In this document: piece by piece, positions 1-64,000 of the stretch
Numbering within the stretch: position 1 is the stretch's first letter
Layout: each line of letters starts with the position of its first letter
Source of the DNA: Tetramitus jugosus
Lineage: Eukaryota; Protista; Heterolobosea
Direction: 5' to 3'
DNA length: 64,000 bases
Assembly: GCA_937625935.1 (NCBI GenBank)
Contig: OW569369.1
Span: forward strand, 124,001 to 188,000
Program-made: the position numbers and the translations under genes
Notes under the pieces: model-generated
Told to the model about the DNA's origin: nothing
What the model saw: the letters and a program-made list of their open reading frames with translations, nothing else
The model's database searches: none

Positions 1-762
1 GCTTTTGATTTGATTGGGGCATTGACTCAACTTGTCAAACACCAAATGATCCTTCTTTGTCATTATGACTTCACAATCAACAAACAAGTGAATATCAGGA
101 TGTTTCAGTACGATCCGATCCATCACATCCATCAAGATATCAATTGAGAAATGCTTTGTAAATCTTATCTGACGAACTTGTTTCCACAACATTCTATGAT
201 CAAATATACAATATCTGCTCGAAGCTTCATCCAACATAACGTTGCAAAACATTCCAATGACTTTACCGTCGTACAATCGACCGTAGGACTCACTGACTGA
301 CTCATAGGGAATTTCAGACAATCGAACAAAGGGTCCAAACAAAAATATCAATTGTATCACATCACTGGGCAACTCCATAAACGTCAGCTCTCTCTTCTTG
401 TTTCTCTCAATCGCACATGAATCGTCATTCAATGTTTCACTAGTCATGAACGAGGCTTGATTGCTCGGAATCCAATCCATCTCATCCAACACGTAAACTG
501 ATTCTCTACTTGTGCCGCCCGTATAGTCAATATTCATCTGATTGAGTACGGTAGGGCACTGAGCTTCCTCGCTCAACTCTTCATTCGATGTGATCGTTGA
601 TCTCTTTGCAGGAAGTTGGGGAGATGATGAATTGGAAGATGGTGAGCTCGTGTATAACTCTTGTTCTTCTTCTCCGGTTTTCTTTGATGTTTTGCAGCAG
701 TCAAAGCAGTTGGGTCTCATTCTCTTCAGAGATCGATAGCAATACTGAACAGAGTCAACCAT
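1..762 (-). CDS. Partial hypothetical protein with an F-box-like motif; runs off the window's left edge
   Basis: Manual translation from ATG at 762 stays open to position 1 and contains LTFMELPSDVIQLIFLF. It is absent from the ORF track, presumably because there is no stop in the window. Confidence 0.6.
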   Translation of the reverse strand, partial: MVDSVQYCYRSLKRMRPNCFDCCKTSKKTGEEEQELYTSSPSSNSSSPQLPAKRSTITSNEELSEEAQCPTVLNQMNIDYTGGTSRESVYVLDEMDWIPSNQASFMTSETLNDDSCAIERNKKRELTFMELPSDVIQLIFLFGPFVRLSEIPYESVSESYGRLYDGKVIGMFCNVMLDEASSRYCIFDHRMLWKQVRQIRFTKHFSIDILMDVMDRIVLKHPDIHLFVDCEVIMTKKDHLVFDKLSQCPNQIKS

Positions 763-1005
763 GTTATATTCTCCAAATCAATTGTTAACTAGAAGTTGAT
801 CAATAGTAATATTAATAATACCCCAAAGAATGATTGATTCCTTTTGGTCAGGCCCACACATGACAGTGCACAACGAAAACTGGAGTATGATACAATGAGG
901 GCCAAAAATGATCACCAGCACTAAAATATCGATTATTTTGCCCGCTTGTTTCTGTTCATCAAATTTGTTGAACTAGCAAAAAAAGCTTTCACACAGACAC
1001 AAACA

Positions 1006-1599
1006 ATGCAAAAAATGAAGGCGAATAAAGACGTGAATCAAAAGAAGGAGACGACTGCCCAACCTGAGGATGAAAGAGAGGCAATCGATATGAGCGATGT
1101 CCGGAAACAACAAAACAAGGAGGAAGAAGAAGCCAACTTTCGAATTTCTCAATTCATGGATTTTACGAATGATACAATCGATGAAAATGATGACGAAGCA
1201 GCGGCTACTACAACAATGGACACTGAAGAAGACAGCAACCTGACATTTGAAGAAAGAATTGCAAAGCACGAGCGATTATTATCATTTGCTTTTCCATTGA
1301 GTGCACATCATTTCTTGGAACAAGTGGATGACATGAAACTAAGTAAGAAGAGCATGCCAACAGAAACAGAAATCAATGACTATCTTGTAAATCCGAGTAG
1401 GGGTTATGGAATACGAGGACACATGTTCTATACGACACAACAAGCAACACTCAAAGGACAGAGAGAACGTACGCAATTGAAGAATCAGCTAAAGCTCAAG
1501 GGATACATGAATGCAGCCAAAAAGTTGTCAAAGGAGAAAAACCTGGACGCTGCTAGTGCCTTTGAGAAAAGAAAGAAGCTAATGAAGAGGAGACGATAA
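1006..1599 (+). CDS. Hypothetical charged protein with a basic C-terminus (possibly nuclear/nucleolar)
   Basis: ORF 946..1599, first ATG at 1006; acidic middle and KRKKLMKRRR tail. Confidence 0.6.
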   Translation: MQKMKANKDVNQKKETTAQPEDEREAIDMSDVRKQQNKEEEEANFRISQFMDFTNDTIDENDDEAAATTTMDTEEDSNLTFEERIAKHERLLSFAFPLSAHHFLEQVDDMKLSKKSMPTETEINDYLVNPSRGYGIRGHMFYTTQQATLKGQRERTQLKNQLKLKGYMNAAKKLSKEKNLDAASAFEKRKKLMKRRR

Positions 1600-2066
1600 A
1601 AAAATTTCCATGTGACTCTCTGTCGTGTTTTCTTTCTTTTTCTCGCGAAAACTGTTTTTGATTACTCCTCTCATTTTTAGGCGCGTATTTCCTTCAAGTT
1701 TCTGATCTGTCATGACACATCGAATCTTTTTTCTGGAGGGAGATTAGTTACAACGGACAAACCAAATTTTGTAAAAATCGAATGCTTGTCAGTCATCAGT
1801 CGTCACTAATCCATGTCAAATATGTGACATGTCAACAAGGTGTGGATCATTGTCGACACAGGAGACAGGCTTGGGAACCATCAAAAACATTCCTTGGTTG
1901 GCGCAATACGATTCACACATTCCCAAACAACAAACAACAACATCAACAACAACAACTGCTGTATCTATATTCTCCCTTGTGTTTAACTCACACAACAACA
2001 ATCACCGAATCCTCCCAAACAAACAACAACAACTATTATTAACAACTACTAAAATTATAACTAAAC

Positions 2067-5000
2067 ATGAGTGAAACAAGAAGAAGAAGAAGACAGGCAG
2101 ATGACTCCGGAGCAACATCCGCACCAAAGTCATCCTCCTCCTCAAAATCCGCCGCAGCAGCAGATGCATCCAACGTTGACACTGTCGATGAGAACATCAA
2201 GGTCGATTCCAATCTGTTTGTTCCAGACAAGGAACACGAATATGTCAATGCTCGTGTCATCTCCATGTCAGGCAACAAGGTTACTGTCGTCTTTGATGAA
2301 ACAAATGAAACAGCCGATTTCGATTTGAAGGATGTATATTTAAGGAACCCAAAGGCACTGCACGCCACTGATGATATGGCAAGATTGTCTCACTTGAGTG
2401 AACCTGCTGTGTTGGAGAATTTGAGACAGAGATATGACTTGAACAAGATTTATACTTATTCTGGTCTGTTTTTGGTGGCTGTCAATCCGTACAAGATGCT
2501 CCCCATCTACACCAATGAAGTCATCAAGAAGCACACGGGTAAGAGAAGAAACGATGTTGAGCCTCACGTGTACACCGTTGCCGATGTTGCCTATCGTCAA
2601 ATGTTGACCAACCAGATCAATCAATCCATGTTGGTCACTGGTGAGTCCGGTGCCGGTAAGACTGAAAACACAAAGAGAGTCATCCAGTACTTGACTGCCA
2701 TTGCCGGTGCACAGAGCGGTGGAGGTAAGCTTGAACAACAATTGTTGCAAACGAATCCATTGTTGGAAGCGTTCGGTAATGCAAAGACCTTGAGAAACAA
2801 CAACAGTTCTCGTTTCGGTAAGTTTATCGATATTGCGTTCAATGCCAGCGGATTCATTGCCGGTACCAAGATTGAGCACTACTTGTTGGAAACATCCAGA
2901 GTTGTCTTCCAAGCTGACGGTGAAAGAAATTTCCACTTCTTCTATCAAATGTGCAAGAACAATGAGGCCAGAAACAAGTATGGTCTCAAGGACGTTTCTC
3001 AATACTCGTACTTGAAGGCCGAGAGCGCTGTCGTACAGGGTATGGACGACGCTGCCGAATACGCTGAAACATTGAAGAGTGCCAGAATCATTGGTTTCTC
3101 CGAGGAGGAGATTGATAACATTCAGAGAGCTTCTGCTGCCATTTTGCACCTCGGTAACGTTGTGTTCAATCCGGATGATGAAACTGAGGGATCATTGGTC
3201 GCCAACCATGAACCAACTCAAATTGCTTCTCGATTGTTGGGTGTGGATCAAACTGCTTTGGAAAGAGCATTTACCAACCCAATGTACAAGTCTGGAAAGG
3301 ACTTGATCCAAACCAATGCTACACCTGAACAGGCCAGCAACAACAGACACTCATTGGTCAAGAGTTTGTACTTGAGATTGTTCGATTGGATCGTTTCAAG
3401 AATCAACCAGAACCTCGTGTCCAAGGAAGCAATCAAGAACTCTATCGGTGTTCTGGATATTGCCGGTTTCGAAATCTTTGACTACAACTCTTTTGAACAA
3501 CTCTGCATCAATTTCACCAATGAAAAGTTGCAACAATTCTTCAACAATCACATGTTCAAGAAGGAACAAGAGGAGTACATGAAGGAAAAGATCAACTGGG
3601 TGTTCGAGGACTTTGGTCTCGACTTGCAACCAACTATTGACTTGATTGAGAAGAAGGGTGGTATTTTGGACATTTTGGACAACAATACCTTCATGTCTGC
3701 TTCATCTGACAATGGATTCGCATTGGCTGTCATCAAGGCTCACGAAACTAAGTCCGTGTTCGGCAAGGACAGATTCGATGCCACCAAGTTCAGCGTTAAG
3801 CATTATGCTGGTACTGTACCATACAACACTGAGAACTGGTTGAGCAAGAACGTTGATCCATTGAACGACGACTGTAAGAAGGTCATGAACGCATCTACCA
3901 TTGATTACTTTAGAGCATTGTTCCCAATTGACTCATCTGAGGCTGCAAGAGGCTCTGGTGCCAGATTCAACACTGTTGGTGGTCAACACAGAGAACAATT
4001 GACTGTTTTGATGAATGTCTTGAAGGCAACTGAGCCTCACTTCATCAGATGTATCAAGCCTAACGAATTGCAAAAGCCTGGCATCATTCAAAACAGACCA
4101 GTTTTGGAACAATTGAAGTGCAATGGTGTGTTGGAAGGTATTAGAATCTCCAGAAAGGGTTATCCAGGTAGAATCAAGTATGCTGATTTCTTGAGAAGAT
4201 ATGGCTTGTTGGCTGATAAGACCAAGTTGGCAGAGACTGTTGATCCAAAGGCCAAGTGCAAGTTGGTCACTGCTATCTGCAACATGAACGAAGGATCCGA
4301 TTACCAATTGGGTCAAACCAAGGTGTTCTTAAGAGCTGGTCAAGAAGCTCGCTTGGAAGAAGCAAGAGAAGCCAGATTGGAAACTGTCATGATTGTCGCT
4401 CAAGCTGCATGCAAGGGTGGTTATGAGAGAAAGAGATTGGGCAACATGTTGAAGAAGATCAACTCTGCCAAGCTCCTCCAAAGAAACTACCGTGCCTATC
4501 AACAATTGAAGGACTGGAACTGGTTCCAACTCTTCCAGAGAGCTCGTCCATTGGTTGCTCAAATGAAGAAGGACAACGCCAAGTTGTCCGAGTTGCAAGA
4601 TGAAATCGAAGACTTAAAGGAAGACGTCGAGCACGAGTTGGCTGTTCTTGCTGAGAAGAACAAGGCAAGAGATGCAGTTCAATCTCAAATCGATGGCTTG
4701 AAGAAGTTGTTGCAAGAGAACGCTTCCAAGTACTCCAACATTCAAAAGGATATTGAAGGTTTGCAAGCTGACTTGAAGAAGAAGGAATCTGAATTGCAAT
4801 TCATCCTCGGTGAGAAGCAATCCAAGGACAGTGAGTTGCAACACTACAACTTGCAATTGGACGGTATCAGAAAGCAAATCATTGAGAAGGAGAGAGAAGC
4901 TGAAGATATGGAAGAGCAAATCAAGGACAACCAACAAGCTATCAAGTTGATGGGATCTGATGAAGACACCAAGAACAATGAAATCTTCAGAGCCAAGCAA

Positions 5001-7856
5001 CAAATCAAGGAACTCGAAGATGAGATCAAGAACTTGAAGCAAGACATTGAGAAGGAGCACTCTGAACAACAAAACGTCAAGCAAGTTCAACGTAACTTGG
5101 AAGACAGATTGAGAGACACTCAAGCCAAGTTGGAGACTGAAGCTAAGGCTAGAAAGGACAAGGAAGACAAATTGAGAGATTTGTTGAGTACTATCAAGCA
5201 AGCTCAAAGCGAGTTGAATGCTGAGAAGACCAAGGGATTGAACTTGGACTCTGAAATTGGCAGAGCTACCGCTGAGAAGGAAGCCTCTGAAGAAGAATTG
5301 GCTGAAAAGTCCAAGTTGTTCGATGAGTTGAGCAGACAAAAGAAGCAAATTGATGCTCAAATTGCTGACTTGAGCAGAAGATACGAAGAAGAAGTCAGAA
5401 GCAGACAAGGAGCTGAAACCAAGAACAGACACTTGCAAGGCGAAATCGCTGAAGCCAAGATGCAAATCGATGGCTTGTTGGAGACTCAATCTTCCCTCGA
5501 AGATGAAATTGCTTCCTTGAGATCTGAAATCGAAGAATTGAAGCAAAAGATTCACGATCTCGAAGATGACATTGAAGAGATCGAAGAGAAGAACTCTGAT
5601 ATCGAAAAGCAATTGCAAGACATCAAGTTCAACTTGGAAGCTGAAGTCAAGAGAACCAAGGAAGATTTGGAGAGAATCAACAAGAGACACGAAGATGCTG
5701 TTCGTGACTTCACCGACCAATTGGAACAATTGGCACAAGGTACTGACCAAGTCGACAAGAAGTACAGAAAGGCCGATGGTGACTACAAGAAGCTCAAGCG
5801 TCAATATGAGGATGCTCAAAGAGCAAAGGAAGAAGCTGAGCAAAAGGTTGCCAAGCTTGAAAACGACGTTCACAGCGGTGGTTCCGACATCGACTCCTTG
5901 AGAAGAGAGAGCGAAAAGTTGGAAGCTCAAAAGCGTGAGGTCGAAAGTATCAAGAAGGACTTGGAAATGTTGTTGTCCTCTGAGAAGGAAGAACTCTCTC
6001 GTCAAAACTTGAAGAAGTCTCAATTGAAGAGAGAAGTTGATGACTTGAAGGAGAGAGCTGACCATTTGGATGAAGAGAAGCAAACATTGGAGGAATTGAA
6101 GTCCAAGGATGAATCCATTGTCAATGATTTGCAAACTTCTGTCACTGCTGAACGTGATACCAACAACAAGAGCAAGAGTGAGCTTGGTTATGCTCGAAAG
6201 GCATTGGATGAGTTGCAAAGCAAGTACAACCAATTGTTGGACGAGAAGACTAGAGTTGAATCTGGAATCAGAGGAAACGACTCTCAATTGTCAGACATTG
6301 CTGCCAGTCTCGAAGCCGAGAAGAATGCCAAAGCCAATCTTGAGAAGAAGAAGAAGGCTTTGGAGTCTGATATGAAGAAGTTGAAGGACGAACTCGCTTC
6401 TACTCAAAGCAAGATTAGAGATGAGACCAATGGAGCTCAAAACATTGAGCAACAATTGAGAGAGTCCGAAGTTGCTTTGTCTACTCAAAGAAGCGGCAAC
6501 AACGATATCAACAGAGCGCTCAAGAATGTTCAGACTGAAATGGCTGCTGTTCTTGAAAAGTTGAGAGAATCTGAGGCTGCTTACAAGAAGTTGAAGGAGG
6601 AGAAGGGTGGCTTGAAGAAGTCCGCCGATGGTTTGGGTGAGCAAAAGGAAGAGTTGAACGAACAGATCCAATCTGTCAACTCTCAACTTCAACAATTGAA
6701 GAGCAAGTTGGCTCAACAACAAACCAAGACTCAACAAGAATCTGGTTTGAAGAGTCAATTGGAGGCTGAGAACAACAGAATTCACTCTGAGATCTCCAGA
6801 TCAAAGGACGAGAAGTCTTCTGAGAACACTCAATTGAAGTCTTTGATGGAACAGTTGAAGTCTCAATTGCAATCCTTTGACAACGACAGCTCTCGTGAAA
6901 TCAAACAATTGCAAGATGAGAAGAATGCCATCAAGAAGGAACTCAAGCAAATCCAAAAGGAGTTGGCCAACAAGCCTGCTGATGGTCTTGACACTCAGGC
7001 CTATGACAACTTGAAGAGAGAATTCGAGTTGGAGTTGGCCAAGTTGAAGGCTAAGCTCGATGAGGAACTCACTGCAAGAAACAATGCAGAGGCCAGAAAG
7101 AGAGCCATTGAGTATCAAATCGGTGAAACAAGAGACTTGTTGAACAATGAAGAGAGATTGAGAAAGAAGACTGAGACTCAAAAGAGAGCTTTGGCTTTGG
7201 AGGCTGATGAATTGAGAGAGTTGGCTGAAGAAGCTGAGGACTTGAGAGAGGAGATCAACAACTTGAGAGGTGATCAAGAAGGTCAAGTCAGCAGCCTAAA
7301 GGGTGAATTGGAAACTGAGAGACAACTCAGAATGCAAGCTGACGAGATTGATCAAAGAATCAAGCGCGAGTCTGAATCATTGAAACTCGAGCTCGAGCAA
7401 GAGAAGTCCAAGTTGGTTGACAATCAGAGAAGAATTGAACAACAATACGAATCTGAGATTGCTGAGTTGAACCAATTGCTCAACAAGGCAAAGAGAGACA
7501 GAACTAACACCTCTGCTTCATCCAAGAAGATGGACCGAGATGTGAGAGAGTTGAACAGAAGAGTTCAACAAGAGTCTGTCGAAAAGTCTGAGGCTCTGCA
7601 AAAGTTGTCTCAAGCTGAACGTGACTTCAAGTTGCTCAAGAACAAGTATGACCAAGATACCTTCGATATTGAGAAGGCTGAACAAGACAAGGCTAGAATT
7701 GAACAAAATGTTACACGAGAACAAGAAAGAATTGCTGACTTGGAGGATGAGTTGGCAAAGCTCAGAATTCAGATCGCTAACGAACGTAAGAGATCATCTC
7801 AAATGAAGAGAAAGATGTCTTCAATGAGAGGTGGTGACTCTGACGATGAGTACTAA
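2067..7856 (+). CDS. Myosin II heavy chain
   Basis: SH3-like N-terminus, GESGAGKT P-loop, LEAFGNAKT..NNNSSRFGK, DIAGFE, FIRCIKPN, QLKCNGVLEGIRI, IQ region and a ~1100-aa coiled-coil tail. Confidence 0.97.
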   Translation: MSETRRRRRQADDSGATSAPKSSSSSKSAAAADASNVDTVDENIKVDSNLFVPDKEHEYVNARVISMSGNKVTVVFDETNETADFDLKDVYLRNPKALHATDDMARLSHLSEPAVLENLRQRYDLNKIYTYSGLFLVAVNPYKMLPIYTNEVIKKHTGKRRNDVEPHVYTVADVAYRQMLTNQINQSMLVTGESGAGKTENTKRVIQYLTAIAGAQSGGGKLEQQLLQTNPLLEAFGNAKTLRNNNSSRFGKFIDIAFNASGFIAGTKIEHYLLETSRVVFQADGERNFHFFYQMCKNNEARNKYGLKDVSQYSYLKAESAVVQGMDDAAEYAETLKSARIIGFSEEEIDNIQRASAAILHLGNVVFNPDDETEGSLVANHEPTQIASRLLGVDQTALERAFTNPMYKSGKDLIQTNATPEQASNNRHSLVKSLYLRLFDWIVSRINQNLVSKEAIKNSIGVLDIAGFEIFDYNSFEQLCINFTNEKLQQFFNNHMFKKEQEEYMKEKINWVFEDFGLDLQPTIDLIEKKGGILDILDNNTFMSASSDNGFALAVIKAHETKSVFGKDRFDATKFSVKHYAGTVPYNTENWLSKNVDPLNDDCKKVMNASTIDYFRALFPIDSSEAARGSGARFNTVGGQHREQLTVLMNVLKATEPHFIRCIKPNELQKPGIIQNRPVLEQLKCNGVLEGIRISRKGYPGRIKYADFLRRYGLLADKTKLAETVDPKAKCKLVTAICNMNEGSDYQLGQTKVFLRAGQEARLEEAREARLETVMIVAQAACKGGYERKRLGNMLKKINSAKLLQRNYRAYQQLKDWNWFQLFQRARPLVAQMKKDNAKLSELQDEIEDLKEDVEHELAVLAEKNKARDAVQSQIDGLKKLLQENASKYSNIQKDIEGLQADLKKKESELQFILGEKQSKDSELQHYNLQLDGIRKQIIEKEREAEDMEEQIKDNQQAIKLMGSDEDTKNNEIFRAKQQIKELEDEIKNLKQDIEKEHSEQQNVKQVQRNLEDRLRDTQAKLETEAKARKDKEDKLRDLLSTIKQAQSELNAEKTKGLNLDSEIGRATAEKEASEEELAEKSKLFDELSRQKKQIDAQIADLSRRYEEEVRSRQGAETKNRHLQGEIAEAKMQIDGLLETQSSLEDEIASLRSEIEELKQKIHDLEDDIEEIEEKNSDIEKQLQDIKFNLEAEVKRTKEDLERINKRHEDAVRDFTDQLEQLAQGTDQVDKKYRKADGDYKKLKRQYEDAQRAKEEAEQKVAKLENDVHSGGSDIDSLRRESEKLEAQKREVESIKKDLEMLLSSEKEELSRQNLKKSQLKREVDDLKERADHLDEEKQTLEELKSKDESIVNDLQTSVTAERDTNNKSKSELGYARKALDELQSKYNQLLDEKTRVESGIRGNDSQLSDIAASLEAEKNAKANLEKKKKALESDMKKLKDELASTQSKIRDETNGAQNIEQQLRESEVALSTQRSGNNDINRALKNVQTEMAAVLEKLRESEAAYKKLKEEKGGLKKSADGLGEQKEELNEQIQSVNSQLQQLKSKLAQQQTKTQQESGLKSQLEAENNRIHSEISRSKDEKSSENTQLKSLMEQLKSQLQSFDNDSSREIKQLQDEKNAIKKELKQIQKELANKPADGLDTQAYDNLKREFELELAKLKAKLDEELTARNNAEARKRAIEYQIGETRDLLNNEERLRKKTETQKRALALEADELRELAEEAEDLREEINNLRGDQEGQVSSLKGELETERQLRMQADEIDQRIKRESESLKLELEQEKSKLVDNQRRIEQQYESEIAELNQLLNKAKRDRTNTSASSKKMDRDVRELNRRVQQESVEKSEALQKLSQAERDFKLLKNKYDQDTFDIEKAEQDKARIEQNVTREQERIADLEDELAKLRIQIANERKRSSQMKRKMSSMRGGDSDDEY

Positions 7857-7908
7857 ATCAAAAACCAAATACTAATAGTTGTATAAAATAGAATAAATCA
7901 GTTGTTAA

Positions 7909-9313
7909 TTAATCTATGGAAGCATATTTTCTCATCGCTCTTCTGAACATGTCCAATGTTATCCCTTCAAAGTCCGAGTCCAGTCTGTCTCTTTGCTTCA
8001 CAAATTCAATTTCTGAGGCAAAATCTTCGATGGCCAAGTTGTAAATGTGATCAAAGTCAGAATCATCGTCAAGAGCCCCACTCGTTAAAATCAAATCTTT
8101 CATCAACTCTTTGTCAATAACTGAATCAAAATCATCTTCATTTAATCCCTTGTAAATGAATCTGTTGGGATACAAACTGGCATTTGCGGCCGGGTCTTTG
8201 CCGTAGTTTTGAGGGTCTGCAATCGATTTGACCTTTGGGGCCTTAATGTCGTATCTGATTGTTGGAACTCCAAACACCCTGTCATTTGATATTCGATTTC
8301 TGTATCCATAGTGAAGAGATTGCCCTAGATCTGGATCTGGGGCTTGCTCCTCCGCGGAATAGTCTCCCTTTATGCATTCAAGAGCTCCCCATTCATCACC
8401 TGGAGTCTTCTTGCCAAAAACATAATTTTCATCAAATTCTGCATCACCAGACTTCTTGATTCTACCCACAGGATCACGTGAAGTCTCAATAAATCGACTC
8501 TGCAGTTCTGAAACAATCGCTGGTTCATTGTTAAAGTTTGATTTCTTATCCAATTGATTAGGGTGAATGCACTTTGCTGCTCCATTCTGCTCTTCTGCTC
8601 TGAACAAACCAAATCGATGTTCTGCAGGATCGGGTATCTTTGTGTTTTCCCAGTCATAATTTCTCTTCATCTGCTCACCAGCATCGTATCCTTTATGAGT
8701 TTTAATGTACAATTGCCTCGCTTCTTCATCATTGTGATGAACATCTTTCGGGAAGAGTAATTCCTTGGCTGTAATATCCATGTTAGATTTCACTCCAAAA
8801 CGGTAGCTTGCGTCCTTTGTATACTGAGGTAGTTGATATCCAACAGAGGAGGATTTACTAAGAGGTTCCTTCTTGGCTGAACGATAGATGGATTCATTTT
8901 TGCTTCTCAGGTAATCCAACAACGGATTGGATTCATCTGGATTGACCACATCTCGTGCTCTTTCACTCCTATCAGTTCTCTTGCCAAATCTATCGTCAGG
9001 GTATTGGTCTTCAGTGTACCCAAAATGCCTAGACGCAGCTCCAGGTTGATGCAATGAGTTTCGGTACCTCTTGACCTCCTTTGGAGTCTCGGGTAGTAGG
9101 TCATAAATGTCCGTGCGAATCGTTTTGGCTACACTGTGGTCATCTTTAGCCGTGCTGATTCCATACTATGTTTGTTCATTCAAGGAATAAGAAGGATATC
9201 ATTGTTAGACGTTAGAAAATACAGAGCTTCATCCCTAGCCGTAGATTAGAGTTCTTAGCTTAGACACATACCCTCTTGATATGTCTGTAGTTGTCCCTCG
9301 GTTGCGCGCTCAT
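7909..9313 (-). CDS. EFHB: EFHB/CFAP21-like flagellar protein; 2 exons (9313-9272, 9165-7909)
   Basis: KEPL..S, AGEQ..RNYDW and FGVPTIRYDI..P...SIADPQNYG motifs; an in-frame GTATGT...CATAG intron at 9271-9166. Confidence 0.8.
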
Positions 9314-9563
9314 GACTGTTTTTTTTATCCGTACGGAAGCGGCTATAATTTTGGCGGGAAGCGTCACCAATCACAGACTCCTCACGAATCGGGGTAAGTC
9401 CACACATAAAAAAAGTCTCCTTGCGACGGAAAAGTCAGAAAAATTGGCACCCACCTCCTCACTCGAGATCTCAAGTGACAGACAGGAGTTCACAAAACGC
9501 TTCTTTGTTTTCAGACAAAATAAAACAACAACAAAACGAACATACAGACACAGAATAAACCAT

Positions 9564-10583
9564 ATGCTCCTCATACCGTTCATTGCTTTGTTGTTGGTCG
9601 CCATTTCTCTGACATTGCTCTACTATCATGTGATTCATGTGAGAAGTGAGAGGTGGAAGCTGCGTGATCACATTCTGACTCTTGATCCTCGCAAGAACCA
9701 CTCAGAGATTATCAACTGGATATACTATACAGAGTTCCCATTCTTGGCTCACAAGGCCCTTGAATTTGCATTCTTCAGGACTTATGGTATCCCATCTGTT
9801 TCTAAACTGTTGGACAAGACTGGTGGTTTCGCTCCGGAGAAGATTGGAAAGCGATATGATGACACAGAGTTGTTGATGAGAGAGATGATGGAGCAAGGTG
9901 GTGCGAGTGCACGTGCTGATATTGCCATTCAGAGAATGAATTTCATTCATAGTCAATATCGGATTGACAATGTTGACTTCATCTATGTTTGGGCACTGTT
10001 TGTGGTGGAGTCTGTTCGATGGATTGATCGATTCGAGTACAGAAAGACAACAGATGTGGAGAAGCAGGCCTTCTACTATCACTGGGTTGAAATTGGTCAC
10101 AAAATGGGTATCAAAGACCTTCCAAAGAGCTTTGAGGACACTATGAACTACATGGAGCACTTTGAGAAGAAGCACATGGTCTATCAGCCTTCTAATCATC
10201 GAATTGCTGATCACACTGTGAATCTCTTCCTATCTGCTGTTCCATTTCATTCACTCAAGCAACTCGGTCGAATTGCAATCTATTCAATGCTGGACGAACG
10301 ATTATCCAAGTCGTTGGGTTATCCTGTGTGGCCAAGAAGGATACTGGGCGCTCTGACAGATTCTGTTCTGTTGCTTCGAGGTCAATTTATACGATACTTT
10401 ATGCTCCCAAGAAAAACTCCATTGTATCGTTTAGGAACGATCGATGAATCCACAGGTATTCGACAACTGAACTATCATTTATATGATGTTGTGTATCCGA
10501 ATGGTTATGATCTCAAGGGATTAGGTCCAGTGGGATGTCCTTATGGAAAACTAGCGTCCAGTGGCTCGAAATTACAAAAGTAA
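9564..10583 (+). CDS. ER-bound oxygenase MpaB/DUF2236-family protein
   Basis: N-terminal TM helix, FFRTYGIPSVSKLL, KRYDDT, RMNFIHSQY, W..IG.KMGI. Confidence 0.85.
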   Translation: MLLIPFIALLLVAISLTLLYYHVIHVRSERWKLRDHILTLDPRKNHSEIINWIYYTEFPFLAHKALEFAFFRTYGIPSVSKLLDKTGGFAPEKIGKRYDDTELLMREMMEQGGASARADIAIQRMNFIHSQYRIDNVDFIYVWALFVVESVRWIDRFEYRKTTDVEKQAFYYHWVEIGHKMGIKDLPKSFEDTMNYMEHFEKKHMVYQPSNHRIADHTVNLFLSAVPFHSLKQLGRIAIYSMLDERLSKSLGYPVWPRRILGALTDSVLLLRGQFIRYFMLPRKTPLYRLGTIDESTGIRQLNYHLYDVVYPNGYDLKGLGPVGCPYGKLASSGSKLQK

Positions 10584-10644
10584 AAGAGTAAATGTATCAT
10601 TAGTTATTATATCCAGCAATTGTTTGTTTTGTTCGAATGGTTTC

Positions 10645-11457
10645 TCACCAGGAAGCACGAGAGCGATCTAGAGCGAAAAAGGTTGCTTGTGCTAGGGCTT
10701 GTGCATCCTCTCCGAACACCAAGTGAGTTTGACTTAGAATAGAACTCAATTGGTCTCTGGTACATCCCACATTTAGTGCACCTCTCAAATGGGATCCGAG
10801 TTGGGGACTAACATCAGGACCTGATGTCAAAGAACTCACAGCACACAGCTCTCTTAAGCGTAAGGGACACTGGTCAGACCGTGACAGAACTGTTCCATAT
10901 CCATGAGATAACATGTACTGTGCAATAGCAGGATGCAAAACGTTCATCTTATCAAACACTCTTTGGGAACCATAAATTGCATCATACACAACCTTTCCCT
11001 TGTTTCTTCTCGTGTTCTCAGTCTGTTCACCCACAGATTGCAAGTATGATGCTTCGTCTTCATGAATCTCCTTGATCAAATCCTTTATCACTTCATTCTT
11101 GTGATTAATTTCGTGAATGACAGAGAGCGAGTTTATGACTCTAGGGAATCCACTGAACAAATGAGTTTGAACGGCAATGTCCAACGCTTGTCTCAACATT
11201 TCCTTCCTGGTCGCTCTCGGATCTTCAGCGAGTACTGTGCAATCCAAAATGTTTCGAACAAGAAATGTCCAATCTTGATTCACAGAGGCCAGATCACCCT
11301 TGACAATATTCATGCCCAGAAAAGTACACAATCGTTCATGCATTGATATTTCTTCACATGCATCAAAATGACCAACATACGGATGAGAGATCGGCTTGAT
11401 CGTTGGAGAAGCACACTGCTGCAGTAATAACTTTTGTGTGGTCTTGAAAATTTTCAT
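10645..11457 (-). CDS. Carboxymuconolactone decarboxylase/AhpD-like protein
   Basis: LFSGFPRVINSL, YGTVLSR, RELCAVSSL, QLGSHLRGALNVG. Confidence 0.8.
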   Translation of the reverse strand: MKIFKTTQKLLLQQCASPTIKPISHPYVGHFDACEEISMHERLCTFLGMNIVKGDLASVNQDWTFLVRNILDCTVLAEDPRATRKEMLRQALDIAVQTHLFSGFPRVINSLSVIHEINHKNEVIKDLIKEIHEDEASYLQSVGEQTENTRRNKGKVVYDAIYGSQRVFDKMNVLHPAIAQYMLSHGYGTVLSRSDQCPLRLRELCAVSSLTSGPDVSPQLGSHLRGALNVGCTRDQLSSILSQTHLVFGEDAQALAQATFFALDRSRASW

Positions 11458-11824
11458 GTTTTTTTTTTCTGGCTTTGCTGGATTTTCTCTCCAGAGAATG
11501 CAAGTGACAAAACTGCCTGTTTTTTACAACTAGCTACATTGTATTTTTATCCTGCAAAGCTCGACTATTTTTCTCTTCCATGTTTCTTCCCAATGCCCAC
11601 AAGATGCTGTCCCGAACGCACAACAAAACAACTCTGATAGAATGAAATTCCACAAGTTTGTCAAGGCATCTAACCTGAGTAAGGCAATAGCCAGAAACAG
11701 GCAACTCTTTCGACCTCAAGCCCATCGATCTTTTCCCTCAACTCCTCCAACGATCGGAAAAGTGCCAATGGATCACTGGTTCTCCACCAAAAGAAAGCCA
11801 ATCGTATTCTTGTAAATAATGGAT

Positions 11825-12926
11825 TTATTCACTCAATAAATTAAGCTTGTCCAATCCAAAATTGCCACCACACAAAATGACAGCAATGTTCTTGATTGGC
11901 TCACCAAACTTTTGTTGGTGATAGTCAAAAACTTGAGGAAGAGCTGCAACAGAGCAACTCGTCGATGGTTCAGTCAATTGCTTGTCATGCTGCAGAATTT
12001 CACGCAGAGAATTCATGGATTCACGATCAGACACGAGGAAGCTGTGCTCAGTATTGTCTCTCACATAGTCCAATGTCCTCTGAGAAACCTTTTTTGTTGC
12101 CAGTCCCTCACAAATGGTGCTCACAGATTCCAGAGTGATCAACTCATTATGCTTCAAGCTCATGTGCATGGTAGGTGCTCCCGTGGCCTCAACAATGTAA
12201 ACTCTGGTTTTTGGGCTGAGTTCCTTCAAAATAGATGATACTCCACTGCTCAAACCTCCTCCACCAACAGAAACGACCACAGCATCCAAGGAAGCATCAA
12301 CCAAATTCTCATTCAACTTGTTAAACTGTTCAATCAATTCCAGAGCAATCGTTCCTTGACCAAGAATCACAGTTTCATCATCAAACGGATGAATCAAATG
12401 CCTGGTTTCTGGCTCCTCAGCAACATATCGCATGGCTTCCTGATTCGTCTCATCCCACACCTTTCCAAACACGTGCAACTCTCCACCCAGCTTTTGAATG
12501 GCTTGCTTCTTCTGATCGGACACTGTCTCAAACACAAAGACATGTGCTCGACAGCCCAACATTCTTGCTGCGTACACCATTCCAAGTCCATGGTTACCAC
12601 CAGATGCACAAACAAATTCAATCGATGACATGTCAATGTCTGGATTTCTCTGCTTCAGTGACTGCACAATTTCAAACACCTTGTTGCATGCACCTCTGGC
12701 CTTGAATGAATTCGTGTGCTGCAAATTCTCCAACTTGAAGTACACATTGGCGTCATACTGCAATCGAAAAAAAAAGTGTCAGAATGATAAAGAGTGTTGT
12801 GGGTGTAAGTGATGATCCACTAACCTTGGCAGAAAAGTGTTGACTCTTGATGAGTGGTGTGTTGATAATGAAAGATCTGATTCTGGCACTCGCTTCCTCT
12901 GCCTTAGCCAGTTGGGTATTGGTCAT
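11825..12926 (-). CDS. PLP-dependent serine/threonine dehydratase; 2 exons
   Basis: KLENLQHTNSFKARGA, SGGNHG, HPFDD, VGGGGL, CGGN. Upstream exon MTNTQ...INTPL...SAK is followed by a GTTAGT...TGCAG intron. Confidence 0.9.
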
Positions 12927-12986
12927 GGTTCTGATTTTGTGAGGGAAAATCTTTGTCGAGCCCCACCAAAATGGAATGAAAAACTT

Positions 12987-13060
12987 TACAGGCTATGAGA
13001 ATCGAACTCATGACCTTAACGGTGTAAACGTTACGTTCTAACCGACTGAACTAAGCCTGC
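12987..13060 (-). tRNA. tRNA-Val (TAC)
   Basis: Minus strand GCAGGCTTAGTTCAGTCGGTTAGAACGTAACGTTTACACCGTTAAGGTCATGAGTTCGATTCTCATAGCCTGTA folds as a cloverleaf with anticodon TAC and a TTCGA loop, followed by a T5 terminator. Confidence 0.95.
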
Positions 13061-13559
13061 TTGTGCTATTAATAACTCTTAGTATTTCTGCAATGGTTGG
13101 TTTTTAAAAAACATTGCTGAAGGATAAACTGGGCAGGTTGAGTCTGGCAGACACTATCGAGGACCATATGGTTCGAGGATGTCTTGTTCGTAAGTGGAAA
13201 GGGACTACCACGAAACATGAAACGAGCACCTGAAGGTACGCTGGAGGGACGGATGGGAAAAGAAGGAGACTTCTCCTGGACGAAATGAAACTCTCCGGTA
13301 AGAAGAGAAGTGAAGCAGAGAAAAGGATAAGGAGGGTCATTGACTCAGTCAAGAGGTCGTGCATCAAGGCACTATACAAGATATATATTGTCGCGCAGAG
13401 AAGTGAAACACTGCTCGTCACCTAACGGAATCATGACTCACAGTAGTGTATAGAATAAAGTGCAAAATCAGAGTCAGAGAAGTTGATAAAAGAAGTGTAA
13501 GACTGTAGTCCTATTGGATAGACTTATAGGTAGTTGAGGGATAAGCACAAGTGTTTGGC

Positions 13560-14567
13560 TCAACTCAAGATGCAAATCGATTGCGGAGAAGTAACTACCT
13601 CTGTCTTTTCGATTGGCTGAACCTGTTGATCAACACATCCATCTTCCATAGTTTGTTGGTGAAATGTGTAAATGCGCCTCAAAATAAGATCAGACATTTC
13701 TGATGCATTGTCACAGGTCAACTCAAAATATTCCAAAGGTAAAATATCAAACGATCGAGCACAATCCTTGAGGAACCTCTCTTTTGAGATTGGTGCAGCC
13801 GCTGACCAAGCACCAACACCAACAATCAACACGCCTTTACAAGGACTTGGTGGTTTAAACCTTACGTGGAGTTTACATTCTTTAAGTGCAGCGAAGGCTC
13901 TTGATAAGGAGTTGCTCCCAAAATCACTTTTTGGATGATTTGTGGAATAGTTGTGCTCGTTCCATGCATGTTTCGTATTGACTGCTATCACCAAGCATTG
14001 AGTATCTCTGTAGAAAAGTGTGGCAATCCTATCCAAGTTTCGACAGGGCAGCCAAAATCGAACGACTAAGTTTGGAGTTGTCTTTAGTTCTCTTGAAGCC
14101 ATGAACGAGGTTCTAAAATCAATACCAATCATGTTGGATGGTGTATCATCCTGTGGTATTTCGAGTTGTTTGCTCCGTAAGGTATCAATCACTGGTAGAT
14201 TCAATCGACTGTCTGCCACACCCAAAACAACCTTTGCCAGCGTGCGATTGCCTGGATCGTCATACTCGGCATGGGACTGCACTTGATAGAAGGGAAATCG
14301 ACCAAATTTTGCATGGAAACAAGCATAAGCTCCCATTTCGTCACACCTACCATGTTGAACCGCTGTGTCTGCTGTGAGAGTTGTCAACAGAAATGACTGC
14401 AGTACTAACTCGAAGTCTCTCTTGAAGAGCACTGCCCACAAGTGTTGATTGGATCTGATGCAGTCATAGGCAGTGGAATTGATCTGAGAATAGTGACATA
14501 CATCTGGCCCTGGAAGAAAGAGCAGAATTTGGAAGAGTTCATCCCAGCTGAGCGTTATGGATGGCAT
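13560..14567 (-). CDS. F-box plus degenerate Rab/Ras-like domain protein with a C-terminal CAAX motif
   Basis: LSWDELFQILLFL F-box-like start; MIGIDFRT, FYRDTQCLVI and YFELT resemble small-GTPase segments; ends CILS. Confidence 0.6.
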   Translation of the reverse strand: MPSITLSWDELFQILLFLPGPDVCHYSQINSTAYDCIRSNQHLWAVLFKRDFELVLQSFLLTTLTADTAVQHGRCDEMGAYACFHAKFGRFPFYQVQSHAEYDDPGNRTLAKVVLGVADSRLNLPVIDTLRSKQLEIPQDDTPSNMIGIDFRTSFMASRELKTTPNLVVRFWLPCRNLDRIATLFYRDTQCLVIAVNTKHAWNEHNYSTNHPKSDFGSNSLSRAFAALKECKLHVRFKPPSPCKGVLIVGVGAWSAAAPISKERFLKDCARSFDILPLEYFELTCDNASEMSDLILRRIYTFHQQTMEDGCVDQQVQPIEKTEVVTSPQSICILS

Positions 14568-14735
14568 GCTGTTCCTTGTCCGCTTTTTGGCTCGAAGAAC
14601 CTCGAGATTGGAAGAACAATCACCAATGTTCAAGTCAAGGGTAAAATCCAATCAATCGGTTGTCTTGTTTTTGGTATAACAGACAGAGGATTCCAATCGT
14701 GGTTGGAACTTCAAGGAAAAATCCGCTCCAAAAAA

Positions 14736-15224
14736 ATGCAGTCCATTCGACGAAAGCTACCCTCTCATCTCAACTCTCTATCGTTACATGAACTGAGGCA
14801 ATCATCAGAGTGTGAGTCGCTCTTCTTCTCAGCAACTCAAATGATCCATCCCGCCTCTGCACAACAAACCTCCATTACCACTGAACAAATTCAAAAGCTT
14901 TGCAAATTGGCAAGATTAGCTCCTCCAAAGCAACCAGAAGCCATAGCAAAGCTAAAGAAGGATTTGAATGATGTGATTGGTTGCTTGAATCAACTACCAC
15001 AAGATATTGACCCAAATGTTGAACCGACATACTCTCCTCTGCAACTCTACGGTCGCAGCAATCATTTGAGTCAACGATGGCGCCAAGATCAAGCACAACA
15101 CAAAATCGCTCCAAAGGATTTGATAAAGCATGCACCATTCACCAAAGCAAACTGCTTTGTGGTGCAAACAAAGATTGTGACGAGTGGAGACTCCAGCACA
15201 GCAACACAGGAAGAAGAGTTCTAA
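14736..15224 (+). CDS. GATC: Glu-tRNA(Gln) amidotransferase subunit C, probably mitochondrial
   Basis: ITTEQIQKLCKLARL, VEPTYSPL, WRQD, L.KHAP....CFVV. Confidence 0.8.
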   Translation: MQSIRRKLPSHLNSLSLHELRQSSECESLFFSATQMIHPASAQQTSITTEQIQKLCKLARLAPPKQPEAIAKLKKDLNDVIGCLNQLPQDIDPNVEPTYSPLQLYGRSNHLSQRWRQDQAQHKIAPKDLIKHAPFTKANCFVVQTKIVTSGDSSTATQEEEF

Positions 15225-15507
15225 ACAAAAAACACATCATACACAACAACAAGCGAACCTTCACACAAGGACTGCAGCAATAATAAACTGTCGCGCCAAA
15301 ATGTTTCATTTTTTTTCGTAGAGCGGAACAATTTTTGGACATGTTCGCAACGAACGCACATGTCTGTTCCAAGTCACTTCCCCGCCTCAAAACAAAAACT
15401 GTGTGGGAACAGAAGACGAACAACAAAAATTTTCATTCCCCTTCGCAACGAACCGCCCCATCCAACACACAGCAACAACCAACGCACCAAAAAACCTGTT
15501 CTCACAA

Positions 15508-18441
15508 ATGAACAACATTGACTCTTTCAAAGAAGAATTTTTCTCGTCCAGTGATTTGGTTGATTTCAAATTGCCAACACCTCAATCCTTTAGTCAACAT
15601 CCATTCCTTGACTCCAACAACAACATCAACACTCCATCATCATCCAACATTGGCGTTCTACCAACACCAAACATTATCAACAGCAGTCCATTCGTTCCTA
15701 TTCAACACCACAACGAAGACAACTCCAATATCAATCACACCATCAACAATAACAACAACAACAGCACCAATAGCTTAGACAACAGAATGGAACTATTTAC
15801 ATCTTCTCTCCATAATCAACTATTGGAAGTGTCATCCAATCAACAATCATCAACTTCACCCAACAACATTTCATCATCTACTTCTTCACCCAATACATCA
15901 TTGCCAACAACAACAGCAAACACAAACATGAATACCTCTACTTCATCAAACAACAAGTTTTTTGTCGATGAAGATGTCAATCAATTCTTGGGTGGATTAG
16001 ACAGTAGCACCTTTAGCATTAGTCCTTGGGGCTCTGGTGGTTTCAATTTACCAACACCCAACATTGGAAATTTGACTGCACAAAAAATGTTTCAGTCATC
16101 TACAACGAACAATGCACCTGTACAGCATCAACAACAGCATCAACAACAACAACAGCACTCAACTTCATTTATGCCTCCTCATCCGCAGCAGCAACAATCA
16201 ATGTTGCAGCAAATGCATAATCAACATCAATATCAACAGCAACAGCAACCACAACACAATCCCTTCTCCAGTCAATCACCCGGTAATTTTGTCGTGTCAT
16301 CACCACAACAGCATCAATTCATTCCTTCGCCTTCCTCTTGCTACTCTCATCCATTTGCAAGCAACAATAATGGCAGTAACAGCAGTGGTCGCATCAACTC
16401 TCCACACAACTTTAGTGGATCACCTTCTGCACCACCTACCAATCTCATCAAACTGGTTGAAGGATTCAATAAGCCACTCAAGGACAAGCAAATTGGAGGA
16501 AAGGACAACACGAAGCACACGATACCAACACAGACTGTAGAGCTGGCAGCAAGCAAATTACCTCCAAACTCTGATCCATCTGTTCTCTGTGTTCGTGCCA
16601 GTGTTCTCGGATATGATCGATCAGCAAGAACAAAGATTATCTTGGGTCACATCTCAGACAAGCCATTTGAAGAGAGAGCATCCAAATGGATCTCTGTTTT
16701 TGATGATATTGTTGTACAGTTCAGCAGTCACAACAATGGACAGAAACTTGCACTGAGATTCCAATTGTTGGACGCAGACAAGAAGCCAGTGTGCCATGTT
16801 GATTCCTATGAATTCGAAACAATTACCAAGAGAGGTCTGGAGAAGATTAAGGAGAGAGCCAAGAGAAAGAGAAGTGACAGTGAACATGAATCGATTGTTG
16901 AGTTCTGTGATCCGTCAATGGGTCTTACCCAGGGTGGACAATTGGTCAAGGTGATGGGCAGAGGATTTGTCTGTCCACCAGCTACTCAAGCAGTTGTGCG
17001 ATTTGGCGAGAAAGATGCAAGAGAGGTTCACAGTGTCAAGAGAAACATTATTGTTTGTGAGACTCCAGAAGGAGATCCAGGCAAAGTTGATGTTACTGTG
17101 TCTTTGGACAAGAAGGGAATACTGCCTACAACTGCAACATTTGAGTATGTGGATCCAGCAGATCAGGAACGTGTTCAAGAGATGATACGTAATATGCTAA
17201 AGCCACCACACTACGAATCAGATGAAAGCAGCTCTGGTGGATCGAGCAAGAAATCAAAGGGCAATGACGGCAGAGCAAACAACTCCTCACCAACTGACAT
17301 GTACGCATGGGCCAGTGGAAAGGAAACTGACAATTGCGGTTTTAACATGCTTCATCACGCTTGTGCACGTGGTTTCTTTGAATTGACATGCTTCTTGGTT
17401 GAAAATGAGTTTTGTGATGTGAATGCTGTGGATAACTATGGACGAACAGCCTTGTTCTGGGCCATGTGGGCCAAGAGCACCATAATCACTTCTTATTTGA
17501 TCAGCAAGAGTGCTGACATGACTATCTGTGATGATGTGAATGACAACTTTTTGCATATTGCATCTTCAGTTCCAGATGCTGACAACTCAGACAATATTCA
17601 ACACATCAAGTCACTTCTATTCTGGATGTTGAAGTTTGATGACTCACAACACAATCAAGCAAGATTTTTGTCCAATACTCTGAAGCAAAAGAATGATGAT
17701 GGATATTCCGTTGCTGAATTGGCAGCCAAACACTCTCACAATCTCCTTGCTGATTTGTTCAAAGCTGTCGAGCAATTGTCTGACGCCATTGTGAAGAACA
17801 GTTCAGTCGAGTTAGATAACATCAAATTCAGATCTGGACTAAACAATGGAAAGACAATTAAGCAAGTTCTTAACGAGGACGACGGTGTACAGTTGAGCCT
17901 TGATTTGAGTAACTCCTTTATTCTCTATGCTCAATCTGCAAATATCAACTTAAGGGCAATCATACCACATCACAATGTGGCATTCTTAATTTTAGATAAG
18001 AAGCAGAACACGGCACAATTTACTTTGATGAACTCACCACTTATCGAATCATTGGACTCTGATGGAGAATGGAGAGAGTATAATGAAGATAGTATCCTGA
18101 ATGTATTGTCATTCAACTTGGGCATAGTGGATACCAACAAAATGCCACAAGTGTACAACTATGTTATCCAGACAGGACAACTTCGCGAGTTCCAGGAAAT
18201 GTGCTTCCACTACATGGGAGTTGCAGGACAAGACAGCAAGAAGACGTCGAACACTTCCTCCAATGAATCAACTGCTCCCTCAAAGCAATCTGACCTCAAA
18301 GACTCTCTCAATGGTGAAACAACCGACAAAATGCACGTCCTTCGGATGAGAATGAGAAGCCTGAGTCTCAGCAAAACTACCCCAGTTACTAACAACACGA
18401 ATCTAGCTGATGAAACGACATCTCAGCAGCACGTGCTATAA
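15508..18441 (+). CDS. Transcription-factor-like protein with IPT/TIG domain and ankyrin repeats
   Basis: N/Q/S-rich N-terminus, NLS KERAKRKRS, IPT motif DPSMG...GGQLVKVMGRGF....IVCETP, ankyrin motifs LHHACARG and GRTALFWA. Confidence 0.8.
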   Translation: MNNIDSFKEEFFSSSDLVDFKLPTPQSFSQHPFLDSNNNINTPSSSNIGVLPTPNIINSSPFVPIQHHNEDNSNINHTINNNNNNSTNSLDNRMELFTSSLHNQLLEVSSNQQSSTSPNNISSSTSSPNTSLPTTTANTNMNTSTSSNNKFFVDEDVNQFLGGLDSSTFSISPWGSGGFNLPTPNIGNLTAQKMFQSSTTNNAPVQHQQQHQQQQQHSTSFMPPHPQQQQSMLQQMHNQHQYQQQQQPQHNPFSSQSPGNFVVSSPQQHQFIPSPSSCYSHPFASNNNGSNSSGRINSPHNFSGSPSAPPTNLIKLVEGFNKPLKDKQIGGKDNTKHTIPTQTVELAASKLPPNSDPSVLCVRASVLGYDRSARTKIILGHISDKPFEERASKWISVFDDIVVQFSSHNNGQKLALRFQLLDADKKPVCHVDSYEFETITKRGLEKIKERAKRKRSDSEHESIVEFCDPSMGLTQGGQLVKVMGRGFVCPPATQAVVRFGEKDAREVHSVKRNIIVCETPEGDPGKVDVTVSLDKKGILPTTATFEYVDPADQERVQEMIRNMLKPPHYESDESSSGGSSKKSKGNDGRANNSSPTDMYAWASGKETDNCGFNMLHHACARGFFELTCFLVENEFCDVNAVDNYGRTALFWAMWAKSTIITSYLISKSADMTICDDVNDNFLHIASSVPDADNSDNIQHIKSLLFWMLKFDDSQHNQARFLSNTLKQKNDDGYSVAELAAKHSHNLLADLFKAVEQLSDAIVKNSSVELDNIKFRSGLNNGKTIKQVLNEDDGVQLSLDLSNSFILYAQSANINLRAIIPHHNVAFLILDKKQNTAQFTLMNSPLIESLDSDGEWREYNEDSILNVLSFNLGIVDTNKMPQVYNYVIQTGQLREFQEMCFHYMGVAGQDSKKTSNTSSNESTAPSKQSDLKDSLNGETTDKMHVLRMRMRSLSLSKTTPVTNNTNLADETTSQQHVL

Positions 18442-18454
18442 ATTATTAATACCT

Positions 18455-19231
18455 TTATGTACTTTCCGTCCAGGTTTCATCTTTTGGGTCCAGTGTTTCA
18501 GGAATATGAGAAAACTTGATATCTTCTGCTGTGCTGTACGCCAATTCTTCAATGTAGTCACCAATTGCCTTATCGTCCCTGAAAGCTTCTTGCTCAGCTC
18601 GACTACCAGGCACATCTCTCGGATAGTGTCTAAAGTGACACTTGTGAATTCCAGAATGGCCAGGCGAATACACACAACGGCCCTCACAGTGCCTGCAATC
18701 ACATACATGCGGACACTTGGGTATCGGTGCTCCTTCTGCATGATTAAACACGCACTTGTGAGGCCCTGAATGACCCTCATAGTACTGACAAATGTGACCT
18801 TCTGAACACGTCCACGGACACAAGAGCTTCACTTGCGTCGTCGACCGGAAGCCCAACACCTGAACAAGTCTCTGATTCTGCAGCACTCTCGGAAACAACA
18901 AGTGAATCATTGGCTGCAACAAATAATTGGCTAACACTCGTCTGTACACTCGCGCAAACAGTCCATTCGACTGATCCGTGATACCCATTCGAATCGGGTA
19001 CGTGTCCGAGAGTCTCTGTGATCGAATATCTCTCGTATTGCTCACTGTAGCTTCGAACAAACTCTCTTCATCTTCTTCATTGTCTTCGTTGTTGCTTTCT
19101 GCTGTTCGTTTTCGCTTTCTTTGACCTAGTTGATCAGAATGGAATCGAACAATACGGAGACCATTGGATTGATCGTCATCTTCATCATCATCACCAGCAT
19201 TGATACCTGGTTGGTCACGCAAAATGTTCAT
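18455..19231 (-). CDS. Hypothetical protein with two Cys/His repeats
   Basis: CPWTC..GHIC....GHSGPHKC and CPHVC...CEGRC....GHSGIHKC; start codon uncertain. Confidence 0.55.
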   Translation of the reverse strand: MNILRDQPGINAGDDDEDDDQSNGLRIVRFHSDQLGQRKRKRTAESNNEDNEEDEESLFEATVSNTRDIRSQRLSDTYPIRMGITDQSNGLFARVYRRVLANYLLQPMIHLLFPRVLQNQRLVQVLGFRSTTQVKLLCPWTCSEGHICQYYEGHSGPHKCVFNHAEGAPIPKCPHVCDCRHCEGRCVYSPGHSGIHKCHFRHYPRDVPGSRAEQEAFRDDKAIGDYIEELAYSTAEDIKFSHIPETLDPKDETWTEST

Positions 19232-19416
19232 TTTCCTTTGATGGAGTTTTTCTGTTCGCTCAACTCCGTCTTTGAGAGTTGGGAACAGAAAGAAAAAGTA
19301 TGCCTCATCATTCGAAGATGTCTGCACTCTTGCAAAGCGTCGAGTGAGATATATGATGAAAGAGAAAACATATCTGGTAGTTGTATTGGATCATTCAATG
19401 AAACGAAGTTTATAGT

Positions 19417-20340
19417 TTACAACTTCTTGTAGTGATACTTGAGATCGTGCAAAGAGAACACATCGTCCTCTGTTCTTTGCATCAAAATGACAGCGTACTC
19501 TGTCGCAATGGCATACAGTGGCAAGATGCATGGGAAAATGAATAGTGCAGGCTTTGCCAGAGCTTCTGTTGTTCCCAGTGCCCAAATGGCTCTCATTGGA
19601 CCATACCAACATCCCAACTCAATGATACAGATCATGAGTGTGATAACGAGTCCAGTGTTCCGTGACCACCAGCCTTGTTTTTGTTGCCAGTCGAGCTTGT
19701 TTGGATTACGCAAAACATCACCCAGATCCGATGTCTTGTTCAACTCTGGATTGAAAAACAGTGGTTCATTGTCATTCTCTTCAACATCATTGTCCAACAA
19801 CAGTAGACTATTGTTGGATGAAGTTTGAGGCTGTTTTGGACTATCGAACTGCAACTGTCTATACTCACCACCTGTCGTCTTGTTGTTATCACCATTGATC
19901 AAGTTACTGCCATTGTTGCTGCTCGTGTTCAACACGCTGTCATCCGTCTGTAGCAACGAAGCAAATGCACCCGTAGCCACAATGTACGAATTTTTTCGCG
20001 CCTTTTTTGCTCTCACACAAACAATCAAACAACCAACGGCAGTGAGAAAGTGAACGAGACTGGCACGACTCTTGCCAATGTTCTCACCAAATTCTTCACC
20101 AGTGTAGGCAAAGTATAGGAAAATGGCCGTTAGGAACAATCCAGCACCAGAAAAGCAAAAACGATAAATTTCATTGATGGTGTTTGAGCGTTGGTGAAGC
20201 TGTTGGATCATAGCTTCTTGCTCGTCAATGTCAAGTAGCTCTACCTCTTCTTGAACGTCATGATCATCTTGTTGTGATGACGATGATGAAATCACGTTGG
20301 ATGATCTGCTTCTCATGTAGCTATTGTCTGACATGACCAA
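19417..20340 (-). CDS. Hypothetical multi-pass membrane protein
   Basis: 307-aa ORF with about 4 hydrophobic segments. Confidence 0.7.
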   Translation of the reverse strand: MVMSDNSYMRSRSSNVISSSSSQQDDHDVQEEVELLDIDEQEAMIQQLHQRSNTINEIYRFCFSGAGLFLTAIFLYFAYTGEEFGENIGKSRASLVHFLTAVGCLIVCVRAKKARKNSYIVATGAFASLLQTDDSVLNTSSNNGSNLINGDNNKTTGGEYRQLQFDSPKQPQTSSNNSLLLLDNDVEENDNEPLFFNPELNKTSDLGDVLRNPNKLDWQQKQGWWSRNTGLVITLMICIIELGCWYGPMRAIWALGTTEALAKPALFIFPCILPLYAIATEYAVILMQRTEDDVFSLHDLKYHYKKL

Positions 20341-20429
20341 AAATCGTTTCTTTTTTGTTTTTTTTGGCGGCTGATTTTTGTGTGCAATGGCGGGAAATTG
20401 AATGAAACGGGCTGGAAACTCACAATGGA

Positions 20430-21461
20430 TTAAGCATAACCGAGTGATGGTGTGTATTTGGAAGCTTCGTTAGATTTTCCTTCTTGTGTAAATACTGTTC
20501 CTGCAATCTGGATAGCAATTGGAGAATGAAGAATTCGCTTGGCACATTCGAGGCACTGAGGAATGGCTGATTGGTCTTCATTTGAAGACGAGTCACTCTG
20601 GTTCTTCTTATCATCAGCTTGTGTACCAATGATCTTTTTGTTCTTTTGCTTTTTGTTGATGGCAGGTTGCACAAACGATTGATAACATGTACCACAAATG
20701 ACGTGGCCACACTCGGTTATGCAGTGAGCTCCTTTTGTGGCATTGGTCAATGTCTTGAAGCAACAGCCACACATGAACCTGTTGTTGTACTCTACAGTAT
20801 CTTGATGAGATGAATGTTCATTGTTGGATGCTCCTTGATTCGTCGCATTACTTTCATTCTTTGTCACCTCCTTAAAGTGCAGTGTAATCAACTGCTTCAT
20901 TTTAATTGGTTTCTGACACATTGGATCATATACCTGATCATCTGGCTTCTTACTCTTCAAATTGGAGTGATTATTGTCAGTTAATAATCGACTCTTGTTA
21001 TTGTTGTTGTTGTTGTTCGCTTTGCTTGGATCAGAGTTTGCAAATGCCCAAAATCCTCCTGCGACTTTGCTCGTTTTCGAATTCGTCGTGTTGGATCCAC
21101 TGTCACTACCAATACCATCTTCCAACTGTTGAAACTGTTTCTTTTGTTCCTGTTGCTTCTGGTATTCCAACAATTGTTCTTCTTCTTGTTGAAGCTTCAA
21201 CAATGACTCATATTCCTTCTTTGCTCGCTTTATACGTTTCTTTTGCACCAAAATATTCTCTAGAATGCACTCTCTGCAGTAAATGTAGCCATGTTTCGTG
21301 AGAACTGGAGTCACACTGGGTTTCAAGCACAAACAACAAGCATCAAACGGTCTCATGGACTCTGTTCCTAATCGTTGCTTCATTGTTCCATAGCCGAGTT
21401 CTTTGCGCTCATGATGAGTGAAAAAGGGTCTCGTTGTACTGTTTTTACTGTGTCTCGTCAT
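20430..21461 (-). CDS. NOSIP: Nitric oxide synthase-interacting protein (RING/U-box-like)
   Basis: MTRHSKN...FT.HER, RLG.ESMRPFDACCLCL, CGHVIC. Confidence 0.93.
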   Translation of the reverse strand: MTRHSKNSTTRPFFTHHERKELGYGTMKQRLGTESMRPFDACCLCLKPSVTPVLTKHGYIYCRECILENILVQKKRIKRAKKEYESLLKLQQEEEQLLEYQKQQEQKKQFQQLEDGIGSDSGSNTTNSKTSKVAGGFWAFANSDPSKANNNNNNNKSRLLTDNNHSNLKSKKPDDQVYDPMCQKPIKMKQLITLHFKEVTKNESNATNQGASNNEHSSHQDTVEYNNRFMCGCCFKTLTNATKGAHCITECGHVICGTCYQSFVQPAINKKQKNKKIIGTQADDKKNQSDSSSNEDQSAIPQCLECAKRILHSPIAIQIAGTVFTQEGKSNEASKYTPSLGYA

Positions 21462-21897
21462 TGTGATCAATAATTGTTTGATTGTTTGATTGTTGTTCTG
21501 TTGTTGTTGAATTTGTTGGACCATATGAAAAAAATGGAGAAAATGATCGATAAAATTTGTCTTTTACTAAGAAGTTGAGTGGTGCTGCCCAACAGATGCC
21601 CAAGGTCAATCTCTGACACAACAACCAGTTGTCTTTGTTGATCTGTGTCAATTGATGCTGAAGTTGAAGAAATCCATCTCAATCATCATCAATTTGACGC
21701 ATTTTTGCTTGCTTCCCCTTTGAAAAATGAAGTAGTTGTTGTGATTCTAAGGCAAACATTAGTTGTTGGGACAGCACACACACACAACAACTCATTCTCT
21801 CTCTCTCTTTCTGTGTGTGTATATATACAATACATAGCCTCCGTCAGTCTCTCAATGTTGTGACGAATCAAAGGTAGGAAGCAAAGTTTGATCATAA

Positions 21898-22401
21898 TTA
21901 TTGTTGAGCTTGAGCTTGTGATTGCTGTTGTTGTTGAGCACCTTCTCCTTCATTGTGCTTCTTCTTATAGTCGTCAATGGCGGCCCGAATGGCTTGCTCT
22001 GCCAACAAACTACAGTGCTTCTTCACTGGTGGAAGTGCCAAATAGGATGCAATGTCTTGATTTGTTATCTTTACACAGTCTTCGATCGTTTTTCCCTTGA
22101 CCCACTCGGTAGCCAAACTACTGCTTGCAATTGCTGATCCACATCCAAATGTTTTAAACTTGGCATCGATCACACGTCCGTCTTCACCGATTTGAACTTG
22201 GAATTTCATGACATCACCACATGCAGGTGCACCAACAATTCCTGTTCCAACACTTGGGCTGGACTTGTCAAGTGAACCAGTGTTTCTAGGGTTCTTGTAA
22301 TGATCAATCACTTTATCGCTGTATTTTGTACGAAGTTGTTGTTGAGTGGTGGAGGTCAATCTGTATAGCTTGGTTGAATTCTTGGTTATGGAGCGCAGCA
22401 T
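21898..22401 (-). CDS. ISCU: Mitochondrial Fe-S cluster scaffold IscU
   Basis: VIDHYKNPRN, GAPACGDVM, FKTFGCGSAIASSS, LPPVKKHCS. Confidence 0.97.
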   Translation of the reverse strand: MLRSITKNSTKLYRLTSTTQQQLRTKYSDKVIDHYKNPRNTGSLDKSSPSVGTGIVGAPACGDVMKFQVQIGEDGRVIDAKFKTFGCGSAIASSSLATEWVKGKTIEDCVKITNQDIASYLALPPVKKHCSLLAEQAIRAAIDDYKKKHNEGEGAQQQQQSQAQAQQ

Positions 22402-22890
22402 TTTTTATTGAGGATGAGTGATGGGGTGCGTTTAGGCTAATTGATGTTGGTATTGTATGACGTTGTTTGACGAGTTTGGTTTCTGAAGGGAATTTGCGAG
22501 AATTGTTGTTTTGCCGCTGCGGATTTATGTTTACAACATGAGGACTTTTTTCGCGAATAGAAAAGTGCTGGAATATTGGAGGAGCGGCGCAATCGGATGA
22601 CCTGTTTCTCAAAGTCACGTCGTTGTTACAGCCGGCTTGAACGCTATACTCACCAACCAATCTGATGAACAACATCACACTCAATGATGCCCAGTCGTTG
22701 AAAAAGAACGTTACGAATTCATGAGTAGGAGAATTGTTCGCGCCAAAATGACCTCGAGAATTTGTTGGAACAGAAAATTGCACCACCGAAAAAAACTTTT
22801 GAGATTCACCATTCTTTTGTTCCTCCCGAGCTGTTTGCTTCCCGACGAGATCACTTGATCAACAACATCGCTTTAGGCATCAAAAAAGTT

Positions 22891-25800
22891 ATGAACGTTG
22901 AGTCCTTTTTGAGTGACATTGATTTTTCTGACCCCTCAAAGATTGAAGTCGTTCTGAGTGGCTTCGTTCCAGTGACAAAGGTATGTCGAATATACACAAA
23001 GCTTTCTTGGTTTATTTGCTCACACTAACTGTTCTGTGTGGCACAGAAATTATTGATGGACAAGTTGATTCATTTGGGGTTTCGTGTCGATGAAAACTGG
23101 ACCACAACAAGCAATATCCTGGTGACAGACAGAGTATTTGGCTCTGAAAAATACACAAATGCAGCAGCTGGGCTGTATCCAATTGTTCAGAGTGATTGGA
23201 TCAAGCAATCATTTATACAAGATACGCCACTTCCTCTGAAACCCTTCTTGTTGCCTCCGTTGAAAGGTTTGGCCATTTGTGTATCTCAATTGACAAGAGG
23301 TATGGAACTTATTTGTTCAATATGCACTCTGTTTTATCTTATTGTTTGTAACTCATAAATTCATCCCTCTTTAACTCACTCCACTGTCTCGTGCTTGTTA
23401 TTGTGTTCTTTAGACGAGAGAGAGCAGATTAAAGAAGTAGCAGAGAGAAATGGAGCAACCTATAATCCTTCTCTTCATGACCGGATTACACACTTGGTGC
23501 TTGAGGAACCTACAGGTCCCAAATTTGAGTATGCGAAAAAGTTGCGCAAGTATCAAAAGACGAGAGGCAAGGATTCACTTATTGCAGTCGTAACCAAAGA
23601 GTGGTTTGAAGATTCTGTTCGTCTTGGATATGCTCAGAGTCCACATTCATATCTCTTTCCAGAGATTGACATGGATTTGTCAAATGACGTCTCATTGGAC
23701 ACGAAGCATGGTCATATTCTAGAAACACAAACAATGATACCTAGTCAAACAACAATAACAACAAAACTACAACCGCCATCTCAGCGAGAAGAACTTCAGA
23801 TTGAATCAATTATTGATGAGGCATCATTCCTCGATTCGTGTCACATTTTCTTATTTGGATTCTCATCGAGTAAGCTAAGGGAGGCACATGAATTCGTTGC
23901 TGAGTCAGGGGCTCACTTGGTACCACTTTTACAATCTCATGATCTGACTCATGTTGTGTTGCAGAACAGCTCAAAATCGTATGTGATTCACTTGTGTAAT
24001 TTGATACAAGCAATGATTTTTTTACTAACACGCCAACGCTTGCTTAGAATCGCTACAAGTAGCCTTTCTGTGCACCAAGGAGTCCATATTGTGACATATG
24101 AATGGCTCATTAACTCTTGTAAACTCAAATCAAGAGAACCCGAACATAAATATTCCGTTAGCTCTGCCAATCGATACCTGCCCGCAACTATGCGCGTTAA
24201 ACACGAAACAATAGAGGAGCGTGAAATAGAAGTTCCAACAGTTAACTTCTCCTCTCTTTCTAGATCTAATGGCACAACACCAAATGTCAAATTAGAGAAA
24301 AGAATTGAGTCCGAACCATCACTTATGACAAGTGAGACTCTATTTTGTGGCTTAAAGTTCTTTATTGATCCTTCTTTGGAGGGGTCCTCAAACATCAATC
24401 TAATTGTAAATAATGGAGGTATTATTATGGATGAACCCTCGCAGGTTGACTATTACCTCGCTGATTGGATAAGACATGAAGAGGTGAATCATAACATCAG
24501 AGCAAAATATGTAAATACAATTTGGCTCAAGGTTTGCTTGAAGGAAGCAACTGTGAAGAGCGTGGATGATGAATCCCTGTACAAGACAATATTTAGGAAG
24601 GATGTAGACTGTCGTGGATGGATACGCATGAAAGATGGAAGCAAACCGAGATTTACCACCATTAATACTAAAATTTGCGAACGATACAACTTTGGAAAGC
24701 ATATTATTGAGGCTTTAGGAGGCGAGTTTGAAGCTGAAGGGAAAAAATCTCTCGATTACTTGGTTTGTGGAACGGATGCTGACTCTAAGAAGTATCAATT
24801 CTGTCAAAAGATTGGAACAATTGTTCCATTGAATCGTCAGTTCTTGATTGATAGTGCGTTGAGTGGTCACTTTGTCGATCCTGCTCTCTATCCTTTCCGA
24901 TTGAAATCCAACAAACCTGTCTCTATTCCGCAAACAAGTCCCTCCACCTCTACAACCATCAATATCGATACAAAAGATGCTATCGACCTGCTTGATCGGA
25001 ATAATGGAGCCTCGAGGGATGCAGCTCTAGATGAAGCATCTAATGAATCATATGACTCCTACCGAGCTTGTCCTCCATTAGTGAATGGGAAACCATCTCC
25101 AGGAAAATCGAGAAAATTAATCATAAATAAGCCTGATCCAATTGTGGAGGAAGATGAGATGGAAGATGAAGATTACTATGAGGATAGCTTAGAGTCATCA
25201 AAGAGTAGCGATTCTAATTCGTTTGGAAGTGCGATAAAGAACTACTTTAAGCCATCTGAGGCACCACAGTTCACTCAGCTGAAGACTCAGTTCTATCCTT
25301 CTCAGGAGGAGCAAGATGAGACGAATAGTATTACTAGAACCAGTATTGAAAAAGGAATGGTCAATAGCAACTCTGTGTTATCATCAAAACAAAAACATAG
25401 ATTGGAGATTTCCTATGGTGCTATGAGTGAATCAGATCGAGCTTACAACTCCTTGCTCGAGAAGAAATTACAAAAGGTCGAAACTCCATCAGTTTTGGGC
25501 ACAGCCCTTTCAACGCTTGTTGAATCGCAGGTCATTAAGTACGATATGAGTCATGATGCAAATACTTCACCTCTGCTTCAGAAGAAAGTATTCTTGGTAT
25601 CAGGACAACAATCAAACAAACAACTCTTGAATGATCAGATTGCCCAACTCAACGGCGAAGTAGTTTCGCATTTCGACTCCACTTGCACACATTTAGTGAT
25701 ATCCGAACTATCGAAGACTGAAAAGTTTCTATCAGCCGTTGCGGCACAACTCCTTATCGTTCATCCTACTTACGTTGAGCGTAGTGTAGCTGCGAATAGA

Positions 25801-26301
25801 TGGCTTCCTGAAGATGACTATTTATTTATGCCTCCTTCTGGAGTTCCAAACTTTGGCAAGCCATCAGAGCTGTACAATATGATTCAACGACAGTGTTTAT
25901 CTGGAAAACCAAAGGCATTTTCGAATTGGATCGTTCATCTTGAACTCGCGAGTAATACAAGGGAATCATTTGAGAGAATTTTCCTAGCCGGTGGTGCCAC
26001 AGTGTTGAACGCACTTCCAGAGTCTCAACGAAGCCAAAAGCCAACCCATGTGATCTACAATGGCAAGAATATGAATGAAGAAGAAAAGCGACGACTATGG
26101 AAAACTTATCATGACAAAGAAGATTTGACCATAATTGTCACCTTTGATTACGTGGCTAAGTACCTTGTAGATGATCAGTATCCATATGAAACCTACCAGC
26201 TCCAGTTAGCAGAACCTGACTCTGGTTCCAAAAAGCGCAAAATGTCAGGAAGCGACACGAACTCGGCAGATTCTAAAAGACGTAAAACGAGATCTCGATA
26301 G
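22891..26301 (+). CDS. Multi-BRCT protein, TOPBP1/Dpb11/Cut5-like; several introns
   Basis: Repeated BRCT signatures (THLV, W...S, ICVSQL, CTHLVI..LSKTEKFL) across ORFs 22762, 23038 and 23395, joined by GTATG introns starting near 22981 and 23300. Confidence 0.75.
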
Positions 26302-26329
26302 GATTTTGATCTCAGTTTCTTTTGTCAAC

Positions 26330-27688
26330 TTACTTTTTGGCTCTCTTGGAGTAGTTTTTAGCAAAGAAGTCGAATGGTACATCATTAAGAAGTGCTCCAT
26401 TCTTCAATTGGAGCGTAGCACCATTTTCTTCCACTGCCTTCATGATTGCTCGCTTTCCAGCATTCCCTCCCTTCACTATTCTCACTTCATGATCAACATT
26501 AGGAATAACAGTCTCCAAAAACTGTTGATCAAGCAATAAAACATCGTCAAGTTTTATCATCTCAACAGTGGCATTGGTGCCGTCTACCTTCTTCACGATT
26601 CCTTTCTGCTTGTAGTACTTTCCATCGCCTAAAGTGCGATGAATTACCTTGACAACGATATTCTTGTGCAACCATGGCTCAACTGGTGGTGATATTGTTT
26701 GTAGGGGCTCATCTACTGCTGAAGGAGTCGTCTCTTCTTCTCGCCTGCTTGCTTGTGACAATTTCATTTCCCTCATCTCAGTTGCTCTTCTCTTTCTGCG
26801 CTCCTCTTCTTCAATCAACTGCTCCATGTTGGAACGTTTTCGCTTTCTGTTTATGGTATCCTCTTCGTCAACAGCTGAAGAAGAAACATTCAAAGTTTCA
26901 TCTTCATAATTAGACTCCAATGTATCAAACACAGATGGCTCATCATCACCAATCTGTTCTCTATGTGAGCGATCCTCTCTCTTCATGATTGAAAAATTGA
27001 CAGGTTCACTACTCGTCGCTGTTCCATCACTGCTCGCCTCCATATTCTCGTCACTCGATCTCTTTGTTTGATTCTGAGCCTCCAATTTTGCTCTCTTCTT
27101 GCTCTGTTTCTCCAACATTAGCAAATATCGTTGTTCGGCATCTAATCTCTCATCTGCCTTCTCTTCTCTTCTCTCTGTTTCGACTCGAACCTTCTCATCA
27201 TCCCTCTTCATGTACCGAATGTACCAAACACTCTTACCCGACGTTGAAGCATCTTCATCCAAACTGTTCACATCCACCAATGATCCATTCACTTCTTCCT
27301 CCACTTGTGCAATGCCTTCTCTGCCCAACATGCGCACAAACTGACCCAACGTACTCCAAACTGTCGAAGTCATGTGTACATGGTGTCGATCAGCAATATA
27401 TTCATTGTAAACCTTGTTTGCCATGACACGTTGATTGCAGTAACGTGTGCGCAACAAGTCAATAAAGTCCTTTTTGAATTGTTCAGAGAACTTGCTAATG
27501 AATTTGGAAGAATCTTGTCGAAAGAGCGCCATTTGACGCTGGTGAGACTCGCTTTGCATGTGGCATTTGAAACCGTTGGCGTCTCTGCACTGTTTCTCAC
27601 ACATTTGACAGTAAAATTTTAGCTTTTGAAGTCCTTTGGCTTTGATTGATTTGGCAATGGCCTTGTGGCCACCATAGTCGTGTCCCAT
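26330..27688 (-). CDS. KIN17: KIN17 DNA/RNA-binding protein
   Basis: KAKGLQKLKFYCQMCEKQCRDANGFKCH..SESHQRQM and a C-terminal KOW region with LETVIP. Confidence 0.97.
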   Translation of the reverse strand: MGHDYGGHKAIAKSIKAKGLQKLKFYCQMCEKQCRDANGFKCHMQSESHQRQMALFRQDSSKFISKFSEQFKKDFIDLLRTRYCNQRVMANKVYNEYIADRHHVHMTSTVWSTLGQFVRMLGREGIAQVEEEVNGSLVDVNSLDEDASTSGKSVWYIRYMKRDDEKVRVETERREEKADERLDAEQRYLLMLEKQSKKRAKLEAQNQTKRSSDENMEASSDGTATSSEPVNFSIMKREDRSHREQIGDDEPSVFDTLESNYEDETLNVSSSAVDEEDTINRKRKRSNMEQLIEEEERRKRRATEMREMKLSQASRREEETTPSAVDEPLQTISPPVEPWLHKNIVVKVIHRTLGDGKYYKQKGIVKKVDGTNATVEMIKLDDVLLLDQQFLETVIPNVDHEVRIVKGGNAGKRAIMKAVEENGATLQLKNGALLNDVPFDFFAKNYSKRAKK

Positions 27689-27996
27689 GTCGTTGTTATT
27701 GTCTTTCTATTGAGATCTCACTCGTTGTTCAAACTTTTTCTCTCAAATCGGGCAATGATTGTATTTTTCCTTCAAGCAAAGTTCTTTGGGTTGGTTGAAG
27801 ATTTTTCATGAAATTCCGATGAAAACAATTTTCCAAAATCCGGATTTTGGGAAAAACTCGTTACTTTACCATTTGCTCGTGAATATAAAACCAGCTCTTG
27901 GCAGTAAAAATTTTCATCTTTAAAACACAAATAACAAAAACAGTCAACAGACAAAAACTCCTTTCAATTTAATCAACAACAACAAATAAGAACAAA

Positions 27997-28326
27997 ATGG
28001 TCACTGGAGGCGGAAGAGGAAAAGGCGGTGGTAAGGGCGGTAAGGGTCTTGGTAAGGGTGCCAAGAGACACAAGAAGGTCCTTAGAGATAACATTCAAGG
28101 TATCACCAAGCCAGCAATCAGAAGATTGGCAAGAAGAGGTGGTGTCAAGAGAATTTCTGGTTTGATCTATGATGAATCCAGAACAGTCTTGAGAACTTTC
28201 TTGGAGAATGTTGTCAGAGATGCTGTGACTTACACTGAACACGCTAGAAGAAAGACTGTCACTGCTACTGATGTTGTCTACGCTTTGAAGAGACAAGGAA
28301 GAACTTTGTATGGTTTCGGAAACTAA
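27997..28326 (+). CDS. H4: Histone H4
   Basis: [26 protein letters not shown]...TLYGFG. Confidence 0.99.
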
Positions 28327-28674
28327 ACAATGTGTATTAGAAGAAACAATCCAAACAAGCGGCACCTTTGTAAATAAATTTCAAACGAGAGAGTCAATCA
28401 TTTTTTATACTAAATTGAATCCACCTTTCTTCTGACTTGTTTTCCTGTCTGCCGACTCGCCCAAACGCCTTGGCAGAAGAATTTTGCTTGCGTTTGCTGA
28501 CCAACGGTTGACTCAAAGCTTTCAATCTGCGACAAACAATTAAGCAGAGTCGGAATTTTGACACCTTTGTCGTTACGAACAAAAAAATAGCTGCAACGGC
28601 TGTAAAAGCAAAAATTGGCAGACAAAAACAATTGAAGCTTTGGCCAATAAATACTATTCCTCGAACATTGTTTT

Positions 28675-29830
28675 TTAGAACAAGATACTGATGGATTCTT
28701 CGTTGTGCACACGTCTAATGGCTTCTGCAATCAACTTGTTGGCAGACACTTGGACAATCTTCTTCGATTTCTTCTTCTCTTGTGACATTGGAATGGTATC
28801 TGTGACAAACACTGTGTCTATCACGCTACCGTCAATTCTTTGAACACCAGGTCCATTGAGCAGTGCATGAGTGGCACAGGCATAAATCTTCTTTGCTCCA
28901 TTCTCTCTCAAAATTTGAGCACACATGACCAATGTTCCAGCAGTGTCAATCATGTCGTCCACAATAACACAATCTCTTCCTTCAACATCACCCACAAGTT
29001 CCATTCTGGCCACCTTGTTTGCTTCCTCACGCTTCTTGTTCATGACGGCCATTGTCACGTGATTCTTAAAGAAATCAGAATCGTTCAAATCACTTCTGAA
29101 TGAGTCTGCTCTTTCGGCACCACCAGCATCAGGACTCACAACAACGACATCAGTGAATCCATTGCCACGAGGAGATTCACCATTATTTTGCTCTGAACTA
29201 TTGTTGTTGTTCAAATCGATTTCTTCCTGTCTGTCTTGAACCAACTTTCGTATCAATTCTTGAACGAGTACTGGTTTGGCATACAAGTTATCGACTGGAA
29301 CTTTGAAGAAGCCTTGAATTTGACCACAATGGAGATCAACACTCAACACACGATCTGCTCCTGCACTCTCAATCAATCGAGCAACGAGAGCTGCACTGAT
29401 TGGAACTCTAGGCTTTGTTTTTCTGTCTTGTCTTGCATAGCCATAGTAGGCGAGAACGGCTGTGATTCTCTTGGCAGAGGATCTCTTCATTGCGTCCATA
29501 ATGAGACAAAGTTCCATCAAATTGTCATTGACTGGTGTGCAGGTGGGTTGAATGATGAACACGTCGCAACCACGCACATTCTCCTGGATTTGAACACCAA
29601 TTTCCCCATCGGCAAACTTGGTGACATTCAATTTGGAAAGAGGTCTGCCAAGTGATGAAGCAACTATTGATTTTTGTGATCAAATTGTTGATGATTTCGG
29701 TTCGGTTGTTAGCTCTGGGCGGGACAAGTCGTAAAAGAGATATTTTGGCGCCATGTGAAAAAAACATACTTTTTGCGGCCAATTCAGGATTGGACGTTCC
29801 TCCAAAGATTTTCATAGTATAGCCTGTCAT
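28675..29830 (-). CDS. PRPS: Ribose-phosphate pyrophosphokinase; short first exon plus intron
   Basis: Exon 1 MTGYTMKIFGGTSNPELA; then FADGEI, YYGYARQDRK, DLHCGQIQGFF, VSPDAGG, VDDMIDTAGT. Confidence 0.95.
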
Positions 29831-30048
29831 TTTATCTGATGGTGGTGGTTGTGATTGTTGGGGGTGTTGAGCCAGAAGCTTTTCGGTGGATGCAGTGTTT
29901 TGTTTCTCTGGAATTTTGCTTCTGGTGTTGATATTTCTGAGACGAATTTGCCGCCCTCTCACGAATTTGGACTGGGGAATCTTTCCGACTTGGAAAAATA
30001 CAATGGGAGAAAATCAATCACTAACTACTGTTCATTGAAAAGCTTTAA

Positions 30049-30063
30049 GGTGGCCGTCCACTG
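30049..30063 (+). repeat. Left TIR
   Basis: GGTGGCCGTCCACTG preceded by TTAA at 30045-30048. Confidence 0.9.
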
Positions 30064-30064
30064 A

Positions 30065-30097
30065 AGAAATCGTATAAATAGGAGAAATCGTATAAAT
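30065..30097 (+). repeat. Subterminal direct repeat AGAAATCGTATAAAT x2
   Basis: Identical copies at 30065-30079 and 30083-30097, immediately inside the left TIR. Confidence 0.85.
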
Positions 30098-30391
30098 TTA
30101 CACATCGGACAACAAGTCAAACAACGAGAAACACATCAACTCGCTTTCCTATTATAATGAATACTGCCTCATGGTTCTGTTGGTGTTGGTTGTGTCACAA
30201 ATTGTCACAGGAGACTGCGAAGGTGATGTGCCCGTGCACATTTCATTGTTGATGGATTCAGAAGAGGATATCTCTGTGATGTCCTCTGTTTCGTGAAGAC
30301 CTCGCATCAGTTTCTCAAGATCGTTTGTTTCTTCCTCAGTGTTGTTGCTGCTGTTGTTCTCAACTTCCCTTGGTGTTTGTGTTTTTTAAGG

Positions 30392-30475
30392 GCATATCGT
30401 GAAGCTGCAAAAGAAGGATTTATATCCGTTGCACGTGCAATCTATTCAAACGCTCTATCGGAATTCCCCACTAAA
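30392..30475 (+). pseudogene. Captured fragment resembling PRP6 HAT/TPR repeat
   Basis: VARAIYSNALSEFPTK resembles PRP6 CARAIYAYALQVFPSK (recalled from memory); short match. Confidence 0.5.
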
Positions 30476-30917
30476 GCCATACAACTTGATCATCTGAATC
30501 TTTGCCTCCCTCGTCTTCTCATCAGGTATATTCTTGACCCAACTACATCATTTGTCAACAACATCACATACACAATTATACTCAAAAACAACAAGTATGG
30601 GCAATTGCAGCTATATACATACTCTGGAACGAAAAATCTTGACTTCCTATCAATGTACTTTTGTGTCCGATTCACTAATCGTTCACTCATCAACTGTAAG
30701 CATTCTGATTTTTCAACCCACCACAGTGCATACACATCGGGCACTGTTGCATTCGACGATAACTTGACTTCACAATTGGCAGGCAACCCCGCAACCACCT
30801 TCTTCACACTACAATTAAAAAACATATACAAAACAATAGTTTAACTTTACAAAAACATTCTTACAAATTGTAATACACAAAACAAAAAATACATACGCCT
30901 TTAACAAATCATTCTGT

Positions 30918-31382
30918 TTATTGATTAACAACTCTCCACCCTCCAGGGACCAATTCAAATTGTTCCCATGAACATGCCAAGTAGAATCCCTTCCACTTCA
31001 CATAACCATACCAAGAACCATTTTGATACTTCCAATCCAGAACATCATCAATTTGATAGAACTGTCCATTGGAGGTGTAGTTTTGGTGAATGTGACAGTA
31101 CTGGGTTCCACGTTTCCTTTGCAATTTGCACGGTAAGCCTGACTTGCAAACGGCCAAACAGTATGAGTACAAATTGTCCATATAAGACCTTATTGTTGAT
31201 AGATTATTGACCATCGAAGATCGAAAATCCCGACACGTCAATACCAAATTCAACACATCTTCTACACCAAGGAACGAACCAACTAGATACACAAATAAAT
31301 CAATATGTATATCGGTTATTCTTACTTTTATGTTGGTTATGTCTTCTTTTGGCGCCTTTTCCTTGTTTTCCCATTTGTTCAT
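30918..31382 (-). CDS. F-box / C3H zinc motif / chromodomain protein (transposon cargo)
   Basis: IHIDLFVYLVGSFL..EDVLNLVLTCRDF (F-box-like); C-x9-C-x10-C-x2-H; YQIDDVLD.....GYVKWKGF....SWE (chromodomain). Confidence 0.72.
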   Translation of the reverse strand: MNKWENKEKAPKEDITNIKVRITDIHIDLFVYLVGSFLGVEDVLNLVLTCRDFRSSMVNNLSTIRSYMDNLYSYCLAVCKSGLPCKLQRKRGTQYCHIHQNYTSNGQFYQIDDVLDWKYQNGSWYGYVKWKGFYLACSWEQFELVPGGWRVVNQ

Positions 31383-31383
31383 T

Positions 31384-31655
31384 GATTTTTTTCATCAAAA
31401 AAACTTGCAAAAAACAGAAAACAAACACTCTGAAGGACATCGTGAGAGCGAGTGACCTGATGATGAGTATGAGTTTTCTGAAGTTTGTCAAATTCTGTCC
31501 TATTGATACCATTAGAGATTTTTTCATCAAAAAAAACTTGCAAAAGCACAGAAAACAAACACTCTGAAGGACATCGTGAGAGCGAGTGACCTGATGATGA
31601 GTGTGAGTTTTCTGACGTTTGTCAAATTCTGTCCTACTATTGATACCATTAGAGA
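31384..31655. repeat. Tandem duplication with a ~133-bp unit, two near-identical copies
   Basis: Copies start at 31384 and 31517 (GATTTTTT..CATCAAAAAAACTTGCAAAA...GATACCATTAGAGA). Confidence 0.95.
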
Positions 31656-31664
31656 GGTGTTGAA

Positions 31665-32300
31665 TTGTCCGATAACTTGAGTATTCAGATCTCATTGATG
31701 ACACTTGCTCTTCAAACATATCCTGATAACACTGACGATGTCAACAAGATTATTAATAACATTGCTAGTCAATTGAATAGCACTGCACTTGCTTCAGATG
31801 AAATTGTAGACATGTTGAAGCGATTGTTGTTGGTGCCACTCGAGTCATACAACAATGTGCTAACAGTTTTGAAGTTGGAGAAGTATGGTGATATTATTCA
31901 TTCTCTTGGATATGAACAGAGAAAGTTTATTGCACTGAGCATTGTGAGATGCGCACTTGACAATGGACACAAGATTTCAACATTTGAACAAGTGAACAAA
32001 CCGTTTGATTTGATTCGTCCACTGTTGAAGGATGAGGAAGACCAGACAACATTCTCACCTTCTGACGACTCACCAATAGCTGCAACATTGCTCGAAGATT
32101 TCGAAGAAGAACAGAACTTGATTGCCAGATTGGTTCATTTGTTTGACAATAGCGATTCTGATCAATTGTTTAAAGTTTTGGCCGCAGCCAGAAAGCACTT
32201 TGGTCAGGGTGGTGTCAAGAGAATTCAATACACATTGGTACCACTTGTATTCTCCTACTTGAAACTTGCTCAGAGAATCTACAATGCACACTGCGAATAG
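31665..32300 (+). pseudogene. VPS35: Captured internal fragment of VPS35 (retromer)
   Basis: LL.VPLESYNNVLTVLKL, EDFEEEQNLIARLVH, ARKHFGQGG.KRI.YTL.PLVF; both termini of the ~800-aa protein are missing. Confidence 0.85.
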
Positions 32301-32627
32301 ACACCTCTTGTCGACTCTCCATCTTTTTTGATTGATTTGGTTGTTGTTGTTGATGTTCGTTGTGCGACTTGTGTTTTTCGTTGTTGTTGTCGCGTTCAAG
32401 ATTGGATAGATAGGTGGATATATTATAAAAAAATACAATAAATGTTGTATCAGTTTCCTCTAAGCTGCGGAATTGGTGCAGTTGTAAAAATTTCCGTTGA
32501 GACTGTCTTTACAACGGCAACGGCCATCTACCTCGGTTTAAAAAGCGCTGTCTTTTTCGCTGTTTGATTCATCTCACACAACAAATACAACACAACAAAT
32601 ACACCACACAACAAATACAATAACATT

Positions 32628-34541
32628 ATGCCACGAGGCGTGCCTAAGGACGGTAAGAGAAAGAGAAAGAGAGAGACTGTCAAAAAGAATGAATACTCAT
32701 CACATTACGTGGTCAAGGTCGGTCTGAAGTCTCTGTTGTTGCATCATCCAACTCTGTTACCAATCATACAAACTCAAGCTCTGGAGATTACAAGGATTGC
32801 TCTTCGACTCACAAGATTTATAAACATTTTTGTTTTGAGGCACTTGGAGAACAATTGTGATATCCCTCTCTTGAATCAAGGATTTATTCAACGAATCGGT
32901 TCAGTGTTGTTTGGACGCAAGTCGAAGACAAGAGACGATAATGTCAACCTCATCAACGGGTCAGTCAACATGGATGACGTAATAATCAAGCTAAGGAAGA
33001 TTTGTGAGAAGTTATCCAAATCCATCAATTACGTTGCCAAGTCTCTCAATGTCAATATTTCTAACATGCTCAAGTTCACATTGGAACAAAGACTGAGAAA
33101 GTACTTGAGAGTGAGGATGGCTCAATTGCACAATGGTCAATCAATCCCCAGGTCTGAATACAGAAGAGTAGTAGAATACATCATCAGAAAGTTGACATTT
33201 GTCACTCCAGTTTATGATTTTGTCAAACTGCCTCCAAAAGAGTTGATAGAGACTATTCCTGTGTTGATCCAAGAGGTTCGAACATTTGTTGGTGCTGAAA
33301 CCGACGAAGTGGTTGATGAATCGTTTGTGAACAACAACACCAATAACATGCTGAAGTTTTACTGGCATGTTCAACAGTTTCTGATTGTCAATGGAACAAA
33401 ATCATTTGCATTGTTGCCCTTGTCCCACTTTAAATGTAGATGCATGGAGATAGGTACAACGGACCTGATAGACATGCTCCAACAGAAGAAGAAGGGAAAT
33501 GTACAAGTAATTGAACCCATTGAATTGAAGTATAATCTCAAGTGTTTGAATGTTGGAACAAAGAAGATTCAAATCGACTCAATCAGAACAGACGGTATTC
33601 AGGCCTCTGTTGTTCTCAGACATCAACTCGTTGGCATCCACAAGAACAATAAGGCAAAGGTATCCAAGGGCCAGAAAGAAGCAAAGAAGATGAAGAAAGA
33701 AGCAACTATTGTTGATCAAAATGCAGATTACTTGATTGGTATCGATCCTGGTATTGTCACATTGATGAGTTGTGCAGATTCAGATGGTAAAAAGTGGGAG
33801 TTCTCCAATAAGGCATACAGACGACTGTCTCATCATTCACAGAACGCCAAACGTTTGTTGAAATACAAAGCAAAATGGAACACGAAAACTGGAAAAGATT
33901 TAGATGAACTCCATAATTCGATCAAACAAGCCAGTGTATCGACAAGTGATCTGTTTATCGAACACATTGATTCTGTTTTGAAAGTCGAAGATGACTTGCT
34001 TGGTTTTTATTGCACTCCAAAGGTGAAGAGACTGAATTGGGACAGCTATATTATGAGAGACAAAACAATTGCTGGAGTAATGAATGATTTTCACAAAAGA
34101 GCAAATGGAAGAAAGATGGTCATTGGCATGGGGAATGCTGGTTTCAAAAATAGTTACAGAGGACATGCTTCAACGCCCAAGGGCAAGCTGTTGAAGAAAC
34201 TGAATGAACGATTTGAAGTGAAAATGATTGACGAATTCATGACCAGCCAAAAATGTTGTGCTTGCCATTCCCATTTGAAGCCAGTCAAGCACAAACGAAT
34301 GGACAAGAAAGGTGTATCGGCAATCTCTATTGTACGAGGAGTTAAGCAGTGTGCAACCACTAAATGTTTAGTGACTCACAACAGAGACATCAATGCGGCC
34401 AAGAACATGCTCCATCTACTGAGAACAGAAATGGATGGACAGTCACGTCCCGATGCCTTCAAGAGGAAGAAAAAGGTCGCAAAAGAATTAATCAAAATGG
34501 TGGAACACCTCCAAGGCTCACTCCATCAAGCTGCTATGTAA
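32628..34541 (+). CDS. Fanzor1 (eukaryotic TnpB-derived RNA-guided endonuclease), 637 aa
   Basis: SIRTDG motif, RuvC-I IGIDPG, RuvC-II IDEFMTSQKC, zinc finger (CCAC...CATTKC), RuvC-III NRDINAAKNM; NLS-like KRKRKR and KRKKK. Confidence 0.93.
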   Translation: MPRGVPKDGKRKRKRETVKKNEYSSHYVVKVGLKSLLLHHPTLLPIIQTQALEITRIALRLTRFINIFVLRHLENNCDIPLLNQGFIQRIGSVLFGRKSKTRDDNVNLINGSVNMDDVIIKLRKICEKLSKSINYVAKSLNVNISNMLKFTLEQRLRKYLRVRMAQLHNGQSIPRSEYRRVVEYIIRKLTFVTPVYDFVKLPPKELIETIPVLIQEVRTFVGAETDEVVDESFVNNNTNNMLKFYWHVQQFLIVNGTKSFALLPLSHFKCRCMEIGTTDLIDMLQQKKKGNVQVIEPIELKYNLKCLNVGTKKIQIDSIRTDGIQASVVLRHQLVGIHKNNKAKVSKGQKEAKKMKKEATIVDQNADYLIGIDPGIVTLMSCADSDGKKWEFSNKAYRRLSHHSQNAKRLLKYKAKWNTKTGKDLDELHNSIKQASVSTSDLFIEHIDSVLKVEDDLLGFYCTPKVKRLNWDSYIMRDKTIAGVMNDFHKRANGRKMVIGMGNAGFKNSYRGHASTPKGKLLKKLNERFEVKMIDEFMTSQKCCACHSHLKPVKHKRMDKKGVSAISIVRGVKQCATTKCLVTHNRDINAAKNMLHLLRTEMDGQSRPDAFKRKKKVAKELIKMVEHLQGSLHQAAM

Positions 34542-34650
34542 GTCCCGATTATGTAGGAGCGTTAAGGTGTCTTCTCGGGAAATCATAATTTTTTTATTAT
34601 GGTTTGATCGACAGTGGACCGCCACCTTAATGAGCTGAAGTTAAAAATCT
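34542..34650 (+). ncRNA. Putative Fanzor omega-RNA: scaffold ~34542-34630 plus flank-derived guide
   Basis: Stems 34543-48/34575-80 and 34580-89/34596-605; loop TTAAGGTG (34562-69) is complementary to CACCTTAA (34623-30); located between the Fanzor stop and the element's right end. Confidence 0.7.
34612..34626 (-). repeat. Right TIR
   Basis: Reverse complement GGTGGCGGTCCACTG, followed by TTAA at 34627-34630. Confidence 0.9.
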
Positions 34651-36797
34651 TCAAAGAACATGAGTAAAGTGTTTAGGTGGATGAGCGAAGCTTCCAGCCG
34701 ATCTTCCACTTTCTCTAAACGATAGATAAATGCTTGTTGTTCCTTGCTGAGATTGTTCAAGCTGGTCAAAAATCCACCACCAGTTGCGTTCACGGCGTCC
34801 TCTTGTTCCTTTGCCAGTCTACTTCTCAAGTTTCTGCATGTCTTGTACATGTTGTTGGTCAACTTTTCGTATACGAGGTCTAACTTGACATTCCATAAAT
34901 AAAAAGTTCTGGATGGAGCATGATCAGAATGCTTAGGCACTTCTTGAAGCTCCACTACTTCGTCTTGAAGCATCTTGTACAATAGAGTACGTGCTTCAGG
35001 CATAGGAATCATGGCAAATTCTGCAATCTGTTTTTGTTCCAACATTTTGTTCATTAACAACATTCTGAAGATTCTGCAACCGACTTGGCCGTGCTTTTGT
35101 TCTATGATACTCTCGGCGTATTGTTTCTTCAGCTTATCGACGATACCTGCTAGGTTGATGACATAGGATCCACCACCGGATTGAGAGCTCATTTTTTGCA
35201 AAATTCTCGTGTTATCTTGTGACATAATGTCCAGATATTTTTCAACATTACGCTGACTTGCTTGATATTCATCACCGGTCAACACAGCCTTAAAAATATC
35301 ATCAAAATGAACCACTGAAGATATTTGATCGTTCTTTGTCTTTTCGTATGGTGAAGTCAGATTGAGAATAGCACGAAAGATGGAAGCAGCAGTAGGATTG
35401 ATTCTTTCGGACACATACTTGGTAATGGCCTCATTTCTGAATGTTCTAATAAATTGATCAAAATTGACCATCCATAACACAGGATCTTCTCTCTTTGGCT
35501 GCTGCTGTTGTTGTTGTTGTTGTTGCTGCTGTTGAAGCTGTTGTTGTTGTAATTGTTGTTGTTGCTGTAATTGTTGAAGTGCTTGTTGTTGTAGTTGCAT
35601 CTGTAGTGCTTGTTGCTGGTGCTGTTGTAGCAACTCAGTTCCAGGCATCGGTATATTGAAGAAGAAGACATCGTCATCATTGCTTGATGATGCATGACCA
35701 TTCGTTGGTGGCATATTGGTCATCAATCCATTGTTTGGTTGCTGCAAGACGTTGACTACTACTTCGTCTTCATCATCGTCATCAACCAACATATTTCGTC
35801 TTCTTTTTCTCTTTTGGACATCCATTTCTGGCATGTCTTGTCCCGATGGACTCTTCCTCTTATTGTTTTTTCGTTTCTGTTCAAACTGTTGCATTTCAAT
35901 CATTTGTTGTTCCTTGAGTGTTTCCTTTAGCGTTTTATTGGTGGTCACAACTGTGGATTTGAGTTTTGATGCACTCTTGTTGAACGCTCCAGACTGAGTC
36001 TCCACATCTGAAATATATTTGACCACACGCTTCAAGAAACGATTTCTAACCATGGCATCAAACGCGTTTTGAACACTTCTCTTAAATCCATTCAAGACAG
36101 AGTTGTTGGCATTCATATCGTCCAATGACATTTCCTGAACATGAGTTGAAGAGTCACTCTGCAAATAGAGCTTCTGAGCAATCACATCCACAATTTGTTC
36201 GCTCGTGAGTCGACCATGCTCCAACAACTCTTCCATAATCAATTCACCGTTCGATCCAACTCGATCCTTGATCAATAGAATAAATTTTGCGCACTTCAAT
36301 CTCATTAACACCTCATCAATCATAATTTCATAGAAAAATGTAGTTTCTAGCGTGTTTTGTCTCGTGCTCGACTCTCCACTAGCAATGATTGCATCTTCTT
36401 GATCAAACAAGAGCGATGAACCACCTCCATTGACTCCAGCACCATTAGGCCTCTTCCACTTTTTGTTCTTCTCATTCATTTCTCGTTCCTTCTCGAATGA
36501 TAGCAGACCAACGTTTGATCTCGTTGAAAAATTGTCTGGATCCGATGCGTCCTTCTTGTCTCTCACCATTTGTTTCAATCTTCTCTCTTTTTCTTCCTTG
36601 TCGTAGAAGATGACCATGTTGTGCTGAATGAGCACCAATAGTGCGTTACGTACCTGTTGAAAGGTTAACTTTGTCTTTCGAATCAGTTCGACAAGTGTCA
36701 AAACGCCTTCCTTGAGCAGACACTCACCCACTTTCTCTACCAAGTCACCAAAGTGGTCATGTAGAATATTCATGGCCAATTTTACTCTGTTTGACAT
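34641..36797 (-). CDS. POLR3C: RNA polymerase III subunit RPC3/RPC82, with a polyQ insertion
   Basis: HFGDLVEKVG..LL, LLVLIQHN, W.VNFDQF, RIFRMLL....LEQKQI, LQEVPK......RTFYLW. Confidence 0.93.
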   Translation of the reverse strand: MSNRVKLAMNILHDHFGDLVEKVGECLLKEGVLTLVELIRKTKLTFQQVRNALLVLIQHNMVIFYDKEEKERRLKQMVRDKKDASDPDNFSTRSNVGLLSFEKEREMNEKNKKWKRPNGAGVNGGGSSLLFDQEDAIIASGESSTRQNTLETTFFYEIMIDEVLMRLKCAKFILLIKDRVGSNGELIMEELLEHGRLTSEQIVDVIAQKLYLQSDSSTHVQEMSLDDMNANNSVLNGFKRSVQNAFDAMVRNRFLKRVVKYISDVETQSGAFNKSASKLKSTVVTTNKTLKETLKEQQMIEMQQFEQKRKNNKRKSPSGQDMPEMDVQKRKRRRNMLVDDDDEDEVVVNVLQQPNNGLMTNMPPTNGHASSSNDDDVFFFNIPMPGTELLQQHQQQALQMQLQQQALQQLQQQQQLQQQQLQQQQQQQQQQQQPKREDPVLWMVNFDQFIRTFRNEAITKYVSERINPTAASIFRAILNLTSPYEKTKNDQISSVVHFDDIFKAVLTGDEYQASQRNVEKYLDIMSQDNTRILQKMSSQSGGGSYVINLAGIVDKLKKQYAESIIEQKHGQVGCRIFRMLLMNKMLEQKQIAEFAMIPMPEARTLLYKMLQDEVVELQEVPKHSDHAPSRTFYLWNVKLDLVYEKLTNNMYKTCRNLRSRLAKEQEDAVNATGGGFLTSLNNLSKEQQAFIYRLEKVEDRLEASLIHLNTLLMFFEDF

Positions 36798-37205
36798 GTT
36801 GTTGTTGTTGGTTGTGTAATTTTCTGTTTGTTGTTAGTGATGATGGTTGTTGGTTATTGTTGTTGTTGTCGTGTGTGAATGATTATTGTGTGTTCGTTTG
36901 TGTTGTTGTAGCTCGCTGATTTTTTGAGTGCAAGCTTTGGTGTTTCTTCTTTTTGGGTGTTGCTGGATGAATGGAGGACGATTGGTGTGATACGATCGAC
37001 CAGCGGTGATGATGTTGGAGTGGTGATGATGAAGTGCACACGAACGACAAGGTAAGGAATTGTGAGTGGGTGCACGAACGGAGTGTGGAGTGCGTATGTG
37101 AAAAGCAACAACTGCCGCCAGAAAAAAAAAATAGGAGAAAATTGAATATTTTTTTAGGCAATCGGAAATTCAACCAAATCGATGAACACAAGAACTGAGA
37201 GCCTT

Positions 37206-37984
37206 TTACTCTTGCTTATCTGAACTGGTGTCCTCTCCTTCAAACTCTTGAAGTTCCACACGATCCTTGTTCTCTTCTTCTGGCTGATAGAGAGTTCCAT
37301 CCTTGTTGAAATACAATGAGAATCGAGCTCCCGACACATGGACAAATCGCCTCAGAGCAATGAGGCCAAATATCAACTCCAACAACAATAGGAGCAACTG
37401 GGTGACTCCAAATATAATATTGATGGGTATGGAGACTGGTTGCATTATTGTGAGGTAGAGCTGGAGGGCAATTTGCAATAGCGTAAAGAGGAGGAAAGCA
37501 AAGGTTTTTGGCACCTTCTCTGATAAGTTTCCGCTCCAACCTGTGAGTACTCTTGCTAGCTCTATGATGATACTAACGATGAATATGATGATAAACACGA
37601 TAAAGAATCTCTGATCGACCATATCAATAAACATTCTCTTCTTGGCAATGAACAACGCCAGAGTAAATATGTAAAATACGATCGAGTAGTACATGTGAAA
37701 GTAAATGCACATTTGCAAGGGCAGATGGGAGTGAATTCGTACGACTGTTTGAAAAAGAAATCTGTATTAGTCTTGTTAAAAAATTACCAAGATGGATCTG
37801 TGAATTACATACGTCGTTCCTCATCAGGTAGCATCTGTTCCTTTGTTCGTCTATTCAATTGTTCATTCCGAGCTATTCTTTGGAAGAGAAAGGATCTGTT
37901 CCTGCCCACTCCTGAAACTGTTTCAATTCTGTTTCTTAAGTTTCCAAGCACTGACTGGGCTGTCCCCGGTCTCCATACATCCAT
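37206..37984 (-). CDS. TMEM17/TMEM216-family ciliary transition-zone protein; 2 exons
   Basis: LPLQMCIYFHMYYS, ELARVLTGWSGNLSEKVP, 4 TM segments; upstream exon MDVWRPG... Confidence 0.75.
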
Positions 37985-38109
37985 CTCCGATTCTCTCTTA
38001 GACAGACAACCCACAGTAAATTCCTTTTGGCCGAAACGACAATAATCCGAAACAGATCGAAAATCTCCTTCCGCCAGCAAATCAATCAAAAACAAAACAA
38101 CAACAACAG

Positions 38110-39315
38110 ATGAGCAATCATCAACCACCCAACCACCGAAGCCGCCATGTCATCACCGTCATAGACATTATCAACTTTCTCACCAAGCTCAACAACTTGA
38201 TGAACAGCACAAGTGGCAGAGACAAGATTACAAAAAGTTTACAAAACAGTTCTAAATTATTATCATTTTGGATGACTTCTCGATTCCTATCAACTAAAGA
38301 CAACAACAACAACAATAACAACAATAATCCTCTCATTTCACTCACCGTCAAAAAATTGAACTCATTCGAGAGTCATCTCAGTATGGCGCGCAAAGTGTTT
38401 CGGTTCGGAAAATTTTTATCGGGGTATATAAGTGCCTATCATTTTATGAAAAAGTGGATTCGAATACGAAAGAGCGAACAACAGTCGATAGAATTGCAAC
38501 TACAGAGCAGTGACAATGAACAACGAAAATCAACCATTTTGGATCATGTCATGCTATCCATGAACAACAATATCAATAGTAGTAATAATAGTGGCAGTAG
38601 TAATAGTAATAATAGTAATAGTACTAGTAATAGTCGTAGTGATAATAATGTGAATAAAAGTGCGACCAAGAAGCAAGAGGAGGAAAAACCGATAGAAACG
38701 ATCACATTGATTGAATTCTTGAATGAGATGCAACGGTTCATCATGGCCAACTTTTTCTTTTTCGACATGTTTAATTGGTGCGCAAAAATTGGTTTATTGT
38801 TCAATGATACCATTCCCACCAACAGGAAAATATCATGGTTCTCACGCGACAATTTCAATATTCGGTACAAGTTGAACAATCATAGAGCAAAAGACTATTC
38901 GAATTATGGATCTTATATATGGTTCGCAGGAATGTTGTGTCTCTTGTCTGCTGATGCACTCAAGATTGTAGAGAATTATAAGAGGGAGGTCAGTGTGCTA
39001 AAGGTGATGAACGAGAGTGTTACGTTGAGCACGTTGCATGCGATGCGATTAGAGGATGAAACAATTTTGAAACAAATGACAGATGAGCACAGTGAACTGA
39101 GAGATCAACTCGCACAGCAAGATGTACTGCAGTCTCAGTTGAACAAGATTTATGCGGACAGAGACAAGCAGTTTGTTACGATATCGAGAAATGTGTGTGA
39201 TTTTGGCATTGCTTCCAATTTGGTTGGTCTGTGGGACATTAGTGGTGGAACGAATGCTCTTCTAGGTCTGGTTTCAGCGTTGATTGGCACCTACGAGCTG
39301 TGGCCAGCCAAGTAA
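38110..39315 (+). CDS. PEX11: Peroxisomal biogenesis factor 11
   Basis: L.....GRDKITK.LQ, LSMARKVFRFGK, C-terminal LGLVSALIG.Y..W. Confidence 0.88.
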   Translation: MSNHQPPNHRSRHVITVIDIINFLTKLNNLMNSTSGRDKITKSLQNSSKLLSFWMTSRFLSTKDNNNNNNNNNPLISLTVKKLNSFESHLSMARKVFRFGKFLSGYISAYHFMKKWIRIRKSEQQSIELQLQSSDNEQRKSTILDHVMLSMNNNINSSNNSGSSNSNNSNSTSNSRSDNNVNKSATKKQEEEKPIETITLIEFLNEMQRFIMANFFFFDMFNWCAKIGLLFNDTIPTNRKISWFSRDNFNIRYKLNNHRAKDYSNYGSYIWFAGMLCLLSADALKIVENYKREVSVLKVMNESVTLSTLHAMRLEDETILKQMTDEHSELRDQLAQQDVLQSQLNKIYADRDKQFVTISRNVCDFGIASNLVGLWDISGGTNALLGLVSALIGTYELWPAK

Positions 39316-39350
39316 AATATTGTCACTTACGAGAGGAGCAATTTTCTTTA

Positions 39351-42128
39351 TTATTCGTCGCTCGTCAGATCACACACCTCTGTTGATTGTTGACTAGCAT
39401 TGCTTGTGAGTGCCCAGAGATCATTGTCATCGAATGTAACATTCTTCTTGGGGCTAAGAGACTTTTCAGCCACGTGGCAGATCTCGACTTCTGCGCCACT
39501 GGCAATCAGAACATCAATCCATGCGTGTTGTTTATCACTCAATCGATCTCTTGGACCTTTCACCTCGCTGAACATGGCTGTTCTAGAGTCTGGACTCCAC
39601 AGAATAAGGTCTGGCATTCCACTCCGATTGTGTCGATAGTCTTCTGACAACATACGACAAACAGCACTGATTACTGCACCTGTGAAGCAATGGCATATAT
39701 CAACCAAGTCTTGAATACTGAAGCTGTCCCATTTTCCAACACAACTGTCCACACCATATTGTTCTTGCCAAACTGTGCGTAGTGTATTTTCCATGAAGCT
39801 CTCATTGTCTTCCCGTATTGCTAGTAGTCGCTGCTCAATCTTGTCCTGTCGAGAAGCAAAGAAGGCATCTGTGCCCAGATCGAGAGGAGCCGACTGATAC
39901 TTGGATTGGAAAACATTTGGGATGCTGGAATCATAGATAATATCCCAAAAGAGCAATCCGAACATGGTTGACCAGACAGAGCCCTCACAGTGCATTCCCT
40001 TTGAGAATCTACTCTTGTGCAAGTAATACTGGAGGGCCAGTTCTTCTACTGTACAATTACTCTGCTTATCATAGGAGAGGAATCTACTCTTACGCGAAGC
40101 TTGACCTGGTGCCATCAATATCGATTGAATATGAACATCACGAGCCTTCTTCAAATCTAAGAATTGTAATTCCTTAGACAAGTTGAGCCATGTTTTACAC
40201 TTACGATTCAACCGTTCTGCTCGATTTTCAAGGGTGTATCTTTGTGCAGTTCTTAATGTTTTATCTTCTCTCAATGCGGTGAGACAAATCTCTAAAGCTT
40301 CCTTGTGTTGATTCATATGCTGTAGGTCAAGGGCGAGTCTGTTCCACCATTTTCCTCTTCTTCCTGAAACGAAAGGAGAATCTAACAATTCACGCAAGTG
40401 GAATGTCGCCTTTTCATAAAGTTTCTGTTGTTCCAGCATTGTCACACCCATAGATACAATCTTGGCGTAGATCCATCCTGCAGTGAATCTTAATAAATAA
40501 TGTTCGTTGGCTGAGATGATACTGTCAGCTTTTTGTTGGCGATAAAGGGCAGTTTCCTGGCATAGACCAGATACTGCTTTGTCCAATGTCTCCATCGTAA
40601 TCTCAATTTGATCATTCTGATCGAAGTCATCGTCTTGTTGGAACCTTGAATAAATTTCCATCTCATCTTCGCCTTTGTATGAAAGCAATCGAATAGATTG
40701 TTCATATCTATCCAGATCCTTTCTCGTCTTGAATACAGATATTGGTTTGTATTCATATTGGGGAAACTTGCGAATGTTCTTCGACTCAAGCACCATTATT
40801 GAAGCATCACGTGAACTTCTATCCAAGAAAAACAAATGATGTATCCGGCGGAATACCTCCTTTGCTAAGGGAGTTATCCGAATGAACTTTGTTTTAAAGT
40901 GGGATTCGATCGCACTATACACATTTTTCAAATGTTTCATTGTGTTATCCGATGGTGATCCGGTTGTCTCTTGAGAGTTGCTCGTTGCCTTAAAGAATGA
41001 GTGAATTGTCTTCTGCTTGGTTTTTTCAGCACTATTCATGTTCGAAGACTTTGTATCACTTACAATCAAATCAATAAGTGTGACCTTTTTTGGTGAAACA
41101 CTCGGCAGCTCTCTTCTTCCCTTCTTTTGTGTTTGTTGCAACTTCTTTGAAGGCAAGAAGCGTCGGATTCTCTTTGCTACTAATTCCAGCTCTGCTGTTG
41201 TACAAGAACTCAAAATTTGCCGTACATTCTTCTCATACTCCTCAATGCCCTTACTTGGTGACTCGTCCATCGAAAACTGTTCTACATAACGATGAGTGAT
41301 TAACTCTTCAAAGAGTGATTCGAATGAATTAGAGCTCTCTTGTTCTTCGTGGCTTGATGTTTCTTCACTCTCATTCTTCATCATTTGACTAAAATCATTC
41401 TTGCTGTTCTCGGTTTCTTCCTCTTCGTGCTGAGAAAAGTCATCCGAGTATCTGCTCGTTAACTTAATGGTTTGAAACCATTGCCACTTTCTATTGTACA
41501 GTCGAACGAATAATCTCTGAGCTTTCGAACTCAGATTCTTCTGAAATCCATCCAAATAAATTGCTTCATTGCGTATTTTCTCCAGCTCAACAGAATCTAG
41601 ACTATGATCCTCGTTAGACGATTCACCCTCGGTAACCTTTTGTTCTGGCACTTGAAACAGATGAGCATCCTTCTCCATTACCGTCTCCAGAATATGAATA
41701 AAATTCTTGAGATAATAGTGTCTTGGTTGCCTTTCAGAATTGTTATCTTGAGAAGAACCGAATAAGGAATGCCAACTATCTTCACCTACTTCTAGACTCT
41801 GAGACTGTGACTCTTCATCCTGAGTTAATGCTAAATCTTGTTCACTTTGTGTCGTGGAGCCAATAGATGATCTTTGACTATCGCTTGTGAGGTCATCTAT
41901 CAACTGAGAATCTACATTACTATCCAACTCTTCTCCATCAACAATCGATGAACAAGAACTGTATAATTCTGATTCTTCTGTCTGAGAGGCTTGTTGCTGA
42001 GAATCAAAATAGGCCTGTGAACAAACTACGCTCCCAAAAGTCCTTCTCTTTTTGGTGAATGGTACAGTGGAGGTAGATGTCTTGGATTTAGAGGCAACAC
42101 TTCCTGGAGTGGATAACTTTCGCTTCAT
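39351..42128 (-). CDS. FAN1: Fanconi-associated nuclease 1 (VRR-NUC)
   Basis: LFVRLYNRK, RRGKWWNRLAL, VEELALQYY, HCEG, SGMPDL..W, EVKGPRDRLS..Q..W. Confidence 0.95.
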   Translation of the reverse strand: MKRKLSTPGSVASKSKTSTSTVPFTKKRRTFGSVVCSQAYFDSQQQASQTEESELYSSCSSIVDGEELDSNVDSQLIDDLTSDSQRSSIGSTTQSEQDLALTQDEESQSQSLEVGEDSWHSLFGSSQDNNSERQPRHYYLKNFIHILETVMEKDAHLFQVPEQKVTEGESSNEDHSLDSVELEKIRNEAIYLDGFQKNLSSKAQRLFVRLYNRKWQWFQTIKLTSRYSDDFSQHEEEETENSKNDFSQMMKNESEETSSHEEQESSNSFESLFEELITHRYVEQFSMDESPSKGIEEYEKNVRQILSSCTTAELELVAKRIRRFLPSKKLQQTQKKGRRELPSVSPKKVTLIDLIVSDTKSSNMNSAEKTKQKTIHSFFKATSNSQETTGSPSDNTMKHLKNVYSAIESHFKTKFIRITPLAKEVFRRIHHLFFLDRSSRDASIMVLESKNIRKFPQYEYKPISVFKTRKDLDRYEQSIRLLSYKGEDEMEIYSRFQQDDDFDQNDQIEITMETLDKAVSGLCQETALYRQQKADSIISANEHYLLRFTAGWIYAKIVSMGVTMLEQQKLYEKATFHLRELLDSPFVSGRRGKWWNRLALDLQHMNQHKEALEICLTALREDKTLRTAQRYTLENRAERLNRKCKTWLNLSKELQFLDLKKARDVHIQSILMAPGQASRKSRFLSYDKQSNCTVEELALQYYLHKSRFSKGMHCEGSVWSTMFGLLFWDIIYDSSIPNVFQSKYQSAPLDLGTDAFFASRQDKIEQRLLAIREDNESFMENTLRTVWQEQYGVDSCVGKWDSFSIQDLVDICHCFTGAVISAVCRMLSEDYRHNRSGMPDLILWSPDSRTAMFSEVKGPRDRLSDKQHAWIDVLIASGAEVEICHVAEKSLSPKKNVTFDDNDLWALTSNASQQSTEVCDLTSDE

Positions 42129-42281
42129 GGGTGCGAGCAAGTCGAACAGAAATATTTTTTGTGTTTATCAATGTTCGACTTCCAGTGAATTTGGGAAATT
42201 TTTTGGCGCGAAACGGATAAATCATGCATGTAAAAACATTCACACAATCAACATTGTAAAAGCTTTTGAATCACGAATAGA

Positions 42282-42485
42282 ATGGTCACCAAGACACAAT
42301 TTGCAACACTGTATCTAAATATTTTGCGCAGAGCAAGACACTTGAAATATTCTGACAAGGAATACGTTCAACGTCGTGTGAGACAAGAATTTGAGGTTTC
42401 TCCTCCAAAAATGTCGTCCAACGTCAAGGAGGCCATGTATCAAAAGGGACGGGAGTTTTTGGATACAATGGGTGGATTGGAGTAA
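42282..42485 (+). CDS. LYR-motif microprotein (AltMIEF1/L0R8F8-like)
   Basis: LYLNILRRARHLKYSDKEY....VRQEF...KG.EFL. Confidence 0.7.
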   Translation: MVTKTQFATLYLNILRRARHLKYSDKEYVQRRVRQEFEVSPPKMSSNVKEAMYQKGREFLDTMGGLE

Positions 42486-42880
42486 ATGTGGACGTCACGC
42501 ATGAGACCTCATTTGACGTCAAAGACTGAACTCTTTGTTTTCACACAAGCATTTTTCTGTGGGAACTTTTTTTGTTGAAGCTTACTGAAAAGCTATCGAT
42601 TGATTGGTTGTCCAGGGCAATCATATCATGCAACCAACACATAAAGCAATGGTATTTGTGTTCTTTTGTATATATTCTACTGCGTTAGCTGTCGCATTTT
42701 TGTTCACTCTTCCTGATGGATCAAACATTTCACGCAGCTGTAGTCAAGAGAAAAGTCGGTTTTGCTGGCTTTCCCGCCATCCCTCTATTTACGTTAGCTT
42801 TGAACCTTGTGGACTTATTCAATTGAGAAAAATACCAATTTCCTCTCTTGTGCTTCCTCCATTCCTTTTCATACCTGAGT

Positions 42881-44788
42881 ATGTCATCATACAAGGTGTC
42901 GAGTCGTCCATCTTCATCGAACATTAATGCAGCTCGGACAATGTCAAGTTTTTCATCCAACGAACAAGAGCCAAGTTATTCAAGAACATCGAGACCTCCA
43001 TTCCATAGTGGATACGAAAATCAAACATTGTCAACCAGTAGAATAAGCAATGGTGTTCAAAGAACTCAAGCCTCCTCATCCAGTAATACATATACACCAA
43101 ATAGTCCAGCAGTTTCATCGAGTAGTTCAAGTAAGGTTGGGTATCGCGTGAGTAACTCGATTCAGCAACCAAAGTACCCTTCCTCAACAAACAGGACACC
43201 TTCTGCTATCTTATCTACTGCTACCAGTCTTAGAACTCACCGTAATACTGAGAAAGACGATTACGACCAAGTTTCATCATACTCCCGGATTGGTAACTCC
43301 CAGAACTCTGGCGAAAGACAAAGTTCAATGGTTGCGGATCGAAGAAGTTCAAAAATTGTAGAAACATCAACTAGGTCAGTACTAGGGCCAACTGCAAATA
43401 ATTTGTCAAGCATTGGTGCCGCAAAGGTTGCTGCTCATGCTGAGAAAATGAAACTATCGCGAGAGAGGGCGGAAAGAATTAGGAGAGAAAGAAGCGGTAA
43501 TTCTGATGAACCTTTTGACCCGAAAGAGACCAGTAATCCCTCTGTCAATCGATCCAAACCTGTGACATCTATCGATGTTCCAGTTAGAAGAGCAGATATT
43601 GAAGACATGCCTATCCAAAGCAAATACATTCAAAAGAAACTAACTGAAATAGATATAGATATCGAAGAAGAGGAAGAGGAAGAGGAAGAAGTAGAACATC
43701 CCTCAATTCGCGATTCAATAGATGATAGATACTCTACTGCTATTCGTTCTGTTTTGAAAGAAGAGCGTGTTCATCCCAAACAACAGGCTTCTCGTGTACC
43801 ATTGACAAAATCTGAAGTTTTACCTGATCATCGGGTGCAACTCCCTGATGGAAAACCTCAACCAACTGCAAGTTCGAGAAGGACCTTCCATCCTACAAAT
43901 GTACATTCTTCTCAGGAAACGAGTAAAGAATTTACTGCTAAGGATCTCCTATATATGGATATGACAATTGGAACCGTCTTTGGTGGATCCCGAACTTATC
44001 AAGCACGCTTATCATCCAGATTGCTGAATGTGAAACAAAACCAATCTGAAATTAGAAATCAGTTACCTGAACCTACTATATCTAAACCGAACACTAACAA
44101 GATCTCTAAACCTCAATACAATCATCGGTCGAGTATCCGTGAAGAGGAAGATGAATTCAAGGAGAAAGAGCACGAAGAAACAAAAAGATATGAACTACCA
44201 ACACAGATCAAGGAATCGAAACAGATGTATCATCCTACCCAACAAAGAAGTGTTAATGAAGTGTCAGTTGTCCCTGGTAATCGAACAATCGAGACAGCAC
44301 CCAAATCGGAACAGCCCTTGGAGTATGAGGATGATGGTATTCCACTTGTCCAATGCCGGAATTGTACACGCCAATTTAAAAAGAATCGAATAGAGAAGCA
44401 TTACAATGCTTGCATAAAGCAACAAGCTCGAAAAGTATTCAAGGTTGATATTGTCCCAGAGGAACTAAAGGATGATTTAAAGAAGGCCAAGGCAGAGTTT
44501 GGCCAGTCGCATCCTGTCGAGAAACCCAAAATTTCCAAATGGAAACTTCAGAGCGAGCAATTGCGAGGAAGCGCAGGTAAATCGGCAAAAGGTGCAGAAC
44601 CGAAGGATATGAGAGAAGAGTGTCCCCATTGTACCAGAAAATTCGCAACAGATGTACTCGAGCGACATATTAACTTTTGTAAAAACTCGAGGGTGAAGAT
44701 TGGAACACTGAAGAAAGGTGGAGGAATTTCAGCAGGAAGAAAAGCTCCCAACACGTCTACCCAAACTATCACGTCAAGGAGAACATAA
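42881..44788 (+). CDS. C2HC zinc-finger protein (ZC2HC1-like)
   Basis: CRNCTRQF....IEKHYNAC and CPHCTRKF....LERHINFC, with SKWK.QSEQLR between them. Confidence 0.8.
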   Translation: MSSYKVSSRPSSSNINAARTMSSFSSNEQEPSYSRTSRPPFHSGYENQTLSTSRISNGVQRTQASSSSNTYTPNSPAVSSSSSSKVGYRVSNSIQQPKYPSSTNRTPSAILSTATSLRTHRNTEKDDYDQVSSYSRIGNSQNSGERQSSMVADRRSSKIVETSTRSVLGPTANNLSSIGAAKVAAHAEKMKLSRERAERIRRERSGNSDEPFDPKETSNPSVNRSKPVTSIDVPVRRADIEDMPIQSKYIQKKLTEIDIDIEEEEEEEEEVEHPSIRDSIDDRYSTAIRSVLKEERVHPKQQASRVPLTKSEVLPDHRVQLPDGKPQPTASSRRTFHPTNVHSSQETSKEFTAKDLLYMDMTIGTVFGGSRTYQARLSSRLLNVKQNQSEIRNQLPEPTISKPNTNKISKPQYNHRSSIREEEDEFKEKEHEETKRYELPTQIKESKQMYHPTQQRSVNEVSVVPGNRTIETAPKSEQPLEYEDDGIPLVQCRNCTRQFKKNRIEKHYNACIKQQARKVFKVDIVPEELKDDLKKAKAEFGQSHPVEKPKISKWKLQSEQLRGSAGKSAKGAEPKDMREECPHCTRKFATDVLERHINFCKNSRVKIGTLKKGGGISAGRKAPNTSTQTITSRRT

Positions 44789-44808
44789 TAAATAATATTA
44801 TTATTCCT

Positions 44809-47169
44809 TTATTCTTCGTCTCTGATATCATCCACGTCTATCTCATCGTGATCTGCCCAATAAGCTAGGTTGTTGGCAATATGTTCTTTGGTGTACTTTC
44901 TAAGTCTTGGTAGTAATTTGAATATGCTTTCATACATTGGGTTGACTATGTATGTTATAAAAGCATGTTGAAGATTATTCATGGATGGCTTCTGTCGGTC
45001 CATAAATGGAGAAATACCGAGAGATAACTCTCTCTCTTTGTCCCCTTGTTTGAAAAACTCAGTCTCGAGCCGAGAAGCCCACCTTAAATAGAGCTTCGTT
45101 GGTCTAGAGGGATTGCTGACGTCTGCCATTTTGATTGCCATCTGTAGAGCAAGTCTAACATCGTCTTTGGCAGAGAAATCGACATCAGTATCAATGCGAC
45201 TATTGAATTTTCCAACATATTTTGCGTGTTGACTCATATCTGTTGCTAAAACCATACCGATAATAGTCTCTCGAATATCCTTTTGTTGCTCTACTGTCAG
45301 TGTCTGCAAGATGTTGTTTTTATCGGATCTCATCATATCAAAGGCCTGAGAGCAGTGATGATGTTCGAGTACAGACCTATCATTGTAAAGGGTGGCCAAA
45401 TATGATTCTGAATTGATGTGAAAATTATTATTGAGTCCCGGATGATCGTAGTCATGAATCATTGCGGCTATTAAAGCCGCTAGAATATCTTCATCGGACA
45501 TATACTGAGACAACTTGCATTTGTATATAACAAAATGGAGCACTTGAAGTACGTCTGCAGCATGAATTGCGTTATGATATGGATTTTGATGATAACCACT
45601 TTCAACATTCTGTAACCAATTGATGAGTACTTGCTCGTCCATATTAAACTTGTTCACTAGATCATACTTTAAGAATAAAGTATACCCAGTGATGAACAAG
45701 GTTCTTCCCTCTGTGAGCTTCTCTAATGTGAACACGTCAAAGTTCCATTCATCAACTCGATCAAACATAGCCATAATGTCCTGTCGCATTTTGACTTTGT
45801 TAATCTTTGAGAGATTAACACTCTTCCTGAAATCCGAAGCACTGACCGTCGACTCGGAACCTTTCTTCATTTTTTGTATCTCGTCCTGAGAATCGACAGA
45901 AAACTTATCCTTAATCCAAGCCACAACTTCGGGGTCGATTTCTGTTGATATTCTCTGAGAAAAATCCAGTTTGTATAAATTATCAAACGAAATGGTGTTC
46001 ATCAAGCAGTTAAAACTATCTTGTTCCTTCTCTGTCATTGCTTTACTTGCAATCAACTTCTTCTTGAGCGCTTTTAGGAACTTTAGAATATCTTCATTTG
46101 GATAGTCCATACGAGATCTCGTTCCTCGATTTTGAAGTTTTTTGGTTGGCGCCACACTTAAATCGTCGCCACTATACTCCTCATGGGATGACTCTTGATG
46201 TTCTGAAGGATCTGTCTTTTTCCTCTGATTCTTGAGGAAAATGTACTTTTCCTTCATTAAATTCAGCTTTCTTTCCAATTCATCAACCTTCTCTGCAGTT
46301 GATGACTCTGTTCGGATTGCATAAAAGTCGAAAAGTGGATTCAAAAAACCATGAGAAAGGATACCAGCTCTATTATTGGCTTCTCTCAATTTAAACTGAA
46401 TGGATGCTCTTCCAATCTTATCCAAGTTCAGTTCTAGATTTAATAGGCATGATTCATTGGCGCTCTGATTTGATTCAAACTCAAAGGTCAATGTTTTCTT
46501 CTCAAAAGATTCCTTCAGAGAAGCAAAGAAAGATGCCCATTCAAGATTTGAGTTGATATCAAGAGCATTTTTCTTATTATTGAAAGATAATATTGTGTGA
46601 GATGGATGTTAGTGTCCATAATACAATCACTGTATGTTACTTACAATCTCCTTTAGTTCATCCATTGGCACTTCCTTGTGATAAAACTTGGCTCTGTGCA
46701 CATAGGCACAACCAAACATTATACTCTTGCAATTGGGACTGACTGTGCAAGAACAAATACACTTGTTAGAATTGTCTCCTGATTCACAAAAGAGTTTTGG
46801 AAGAGAAGCCAGGAGTTGTTGAAACGGCAAGTCTCCCTTTCTTCTGTCAACACTGACTCTGTGTCTCTCAAGGTCAGAAACAGTTTGCTTGTCTAAAGTA
46901 GAGCACCCACCACCCATGTTAATTTGTTTCAAATTTTTGTGTTTTTGGACTCTTTCGCTTATTGGGACCTTCCAGTTATCCGTAATGTCCAGTTCAAATG
47001 TTACAGTTAATAATTCGAGCGCGAACATAACGAACAAATCATGCTTCATTATTGCGACTTTAAATTTTCCGTTCACACTTGCAATGAATCGTTGGTGCAA
47101 AAATCGCGGCAGAAGCCGCAAGCTTTTGTCAAAAGAAAAGTCTTCATTGGAATTATAATAAAATTTCAT
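44809..47169 (-). CDS. Class I cyclic-nucleotide phosphodiesterase; ORF 46627..47169 is probably its 5' exon
   Basis: YHNAIHAADV, HDYDHPG, LYNDRSVLEHHH, LATDM, KMADVSN, EFFKQGD.E; 5' exon structure uncertain. Confidence 0.85.
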
Positions 47170-47180
47170 GAACAGATAGT

Positions 47181-47678
47181 TTATTCTTCTGGAACTTCGA
47201 TGGAGCCGTCATTGACTTGAGATTGGACATCTCTTGGGTCTTGACCGTTAACGGTGCAACCAACAGACACACATGTACCCAAAATCTCCTTAACGGTACC
47301 TTGAAGGGTCTTAGCGTTAGATTGATTTCTCAATGATCTAGCAATCTCCAAAATATCTTTGAATGCCAAATCTCCATTGTGCTTAATATTCTTAACCTTT
47401 TTTCTATCACGAGGAGGCTCCTTCAAAGCCTTGATGACCATAGCAGCAGCAGATGGGACAACTTCGACGGTTGCAACTCTGTTGATAACGGTCAATCTGA
47501 CGGAAACCTTGATACCCTTCCAGTCCTTGGTTGCCTTAGCAATATCGTCACCAACCTTCTTTGGTGCCAAACCCAAAGGACCGACCTTTGGGGCCAAGGA
47601 AGAGGCAGCGCCAGCCTCTCCTCCGACGGCTCTCATCATGATAATTTTAGCTTCTCCTGTTGCTGGTGGTGGTGCCAT
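47181..47678 (-). CDS. RPL12: 60S ribosomal protein L12 (uL11)
   Basis: VGGE....[33 protein letters not shown]. Confidence 0.98.
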
Positions 47679-47878
47679 TTTCTATTCTGTTATGACGTAT
47701 AGGTGTTGTTCAAGATTTTGTTTGTTTTTTTTCTAAAGATTGAGTAATTTTTTCGGTCAACCCGTTGGTTGAGTCAATCTAGAGATTGAAGTATGCAGGC
47801 GGAGAATGAACAGCATACAAAAGAAAAAAGACCAGGCCAAAAACACGAAATCAAGGCGGACAATCAAAGCACAAAAAC

Positions 47879-50809
47879 ATGAGCACAAAGAGAAGATTTG
47901 ACGACTACGATGGGATGTACACCAATTCGCAACATGCTCCCATTTCTAACCCAACAAAAAAGTTTAGAAGCGGAGCTGATCTGGATGAAGTTCTCAAACA
48001 AAAGATTCGCTTGGAAAAATGGAAGAAAAAGCTCTCACAACACAATTTGCTCAAGAAGTTGGAGGAACAGCTCCAAAAGTTGAATTGCAAGGAAAATGTA
48101 CCTATTTCTTCAAATAATCATTCTCTCCACACAAATGACAAACAAAACAATAATTTGATGATTAACACTGGTCCCAGATTACAGGTAACAACAACAACAC
48201 GTTCCCCTACAAATCACCACAATCATGTCCCTTCTGCATCAGCAGCAGAGGGTGAAATCGATACATTGGACGCATTCATGTCAGAGATTAGCGATCAAGT
48301 CAATGAAGGGCCACAACCAAATCATGATGTTTATGATGAGGATCAAGACGATATTTCTGGCAAGACAATTACCTATGACGAGATCTTTAAGAATGATGTA
48401 GCGAACGAGGCAACTAGTGAATCAGAGACGAGTCTGGCTGTTGATGATGAGACATTCCATCAACAGTTTCTAGAGGCCATCAGAAAAAAGGAAGAGTCCA
48501 ACAGCAACAACAAGCAAACCAACGAAAAAATGCACGTTGTATCATCTGAAGAGGCAGAATCAGTCGATCAAGCAAATGATGATAGAGAAGTGTACTTTCC
48601 GGATGATGATACAGAAGACGCTGCCGCTGTTGATCACTATTTTACAACACTATATGACTCTAGTCTCGTTGCATCCACAAACTCTGCTGCAAAGAATAAG
48701 AAGGACCTGAAGCCGGTGGATCATTCAAAAATGACCTATCTGCCTTTTAGGAAGAATTTTTATATTATCCCGCGTGAGTTGAAAGAATTATCATCGGAGG
48801 AAGTGTACAATATGAGAAAGGGAATGTCCAATATTCGTATCAGGGGCAAAGGATGTCCCCCTCCAGTGAAAACATGGGTCCAATGCGGTTTGGATGATTC
48901 TACACTGAGTATTATTGAAGGACTTGGATACACTCATCCGTTTCCCATTCAAGCTCAATCCATACCATGTATCATGAGTGGTAAGAATGTGATTGGTATC
49001 GCAAAGACAGGTTCAGGAAAGACTCTTGCCTATGTTTTACCCATGATCCGTCACATATTGGATCAACCTCCGCTGAGAGAGGGAGATGGACCTATCGGTC
49101 TAATTATTTCTCCCACTCGTGAACTGGCAACACAAATCTATGCCGAACTCCTCAACTTTTCCAAGTCACATGGCCTGAGAGCTGTTTGTGCATATGGCGG
49201 TGCCAGTATTGCCGAACAGATTGCTGCTCTAAAGAGAGGTGCACATTTAATTGTTTGTACACCAGGTAGAATGATTGATCTCTTGTGTGCCAATCGTGGA
49301 AGAGTGACAAATTTGGCTCGTGTAACATATATTGTTCTGGATGAGGCTGATAGAATGTTTGACATGGGTTTCGGTCCTCAGGTGACAAGAATTGTAAATA
49401 ATGTGAGACCTGACCGACAAGTGGTTCTCTTTTCAGCTACATTTCCAAAACCGTTGGAAGCATTAGCCCAGCAAACACTCAAGGATTCTATTGAAATTAT
49501 TGTTGGTAGTCGTTCTGTTGTTGCTGAAAATATTAAGCAATATGTGGAGTTGCGTGATGAGAGCACAAAGTTTTTACGCTTATTGGAACTGTTAGGTGTT
49601 TGGAGAGACAAGGGTAATGTTCTGATTTTTGTGGACAAGCAAACTGAGGTTGGTAACCTATATAAGGATCTGTTGATGGCTGGATATGAAACATTGTGCA
49701 TGCATGGTGGTATGGACCAAGTAGATCGTGATGACACAATTCAACAGTTTAAAAAGAAGGAAAAAACGATTATGATTGCTACTTCAGTGGCAGCGAGAGG
49801 TCTTCATGTGGATGACTTGGTATTGGTGGTCAACTATACAGTGCCTAATCATTATGAGGATTATGTTCATCGAGTCGGTCGTACAGGAAGAGCAGGTAAA
49901 GAAGGAACAGCATATACATTTGTTACTCCAGATGAAGAGAGATATACACCTGATCTCGTCAAGGCATTAAAACAGAGCAACAACGAAGTACCACCAGAGC
50001 TCGAACAAATTGCAAAACAATTCTTGGAGAAGAAGAAGGGTGGATTGGTCGGCAAGCAATATCCAACCAAATTGAGTGGATTCACCGGATCTGGCTTCAA
50101 GTTCGACTTGTCAGAACAGAATAAGAAGAAAGAGGAAATGAGACGTCAAATGAAGACTCTTGGTGTCGAAGAGACGACCGTCGAGTTATTGAGTGACGAT
50201 GAAGATGAGAAGGAGAAGGAAGAGGACGTAGACTCCATGATCAAACACGTGAAGAAGGGTGAAGTCGTTGCTCCAACTCCAGTCTCTGCACCAATTACAA
50301 TCATTCCTCATGCCACAATACCAAAAGTCACAACAGGGATGAGCGCCGTTGAGAAGGCCAAAGCTTTTGCCAGCGCGCTCAATATTACGACGTCGTTCGA
50401 AGCGGCTAATATCCCTCTCGCGAATGCTTCGGCTGCGAGTGCCACTTCACTTCACACACCTCCCAACACGGCTATCCTTCCCAATCCGACAGCTACAAAT
50501 CAAGACCATTATGAGACCGAGATTGAAATCAATGACTATCCTCAGCAAGCCCGTTGGGAGGTGACACACAAGGATGCCATGTACGAAGTGCATGAATACA
50601 CTGGCGCAGAGGTAACAACAAAGGGTATCTACGTTGAACCAGGACATACCGTACCAACTGGCGAACGAAGACTTTATTTGCTCGTAGAAGGACCAACACA
50701 TGAGTCTGTACGTCGAGCACGTATGTTTATCAAAAGAAAGTTGGATCAGGCAAGAATCAGAGCAGAGAGCACGGAAACACGAACGGTAGGACGGTTCTCC
50801 ATATTTTGA
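47879..50809 (+). CDS. DDX46: DEAD-box helicase PRP5/DDX46
   Basis: AKTGSGKT, PTRELA, DEADRMFDMGF, SAT, HRVGRTGR and C-terminal EINDYPQQARW. Confidence 0.95.
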   Translation: MSTKRRFDDYDGMYTNSQHAPISNPTKKFRSGADLDEVLKQKIRLEKWKKKLSQHNLLKKLEEQLQKLNCKENVPISSNNHSLHTNDKQNNNLMINTGPRLQVTTTTRSPTNHHNHVPSASAAEGEIDTLDAFMSEISDQVNEGPQPNHDVYDEDQDDISGKTITYDEIFKNDVANEATSESETSLAVDDETFHQQFLEAIRKKEESNSNNKQTNEKMHVVSSEEAESVDQANDDREVYFPDDDTEDAAAVDHYFTTLYDSSLVASTNSAAKNKKDLKPVDHSKMTYLPFRKNFYIIPRELKELSSEEVYNMRKGMSNIRIRGKGCPPPVKTWVQCGLDDSTLSIIEGLGYTHPFPIQAQSIPCIMSGKNVIGIAKTGSGKTLAYVLPMIRHILDQPPLREGDGPIGLIISPTRELATQIYAELLNFSKSHGLRAVCAYGGASIAEQIAALKRGAHLIVCTPGRMIDLLCANRGRVTNLARVTYIVLDEADRMFDMGFGPQVTRIVNNVRPDRQVVLFSATFPKPLEALAQQTLKDSIEIIVGSRSVVAENIKQYVELRDESTKFLRLLELLGVWRDKGNVLIFVDKQTEVGNLYKDLLMAGYETLCMHGGMDQVDRDDTIQQFKKKEKTIMIATSVAARGLHVDDLVLVVNYTVPNHYEDYVHRVGRTGRAGKEGTAYTFVTPDEERYTPDLVKALKQSNNEVPPELEQIAKQFLEKKKGGLVGKQYPTKLSGFTGSGFKFDLSEQNKKKEEMRRQMKTLGVEETTVELLSDDEDEKEKEEDVDSMIKHVKKGEVVAPTPVSAPITIIPHATIPKVTTGMSAVEKAKAFASALNITTSFEAANIPLANASAASATSLHTPPNTAILPNPTATNQDHYETEIEINDYPQQARWEVTHKDAMYEVHEYTGAEVTTKGIYVEPGHTVPTGERRLYLLVEGPTHESVRRARMFIKRKLDQARIRAESTETRTVGRFSIF

Positions 50810-51806
50810 GATATTCCCAATTAAATTTTCATCGGCTTCGTCTAGATTTCATTAGTCGGTACTGTCGCGTCATTTTTTTAACTGTTCACGGGCGAAAAGG
50901 GCAGCCATTCCTCCATGTCAAGCGGAACTAACAAAAGAAGCGACCCGCTCTCGCATCACCTGTCTAAAATCACACGCATAAAACTACTCATTTCCTTCTT
51001 TCCACACATTCCCACACAAAAACAATCAGCGAAACATCATCTCTCAACGCAACGTATTTTGTAGCTCCATTTTTTTGTTGTCATACTTCCTGTTTCAATT
51101 GTTTTTGTACCTCTAATTCATGAATAAGCGCATCGTCCTATTCAATCACGTTCTTCAGACATTTTGAGCCCAACGACTAACCGACTTCCAGAACTTGAAA
51201 ACTCTCCGCCGAAGGTTCTCTTCTCAGATGATGATACCCCCCTGTTCACGTTGGGTAGTTTGGCCTCCCATATAAAAACAACACAAATAACACACAAAGC
51301 AACAACAACCAAACAACAATAACCGACTAACCACAACAACTATTTAGAACTCACACATTTCTTTTTTAAACTGAATAGGTGTAGCTTCAACGGCAACAAG
51401 ACGACTCAAGGTCCACCAGAAGAAAGATCCAATAAAAACAAGAACTATTGTCTCGCACAGTGAGGCAGCAAAGGCATAGACTCAAGACAACTCAAGACAA
51501 GGTTTCGTCATGATGTGTGTAGTGATAGAGTGCTATCTAGTGAAAAGATGACACTGAATGTAGCAGGGAGTTCAGAGGAAGAGCTTGTTGCTACATGCAG
51601 TGTTGTTTTTTCGCTAGAGTTGCACTTCTATTGGTCTCATGTTGTGATATGACATGTGCGATCGCAAACGGAGCTTTTTTGCGCATTGTGTCACTCATGA
51701 CCTAATGTCCCAATAAGTGTGTTAACAAAGAAGGGGAAAAAATTGGCGCCAACAACTCCTGAAATTGGACAAAGTTTCATAAATATGATTTAATAGAGCA
51801 GATATC

Positions 51807-53594
51807 TTAGTTTGGGTCATTACTATGATGATTGGTCATTTTGATCACTTGTTCCTTCAAAAATTCTTTAAATTGATTCAGGATGGCATTCTCTAACGTG
51901 ACTTGCAGAGAGTGATCATATCCCTTGATCGATACTCCACTTGGCATCACTGCTGGCACCGACAATGTCGTTGATATGTTGAAGTCCTCTGTTTTGATCA
52001 TGTTGTTTCCTCCTGGTGGTGTCATCATGGCTCCTGCTGCTGTTGCTGCAATTGTGGCTTGCTTCTTTTGTTCATTAGACAAGTCTTCTTCATCACACAA
52101 GAGTGATAGCGTGTCAGGAGATGGTTGTTGTGGATTCAGACTCGTGTTGGGCTTTTTTGACGGCGTACTAGTCACTGGTATAGTTGACAATGTTCCACTG
52201 ATTTGATTTGCTTGATGATGAGTGGGCGTCCTGGGTGCAACAAATGCCGAAATGTCTTCTATACTACTGTGCAGAGTCTGATGTTGATCCAAATTGTCAG
52301 CTGACGTAACAGCATGATCTCCACCATCACTGATCACACTCGTTGCATTCGTTGTCGTGGTTGCTTGAACACCAGGTTTTTGAGGTATCGTCGTTGTTGT
52401 TGTTGCTGTTGTTGTATTGCGTTGCTGTTGTTGTTGACTGATTTGTTGTTGCCATTCTCTGACAAACTTTTCCTCTTCGTCGTACGCTGTTTGAATCAGA
52501 GTCCTACACAGTGAAGCAATCACATTCGTGTCAATCATCTCTGCCAACGGTGTTGAATAAAACTGATGATGATAGTGAGGCGGCAACAATGACGGTGGTA
52601 GTGGTGGTGGTACACCTCCTCCTATTCCTCCTCTGTCACTGTTGTCTACAGATGATACTTTTGATAGATTACCACTATTATTATTGTTACTACTATTGTG
52701 ACGATTCGGTGTAGATCGAGCAGTCTTGTTTGATGACGATGACGACGACGACGAAGACGTATAGTTTGTCATTTCTCCACTACCACTACCACTACCACTT
52801 CCACTTGATTTGAGAAGAACTTGGGACAATTCATCACATCCCTCATAATTCTTGCATCCAATGCATCGACAACTCTCTGTACATCGTCTCCCATTCTGAA
52901 AACATTCACAATACCGTTTTAAACAACCTGATTTCTTACATGAACATCCCTTTCCACTACTCGCATGACCATGTGTATGATGATGATGAGAATGATGAGA
53001 ATGAGATGAAGAAGATGATGAAGATGATGGTGATTGGAGAGAAGAGAGTGATAGTGAGAATGGCAGTGATGATGATGATGATGATGACGATGAAGAGTTT
53101 GATGATGGTAATGGTGGTGCAGATGATTTCTTTTTCCTCTTTAATTCAAAACTTGTATTATGATTTGTATTGTTGTTGTTGGATGTTATTGTCGTTGTTG
53201 ATGATGACGTACCATCATTCATCTTGATTCGTTTCGATGCATCTGGTGGTGATAATAGTACACTATGTGGTGCATTTTGAGTATTCGTATGATGAGAGTA
53301 GTTGTTCAACTGTTGTTGTTGTAGTAGGAAGAAGGCCCCTGGATGTTGTTGGTTGGATCGATTATTGTTGTTGGAAGACTCTTGAGTGATAAATGAAGGA
53401 AAAGTTTTTGTTGTTGTTGTTGTTGTTGTCGTTTGTTGATGATGATGATTGTTACTATCAATGGAGCTATGGTCGCTATTGAAGCTATGGTTGGTGTTTT
53501 GAGCTTGTGGGTTGTCTGTGAGCAAAGATGCGAATACACTATTGTTGAGTGATGGTGGGTTGTTGTTGCTGTTATTCGATGGAGGATTGTTCAT
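51807..53594 (-). CDS. Tesmin/TSO1/LIN54-like CXC (CRC) domain protein
   Basis: [18 protein letters not shown]....[12 protein letters not shown]; only one CXC copy visible. Confidence 0.85.
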
Positions 53595-53722
53595 TATTAT
53601 TGTATGTGTCTGGTGGTGAGAGTCAGGTGTAGTGGTGTCATTGACGTTTGGTGTTTTTTAGCTTGTGAATTGAGTCGTTTTTTTTGGCGGGAACAGTGGC
53701 AAATTTTTACGCCAAAAGATAG

Positions 53723-54749
53723 AATGAGAGGGATGATCATGGCCAGAGACGTCTGGGTTCATGTGGGTGCCTTTTTGACAGTTCCAGGATTAAGAGAGTT
53801 TTCCTTGGTGAGTTGCCAGTTTCACAAGCTGGTGTTTGATCAAAATGATCACACAAGCAACCTCATTTGGAAGGAACAGTGCACCTCTCTGTTGCGAAGC
53901 TTTATTGTCGATTGTTCTGTTGCCACAGAGCGAGATCCAAGGGAGAAGAAACAAAAAATCTCGGACTTTGTTGCTCAGTACTTGCAGAAGAAGATTGAAA
54001 CAAATGGGACTTCCAATTTCCTTGAACTCTATCAGAATTTATTCTGCTTTAGTTACGAGAAAATTTCTCCTTCGGTCAACTCCTTGATATTTTCAAAGAT
54101 GAATCGATCGTGTGTCAATTCAAGTTCACTGAAAGATTCATCGATGAGATGGGAGAGTATAGATGTGAATTGTGAGATGGTACCTGGATATGTGTATGAG
54201 TTTGAGTTCATAGTCCGTCACTACGAGCGAGTGGCAACAAATCAATGGATGACAATTGTTGGAGTCAGTGATGACAAAGGGCAAATAATTCGTTCAGAGG
54301 CGACAAGTAGCTTTGGTGAGTGGATTGGGCATCATGGACAAGGAATTGGAATTATTTTGGCAGACGATTCAATCATCCATCACAATATTGTCAAGCGTAA
54401 CCAATATTATACAACGCGGGACAATGAGCAACCAAAGACAGGAGATGTAATTGGAATCAGGTTTGATATGAGATTGGCTGGTGAAGCGCAAGATAAGGAG
54501 TTGCTGAGCAAGTATGCATATGTTCTATTCGGTATCACTCGCAATCAGAAAGCAATTGAACTCTTTGACAGATGTGGTTCCAAAATTGAATTTTTTATCA
54601 ATGGAGTGCCAGTCATGACGGTACCATACAGTGGACTCCCTGGACAACAATTTTGGCCTTCTATTTCTCTAATCAACAAGCAACACATTGAGGTACGACC
54701 TGGATTTGAACTTACGAATCGTTTGATGACAAACACAAGTAGCCACTAA
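53723..54749 (+). CDS. F-box-like / SPRY-like domain protein
   Basis: VGAFL......FSLVSCQF....W, GDVIGIRFD, IEFFING, FWPSISL. Confidence 0.65.
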
Positions 54750-54766
54750 ACAGTATTTGGTATAAT

Positions 54767-55513
54767 TTACGAATTGTGTTTAGATCCATTCGAATTATTT
54801 CGCTCCAGTATGGCATAGTAAGCATCTCTTATGATGTTCGCAGCTGCTTGACGCTCCTCTACTGTTAGAATCCTTCCCGCGTGTTCATGCTTTTGAAAGA
54901 AATCCAACCAATCTTGTTCATTTGGTAAATCACCCTTCGCTCGAGGAATCAAGTGCAAGTGAGTATGCTGTATGCTCTGTCCACTATATTCTCCTTCTTG
55001 AAGCAACGTGTTGAAAGATTCTGTCTGATACACTTGCTGCAATGCCAAAATCACATGTCTTTGAAATTGATGAAACTCAACCACGTGCTCCAACGGAACA
55101 TCCGTAAACTTGGATATATGACTCGTGGGAATGATCAGTGAGTGCCCTGGAAACACGGGACGAATATTGTAAAGTGCCAAAAACCAGTTGTTTGGAGAAC
55201 GGACAATCAGTCCTTCATTTAGTGTTTGCTCGTCACAGAATGGACACAGTGCACGCAATAGATCAGGTGTCAAATGTTGGTAGTGTCGACGGAGCATACT
55301 GGCCTTCCATTCGTGATTGCTCTGTTCTTTCCTGTCCAATTGCAAAAAGTGTTCGATTTGTTCGGGCGACAGTGACTCTATGGGTTGACTTGTCATGGTC
55401 GATTCACATCGATGCAAATTAAGAGGGAGAGATCTTGATTGAGCGATGATACATCTCGCATGGAATACTTGCCTAGATCTTCTCCCTATGATGATTGCGC
55501 TTCGTTTGATCAT
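54767..55513 (-). CDS. HIT-family hydrolase (FHIT-like)
   Basis: CPFC, NIRPVFPGHSLIIP, GQSIQHTHLHLIPR. Confidence 0.92.
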   Translation of the reverse strand: MIKRSAIIIGRRSRQVFHARCIIAQSRSLPLNLHRCESTMTSQPIESLSPEQIEHFLQLDRKEQSNHEWKASMLRRHYQHLTPDLLRALCPFCDEQTLNEGLIVRSPNNWFLALYNIRPVFPGHSLIIPTSHISKFTDVPLEHVVEFHQFQRHVILALQQVYQTESFNTLLQEGEYSGQSIQHTHLHLIPRAKGDLPNEQDWLDFFQKHEHAGRILTVEERQAAANIIRDAYYAILERNNSNGSKHNS

Positions 55514-55619
55514 CTCTTGTTTTGCAAACTTTTATTTTGTTGACCGATCCAAAATCTGTCATGTCGTTGGTGTCCTTCAATGAGGGAGGGAAGATGGACC
55601 TAATAAATACAATAGTTAT

Positions 55620-56722
55620 TTATTCAAGGGTGATATGAGTGTCGTCCTGGTATGCTCTACCTGATTGATGATCAACAGCAATCGTACTGTCATTATCGAA
55701 TCCTCCAACGTTCAACTTCTTCACTTGATGTCTCTCCAGGAGCAAGTGTGCCTCCGTAATGGCACCTGCATCAAATGTTTCATAGCTGTGTGGTTTTCGA
55801 ATCTCGGTAGCCGCAGTGAAACGACCTCTTCTGGTCTGATTCGATCCCTGTTGTCCACTTCCATATAGTTCATTCTTAATCTTTTCTCTAAACTGTCTTC
55901 TCGTGTCTTCATCGATATCCTCTACTCGGTCAATCTTTCCATCACGCATATAAATCACACGCTTGGCTGCATTCTTCAGATTGGGATCATGAGTCACCAT
56001 TACCAGCGTAATTTTTTCTTCTTCGTTCAATTGCAGCAACAGATCCATGACATTGACCGTGTTCTTCGTGTCCAAATCACCCGTCGGTTCATCCAACAAC
56101 AGAATGTCTGGTCTATTGGCAATGGCACGTGCAATTGTGACTCTCTGTTGTTCACCACCTGATAATTGACTAGGCACATGACTAAATCTCTCTCCCATGC
56201 CCACCTTGGACAACAATTCCTTGGCTCTGTTTCTTCGTTCGGATGCAGTCAAATTTCCTCTGAGAATCATTGGCATCTCCACATTTTCCAGTGCACTCAT
56301 CGTACTCAACAGATTAAACGTCTGAAAAACAAATCCCATTTTTTGTAATCGAATATGTGCCAATGTACTATCCGGTGTCTTACTACCAATCCTCGTGCCA
56401 CCAATTGTCAAATGTCCCTTTGTAGGCTTATCAATCGTTCCAATAATGTTTAACATGCTCGTTTTACTATACATGTGTGAGTGACCAGTCAAACAACAAC
56501 AACCACAACAACAACAAAGAAAGGAGAGACTTACCCGCCTCCGGATGTTCCGTAAATGATGACAAATTCTCCGCGCTTGATTTTGAAAGAGACACCTCGA
56601 AGGGCAGGAACACCTTCAATTCCCAACAAGTATGTCTTTTGAATGTTCTCTAGTTCGATAATGTATTCTGCGTTGGGGTCTTCTTCATCGTTTGTTCCTC
56701 TTTTTTGGTACAGGTTTTCCAT
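55620..56722 (-). CDS. Stand-alone ABC ATPase of LolD/MacB type; intron 56534-56467
   Basis: Splicing restores Walker A GTSGGGKTS; also [33 protein letters not shown]. Confidence 0.92.
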
Positions 56723-56984
56723 GATTAAGTTTTATTGTTGATGTTTGTTGGTTGTTGGTTTGTTGGATAAGGATTCTAATGAGGATCAGATAGAGAGATT
56801 GAGATAGATGGATGGGTATGTGTTGTTGCTAGTGTTTCTTTGTTGGGCTTCCGCAGGTGCCTTTTTCTGATTTTTCTTCTGGCGGCCAATTAGTTTGTGC
56901 GAACTCCCTTCATCTCCGATGGTCGAAGGTTCTTGGCGCCAGATTCTGCCGCCCAAAACTCTCAAAAACTAAAGGTCAAGCAGA

Positions 56985-59310
56985 ATGAGGAAGACGAGTA
57001 TTGCAGGCGGAAATCGCCCTGGTCACGGCAACAATAATGTCAACAACAGTTCCTTTGTATCAAGAACGAATACTAGCATGTCCATCTCCAACAATAGTAC
57101 TAGAAGATCCAACAACAATGCAAGCTTTATTCATCCATCGTCATCGTCATTGGGCCCATCTTCCGGTCCATTGCTCAAGGAGGCCAAAGATTTTGTCGAA
57201 AAATTAAAGCATTGTGGATACAGAGATTCATTGAGTCATGAAGAGTTGGATTGGGTGTTTTCGTATCCTGAGACAAGGCCTCTCATTCGATTCTTGAGCG
57301 GTCGACTCAGCAAGGACATGGTATTGAGCGAGGATCAAGTCAGAGAGTACAGAATGTTGGAGAAGCAGGGAAAGGTACTGTCTGGAACAGAGTTGGAAGA
57401 AGCGTATCAGTCCAAGTTGGACAGTGATCGATACCATGCTGCGTCATCTTCTAGTGTTGAAGATCAGGAGGCCAGCAATGAAGAATTACAGTATGTGTCC
57501 GACAGTTGTAGTACTTTTTATTGATGACTGAGGTGAGTGTTTGATGTTTGAACTAACACGCTCATACTTGTATGAATGTAGACAAATATTGGAGCAAATG
57601 TCAGGAGAGCTCAAGCAGCTAGAAATGCAGTATGAGAGGAAGAAGATGCAACGAGATCAATTATTGTCTGTCACTGCCGCACAACAACAAACATTTGATT
57701 TGGATCAAAAGTTAAAGCTGAAACAAGAGGAACGACTTCGGATAGAGAATAATTTGGCTGCCAAAAACCGACAGATGAATGACTCGTTGGATAAGATACA
57801 AAAACTTGTGCAGTTGATCCTTGGCATGTACTCTAAAGCAAGAAGTACAATGCTGTGTGAATGTAATTTAACAAGGTATTTTCAGGAGGACAAGATGTTT
57901 TGCGAGAGATTAAATGCGTTCATTAATAAGCAGATTGAGATTAAAGAAGCTGTGAGAGCTTCAAAGCTCGAAAAAACAAGGACTCCCACCCAGCAGGCTG
58001 AATATGAGAAGAATACGAGGGAGTTGAGTCGGTTGCAATCAACGTAAGTTACCAATCGTTCATTGTCATGATGTCATCATAGGTAGATTTTAACACCCTA
58101 GGCACATAAATAGATTTGCTAAGAGCGAAGAGCAGTATATGAGTAGTTTAGTCAAGAATCAGAAGGTTGAAGCACAGTTAAAAATGGTAGAAGCATTTCA
58201 ATCGAGGTTCGATGGTTATTATCAACATTTGACAGAACAAACAATCACAGATCGGATACAATCAATCGAATCACAGACCAAAACAATAACAGAGCAACTC
58301 GAGCAATACTTAAAGTATGTTTTGTTATGTTGTAACATCGATGCAATTTCACTATTGTAGCCGACTAACTTTTGAAATTCATTATAGACGCGATGTTCCT
58401 CAATTATTTTCAGAGTTGACTTCGTTGTATACTCTTCCTGTTCTCGAGGCAGATTATGACTTCAAGATAGCGAGACAGGATTACGAGTTGTCCAAGCATG
58501 ATCAGATTTTGTATTATTTATTCAGACAGAAGAGTCGGAACGAGTTTCTGCGATTAGGGTTCGATTCAGAGATGAAGAGACTACAGGAAACCTTCTTTAT
58601 TATTAATGCTCTAAAGGCTGAATTGAATTCTATGAGTGAAGAGTTGTTAAAACGAATTGTAAGTGATTTTACTTTATTTCGTCAGACATTGAGACTAGGA
58701 GCTTACTAACACATTACAGACGTCATATGAAGAATATGTATCGAAGCCACATGAAACAACACAAGAGAAAGAAACCGACATCATACTCAAGACAGCAATC
58801 TCGTTAGCCCAGTCAGAGTCCGAGAAGGTGTTAGAAATATCCTCTTCATTCGATGCTCTGGTGAGTAACATGACAACGATCGAGGAGAGCTTTCAACACA
58901 ACATTTCCACAGTGCATCAAATGCAAAACACTTTGAATAATATGATACAGCGGATGACTGACCGGAGTGAAGAACTTGAGAGAGCAGCTTTCCATGACGA
59001 ACTGGCAAAGAATGATCAAATGTCCATATCATCTGAACAGATACAAACTGGATTACAATCATTACAAATTTCTACAGATTCCTTAGGAGAACGCATGAAA
59101 ACAATGCTTCAAGTCAAGACGGAACGCGAAGCCCATCTGGTAAGTCACTTTACACTTCTGCGAGCTTTACTTCTTTACTTCCCATCATGTCATCGAACTA
59201 ACAATCATTCAATTGAATACTGCTACAAATAACAGAATTTGAAGTCCATTAGCCAAAGAGCTTCCATTGATCCTTTACTCAACTCTACGCACTTGAACCT
59301 GTAGATCTAT
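56985..59310 (+). CDS. HAUS3: HAUS augmin-like complex subunit 3; multi-exon, 3' end approximate
   Basis: FVEKLK..GY.....EELDW.F....RPLIRFL...L....VLS, L.G.ELEEA, later PVL.ADYD.KIARQDY; consecutive ORFs are separated by GT..AG introns. Confidence 0.75.
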
Positions 59311-59433
59311 CTGATCGGGCCTTTCCATAAAACCACAATCACAAAAATCAACAAAAAGGAAAGAAAAAAACTCACCACAAACAAAACAACACAAACGAAA
59401 CCACTCTCTCTCTAATTTATTGAACCTTCAAAT

Positions 59434-60781
59434 CATGCAATCTCTAGTCTCTCATCAAGTGACTCAACCACTACCCATGAGCAGCGCCGGTCGTCCCATT
59501 CTGCTCCAACAACCCGAAGAAGAAATTGAAGTTTCTACCGCCACAAATATTGCACTTTACAATGAAGACTCGGAGATTTCTGATTACACCGATTTGGCCG
59601 TCACTCTGACTACGATACGTCTATTGCTCGTTCCAACTGCGGATCACCACAGACAAAAGCCCTATTTTATCGAGCTAAAATGTGTAAAGAGTGTAGAAAA
59701 ACGAAACAAGTTGTTTTCTTCACCCAAAATTGTGATTCACTTGCTGAACACGACATCTTCCTCATTACAACCAAAATTCATCATGCTTAGCTTTCGAAAG
59801 GGAGGTCGAGATGAATTGTTGAATCACTTGGAAACACAACTCAAAAGGAAAAATTGGCTTGTTTTTGATCGAATGAATCGATCTTCATTACCATCATCAT
59901 CATCATTATTGACGACAACTATTAGCAACAACAATACCACTCCCGCTTTTTCACAACAGCCGCAACAACCGAACATGAATATTAGAAATAGCACTGGTGG
60001 TAGAGGTTTTGAGACGAGGAGTGCAGGATTGAGTGGAATTATTCAAACTGTAGAGACACAAAATAAGCAAACGGAGCAGCAATTGAATGAAGCATTTTCT
60101 GATTTGAATTCATTGATGGATAAAGCGAGAGAAATGGTTGATTTGGCTGAGAAATTTGCAGAGAAATTGAAGAAGAATGAACAACAGCATCAGCGCAATA
60201 GCAGTAGTAGTAGTGGCGGTGGTGGAATGAGCGACGAAGATCGAGAGACAGAGGAGATGAATGCTGTTTTGATGAATTTGGGTCTATCGTCGATTGTAAC
60301 AAAGAAATCAGCTGGAAACATGTTTCATCAACAATTGGCACGACAATTGGCAGAATTTTTACCGGCGCACTTAAAGAAGAATCAAGGCATTATGGCACTG
60401 TCAGATGCATTTTGTTTGTACAATAGGGCCAGAGGAACAGATTTGGTGTCGCCTGATGATATGTTCAAGGCATGTTCCTTGTTTGAACAGCTGCGATTAC
60501 CACTTGTTCTCAACAAATTTGAGAGTGGAGTGATTGTGATACAGAGTGCTGATTCGACGAATGACAAGATTGCAGAGAAGATTGTTCGGTTGATCGAGAA
60601 GGAGTATGAAGAGCAGCAATGTGTCAGTGCTGTCGATGTGGCTCATGCGCTTAAGATGTCCGTTATTTTGGCGCAACAACAGTTGTTGAATGCAGAGGAG
60701 ATGGGTGTCCTGTGTCGTGACGAGTCAATGGAAGGAATTCGGTTCTATTTGACAAGTGTATGTTTCCCTGTGCAGAATTAG
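59434..60781 (+). CDS. VPS36: ESCRT-II subunit VPS36/EAP45
   Basis: GLUE-like LTTIRL..SPKI..LSFRKGG, AFSDL..LM.KA.EMV, YNRARG..LVSP.D, LCRDESMEG. Confidence 0.93.
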
Positions 60782-60838
60782 ATCGCATGCATCACTTCAT
60801 ATTACTACATTTATTTTGGATTGAAGACCGGATAAAAA

Positions 60839-62599
60839 TTATAAAACAATAATGTCCTCTTTGGCTGTTTCGTTGTTCTGATCTGAGGCGCCAGTGGTTG
60901 TTGATGTTTCTTGGTCGAGGAGTTCATGTTCTCCACGGCTGGTAGTAGAAACGTTTGCTGGTTGGGAAGAAGGTTCATCATAGCTTCCAAAATCAAGATC
61001 CATATCTTCTTCATCACCTAGAATAATATCGTTCCTTGGTCCATCATCAGTATCCTCATCTCCCAAATCGTTGTATACATCTTCAAAATCATCTGATGAT
61101 AATTGCATCGTATTCAAAAACAGGAAGCTCTGATGTGATGGCAAGAATAGTCGCATGATGCCACACAGCACCAAGCAGAATATGATTTGGAATGCTGCGT
61201 CATAGAACCATGACGAAGACCATAGTCGTCCATATAGATCAAAGAAACTGTACAATCCCTCACTAATGAACACCAGGACTGAAGCAGCCACATAAAACAC
61301 GAGCAAATACATGATCCTCTTGAAGAATTGAATCTTTTCAATCTGATTCTTCTTTGATAACTCAACCAACGTAATAGTCAAAGCATAAAATATCCATGCA
61401 TAGAATGCTGCGTCAAGCAATGAAACTGGAACAGATGAAAGCGAGGACCAGTAGGTGGCAGTTCCCGACTCAACAGAAGATATGCGCGCAATATCGTTCA
61501 ACATTGTAAAGATCAAATATACAACAGCATAAGCACCAATTGCCATCCATGCCTTCTTTGTCAACTGTTTCTTAATTGATCCGAATCCCAAACATATCAA
61601 CAGAATCATCAATCGACTCAGTACCTTTCTTCCCAATTCGCACACAATGGCACAAAACACGAGAAAACCACTTCGCTTTCCATGCTTGTTGAAATACACG
61701 AGCGTACTCATATCAAACAACGACTCCAGCACACAAAGTACCAAAACAACTGAAATGGCAGCATGAATACGCGCAAAGTACCTCCTGCCCTGAACACTCT
61801 TCACACTCCACACAATTCCAATAATGACATAGGCACTGAACAAGAATGCATAAAAGAATAGCATACCCACTTGTTCGCCCATCAAATAACCATACGGATT
61901 CACGTACTCGATATCTCCGTCCAGTGTAATTGCCACTTTAGTAGCTTGTTTTTCCTGCGACACATTGTCATAGGGACACTTGACAACATATGTGTAAATG
62001 AGACTGCTCTTTTTGATCTCTAACTTGATATCACTCTCCTTGTCATCATCACCACCATCCGTTGTCAAATAAAAAGTGTGCAGCGTTCTCTGATCCAATC
62101 CTGTTTCATTACAGAAAAAGCTTTGCTGAACAGCAATGGAGCTATTGTGGATCAATCCTCCATATTGCCTGAACAAGTCACGATTGAGGATGGAGACTTG
62201 CAGTATAGTGCTACTGTTCTTACTGTTCCATATATCAGATGGTTTGATGCTTGCCTTCACTGTTCACCAGTCATGCAGGACACGTTTACAAAAAGTTAAA
62301 ATTAGAAAAATGGCGCGCCAATGAAAAACGAAAAAGACAGTGATCAAACAAAAGCTTACAATCGAGAGAGACGTGAGGTTCTTCACGACTCAAAAACCTT
62401 TTGAAAATTCGACGGAATGGGAATTCTTCCCTTGTAAAAATTCCGCTATTGTACTGGTAGAGGATGGCAAAGTCAGAAGCCTTCTTTTCAAAATTTTGAT
62501 CATCAAAAGAGATCACTTTGCAGTTGATCAGACTGAACAGGGCACATAATATCAGTAGAGAAACAAGGAATATCCTTGTTTTTGATGTGTGTTGCATCA
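60839..62599 (-). CDS. TMEM87/GPR107-like (Lung 7-TM) membrane protein; 2 exons
   Basis: Signal peptide in ORF 62286..62771; NPYGYL, SRLMILLICLGFG, LDAAFYAWIF. Confidence 0.78.
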
Positions 62600-62776
62600 T
62601 CTGTTGAGTTTGTTTTTTGTTGTGTTTTATTTTGGATTTTCTGCCCAGAAAGCATTGAACGTTCAAATAACAGTTATTTTTGGTGTTGCGTGTTGGAAGG
62701 GGAAATACTGGAGGCAAGCAGTGCGTTGGAGGAAGGAGTTGCAAGTTTACGGAAATTGCTTTCGAAAACACAACTC

Positions 62777-63970
62777 TCAGAGAAGGAGAGTCTCAGGTGA
62801 GCCACCCATGCGAATAATGAGGAACTGAAGCAGTAGGTCCGGTGTCATTACCTTGGCTCTCAGTTTGTCTTGTGCATTGTCCAATTTAGATGGTGTAATG
62901 CGCTCTAGCAACCATACCAAGTCAGAGCGACTTACTGTTCGATGGTTGCAGGTCACTTGCTCATCCGACAATTCATATCCTTGCCAAGTGAAGAGCACCT
63001 TTCGTTCTGACCCCTCAGAGTACTCGATATCAATGTACAACTCGGCATTCATCTCACTGATAACACCGCTGCGATCAGTAGTAGAGTGCTTACTTGCCCT
63101 GTTCTGTTCAAACTCATATTTTACATTGACATACAGCACAGAACTGTACTTTCGCTTGTCTTTTGGAATATATCTGCGCGTTGTGGACTGCTCAACCAAA
63201 TAAATCTGACTGAGGTAGAATCTTGCCTCAGAGTTAATCTCGGTGCACAGTTCTGACTCATCACGATGATAGCGTGTCATGTACAAACTCGGTTTCATGA
63301 ACCGCTCCACCGATTCACCAAACAGGTACTCGTCTTCGGAAGCAAGCAACATCTTGAGCCACGTATCAAAATAATTGTCATCTGCCTTGTGCAGCTCTCT
63401 GTTTGTCCATTCAATCATTTCCTTGAGAAACAGTGGATTCGGATAATGGCGATACCTCTTCATCAAATATTCCATCTTGTCCAATCGATACTTTGAACCG
63501 AGTTCCAATTCCTTTCGTTCCTTGTAATAAGTCTTCCAACTCGTCAGACACTGCTTATTGATAATGTTGCTCCGTTCCTGAGCCAACTGAAGATCCTTTT
63601 TTTGCTTTCGTTCCTTGTTCTTGACTTGGTCGTCATTGTCATCATCACCACTGTCCGTATTCGTATCTGTATCACTGTCCGTTTCATCATCATCATCACT
63701 GTCATCATCTTCATCATCATCATCATGATGACTACGACGATGATTAGACGTCAGTGAAATGGGAAAGTGCCAATTGAGATTGTACTTGGACTTTGATATT
63801 TGACTCCAATGAAAGTTTTGAGAACTGAGGAGGAACCATTTCTTGCAGACGAGACTCGCATGACGACAAATGTCTCTCGCATCCAAAAAGGAGAAAATTT
63901 GAAAAATGACAAACAAGTCCTTGGAGAATTGACTGTGGAGTTGATCAACGTGGGCATCAGTTGTTGCCAT
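62777..63970 (-). CDS. F-box protein
   Basis: QIFSFLDARDICRHASLVCKKW......HW and SWKTYYKER. Confidence 0.8.
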   Translation of the reverse strand: MATTDAHVDQLHSQFSKDLFVIFQIFSFLDARDICRHASLVCKKWFLLSSQNFHWSQISKSKYNLNWHFPISLTSNHRRSHHDDDDEDDDSDDDDETDSDTDTNTDSGDDDNDDQVKNKERKQKKDLQLAQERSNIINKQCLTSWKTYYKERKELELGSKYRLDKMEYLMKRYRHYPNPLFLKEMIEWTNRELHKADDNYFDTWLKMLLASEDEYLFGESVERFMKPSLYMTRYHRDESELCTEINSEARFYLSQIYLVEQSTTRRYIPKDKRKYSSVLYVNVKYEFEQNRASKHSTTDRSGVISEMNAELYIDIEYSEGSERKVLFTWQGYELSDEQVTCNHRTVSRSDLVWLLERITPSKLDNAQDKLRAKVMTPDLLLQFLIIRMGGSPETLLL

Positions 63971-64000
63971 GTCAACTGATCGAGGTTGATAAACTGCAGC

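Follow-up and report, generated by a model that had tools for sequence, protein, structure and literature searches.

A Fanzor1 nuclease on a probable non-autonomous Kolobok-type transposon in the amoeba Tetramitus jugosus, with junction scars that fit homing

The window analyzed here (64,000 nucleotides of Tetramitus jugosus contig OW569369.1, positions 124,001 to 188,000, assembly GCA_937625935.1) contains a Fanzor1 nuclease gene within a TTAA-flanked element located between the genes for RPC3 and PRPS. The locus raises two questions: which enzyme moves an element that carries a nuclease gene and no transposase gene, and what does the nuclease do for the element? The best explanation, to which we assign a probability of about 0.72, is a non-autonomous cut-and-paste Kolobok transposon with captured host DNA and a Fanzor1 homing nuclease as passengers and with scars from homing. 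Its features, in window coordinates, are as follows.

30045..30048, plus strand: left TTAA target-site duplication and predicted TAM core at the empty site (sequence; one TTAA in the empty allele)
30049..30063, plus strand: left terminal inverted repeat (TIR), type A, starting GG (in L077 and L098, a Kolobok-type transposase follows immediately after this TIR class)
30065..30097, plus strand: two subterminal 15-bp direct repeats, 30065-30079 and 30083-30097, containing CGTATAAAT
30100..30900, no strand: mosaic of short captured pieces (comparison of copies)
30918..31382, minus strand: 154-aa cargo ORF (F-box-like and CCCH finger similarity, both weak)
31387..31655, no strand: tandem duplication with a period of ~134 bp (joint 31413 to 31548)
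31665..32300, plus strand: Pack-type cargo, a captured piece from within host VPS35 (PF03635, E 1e-42)
32628..34541, plus strand: Fanzor1 ORF, 637 aa, with RuvC triad and zinc-finger TNB domain (Pfam, profiles)
34542..34630, plus strand: predicted omega-RNA scaffold (fold; stem comparison)
34612..34626, plus strand: right TIR, type A, ending CC (TIR comparison)
34627..34630, plus strand: target-site duplication TTAA on the right, included in the predicted RNA scaffold (empty allele; fold)
34631..34650, plus strand: predicted guide, formed by host flank (analogy with Fanzor1 structures, PMC13565253)

The young element is 4,578 bp long between its two TTAAs and is inserted 10 nt past the RPC3 stop. 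An earlier, sequence-only reading had described a TIR pair flanked by TTAA, subterminal direct repeats, an intact Fanzor ORF, and no transposase, and all of these were confirmed: the 15-bp TIR arms have 1 mismatch (a 19-nt arm is 95% complementary) and form the single GG-type TTAA-flanked pair in the window, the 15-bp repeat is present at both subterminal positions, the 637-aa ORF leaves 85 nt between its stop and the end of the right TIR, and the element contains no transposase ORF. The subterminal repeats are likely to be transposase binding sites, and their CGTATAAAT motif is common to A, B, and transposase-bearing left ends. With the element removed in silico, the RPC3 stop and the likely PRPS start are ~230 nt apart, the short intergenic distance that had been expected. 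The predicted empty allele with a single TTAA also exists: in a groundwater metagenome contig (run X5, record 24), window position 30044 is joined directly to 34627, and sequencing depth at this joint equals that of the flanks.

The mosaic at 30100..30900 gave no Pfam match, and positions 30150-30179 are identical to B-type left regions. In the 154-aa ORF, the F-box-like (E 0.13) and CCCH (E 0.002) matches are both below cutoffs; its tail appears chromodomain-like, as judged by eye. The ~134-bp unit that is duplicated at 31387..31655 occurs as one copy only in most sister elements. The VPS35 fragment covers positions 330-526 of the 726-position PF03635 profile and is 98-100% alike among copies with as much as 35% difference between their Fanzor ORFs.

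On profile comparison, the nuclease is a Fanzor1, resembling Fz1 more than Fz2 or TnpB and with the enlarged REC/WED region. Profile matches were 4e-87 for SpuFz1, 8e-66 for PpFz1, and 2e-62 for GtFz1, compared to 3e-11 for Fanzor2; the three Fz1 structures match over the full length, while Fz2 and TnpB match C-terminally only. The RuvC triad (D373, E536, and D587) is intact, the TNB domain matches PF07282 at E 9e-10, and dN/dS between Fanzor copies is 0.15-0.19. A search of a viral collection returned only two Fanzor relatives, at 22-24% identity; the short stretches surrounding P0008 and P0010 contained no transposase. Contigs from one RNA run contained almost no Fanzor ORF.

The sequence from the Fanzor stop through the right TTAA is the candidate omega-RNA scaffold. 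In the predicted fold (z −1.95), the terminal CC together with the right TTAA base-pairs with an internal GTTAAGG (34561-34567). The stem is invariant in nine diverged ends, so that covariation, of which there was none, is uninformative and gives no support. The predicted guide overlaps the RPC3 stop codon on the other strand and directly follows TTAA in the empty allele.

The T. jugosus genome contains ~23 full-length copies, which are under purifying selection. Their ends are of two types, A and B, swapped among copies, the second of which escaped the sequence-only reading. Genome searches returned 39 A-type and 21 B-type end matches against one control match each, and likeness between copies stops at TTAA beside the TIRs, which is found at nearly all copy ends; the ends are therefore not due to chance, and the proposed boundaries stood when compared across copies. 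Termini are GG..CC in A, B, and C39 ends, and A and B right ends diverge at TTATTATGG (34594-34602), where the inner hairpin ends. A B-type match in a coding region at C15 was discarded as probably due to chance, as were the pattern matches at C26:239789 and C2:262216; orphan ends at C10, C24, and C25, considered as autonomous elements, are right-end fragments instead. In a quick Fanzor tree, built on mosaic sequences and used only to compare end type with protein, end type does not track the protein.

Which enzyme moves the family is indicated by three places where its ends adjoin a Kolobok-type DDE transposase, two in outside contigs (L077 and L098) and one in the same genome (C47). In L077, a 13-bp A2 TIR and the subterminal motif are followed by an ORF matching PF20700 at E 1.3e-5; in L098, TTAA and then GGTGGCGG lie ~110 nt upstream of a homologous ORF; in C47, a C-terminal transposase piece, 93% identical to a broken copy at C1, stops ~70 nt before a B right end. 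The transposase motifs are, in order, D, D, DxxH, an H-x4-H-x2-C-x4-C finger (seen in the C1 and C50 remnants), and E, and the nearest Atlas clusters are PF20700. Kolobok elements, known from Naegleria and trichomonads, have a TTAA duplication, 5′-RR..YY-3′ termini, short TIRs, and a DDD/E transposase with C/DxxH; a zinc finger between C/DxxH and the last E is present in Kolobok and absent from MuDR, P, hAT, and Kolobok1 (PMC9587614). The amoeba element shares the duplication, termini, and short TIRs, and its partner enzyme shares DxxH and the finger. The transposase was assigned by motifs and profile neighbors, with Repbase Kolobok transposases compared by eye. These data support a non-autonomous Kolobok-type family carrying Fanzor1, as the sequence-only reading had proposed. 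Its expected autonomous partner was found in part: a Kolobok-type DDE enzyme is linked to the ends, but all copies are broken or cut by contig ends, and searches of the assembly, which represents one haplotype, yielded no intact transposase and at least three broken remnants. The remnants were recovered only with a query from a metagenome contig, with pieces searched separately; a PF20700 search of the genome gave no match (nor did the control) and scored below the cutoff on the remnant pieces. No transposase relatives were found in the viral collection. The P-like transposases at C8:636185 and C11:180469 (CxxH, DEDDh, PHD) were rejected as KolobokD-like partners, with no TTAA-GG ends in view.

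Two other movers could be envisaged. PiggyBac or another TTAA enzyme might move the element, with the Kolobok remnants incidental: the target is TTAA, no intact Kolobok enzyme was found in the assembly, and the genome has 12 PF13843 matches, several in open frames, including several intact piggyBac-like transposases. We nevertheless consider this improbable, as the element ends GG..CC rather than YY..RR (typically CC..GG) (PMC9587614), the inverted repeat around one of two pairs of piggyBac-like genes, a duplicated pair, is unrelated in sequence, and both end types adjoin Kolobok-type transposase genes. The alternative that had been put forward, a Crypton-like origin in which TTAA is a terminal direct repeat, is barely credible. 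Action of a recombinase would likewise give an empty site with only one TTAA, and TATGG, the CryptonS motif (PMC13565253), immediately precedes the point where A and B ends diverge, yet this TATGG lies within the RNA hairpin and is not the terminus of any copy. The proposal is unsupported because TTAA acts as a duplicated target, both ends carry true TIRs, and the enzyme linked to the ends is a DDE transposase.

The nuclease may have left its own trace in truncated copies, whose junction scars were missed by the sequence-only reading. Seventeen copies lack the left end and two lack the right end (two-sided binomial, ~7e-4). In 5 of the 17, TTAA plus 9-21 nt of right flank stand in place of the left end; these TTAA-anchored duplications are exact over 12-16 nt and extend up to TTAA+18 and TTAA+21 with 1-2 differences, compared to a maximum of 8 in 272 mismatched control pairs. 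The other 12 have no clear duplication, and some of them may have a variant left end further out. The two right-truncated copies have no mirror duplication. No scar exceeds the published Fanzor cut distance of 14-21 nt (PMC10432273), as would be expected if Fanzor cut the empty site and repair from the filled allele was then aborted.

The scars could be independent of Fanzor even in a Kolobok host, with a transposase break at a single end or a random break followed by repair from the empty homologue that copies a short flank tract across the lost end. Gap repair is common after cut-and-paste events (textbook knowledge), and most truncated copies lack a duplication; however, such repair predicts loss of either end and any tract length, in contrast to the 17:2 bias and to five of five scars on the guide side, none beyond TTAA+21, and this origin is rather unlikely. 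A retrohoming-like origin of the truncated copies, in which the Fanzor transcript undergoes target-primed reverse transcription from a nick made by Fanzor or a LINE, is highly improbable. Although 5′ truncation with 9- to 21-nt duplications is the usual LINE signature and an RNA ending in the guide could anneal at the break, poly(A) tails are absent, the right end is exact, and the start of the C3 scar copy lies in cargo DNA, 2 kb upstream of the Fanzor ORF.

Under the preferred reading of a Kolobok host with Fanzor homing, a Kolobok-type DDE transposase would act in trans, recognizing the GG..CC ends and inserting the element at TTAA; it could also excise the element to leave one TTAA. Insertion at TTAA is itself documented, and this enzyme presumably acted on the window copy. 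Transcription of the 3′ end of the Fanzor gene would read through the right end of the element, and the processed omega-RNA, by analogy with homologues, would use the right TIR and TTAA for its scaffold and the 15-20 host bases that follow for its guide. Because the empty allele has TTAA directly before the guide match, the nuclease would cut there, ~14-21 nt downstream of TTAA. Repair from the filled chromatid or homologue would copy the element back starting at its right end; completion would restore it, while abortion would leave a left-truncated copy preceded by TTAA and up to ~21 nt of right flank. Switching of the repair template from one dispersed copy to another would generate swapped ends and mosaic Fanzor genes. 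We infer these cut, repair, and switch steps from junction anatomy.

Known systems provide partial precedents. The best structural relative is SpuFz1 of Spizellomyces punctatus (E 5e-16 as a single sequence, 4e-87 as a profile; ~20-25% identity), whose element Spu-1 is likewise multicopy and transposase-less, with inverted repeats, a short omega-RNA from stop codon to right end, and ghost copies, but has 30-nt repeats, a CATA TAM, and no identified transposase (PMC10432273), compared to TTAA, 12- to 15-bp TIRs, host cargo, and an identified partner in the amoeba. GtFz1 of Guillardia theta is a Fanzor1 with a measured TTAA TAM, but its loci are reported without inverted repeats and its third catalytic residue is N rather than D (PMC10432273, PMC11423790). 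Insect-virus elements HVav-1, SFav-1, and HAmn-1 (PMC3627910) and Repbase piggyBac-Fanzors (PMC13565253) are transposase-less, with 4-bp TTAN/TTAA duplications and ~13-bp TIRs; they are unassigned or called piggyBac, and a Kolobok precedent may be hidden among them. Since TTAA-type Fanzor1 elements are already known, the novelty lies in the Kolobok host, which is absent among the Fanzor hosts of the literature searched, consistent with the earlier impression of an undescribed pairing; piggyBac, also TTAA specific, has been reported. In homing by TnpB of IS605/IS607 (PMC13565253), a right-flank guide, a target-motif TAM, and an empty-site cut are as predicted in the amoeba, but the evidence comes from bacterial experiments with scarless HUH/serine enzymes, whereas in the amoeba, a eukaryote, the host element is of DDE type and the evidence consists of genome junctions. 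The Fanzor1-Helitrons CRe-1/2/3 of Chlamydomonas also have intact 3′ ends, frequent 5′ truncation, and 7- to 19-bp duplications from the target motif onward, which were ascribed to one-ended rolling-circle transposition, with Fanzor cleavage tentatively suggested (PMC3627910; PMC10288648). The amoeba element has no HUH enzyme, so the rolling-circle explanation is unavailable. Such junctions were observed in Helitron-borne Fanzors in 2013, and their recurrence in an element of DDE type suggests the nuclease as the shared cause. At even odds, Fanzor1 homing is active in the amoeba, with empty-TTAA cuts and one-sided repair sustaining the family and shuffling ends, cargo, and Fanzor genes among dispersed copies, and the duplications here and in Chlamydomonas are the footprint of the cut.

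Addition of Kolobok to the Fanzor hosts would provide the superfamily with a second homing-type nuclease, recruited independently of the His-Me finger of KolobokP. The 637-aa protein is a compact candidate editor, with (W)TTAA as its predicted TAM and a predicted scaffold ~90 nt long. A homing role has been shown for bacterial TnpB and is assumed for eukaryotic Fanzors. The family offers ~20 intact loci with readable guides and a documented empty allele in a cultured strain, CCAP 1588/3C, with two assembled haplotypes (the alternate being GCA_937658345.1), and junction side and length match a Fanzor cut. If Fanzor homing is true, it would keep the family alive even where the Kolobok transposase has been lost.

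The element inserted 10 nt past the RPC3 stop codon has the following ends and nuclease gene (window positions).

30049-30063 and 34612-34626, the two arms of the terminal inverted repeat (TIR), with one mismatch and TTAA bounding each arm
32628-34541, Fanzor ORF of 637 aa, ending 85 nt short of the right terminus

The Fanzor ORF matches PF07282 in a Pfam profile search (E 9e-10), and residues 131-614 match SpuFz1 (E 5e-16). With a profile built from 56 relatives, scores ranged from 4e-87 to 2e-62 for three Fanzor1 structures, far better than for mimivirus Fanzor2 (3e-11) or TnpB (3e-5), and the protein is therefore a Fanzor1, as the sequence-only reading had it. Also inside the element are a 134-bp tandem duplication, part of VPS35 (PF03635, E 1e-42) and an ORF of 154 aa that matches F-box and CCCH domains weakly; ORF and Pfam searches of this interior found no transposase. 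Coordinates, ORF and Pfam searches thus agree with the earlier description of a TTAA-flanked TIR element with an intact Fanzor and no transposase. In soil metatranscriptome contigs (X15), depth was high over the VPS35 cargo (31600-32300), with almost none over the Fanzor ORF; this may represent host VPS35 transcript or transcription of the cargo.

The empty allele with a single TTAA, for which the sequence-only reading had suggested a search, is present in a 2,509-nt groundwater metagenome contig (X5 record 24). There, 30044 is joined to 34627 without a footprint, and junction depth equals flank depth. TTAA is therefore a target that was duplicated on insertion, and the element is polymorphic at this site.

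The genome assembly spans 26.35 Mb in 56 contigs of up to 0.70 Mb and has (TTTGGG)n telomeres. It contains ∼23 full-length Fanzor ORFs of 64 to 100% identity, nearly all stop-free. Each of the 17 complete ORFs examined retains the catalytic motifs, and the ORF is under selection, with dN/dS against the window copy of 0.15 to 0.19 in all copies except the nearest (0.09). Movement has been recent, because the window copy is 98 to 100% identical to copies at C22 and C8. Ghost copies lacking the Fanzor ORF occur at C8:461447 and as joints in contigs from environmental samples, and relatives from other samples (79% and 59% amino acid identity) retain the last ten bases and TTAA unchanged.

Element ends fall into type A (GGTGGC.., with subtypes, including the window copy) and type B (GGATGTAG..), both GG..CC and TTAA flanked, and C39 carries a third kind of left end. 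All left ends have a doubled CGTATAAAT motif in common, and A and B right ends match as far as TTATTATGG and diverge beyond it. End type and protein tree do not correspond, and cargo is 98 to 100% alike even where Fanzor ORFs differ by up to 35%, so copies exchange parts. One B-type copy (L012:4511) has TTGG instead of TTAA after its right end, and TCAA is found at the left end of locus L034.

As to the mobilizer, a search of the genome with PF20700, a profile that we take to cover Kolobok enzymes, gave no match. When metagenomes were scanned for exact matches to the TIR of subtype A2, a contig (L077) emerged with this 13-bp TIR and the subterminal motif, followed by an interior unlike that of the window element; its ORF has N-terminal cysteine pairs, a DFRW motif and a PF20700 match (E 1.3e-5). 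With this ORF as the query, a broken copy was found on C1, with telomere repeat in place of its 5′ part, which retains the first D, second D (HDQD), DxxH, after it an H-x4-H-x2-C-x4-C finger, and the E region. An older remnant lies at C50, and a C-terminal piece at C47, 93% identical to the C1 copy, ends ∼70 nt short of a right end of type B. In a second outside contig (L098), TTAA and GGTGGCGG lie ∼110 nt upstream of a homologous ORF. The closest Atlas clusters to the transposase bear PF20700, the best being mostly parabasalid. In the definition of Kojima et al., Kolobok has TTAA, termini of the form RR..YY and a DDD/E enzyme that includes C/DxxH; they point out that the zinc finger beyond this motif is missing in MuDR, P and hAT, and count Naegleria among the Kolobok hosts (PMC9587614).

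The same ends thus adjoin a Kolobok-type transposase in L077, L098 and C47, bearing out the proposed non-autonomous Kolobok-like carrier. The proposed search for an autonomous partner succeeded in part: a transposase with matching ends exists, but only broken copies, none intact, were found in this haplotype. We consider the window element a young, multicopy, non-autonomous element of Kolobok type (probability for Kolobok, about 0.85). The C1 remnant (L091, C1:∼698300-699783) directly follows an internal telomere-repeat tract and is succeeded by subtelomeric repeats; it looks like a chromosome break within an element, healed by telomere addition.

Other transposase genes occur in the genome. 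Two P-superfamily-like proteins, one in a single open frame of 1,118 aa (L040, C11:∼177900-181250, minus strand) and one frameshifted (L041, C8:∼635500-639200, plus strand), combine CxxH with a DEDDh-like exonuclease and, at the C terminus, a PHD-like finger. Of two near-identical piggyBac-like (PF13843) gene pairs, C18:38735/C39:393561 has a 44-bp inverted repeat without flanking TTAA, and C18:150044/C30:267320 has >1 kb of upstream sequence in common.

Fanzor hosts on record are Mariner, Sola2, MuDR, Harbinger, Helitron, Crypton, hAT, EnSpm/CMC, IS4-like, piggyBac and IS607. No Fanzor-Kolobok pairing was found in the papers searched; Kolobok with Fanzor1 is a new host pairing of an already known enzyme type, with precedent under another label possible given unassigned TTAN-type Fanzor1 elements. 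Two metagenome loci (L032:2375-4556 and L033:1725-3897; JGI 3300042923) encode Fanzors 63 to 64% identical to the window protein without the TIR/TTAA right end. Beyond the stop codon, their common sequence continues for 35 nt, as far as a small hairpin with CTCTAT at its end, and this Fanzor clade may ride another element class there. L032 is gene dense, with a DUF4326 gene upstream, and is possibly a giant-virus contig.

Truncation is mostly on the left: by our count, 17 copies have an exact right end and no left end (including the C47 transposase piece, and some possibly with a variant left end further out), and two copies show the reverse. In five copies (C3, C48, C52, C24 and C25), TTAA and the first right-flank bases stand where the left end should be. 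Exact matches run 12 to 16 nt from TTAA, against 8 at most in 272 mismatched pairs, and reach TTAA+18 and TTAA+21 when one or two differences are allowed. TTAA lies ≤5 bases from the junction in two further truncated copies.

Fanzor1 cuts 14 to 21 nt beyond its target-adjacent motif (TAM) (PMC10432273). A Fanzor cut at an empty site would leave a left fragment ending in TTAA and at most 21 nt more; the right fragment would invade the filled allele and copy leftward through flank, TTAA and then right end, and early arrest of synthesis followed by end joining would give the observed structure. A single-end transposase break repaired off the empty homologue would also make scars, but on both sides and of any length. 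Reverse transcription fits poorly, one junction being 2 kb upstream of the Fanzor ORF. The scars resemble those of 5′-truncated Fanzor1-Helitrons of Chlamydomonas, with 7- to 19-bp duplications from the target motif onward, which Bao and Jurka explained by one-ended rolling-circle transposition (PMC3627910) and for which Craig tentatively proposed Fanzor cleavage (PMC10288648). Here, the carrier has TIRs and no HUH enzyme, and recurrence of the pattern in such an element favors the nuclease as its source. The scars are probably Fanzor cuts and, judged from genome sequence, provide indirect but specific evidence for homing.

The base before the left TTAA is A or T in 23 of 24 copies (p 1e-4 relative to the window background), and the base mirroring it on the right is A or T in 21 of 37 (left versus right, Fisher p 0.0009). 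Either a WTTAA TAM or an oriented transposase may underlie this asymmetry. The right flanks of L002 and L009 have GGTG after TTAA, mimicking their own left end and an internal GTTAAGGTG, so their putative guides partly match element DNA, making self-targeting or alternative RNA folding possible. The predicted omega-RNA scaffold has deletions in L003:5467-5517, L010, L022 and L029, where the Fanzor ORF is intact.

Six pairs of the predicted right-end RNA stem are invariant, without covariation, in nine ends of both types, down to 59% protein identity. In Fanzor1 structures, the 3′ duplication forms part of the RNA scaffold (PMC13565253). Such an arrangement here would account for the interchangeability of A and B ends and would bind the Fanzor cassette to hosts with TTAA targets and CC-ending termini.

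Follow-up and report, generated by a model that had tools for sequence, protein, structure and literature searches.

A gene family with an F-box, a CCCH zinc knuckle and a chromodomain is, on a narrow balance of the evidence, a genuine and optional cargo of a TTAA-flanked, transposase-less subfamily of Fanzor transposons in the protist Tetramitus jugosus and its relatives, with a native protein that would work as an SCF adaptor. Fold and complex predictions indicate that the family probably encodes such an adaptor. The gene was studied in a 64,000-nucleotide stretch of contig OW569369.1 (positions 124,001 to 188,000), the whole of which is called the window here.

The gene and the element that carries it

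A first-pass annotation of the window had placed an open reading frame at 30918-31382, divergent from Fanzor. The frame is present, runs from ATG to stop on the minus strand and encodes 154 residues; Fanzor lies on the plus strand of the same repeated element. The features are as follows.

30045-34630, no strand assigned: whole transposon, 'variant A', delimited by inverted repeat, end sequences and genome copies
30918-31382, minus: F-box/zinc-finger/chromodomain open reading frame, 154 aa, ATG to stop, from the list of open reading frames and copy alignments
30930-31064, minus: chromodomain-like beta barrel, window residues 107-151, cage Y111, W130 and F133, C-terminal helix absent
31086-31160, minus: C-x9-C-x10-C-x2-H zinc knuckle, window C75, C85, C96 and H99, TRM13-CCCH or WRC-type spacing
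31167-31334, minus: F-box-like helical domain, window residues 17-72, equal to native residues 31-86
31329/31330, minus: site of a 29-bp deletion private to the window copy, from alignment with six other copies
31397-31636, minus: tandem duplication of the gene's upstream leader, two units, period 134
31651-32290, plus: captured internal piece of host Vps35 (Pfam 1.2e-42)
32628-34541, plus: Fanzor (TnpB-like) open reading frame, intact, 637 aa (Pfam Cas12f1-like_TNB 9e-10)

The element measures 4586 bp and is non-autonomous, the transposase being absent. Its 19-nt inverted ends (30045-30063 and 34612-34630) are 95% complementary and include the TTAA that flanks it on both sides. An end-to-end copy on contig 22 is 98% identical, and genome copies match window positions 30043-34630. 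Within these ends lie a mosaic left part, the F-box/chromodomain gene, the tandem duplication, the Vps35 fragment and Fanzor. In the left part (30150-30808), public-run contigs reveal pieces that extend into longer host transcripts. The Vps35 piece, situated between the F-box/chromodomain gene and Fanzor, corresponds to Pfam positions 330-526 of 726; its borders are set at 31651 and 32290 because host mRNA contigs continue there with unlike sequence. An Rfam scan of 30000-34700 gave no match. Elsewhere in the window, at 27997-28326, lies a histone H4 reading frame with an extended N-terminal tail rich in glycine and lysine.

Each unit of the duplicated leader holds one copy of a 28-nt motif (31430-31457 and 31564-31591), composed of GGTCACTCGC, four variable bases and ACGATGTCCTTCAG; a further occurrence is found at L058:332-359. 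The motif stands about 70-100 nt upstream of the start and is common to the window and to the contig of P0004, a relative with 48% identity, the flanks around it being otherwise unalignable between the two. All 26 matches to the motif in the Tetramitus jugosus genome fall in copies of the element. Its role could be that of a promoter or leader element, or it could form a separate RNA. Contigs from the RNA libraries give deep cover of this stretch.

The window copy is a deletion variant

Public-run contigs of other copies contain 22+7 additional letters at 31329/31330. Through the 29-bp deletion the native start codons lose their frame and a different ATG gains it, so that the product of the window copy opens with about 18 residues foreign to the native protein; the match to that protein is confined to residues 19-154, equal to native residues 33-168. 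In the other copies the frame extends upstream to M-K-K-I-N-E-Q-M-G-K-Q-G, giving a protein of 168 aa, or of 161 aa from the second methionine, which is the start in P0004 and in a near-identical public protein. The window copy is missing a basic stretch (R-R, 12 residues, K-R-K-V-R) that is conserved in relatives and that fits, by its pattern, a bipartite nuclear localisation signal. As a deletion variant without the native N-terminus, the window copy is probably impaired.

A 20-nt intron in the 29 additional bases of the other copies was considered and rejected, since the stretch codes in the native frame and is conserved in P0004. Four independent copies carry differing deletions (29, 12, 63 and 12 nt) inside the same approximately 40 bases, at window 31329/31330 and in loci L005, L006 and L019; the cluster covers native codons 20-32 and lies beside an ACCAAC-ACCAAC repeat. 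It is a deletion hot spot, slippage being one possible cause.

Domain architecture of the native protein

The F-box-like N-terminus proposed by the first-pass annotation is borne out by fold comparison and by a predicted complex with Skp1, the Pfam matches being sub-threshold. Pfam F-box-like (PF12937) scores 12-14 bits, below its cut-off of 24.3, and is matched in three of six family members (best E 0.0025); PF00646 reaches E 0.014 in one member. AF2 gave a pLDDT of 72 with a six-row family alignment and of 45 from the single sequence. With native residues 31-86 as the query, the best VIA-align matches are the F-boxes of Cdc4 (Z 5.4) and cyclin F (Z 5.0), and those of FBXL17, beta-TrCP, FBH1, Fbs2, FBXO31, Skp2 and Legionella AnkB are also found. 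More than 15 of the best 35 rows are F-boxes, many of them Skp1-bound, at modest Z values of at most 5.4. The top Foldseek matches are to Fbw7-Skp1. These comparisons agree in assigning a predicted three-helix F-box fold to residues 31-86.

The genome has one Skp1 gene, a 168-aa reading frame with both Pfam domains. Its product and native residues 28-92 were predicted to form a complex with a score of 0.69, the best of three controls reaching 0.02. Contact agreement among the runs was at least 91%, the pLDDT of the partner at least 64, and the interface fell at the C-terminal helices of Skp1. Solved complexes attain the mark used for this score in 51 of 78 cases, mismatched pairs in 2 of 108. 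The F-box region is thus predicted to fit the organism's own Skp1, with the qualification that the score may merely mirror likeness to, or memory of, solved Skp1-F-box complexes.

The C-x9-C-x10-C-x2-H motif described in the same annotation is found at C75, C85, C96 and H99, and two family alignments place its zinc ligands at positions that are invariant or conserved in full-length relatives. Pfam zf-TRM13_CCCH is matched in four of six family members at 18-19 bits (cut-off 20.9). Spacing is identical to that of the TRM13-type CCCH and plant WRC knuckles, and the Pfam match is near threshold; the protein differs in that the second half of the model alone is matched, and in being neither a methyltransferase nor a GRF factor. 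The motif recurs as repeats in weaker phmmer matches.

An equivalent zinc finger (45% over 29 aa, E 5e-7) is encoded by a host gene on contig 15. In this gene (C15:269472-270100; L055:1381-1977, minus strand) a C-x9-C-x10-C-x2-H knuckle is joined to a chromodomain by a long linker of low complexity, and an intron starting GTATGT interrupts the chromodomain; the comparison used the first exon alone and left out the joined model. The pairing of zinc finger and chromodomain may derive, distantly, from this gene.

The annotation had also named a chromodomain with all three aromatic-cage positions, which profile-profile and fold comparison both support. Pfam Chromo (PF00385) scores 11-13.1 bits, below its cut-off of 25.1. 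When the family profile was compared with the PDB, 20 of 25 weak matches were chromodomains, all in one register, and hhalign against eight chromodomains of the genome gave a probability of 84.7% (E 6.7e-6). Foldseek superposes the model of native residues 116-168 on more than 30 chromodomains, CBX, HP1 and MPP8 among them, with probability 0.85-0.98 and 0.9-1.3 Å over 34 residues. The Y/W/F cage aligns with HP1 Y24/W45/Y48, and relatives have Y or F, W, and F or H at these positions. The model predicts, on these grounds, a chromodomain core with three cage aromatics.

The C-terminal helix, which had been thought short or absent, is absent in the AF2 model: the C-terminus is formed by strands at 151-159 and 162-165, and the protein ends 12 residues past the W-E motif. 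The core resembles the chromodomains of HP1, CBX and MPP8 and of chromoviral and Polinton-like integrases in its beta-sheet (about 1 Å) and its Y/W/F cage, but differs from the HP1/CBX type in lacking the C-terminal helix and in having an additional conserved end strand, G-x-W-x-V. It is also fused to an F-box rather than to an integrase or chromoshadow domain. Atlas rows that pair rve with Chromo show that chromodomains recur in mobile elements. When the family signature W..WYG.V.WKGF was sought in the host chromodomains, none shared it. Two near-identical short chromodomain frames, one with stops, lie at C34:7151-7267 and C19:11115-11231 (L051 and L054); they look like another multi-copy chromodomain, possibly transposon-borne.

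Relatives of the gene

A word-based protein search, with a single protein and then with the family profile, returned near-identical proteins and the same few relatives only. Exhaustive phmmer searches gave two full-length relatives, P0004 (160 aa, 48% identity over residues 8-165) and P0007 (180 aa, 34% identity over residues 6-167), together with the 5'-truncated P0006 (46% identity) and the degenerate P0014. A viral contig collection scanned for relatives had none. In the family alignment the basic N-terminus, the F-box-like helices and C/C/C/H at x9/x10/x2 keep a constant order; the family signature is W..WYG.V.WKGF...WE.F.....G.W.V, and C/C/C/H and W/G/W/G are invariant.

The related species include the organism of assembly GCA_037189345.1 and the source of ERZ778017/8. 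P0006 and P0014 come from one NCBI assembly, in which the SNF2 gene is 78% identical to its Tetramitus jugosus orthologue, and the organism is thus a fairly close relative. Against these 78% for a host orthologue, identity in that organism is 46-48% for the F-box/chromodomain gene and 51% for Fanzor. Between the P0004 and P0006 genes dN/dS is 0.33 over 88 codons (Fisher p 0.01-0.04).

A second contig of the P0004 metagenome (2.5 kb, low coverage) carries the 3' end of the gene, with 170 bases in common and then unlike flanks. At a distance of 590 nt, on the opposite strand and in convergent orientation, it has a Fanzor fragment corresponding to residues 216-276 at 51% identity. The gene is therefore multi-copy in the source of P0004 as well, sometimes broken, and at least once beside Fanzor DNA; the contigs of the relatives measure 0.6-2.5 kb at low coverage, and Fanzor linkage outside the Tetramitus jugosus genome is seen on this one contig.

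Copies in the genome

The protein matches 19 loci in the genome, and all 19 adjoin Fanzor-element DNA; a search for copies outside Fanzor elements found none. The native frame is kept at two loci (contigs 22 and 3) and broken at the other 17. Variant A, in which the chromodomain part is present, accounts for 7 of the 19. Two of these are native, the window copy has the 29-bp deletion, one is without start codons, one has two stop codons, one has lost 63 nt internally, and one is cut at its 5' end and carries a stop.

Variant B is the most numerous subfamily (11 of 19 loci). Codons 1-104 are common to both variants, after which variant B breaks inside the zinc finger and its frame ends nine foreign residues later; its element termini also differ from those of variant A. 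Variant B elements have multiplied despite this cut. The remaining locus retains the first 18 codons only. In variant C, a 2.7-kb subfamily with perfect 13-nt inverted ends and with Fanzor present, there is no trace of the F-box/chromodomain gene. A Fanzor frame of 637-649 aa is open in at least 15 of 20 loci, with protein identities of 75-100%. The gene is dispensable in cis for the element.

Variants A and B agree at about 99% of positions in the 5' part of the gene, whereas their Fanzor genes are 87-88% identical in DNA, which implies recent exchange of the cargo block between element lineages by recombination. For the whole block, made up of the leader, the Vps35 fragment and the gene's 5' part, identity between subfamilies with differing termini is 95-99%. 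Copies within the genome show about eight non-synonymous and three synonymous differences, as expected without constraint; with identities of at least 99% among the copies, this comparison has very little power.

The main rival to a transposon gene family is a passenger gene: a complete host F-box/zinc-finger/chromodomain gene, picked up with its promoter by a cargo-collecting Fanzor element, useless to that element and decaying, with relatives elsewhere that are host genes. We think this unlikely on balance, and weigh it ahead of the other alternatives. The plain host fragments in the same element (Vps35 and the pieces at 30150-30808) are what such capture would leave, as known from Pack-MULE-like elements, and the contig 15 host gene pairs a like zinc finger with a chromodomain. 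Loss of the native frame at 17 of 19 loci with Fanzor retained also suits a passenger, as does a cargo block that is 99% identical across subfamilies whose Fanzor genes are 87-88% identical, a sign of recent spread by recombination. Against it stands the genome itself, in which no copy lies outside Fanzor elements. The related organism is also multi-copy, with truncated and frameshifted copies, one of them adjoining a Fanzor fragment, and the divergence of the gene there is Fanzor-like (46-51%) and unlike that of a host orthologue (78%). Unlike the other cargo, moreover, and unlike Pack-MULE-like captures, this cargo comprises an entire gene, which has a conserved upstream motif of its own and relatives in other species.

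The first-pass annotation had proposed a Fanzor accessory protein. In this explanation the product acts in physical association with Fanzor or with its guide RNA, and might, for instance, direct cleavage or homing towards chromatin that bears marks. The two genes form a divergent pair within one element, and one relative adjoins a Fanzor fragment in another organism. Co-retention fails nonetheless: 2 of 19 loci have the gene intact, variant B has it truncated and variant C lacks it, yet both of these subfamilies retain an intact Fanzor, as do at least 15 of 20 loci overall. In addition, the two genes stand 1.2 kb apart, with unrelated captured DNA between them, and the arrangement in the other organism is convergent rather than divergent. 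The copy census makes a direct partnership with Fanzor very improbable.

That the frame is a chance or chimeric product of captured host pieces encoding an incoherent protein, as the annotation had also allowed, is scarcely credible: the element is a mosaic, variant B breaks the frame in mid-finger and all Pfam matches are sub-threshold, but full-length relatives at 34-48% identity keep the domain order, the key residues and open frames, the folds become confident once relatives are aligned, and dN/dS is 0.33.

Presence in RNA-labelled data

Four RNA-labelled public runs were consulted, all as Logan contigs, which record presence and allow neither strand nor level to be read. Among soil metatranscriptome contigs are some with the leader and with the 5' part of the gene in its variant-B form (31113-31414). 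The chromodomain part (30942-31098) is in no contig of the four runs, so the chromodomain-bearing form is unassembled in those samples. Contigs from the RNA runs also cover the 3' end of Fanzor and the right end of the element (34239-34700), the expected place of the guide RNA. Elsewhere the Fanzor coding region is uncovered, which may stem from the likeness threshold of 90%; empty bins there are uninformative, as variant-B Fanzor, at 87-88% identity, falls below it. One soil metatranscriptome contig joins 31403 to 34507, running from the start region of the gene to the last approximately 120 bases of the element and skipping 3.1 kb; this miniature derivative retains both the leader and the end presumed to hold the guide RNA.

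Proposed function and comparison with known systems

Four parts make up the native protein (161-168 aa): an N-terminus that is basic and resembles a bipartite NLS, then an F-box, a CCCH zinc knuckle and an aromatic-cage chromodomain. In the mechanism that we consider most likely, it would enter the nucleus, where the F-box would dock onto Skp1/Cul1, and the zinc knuckle and chromodomain may direct the SCF ubiquitin ligase to methyl-lysine-marked chromatin or to a methylated protein. Recruitment of SCF could let the element escape or shape silencing. The obvious guess is anti-silencing, with SCF causing a chromatin factor to be removed. The full form of this idea, in which an RNA-guided-nuclease transposon has its own SCF adaptor that reads heterochromatin marks so that the host ligase removes a silencing component at the element, seems distinctly doubtful to us.

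The protein shares with the F-box receptors of SCF ligases (Skp2, Cdc4/Fbw7, cyclin F and FBXL) a three-helix F-box fold and, by prediction, Skp1 docking, and its C-terminal module likewise could select the substrate. It differs from these receptors, which use WD40, LRR or other modules, in having a CCCH knuckle and a chromodomain, in its size of 161-168 aa and in being borne by a transposon. An Atlas fold search returned TM values below 0.4 and no cluster built from F-box, knuckle and chromodomain.

Adaptors of this kind are known from other selfish agents. The polerovirus protein P0 is an F-box-like suppressor of RNA silencing, and F-box-like proteins also occur as nanovirus Clink, in giant viruses and in Legionella. 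As a comparison from general knowledge, these viral and injected proteins likewise serve a selfish agent as adaptors for hijacking the host SCF ligase. They differ from the present family in that sequence kinship with it is undetectable and in that the present carrier, a DNA transposon, also encodes an RNA-guided nuclease. The nearest clusters in an Atlas feature search were giant-virus F-box clusters, weakly matched at 0.76-0.78.

The annotation knew of no described Fanzor system with such a partner, and the literature bears this out as far as it was searched. A search for Fanzor joined with F-box or chromodomain found no link among the matches listed, and a partner with an F-box or a chromodomain goes unmentioned both in the founding survey of Fanzor and in the 2023 Fanzor paper. 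The 2023 paper left gene associations open.

Fanzor elements encode RNA-guided nucleases whose natural role is unclear, and no gene partner for them was found reported in the literature searched. Being optional and frequently lost, as the census shows, the present gene is not to be counted as Fanzor machinery. If the adaptor reading is true, the protein would stand beside P0, the viral F-box suppressor of silencing, as its counterpart at the level of chromatin. A conserved F-box/chromodomain protein carried by an element would show, in compact and natural form, how a transposon can hijack the ubiquitin system of its host where chromatin is marked, and would offer a handle on how protist transposons meet silencing.
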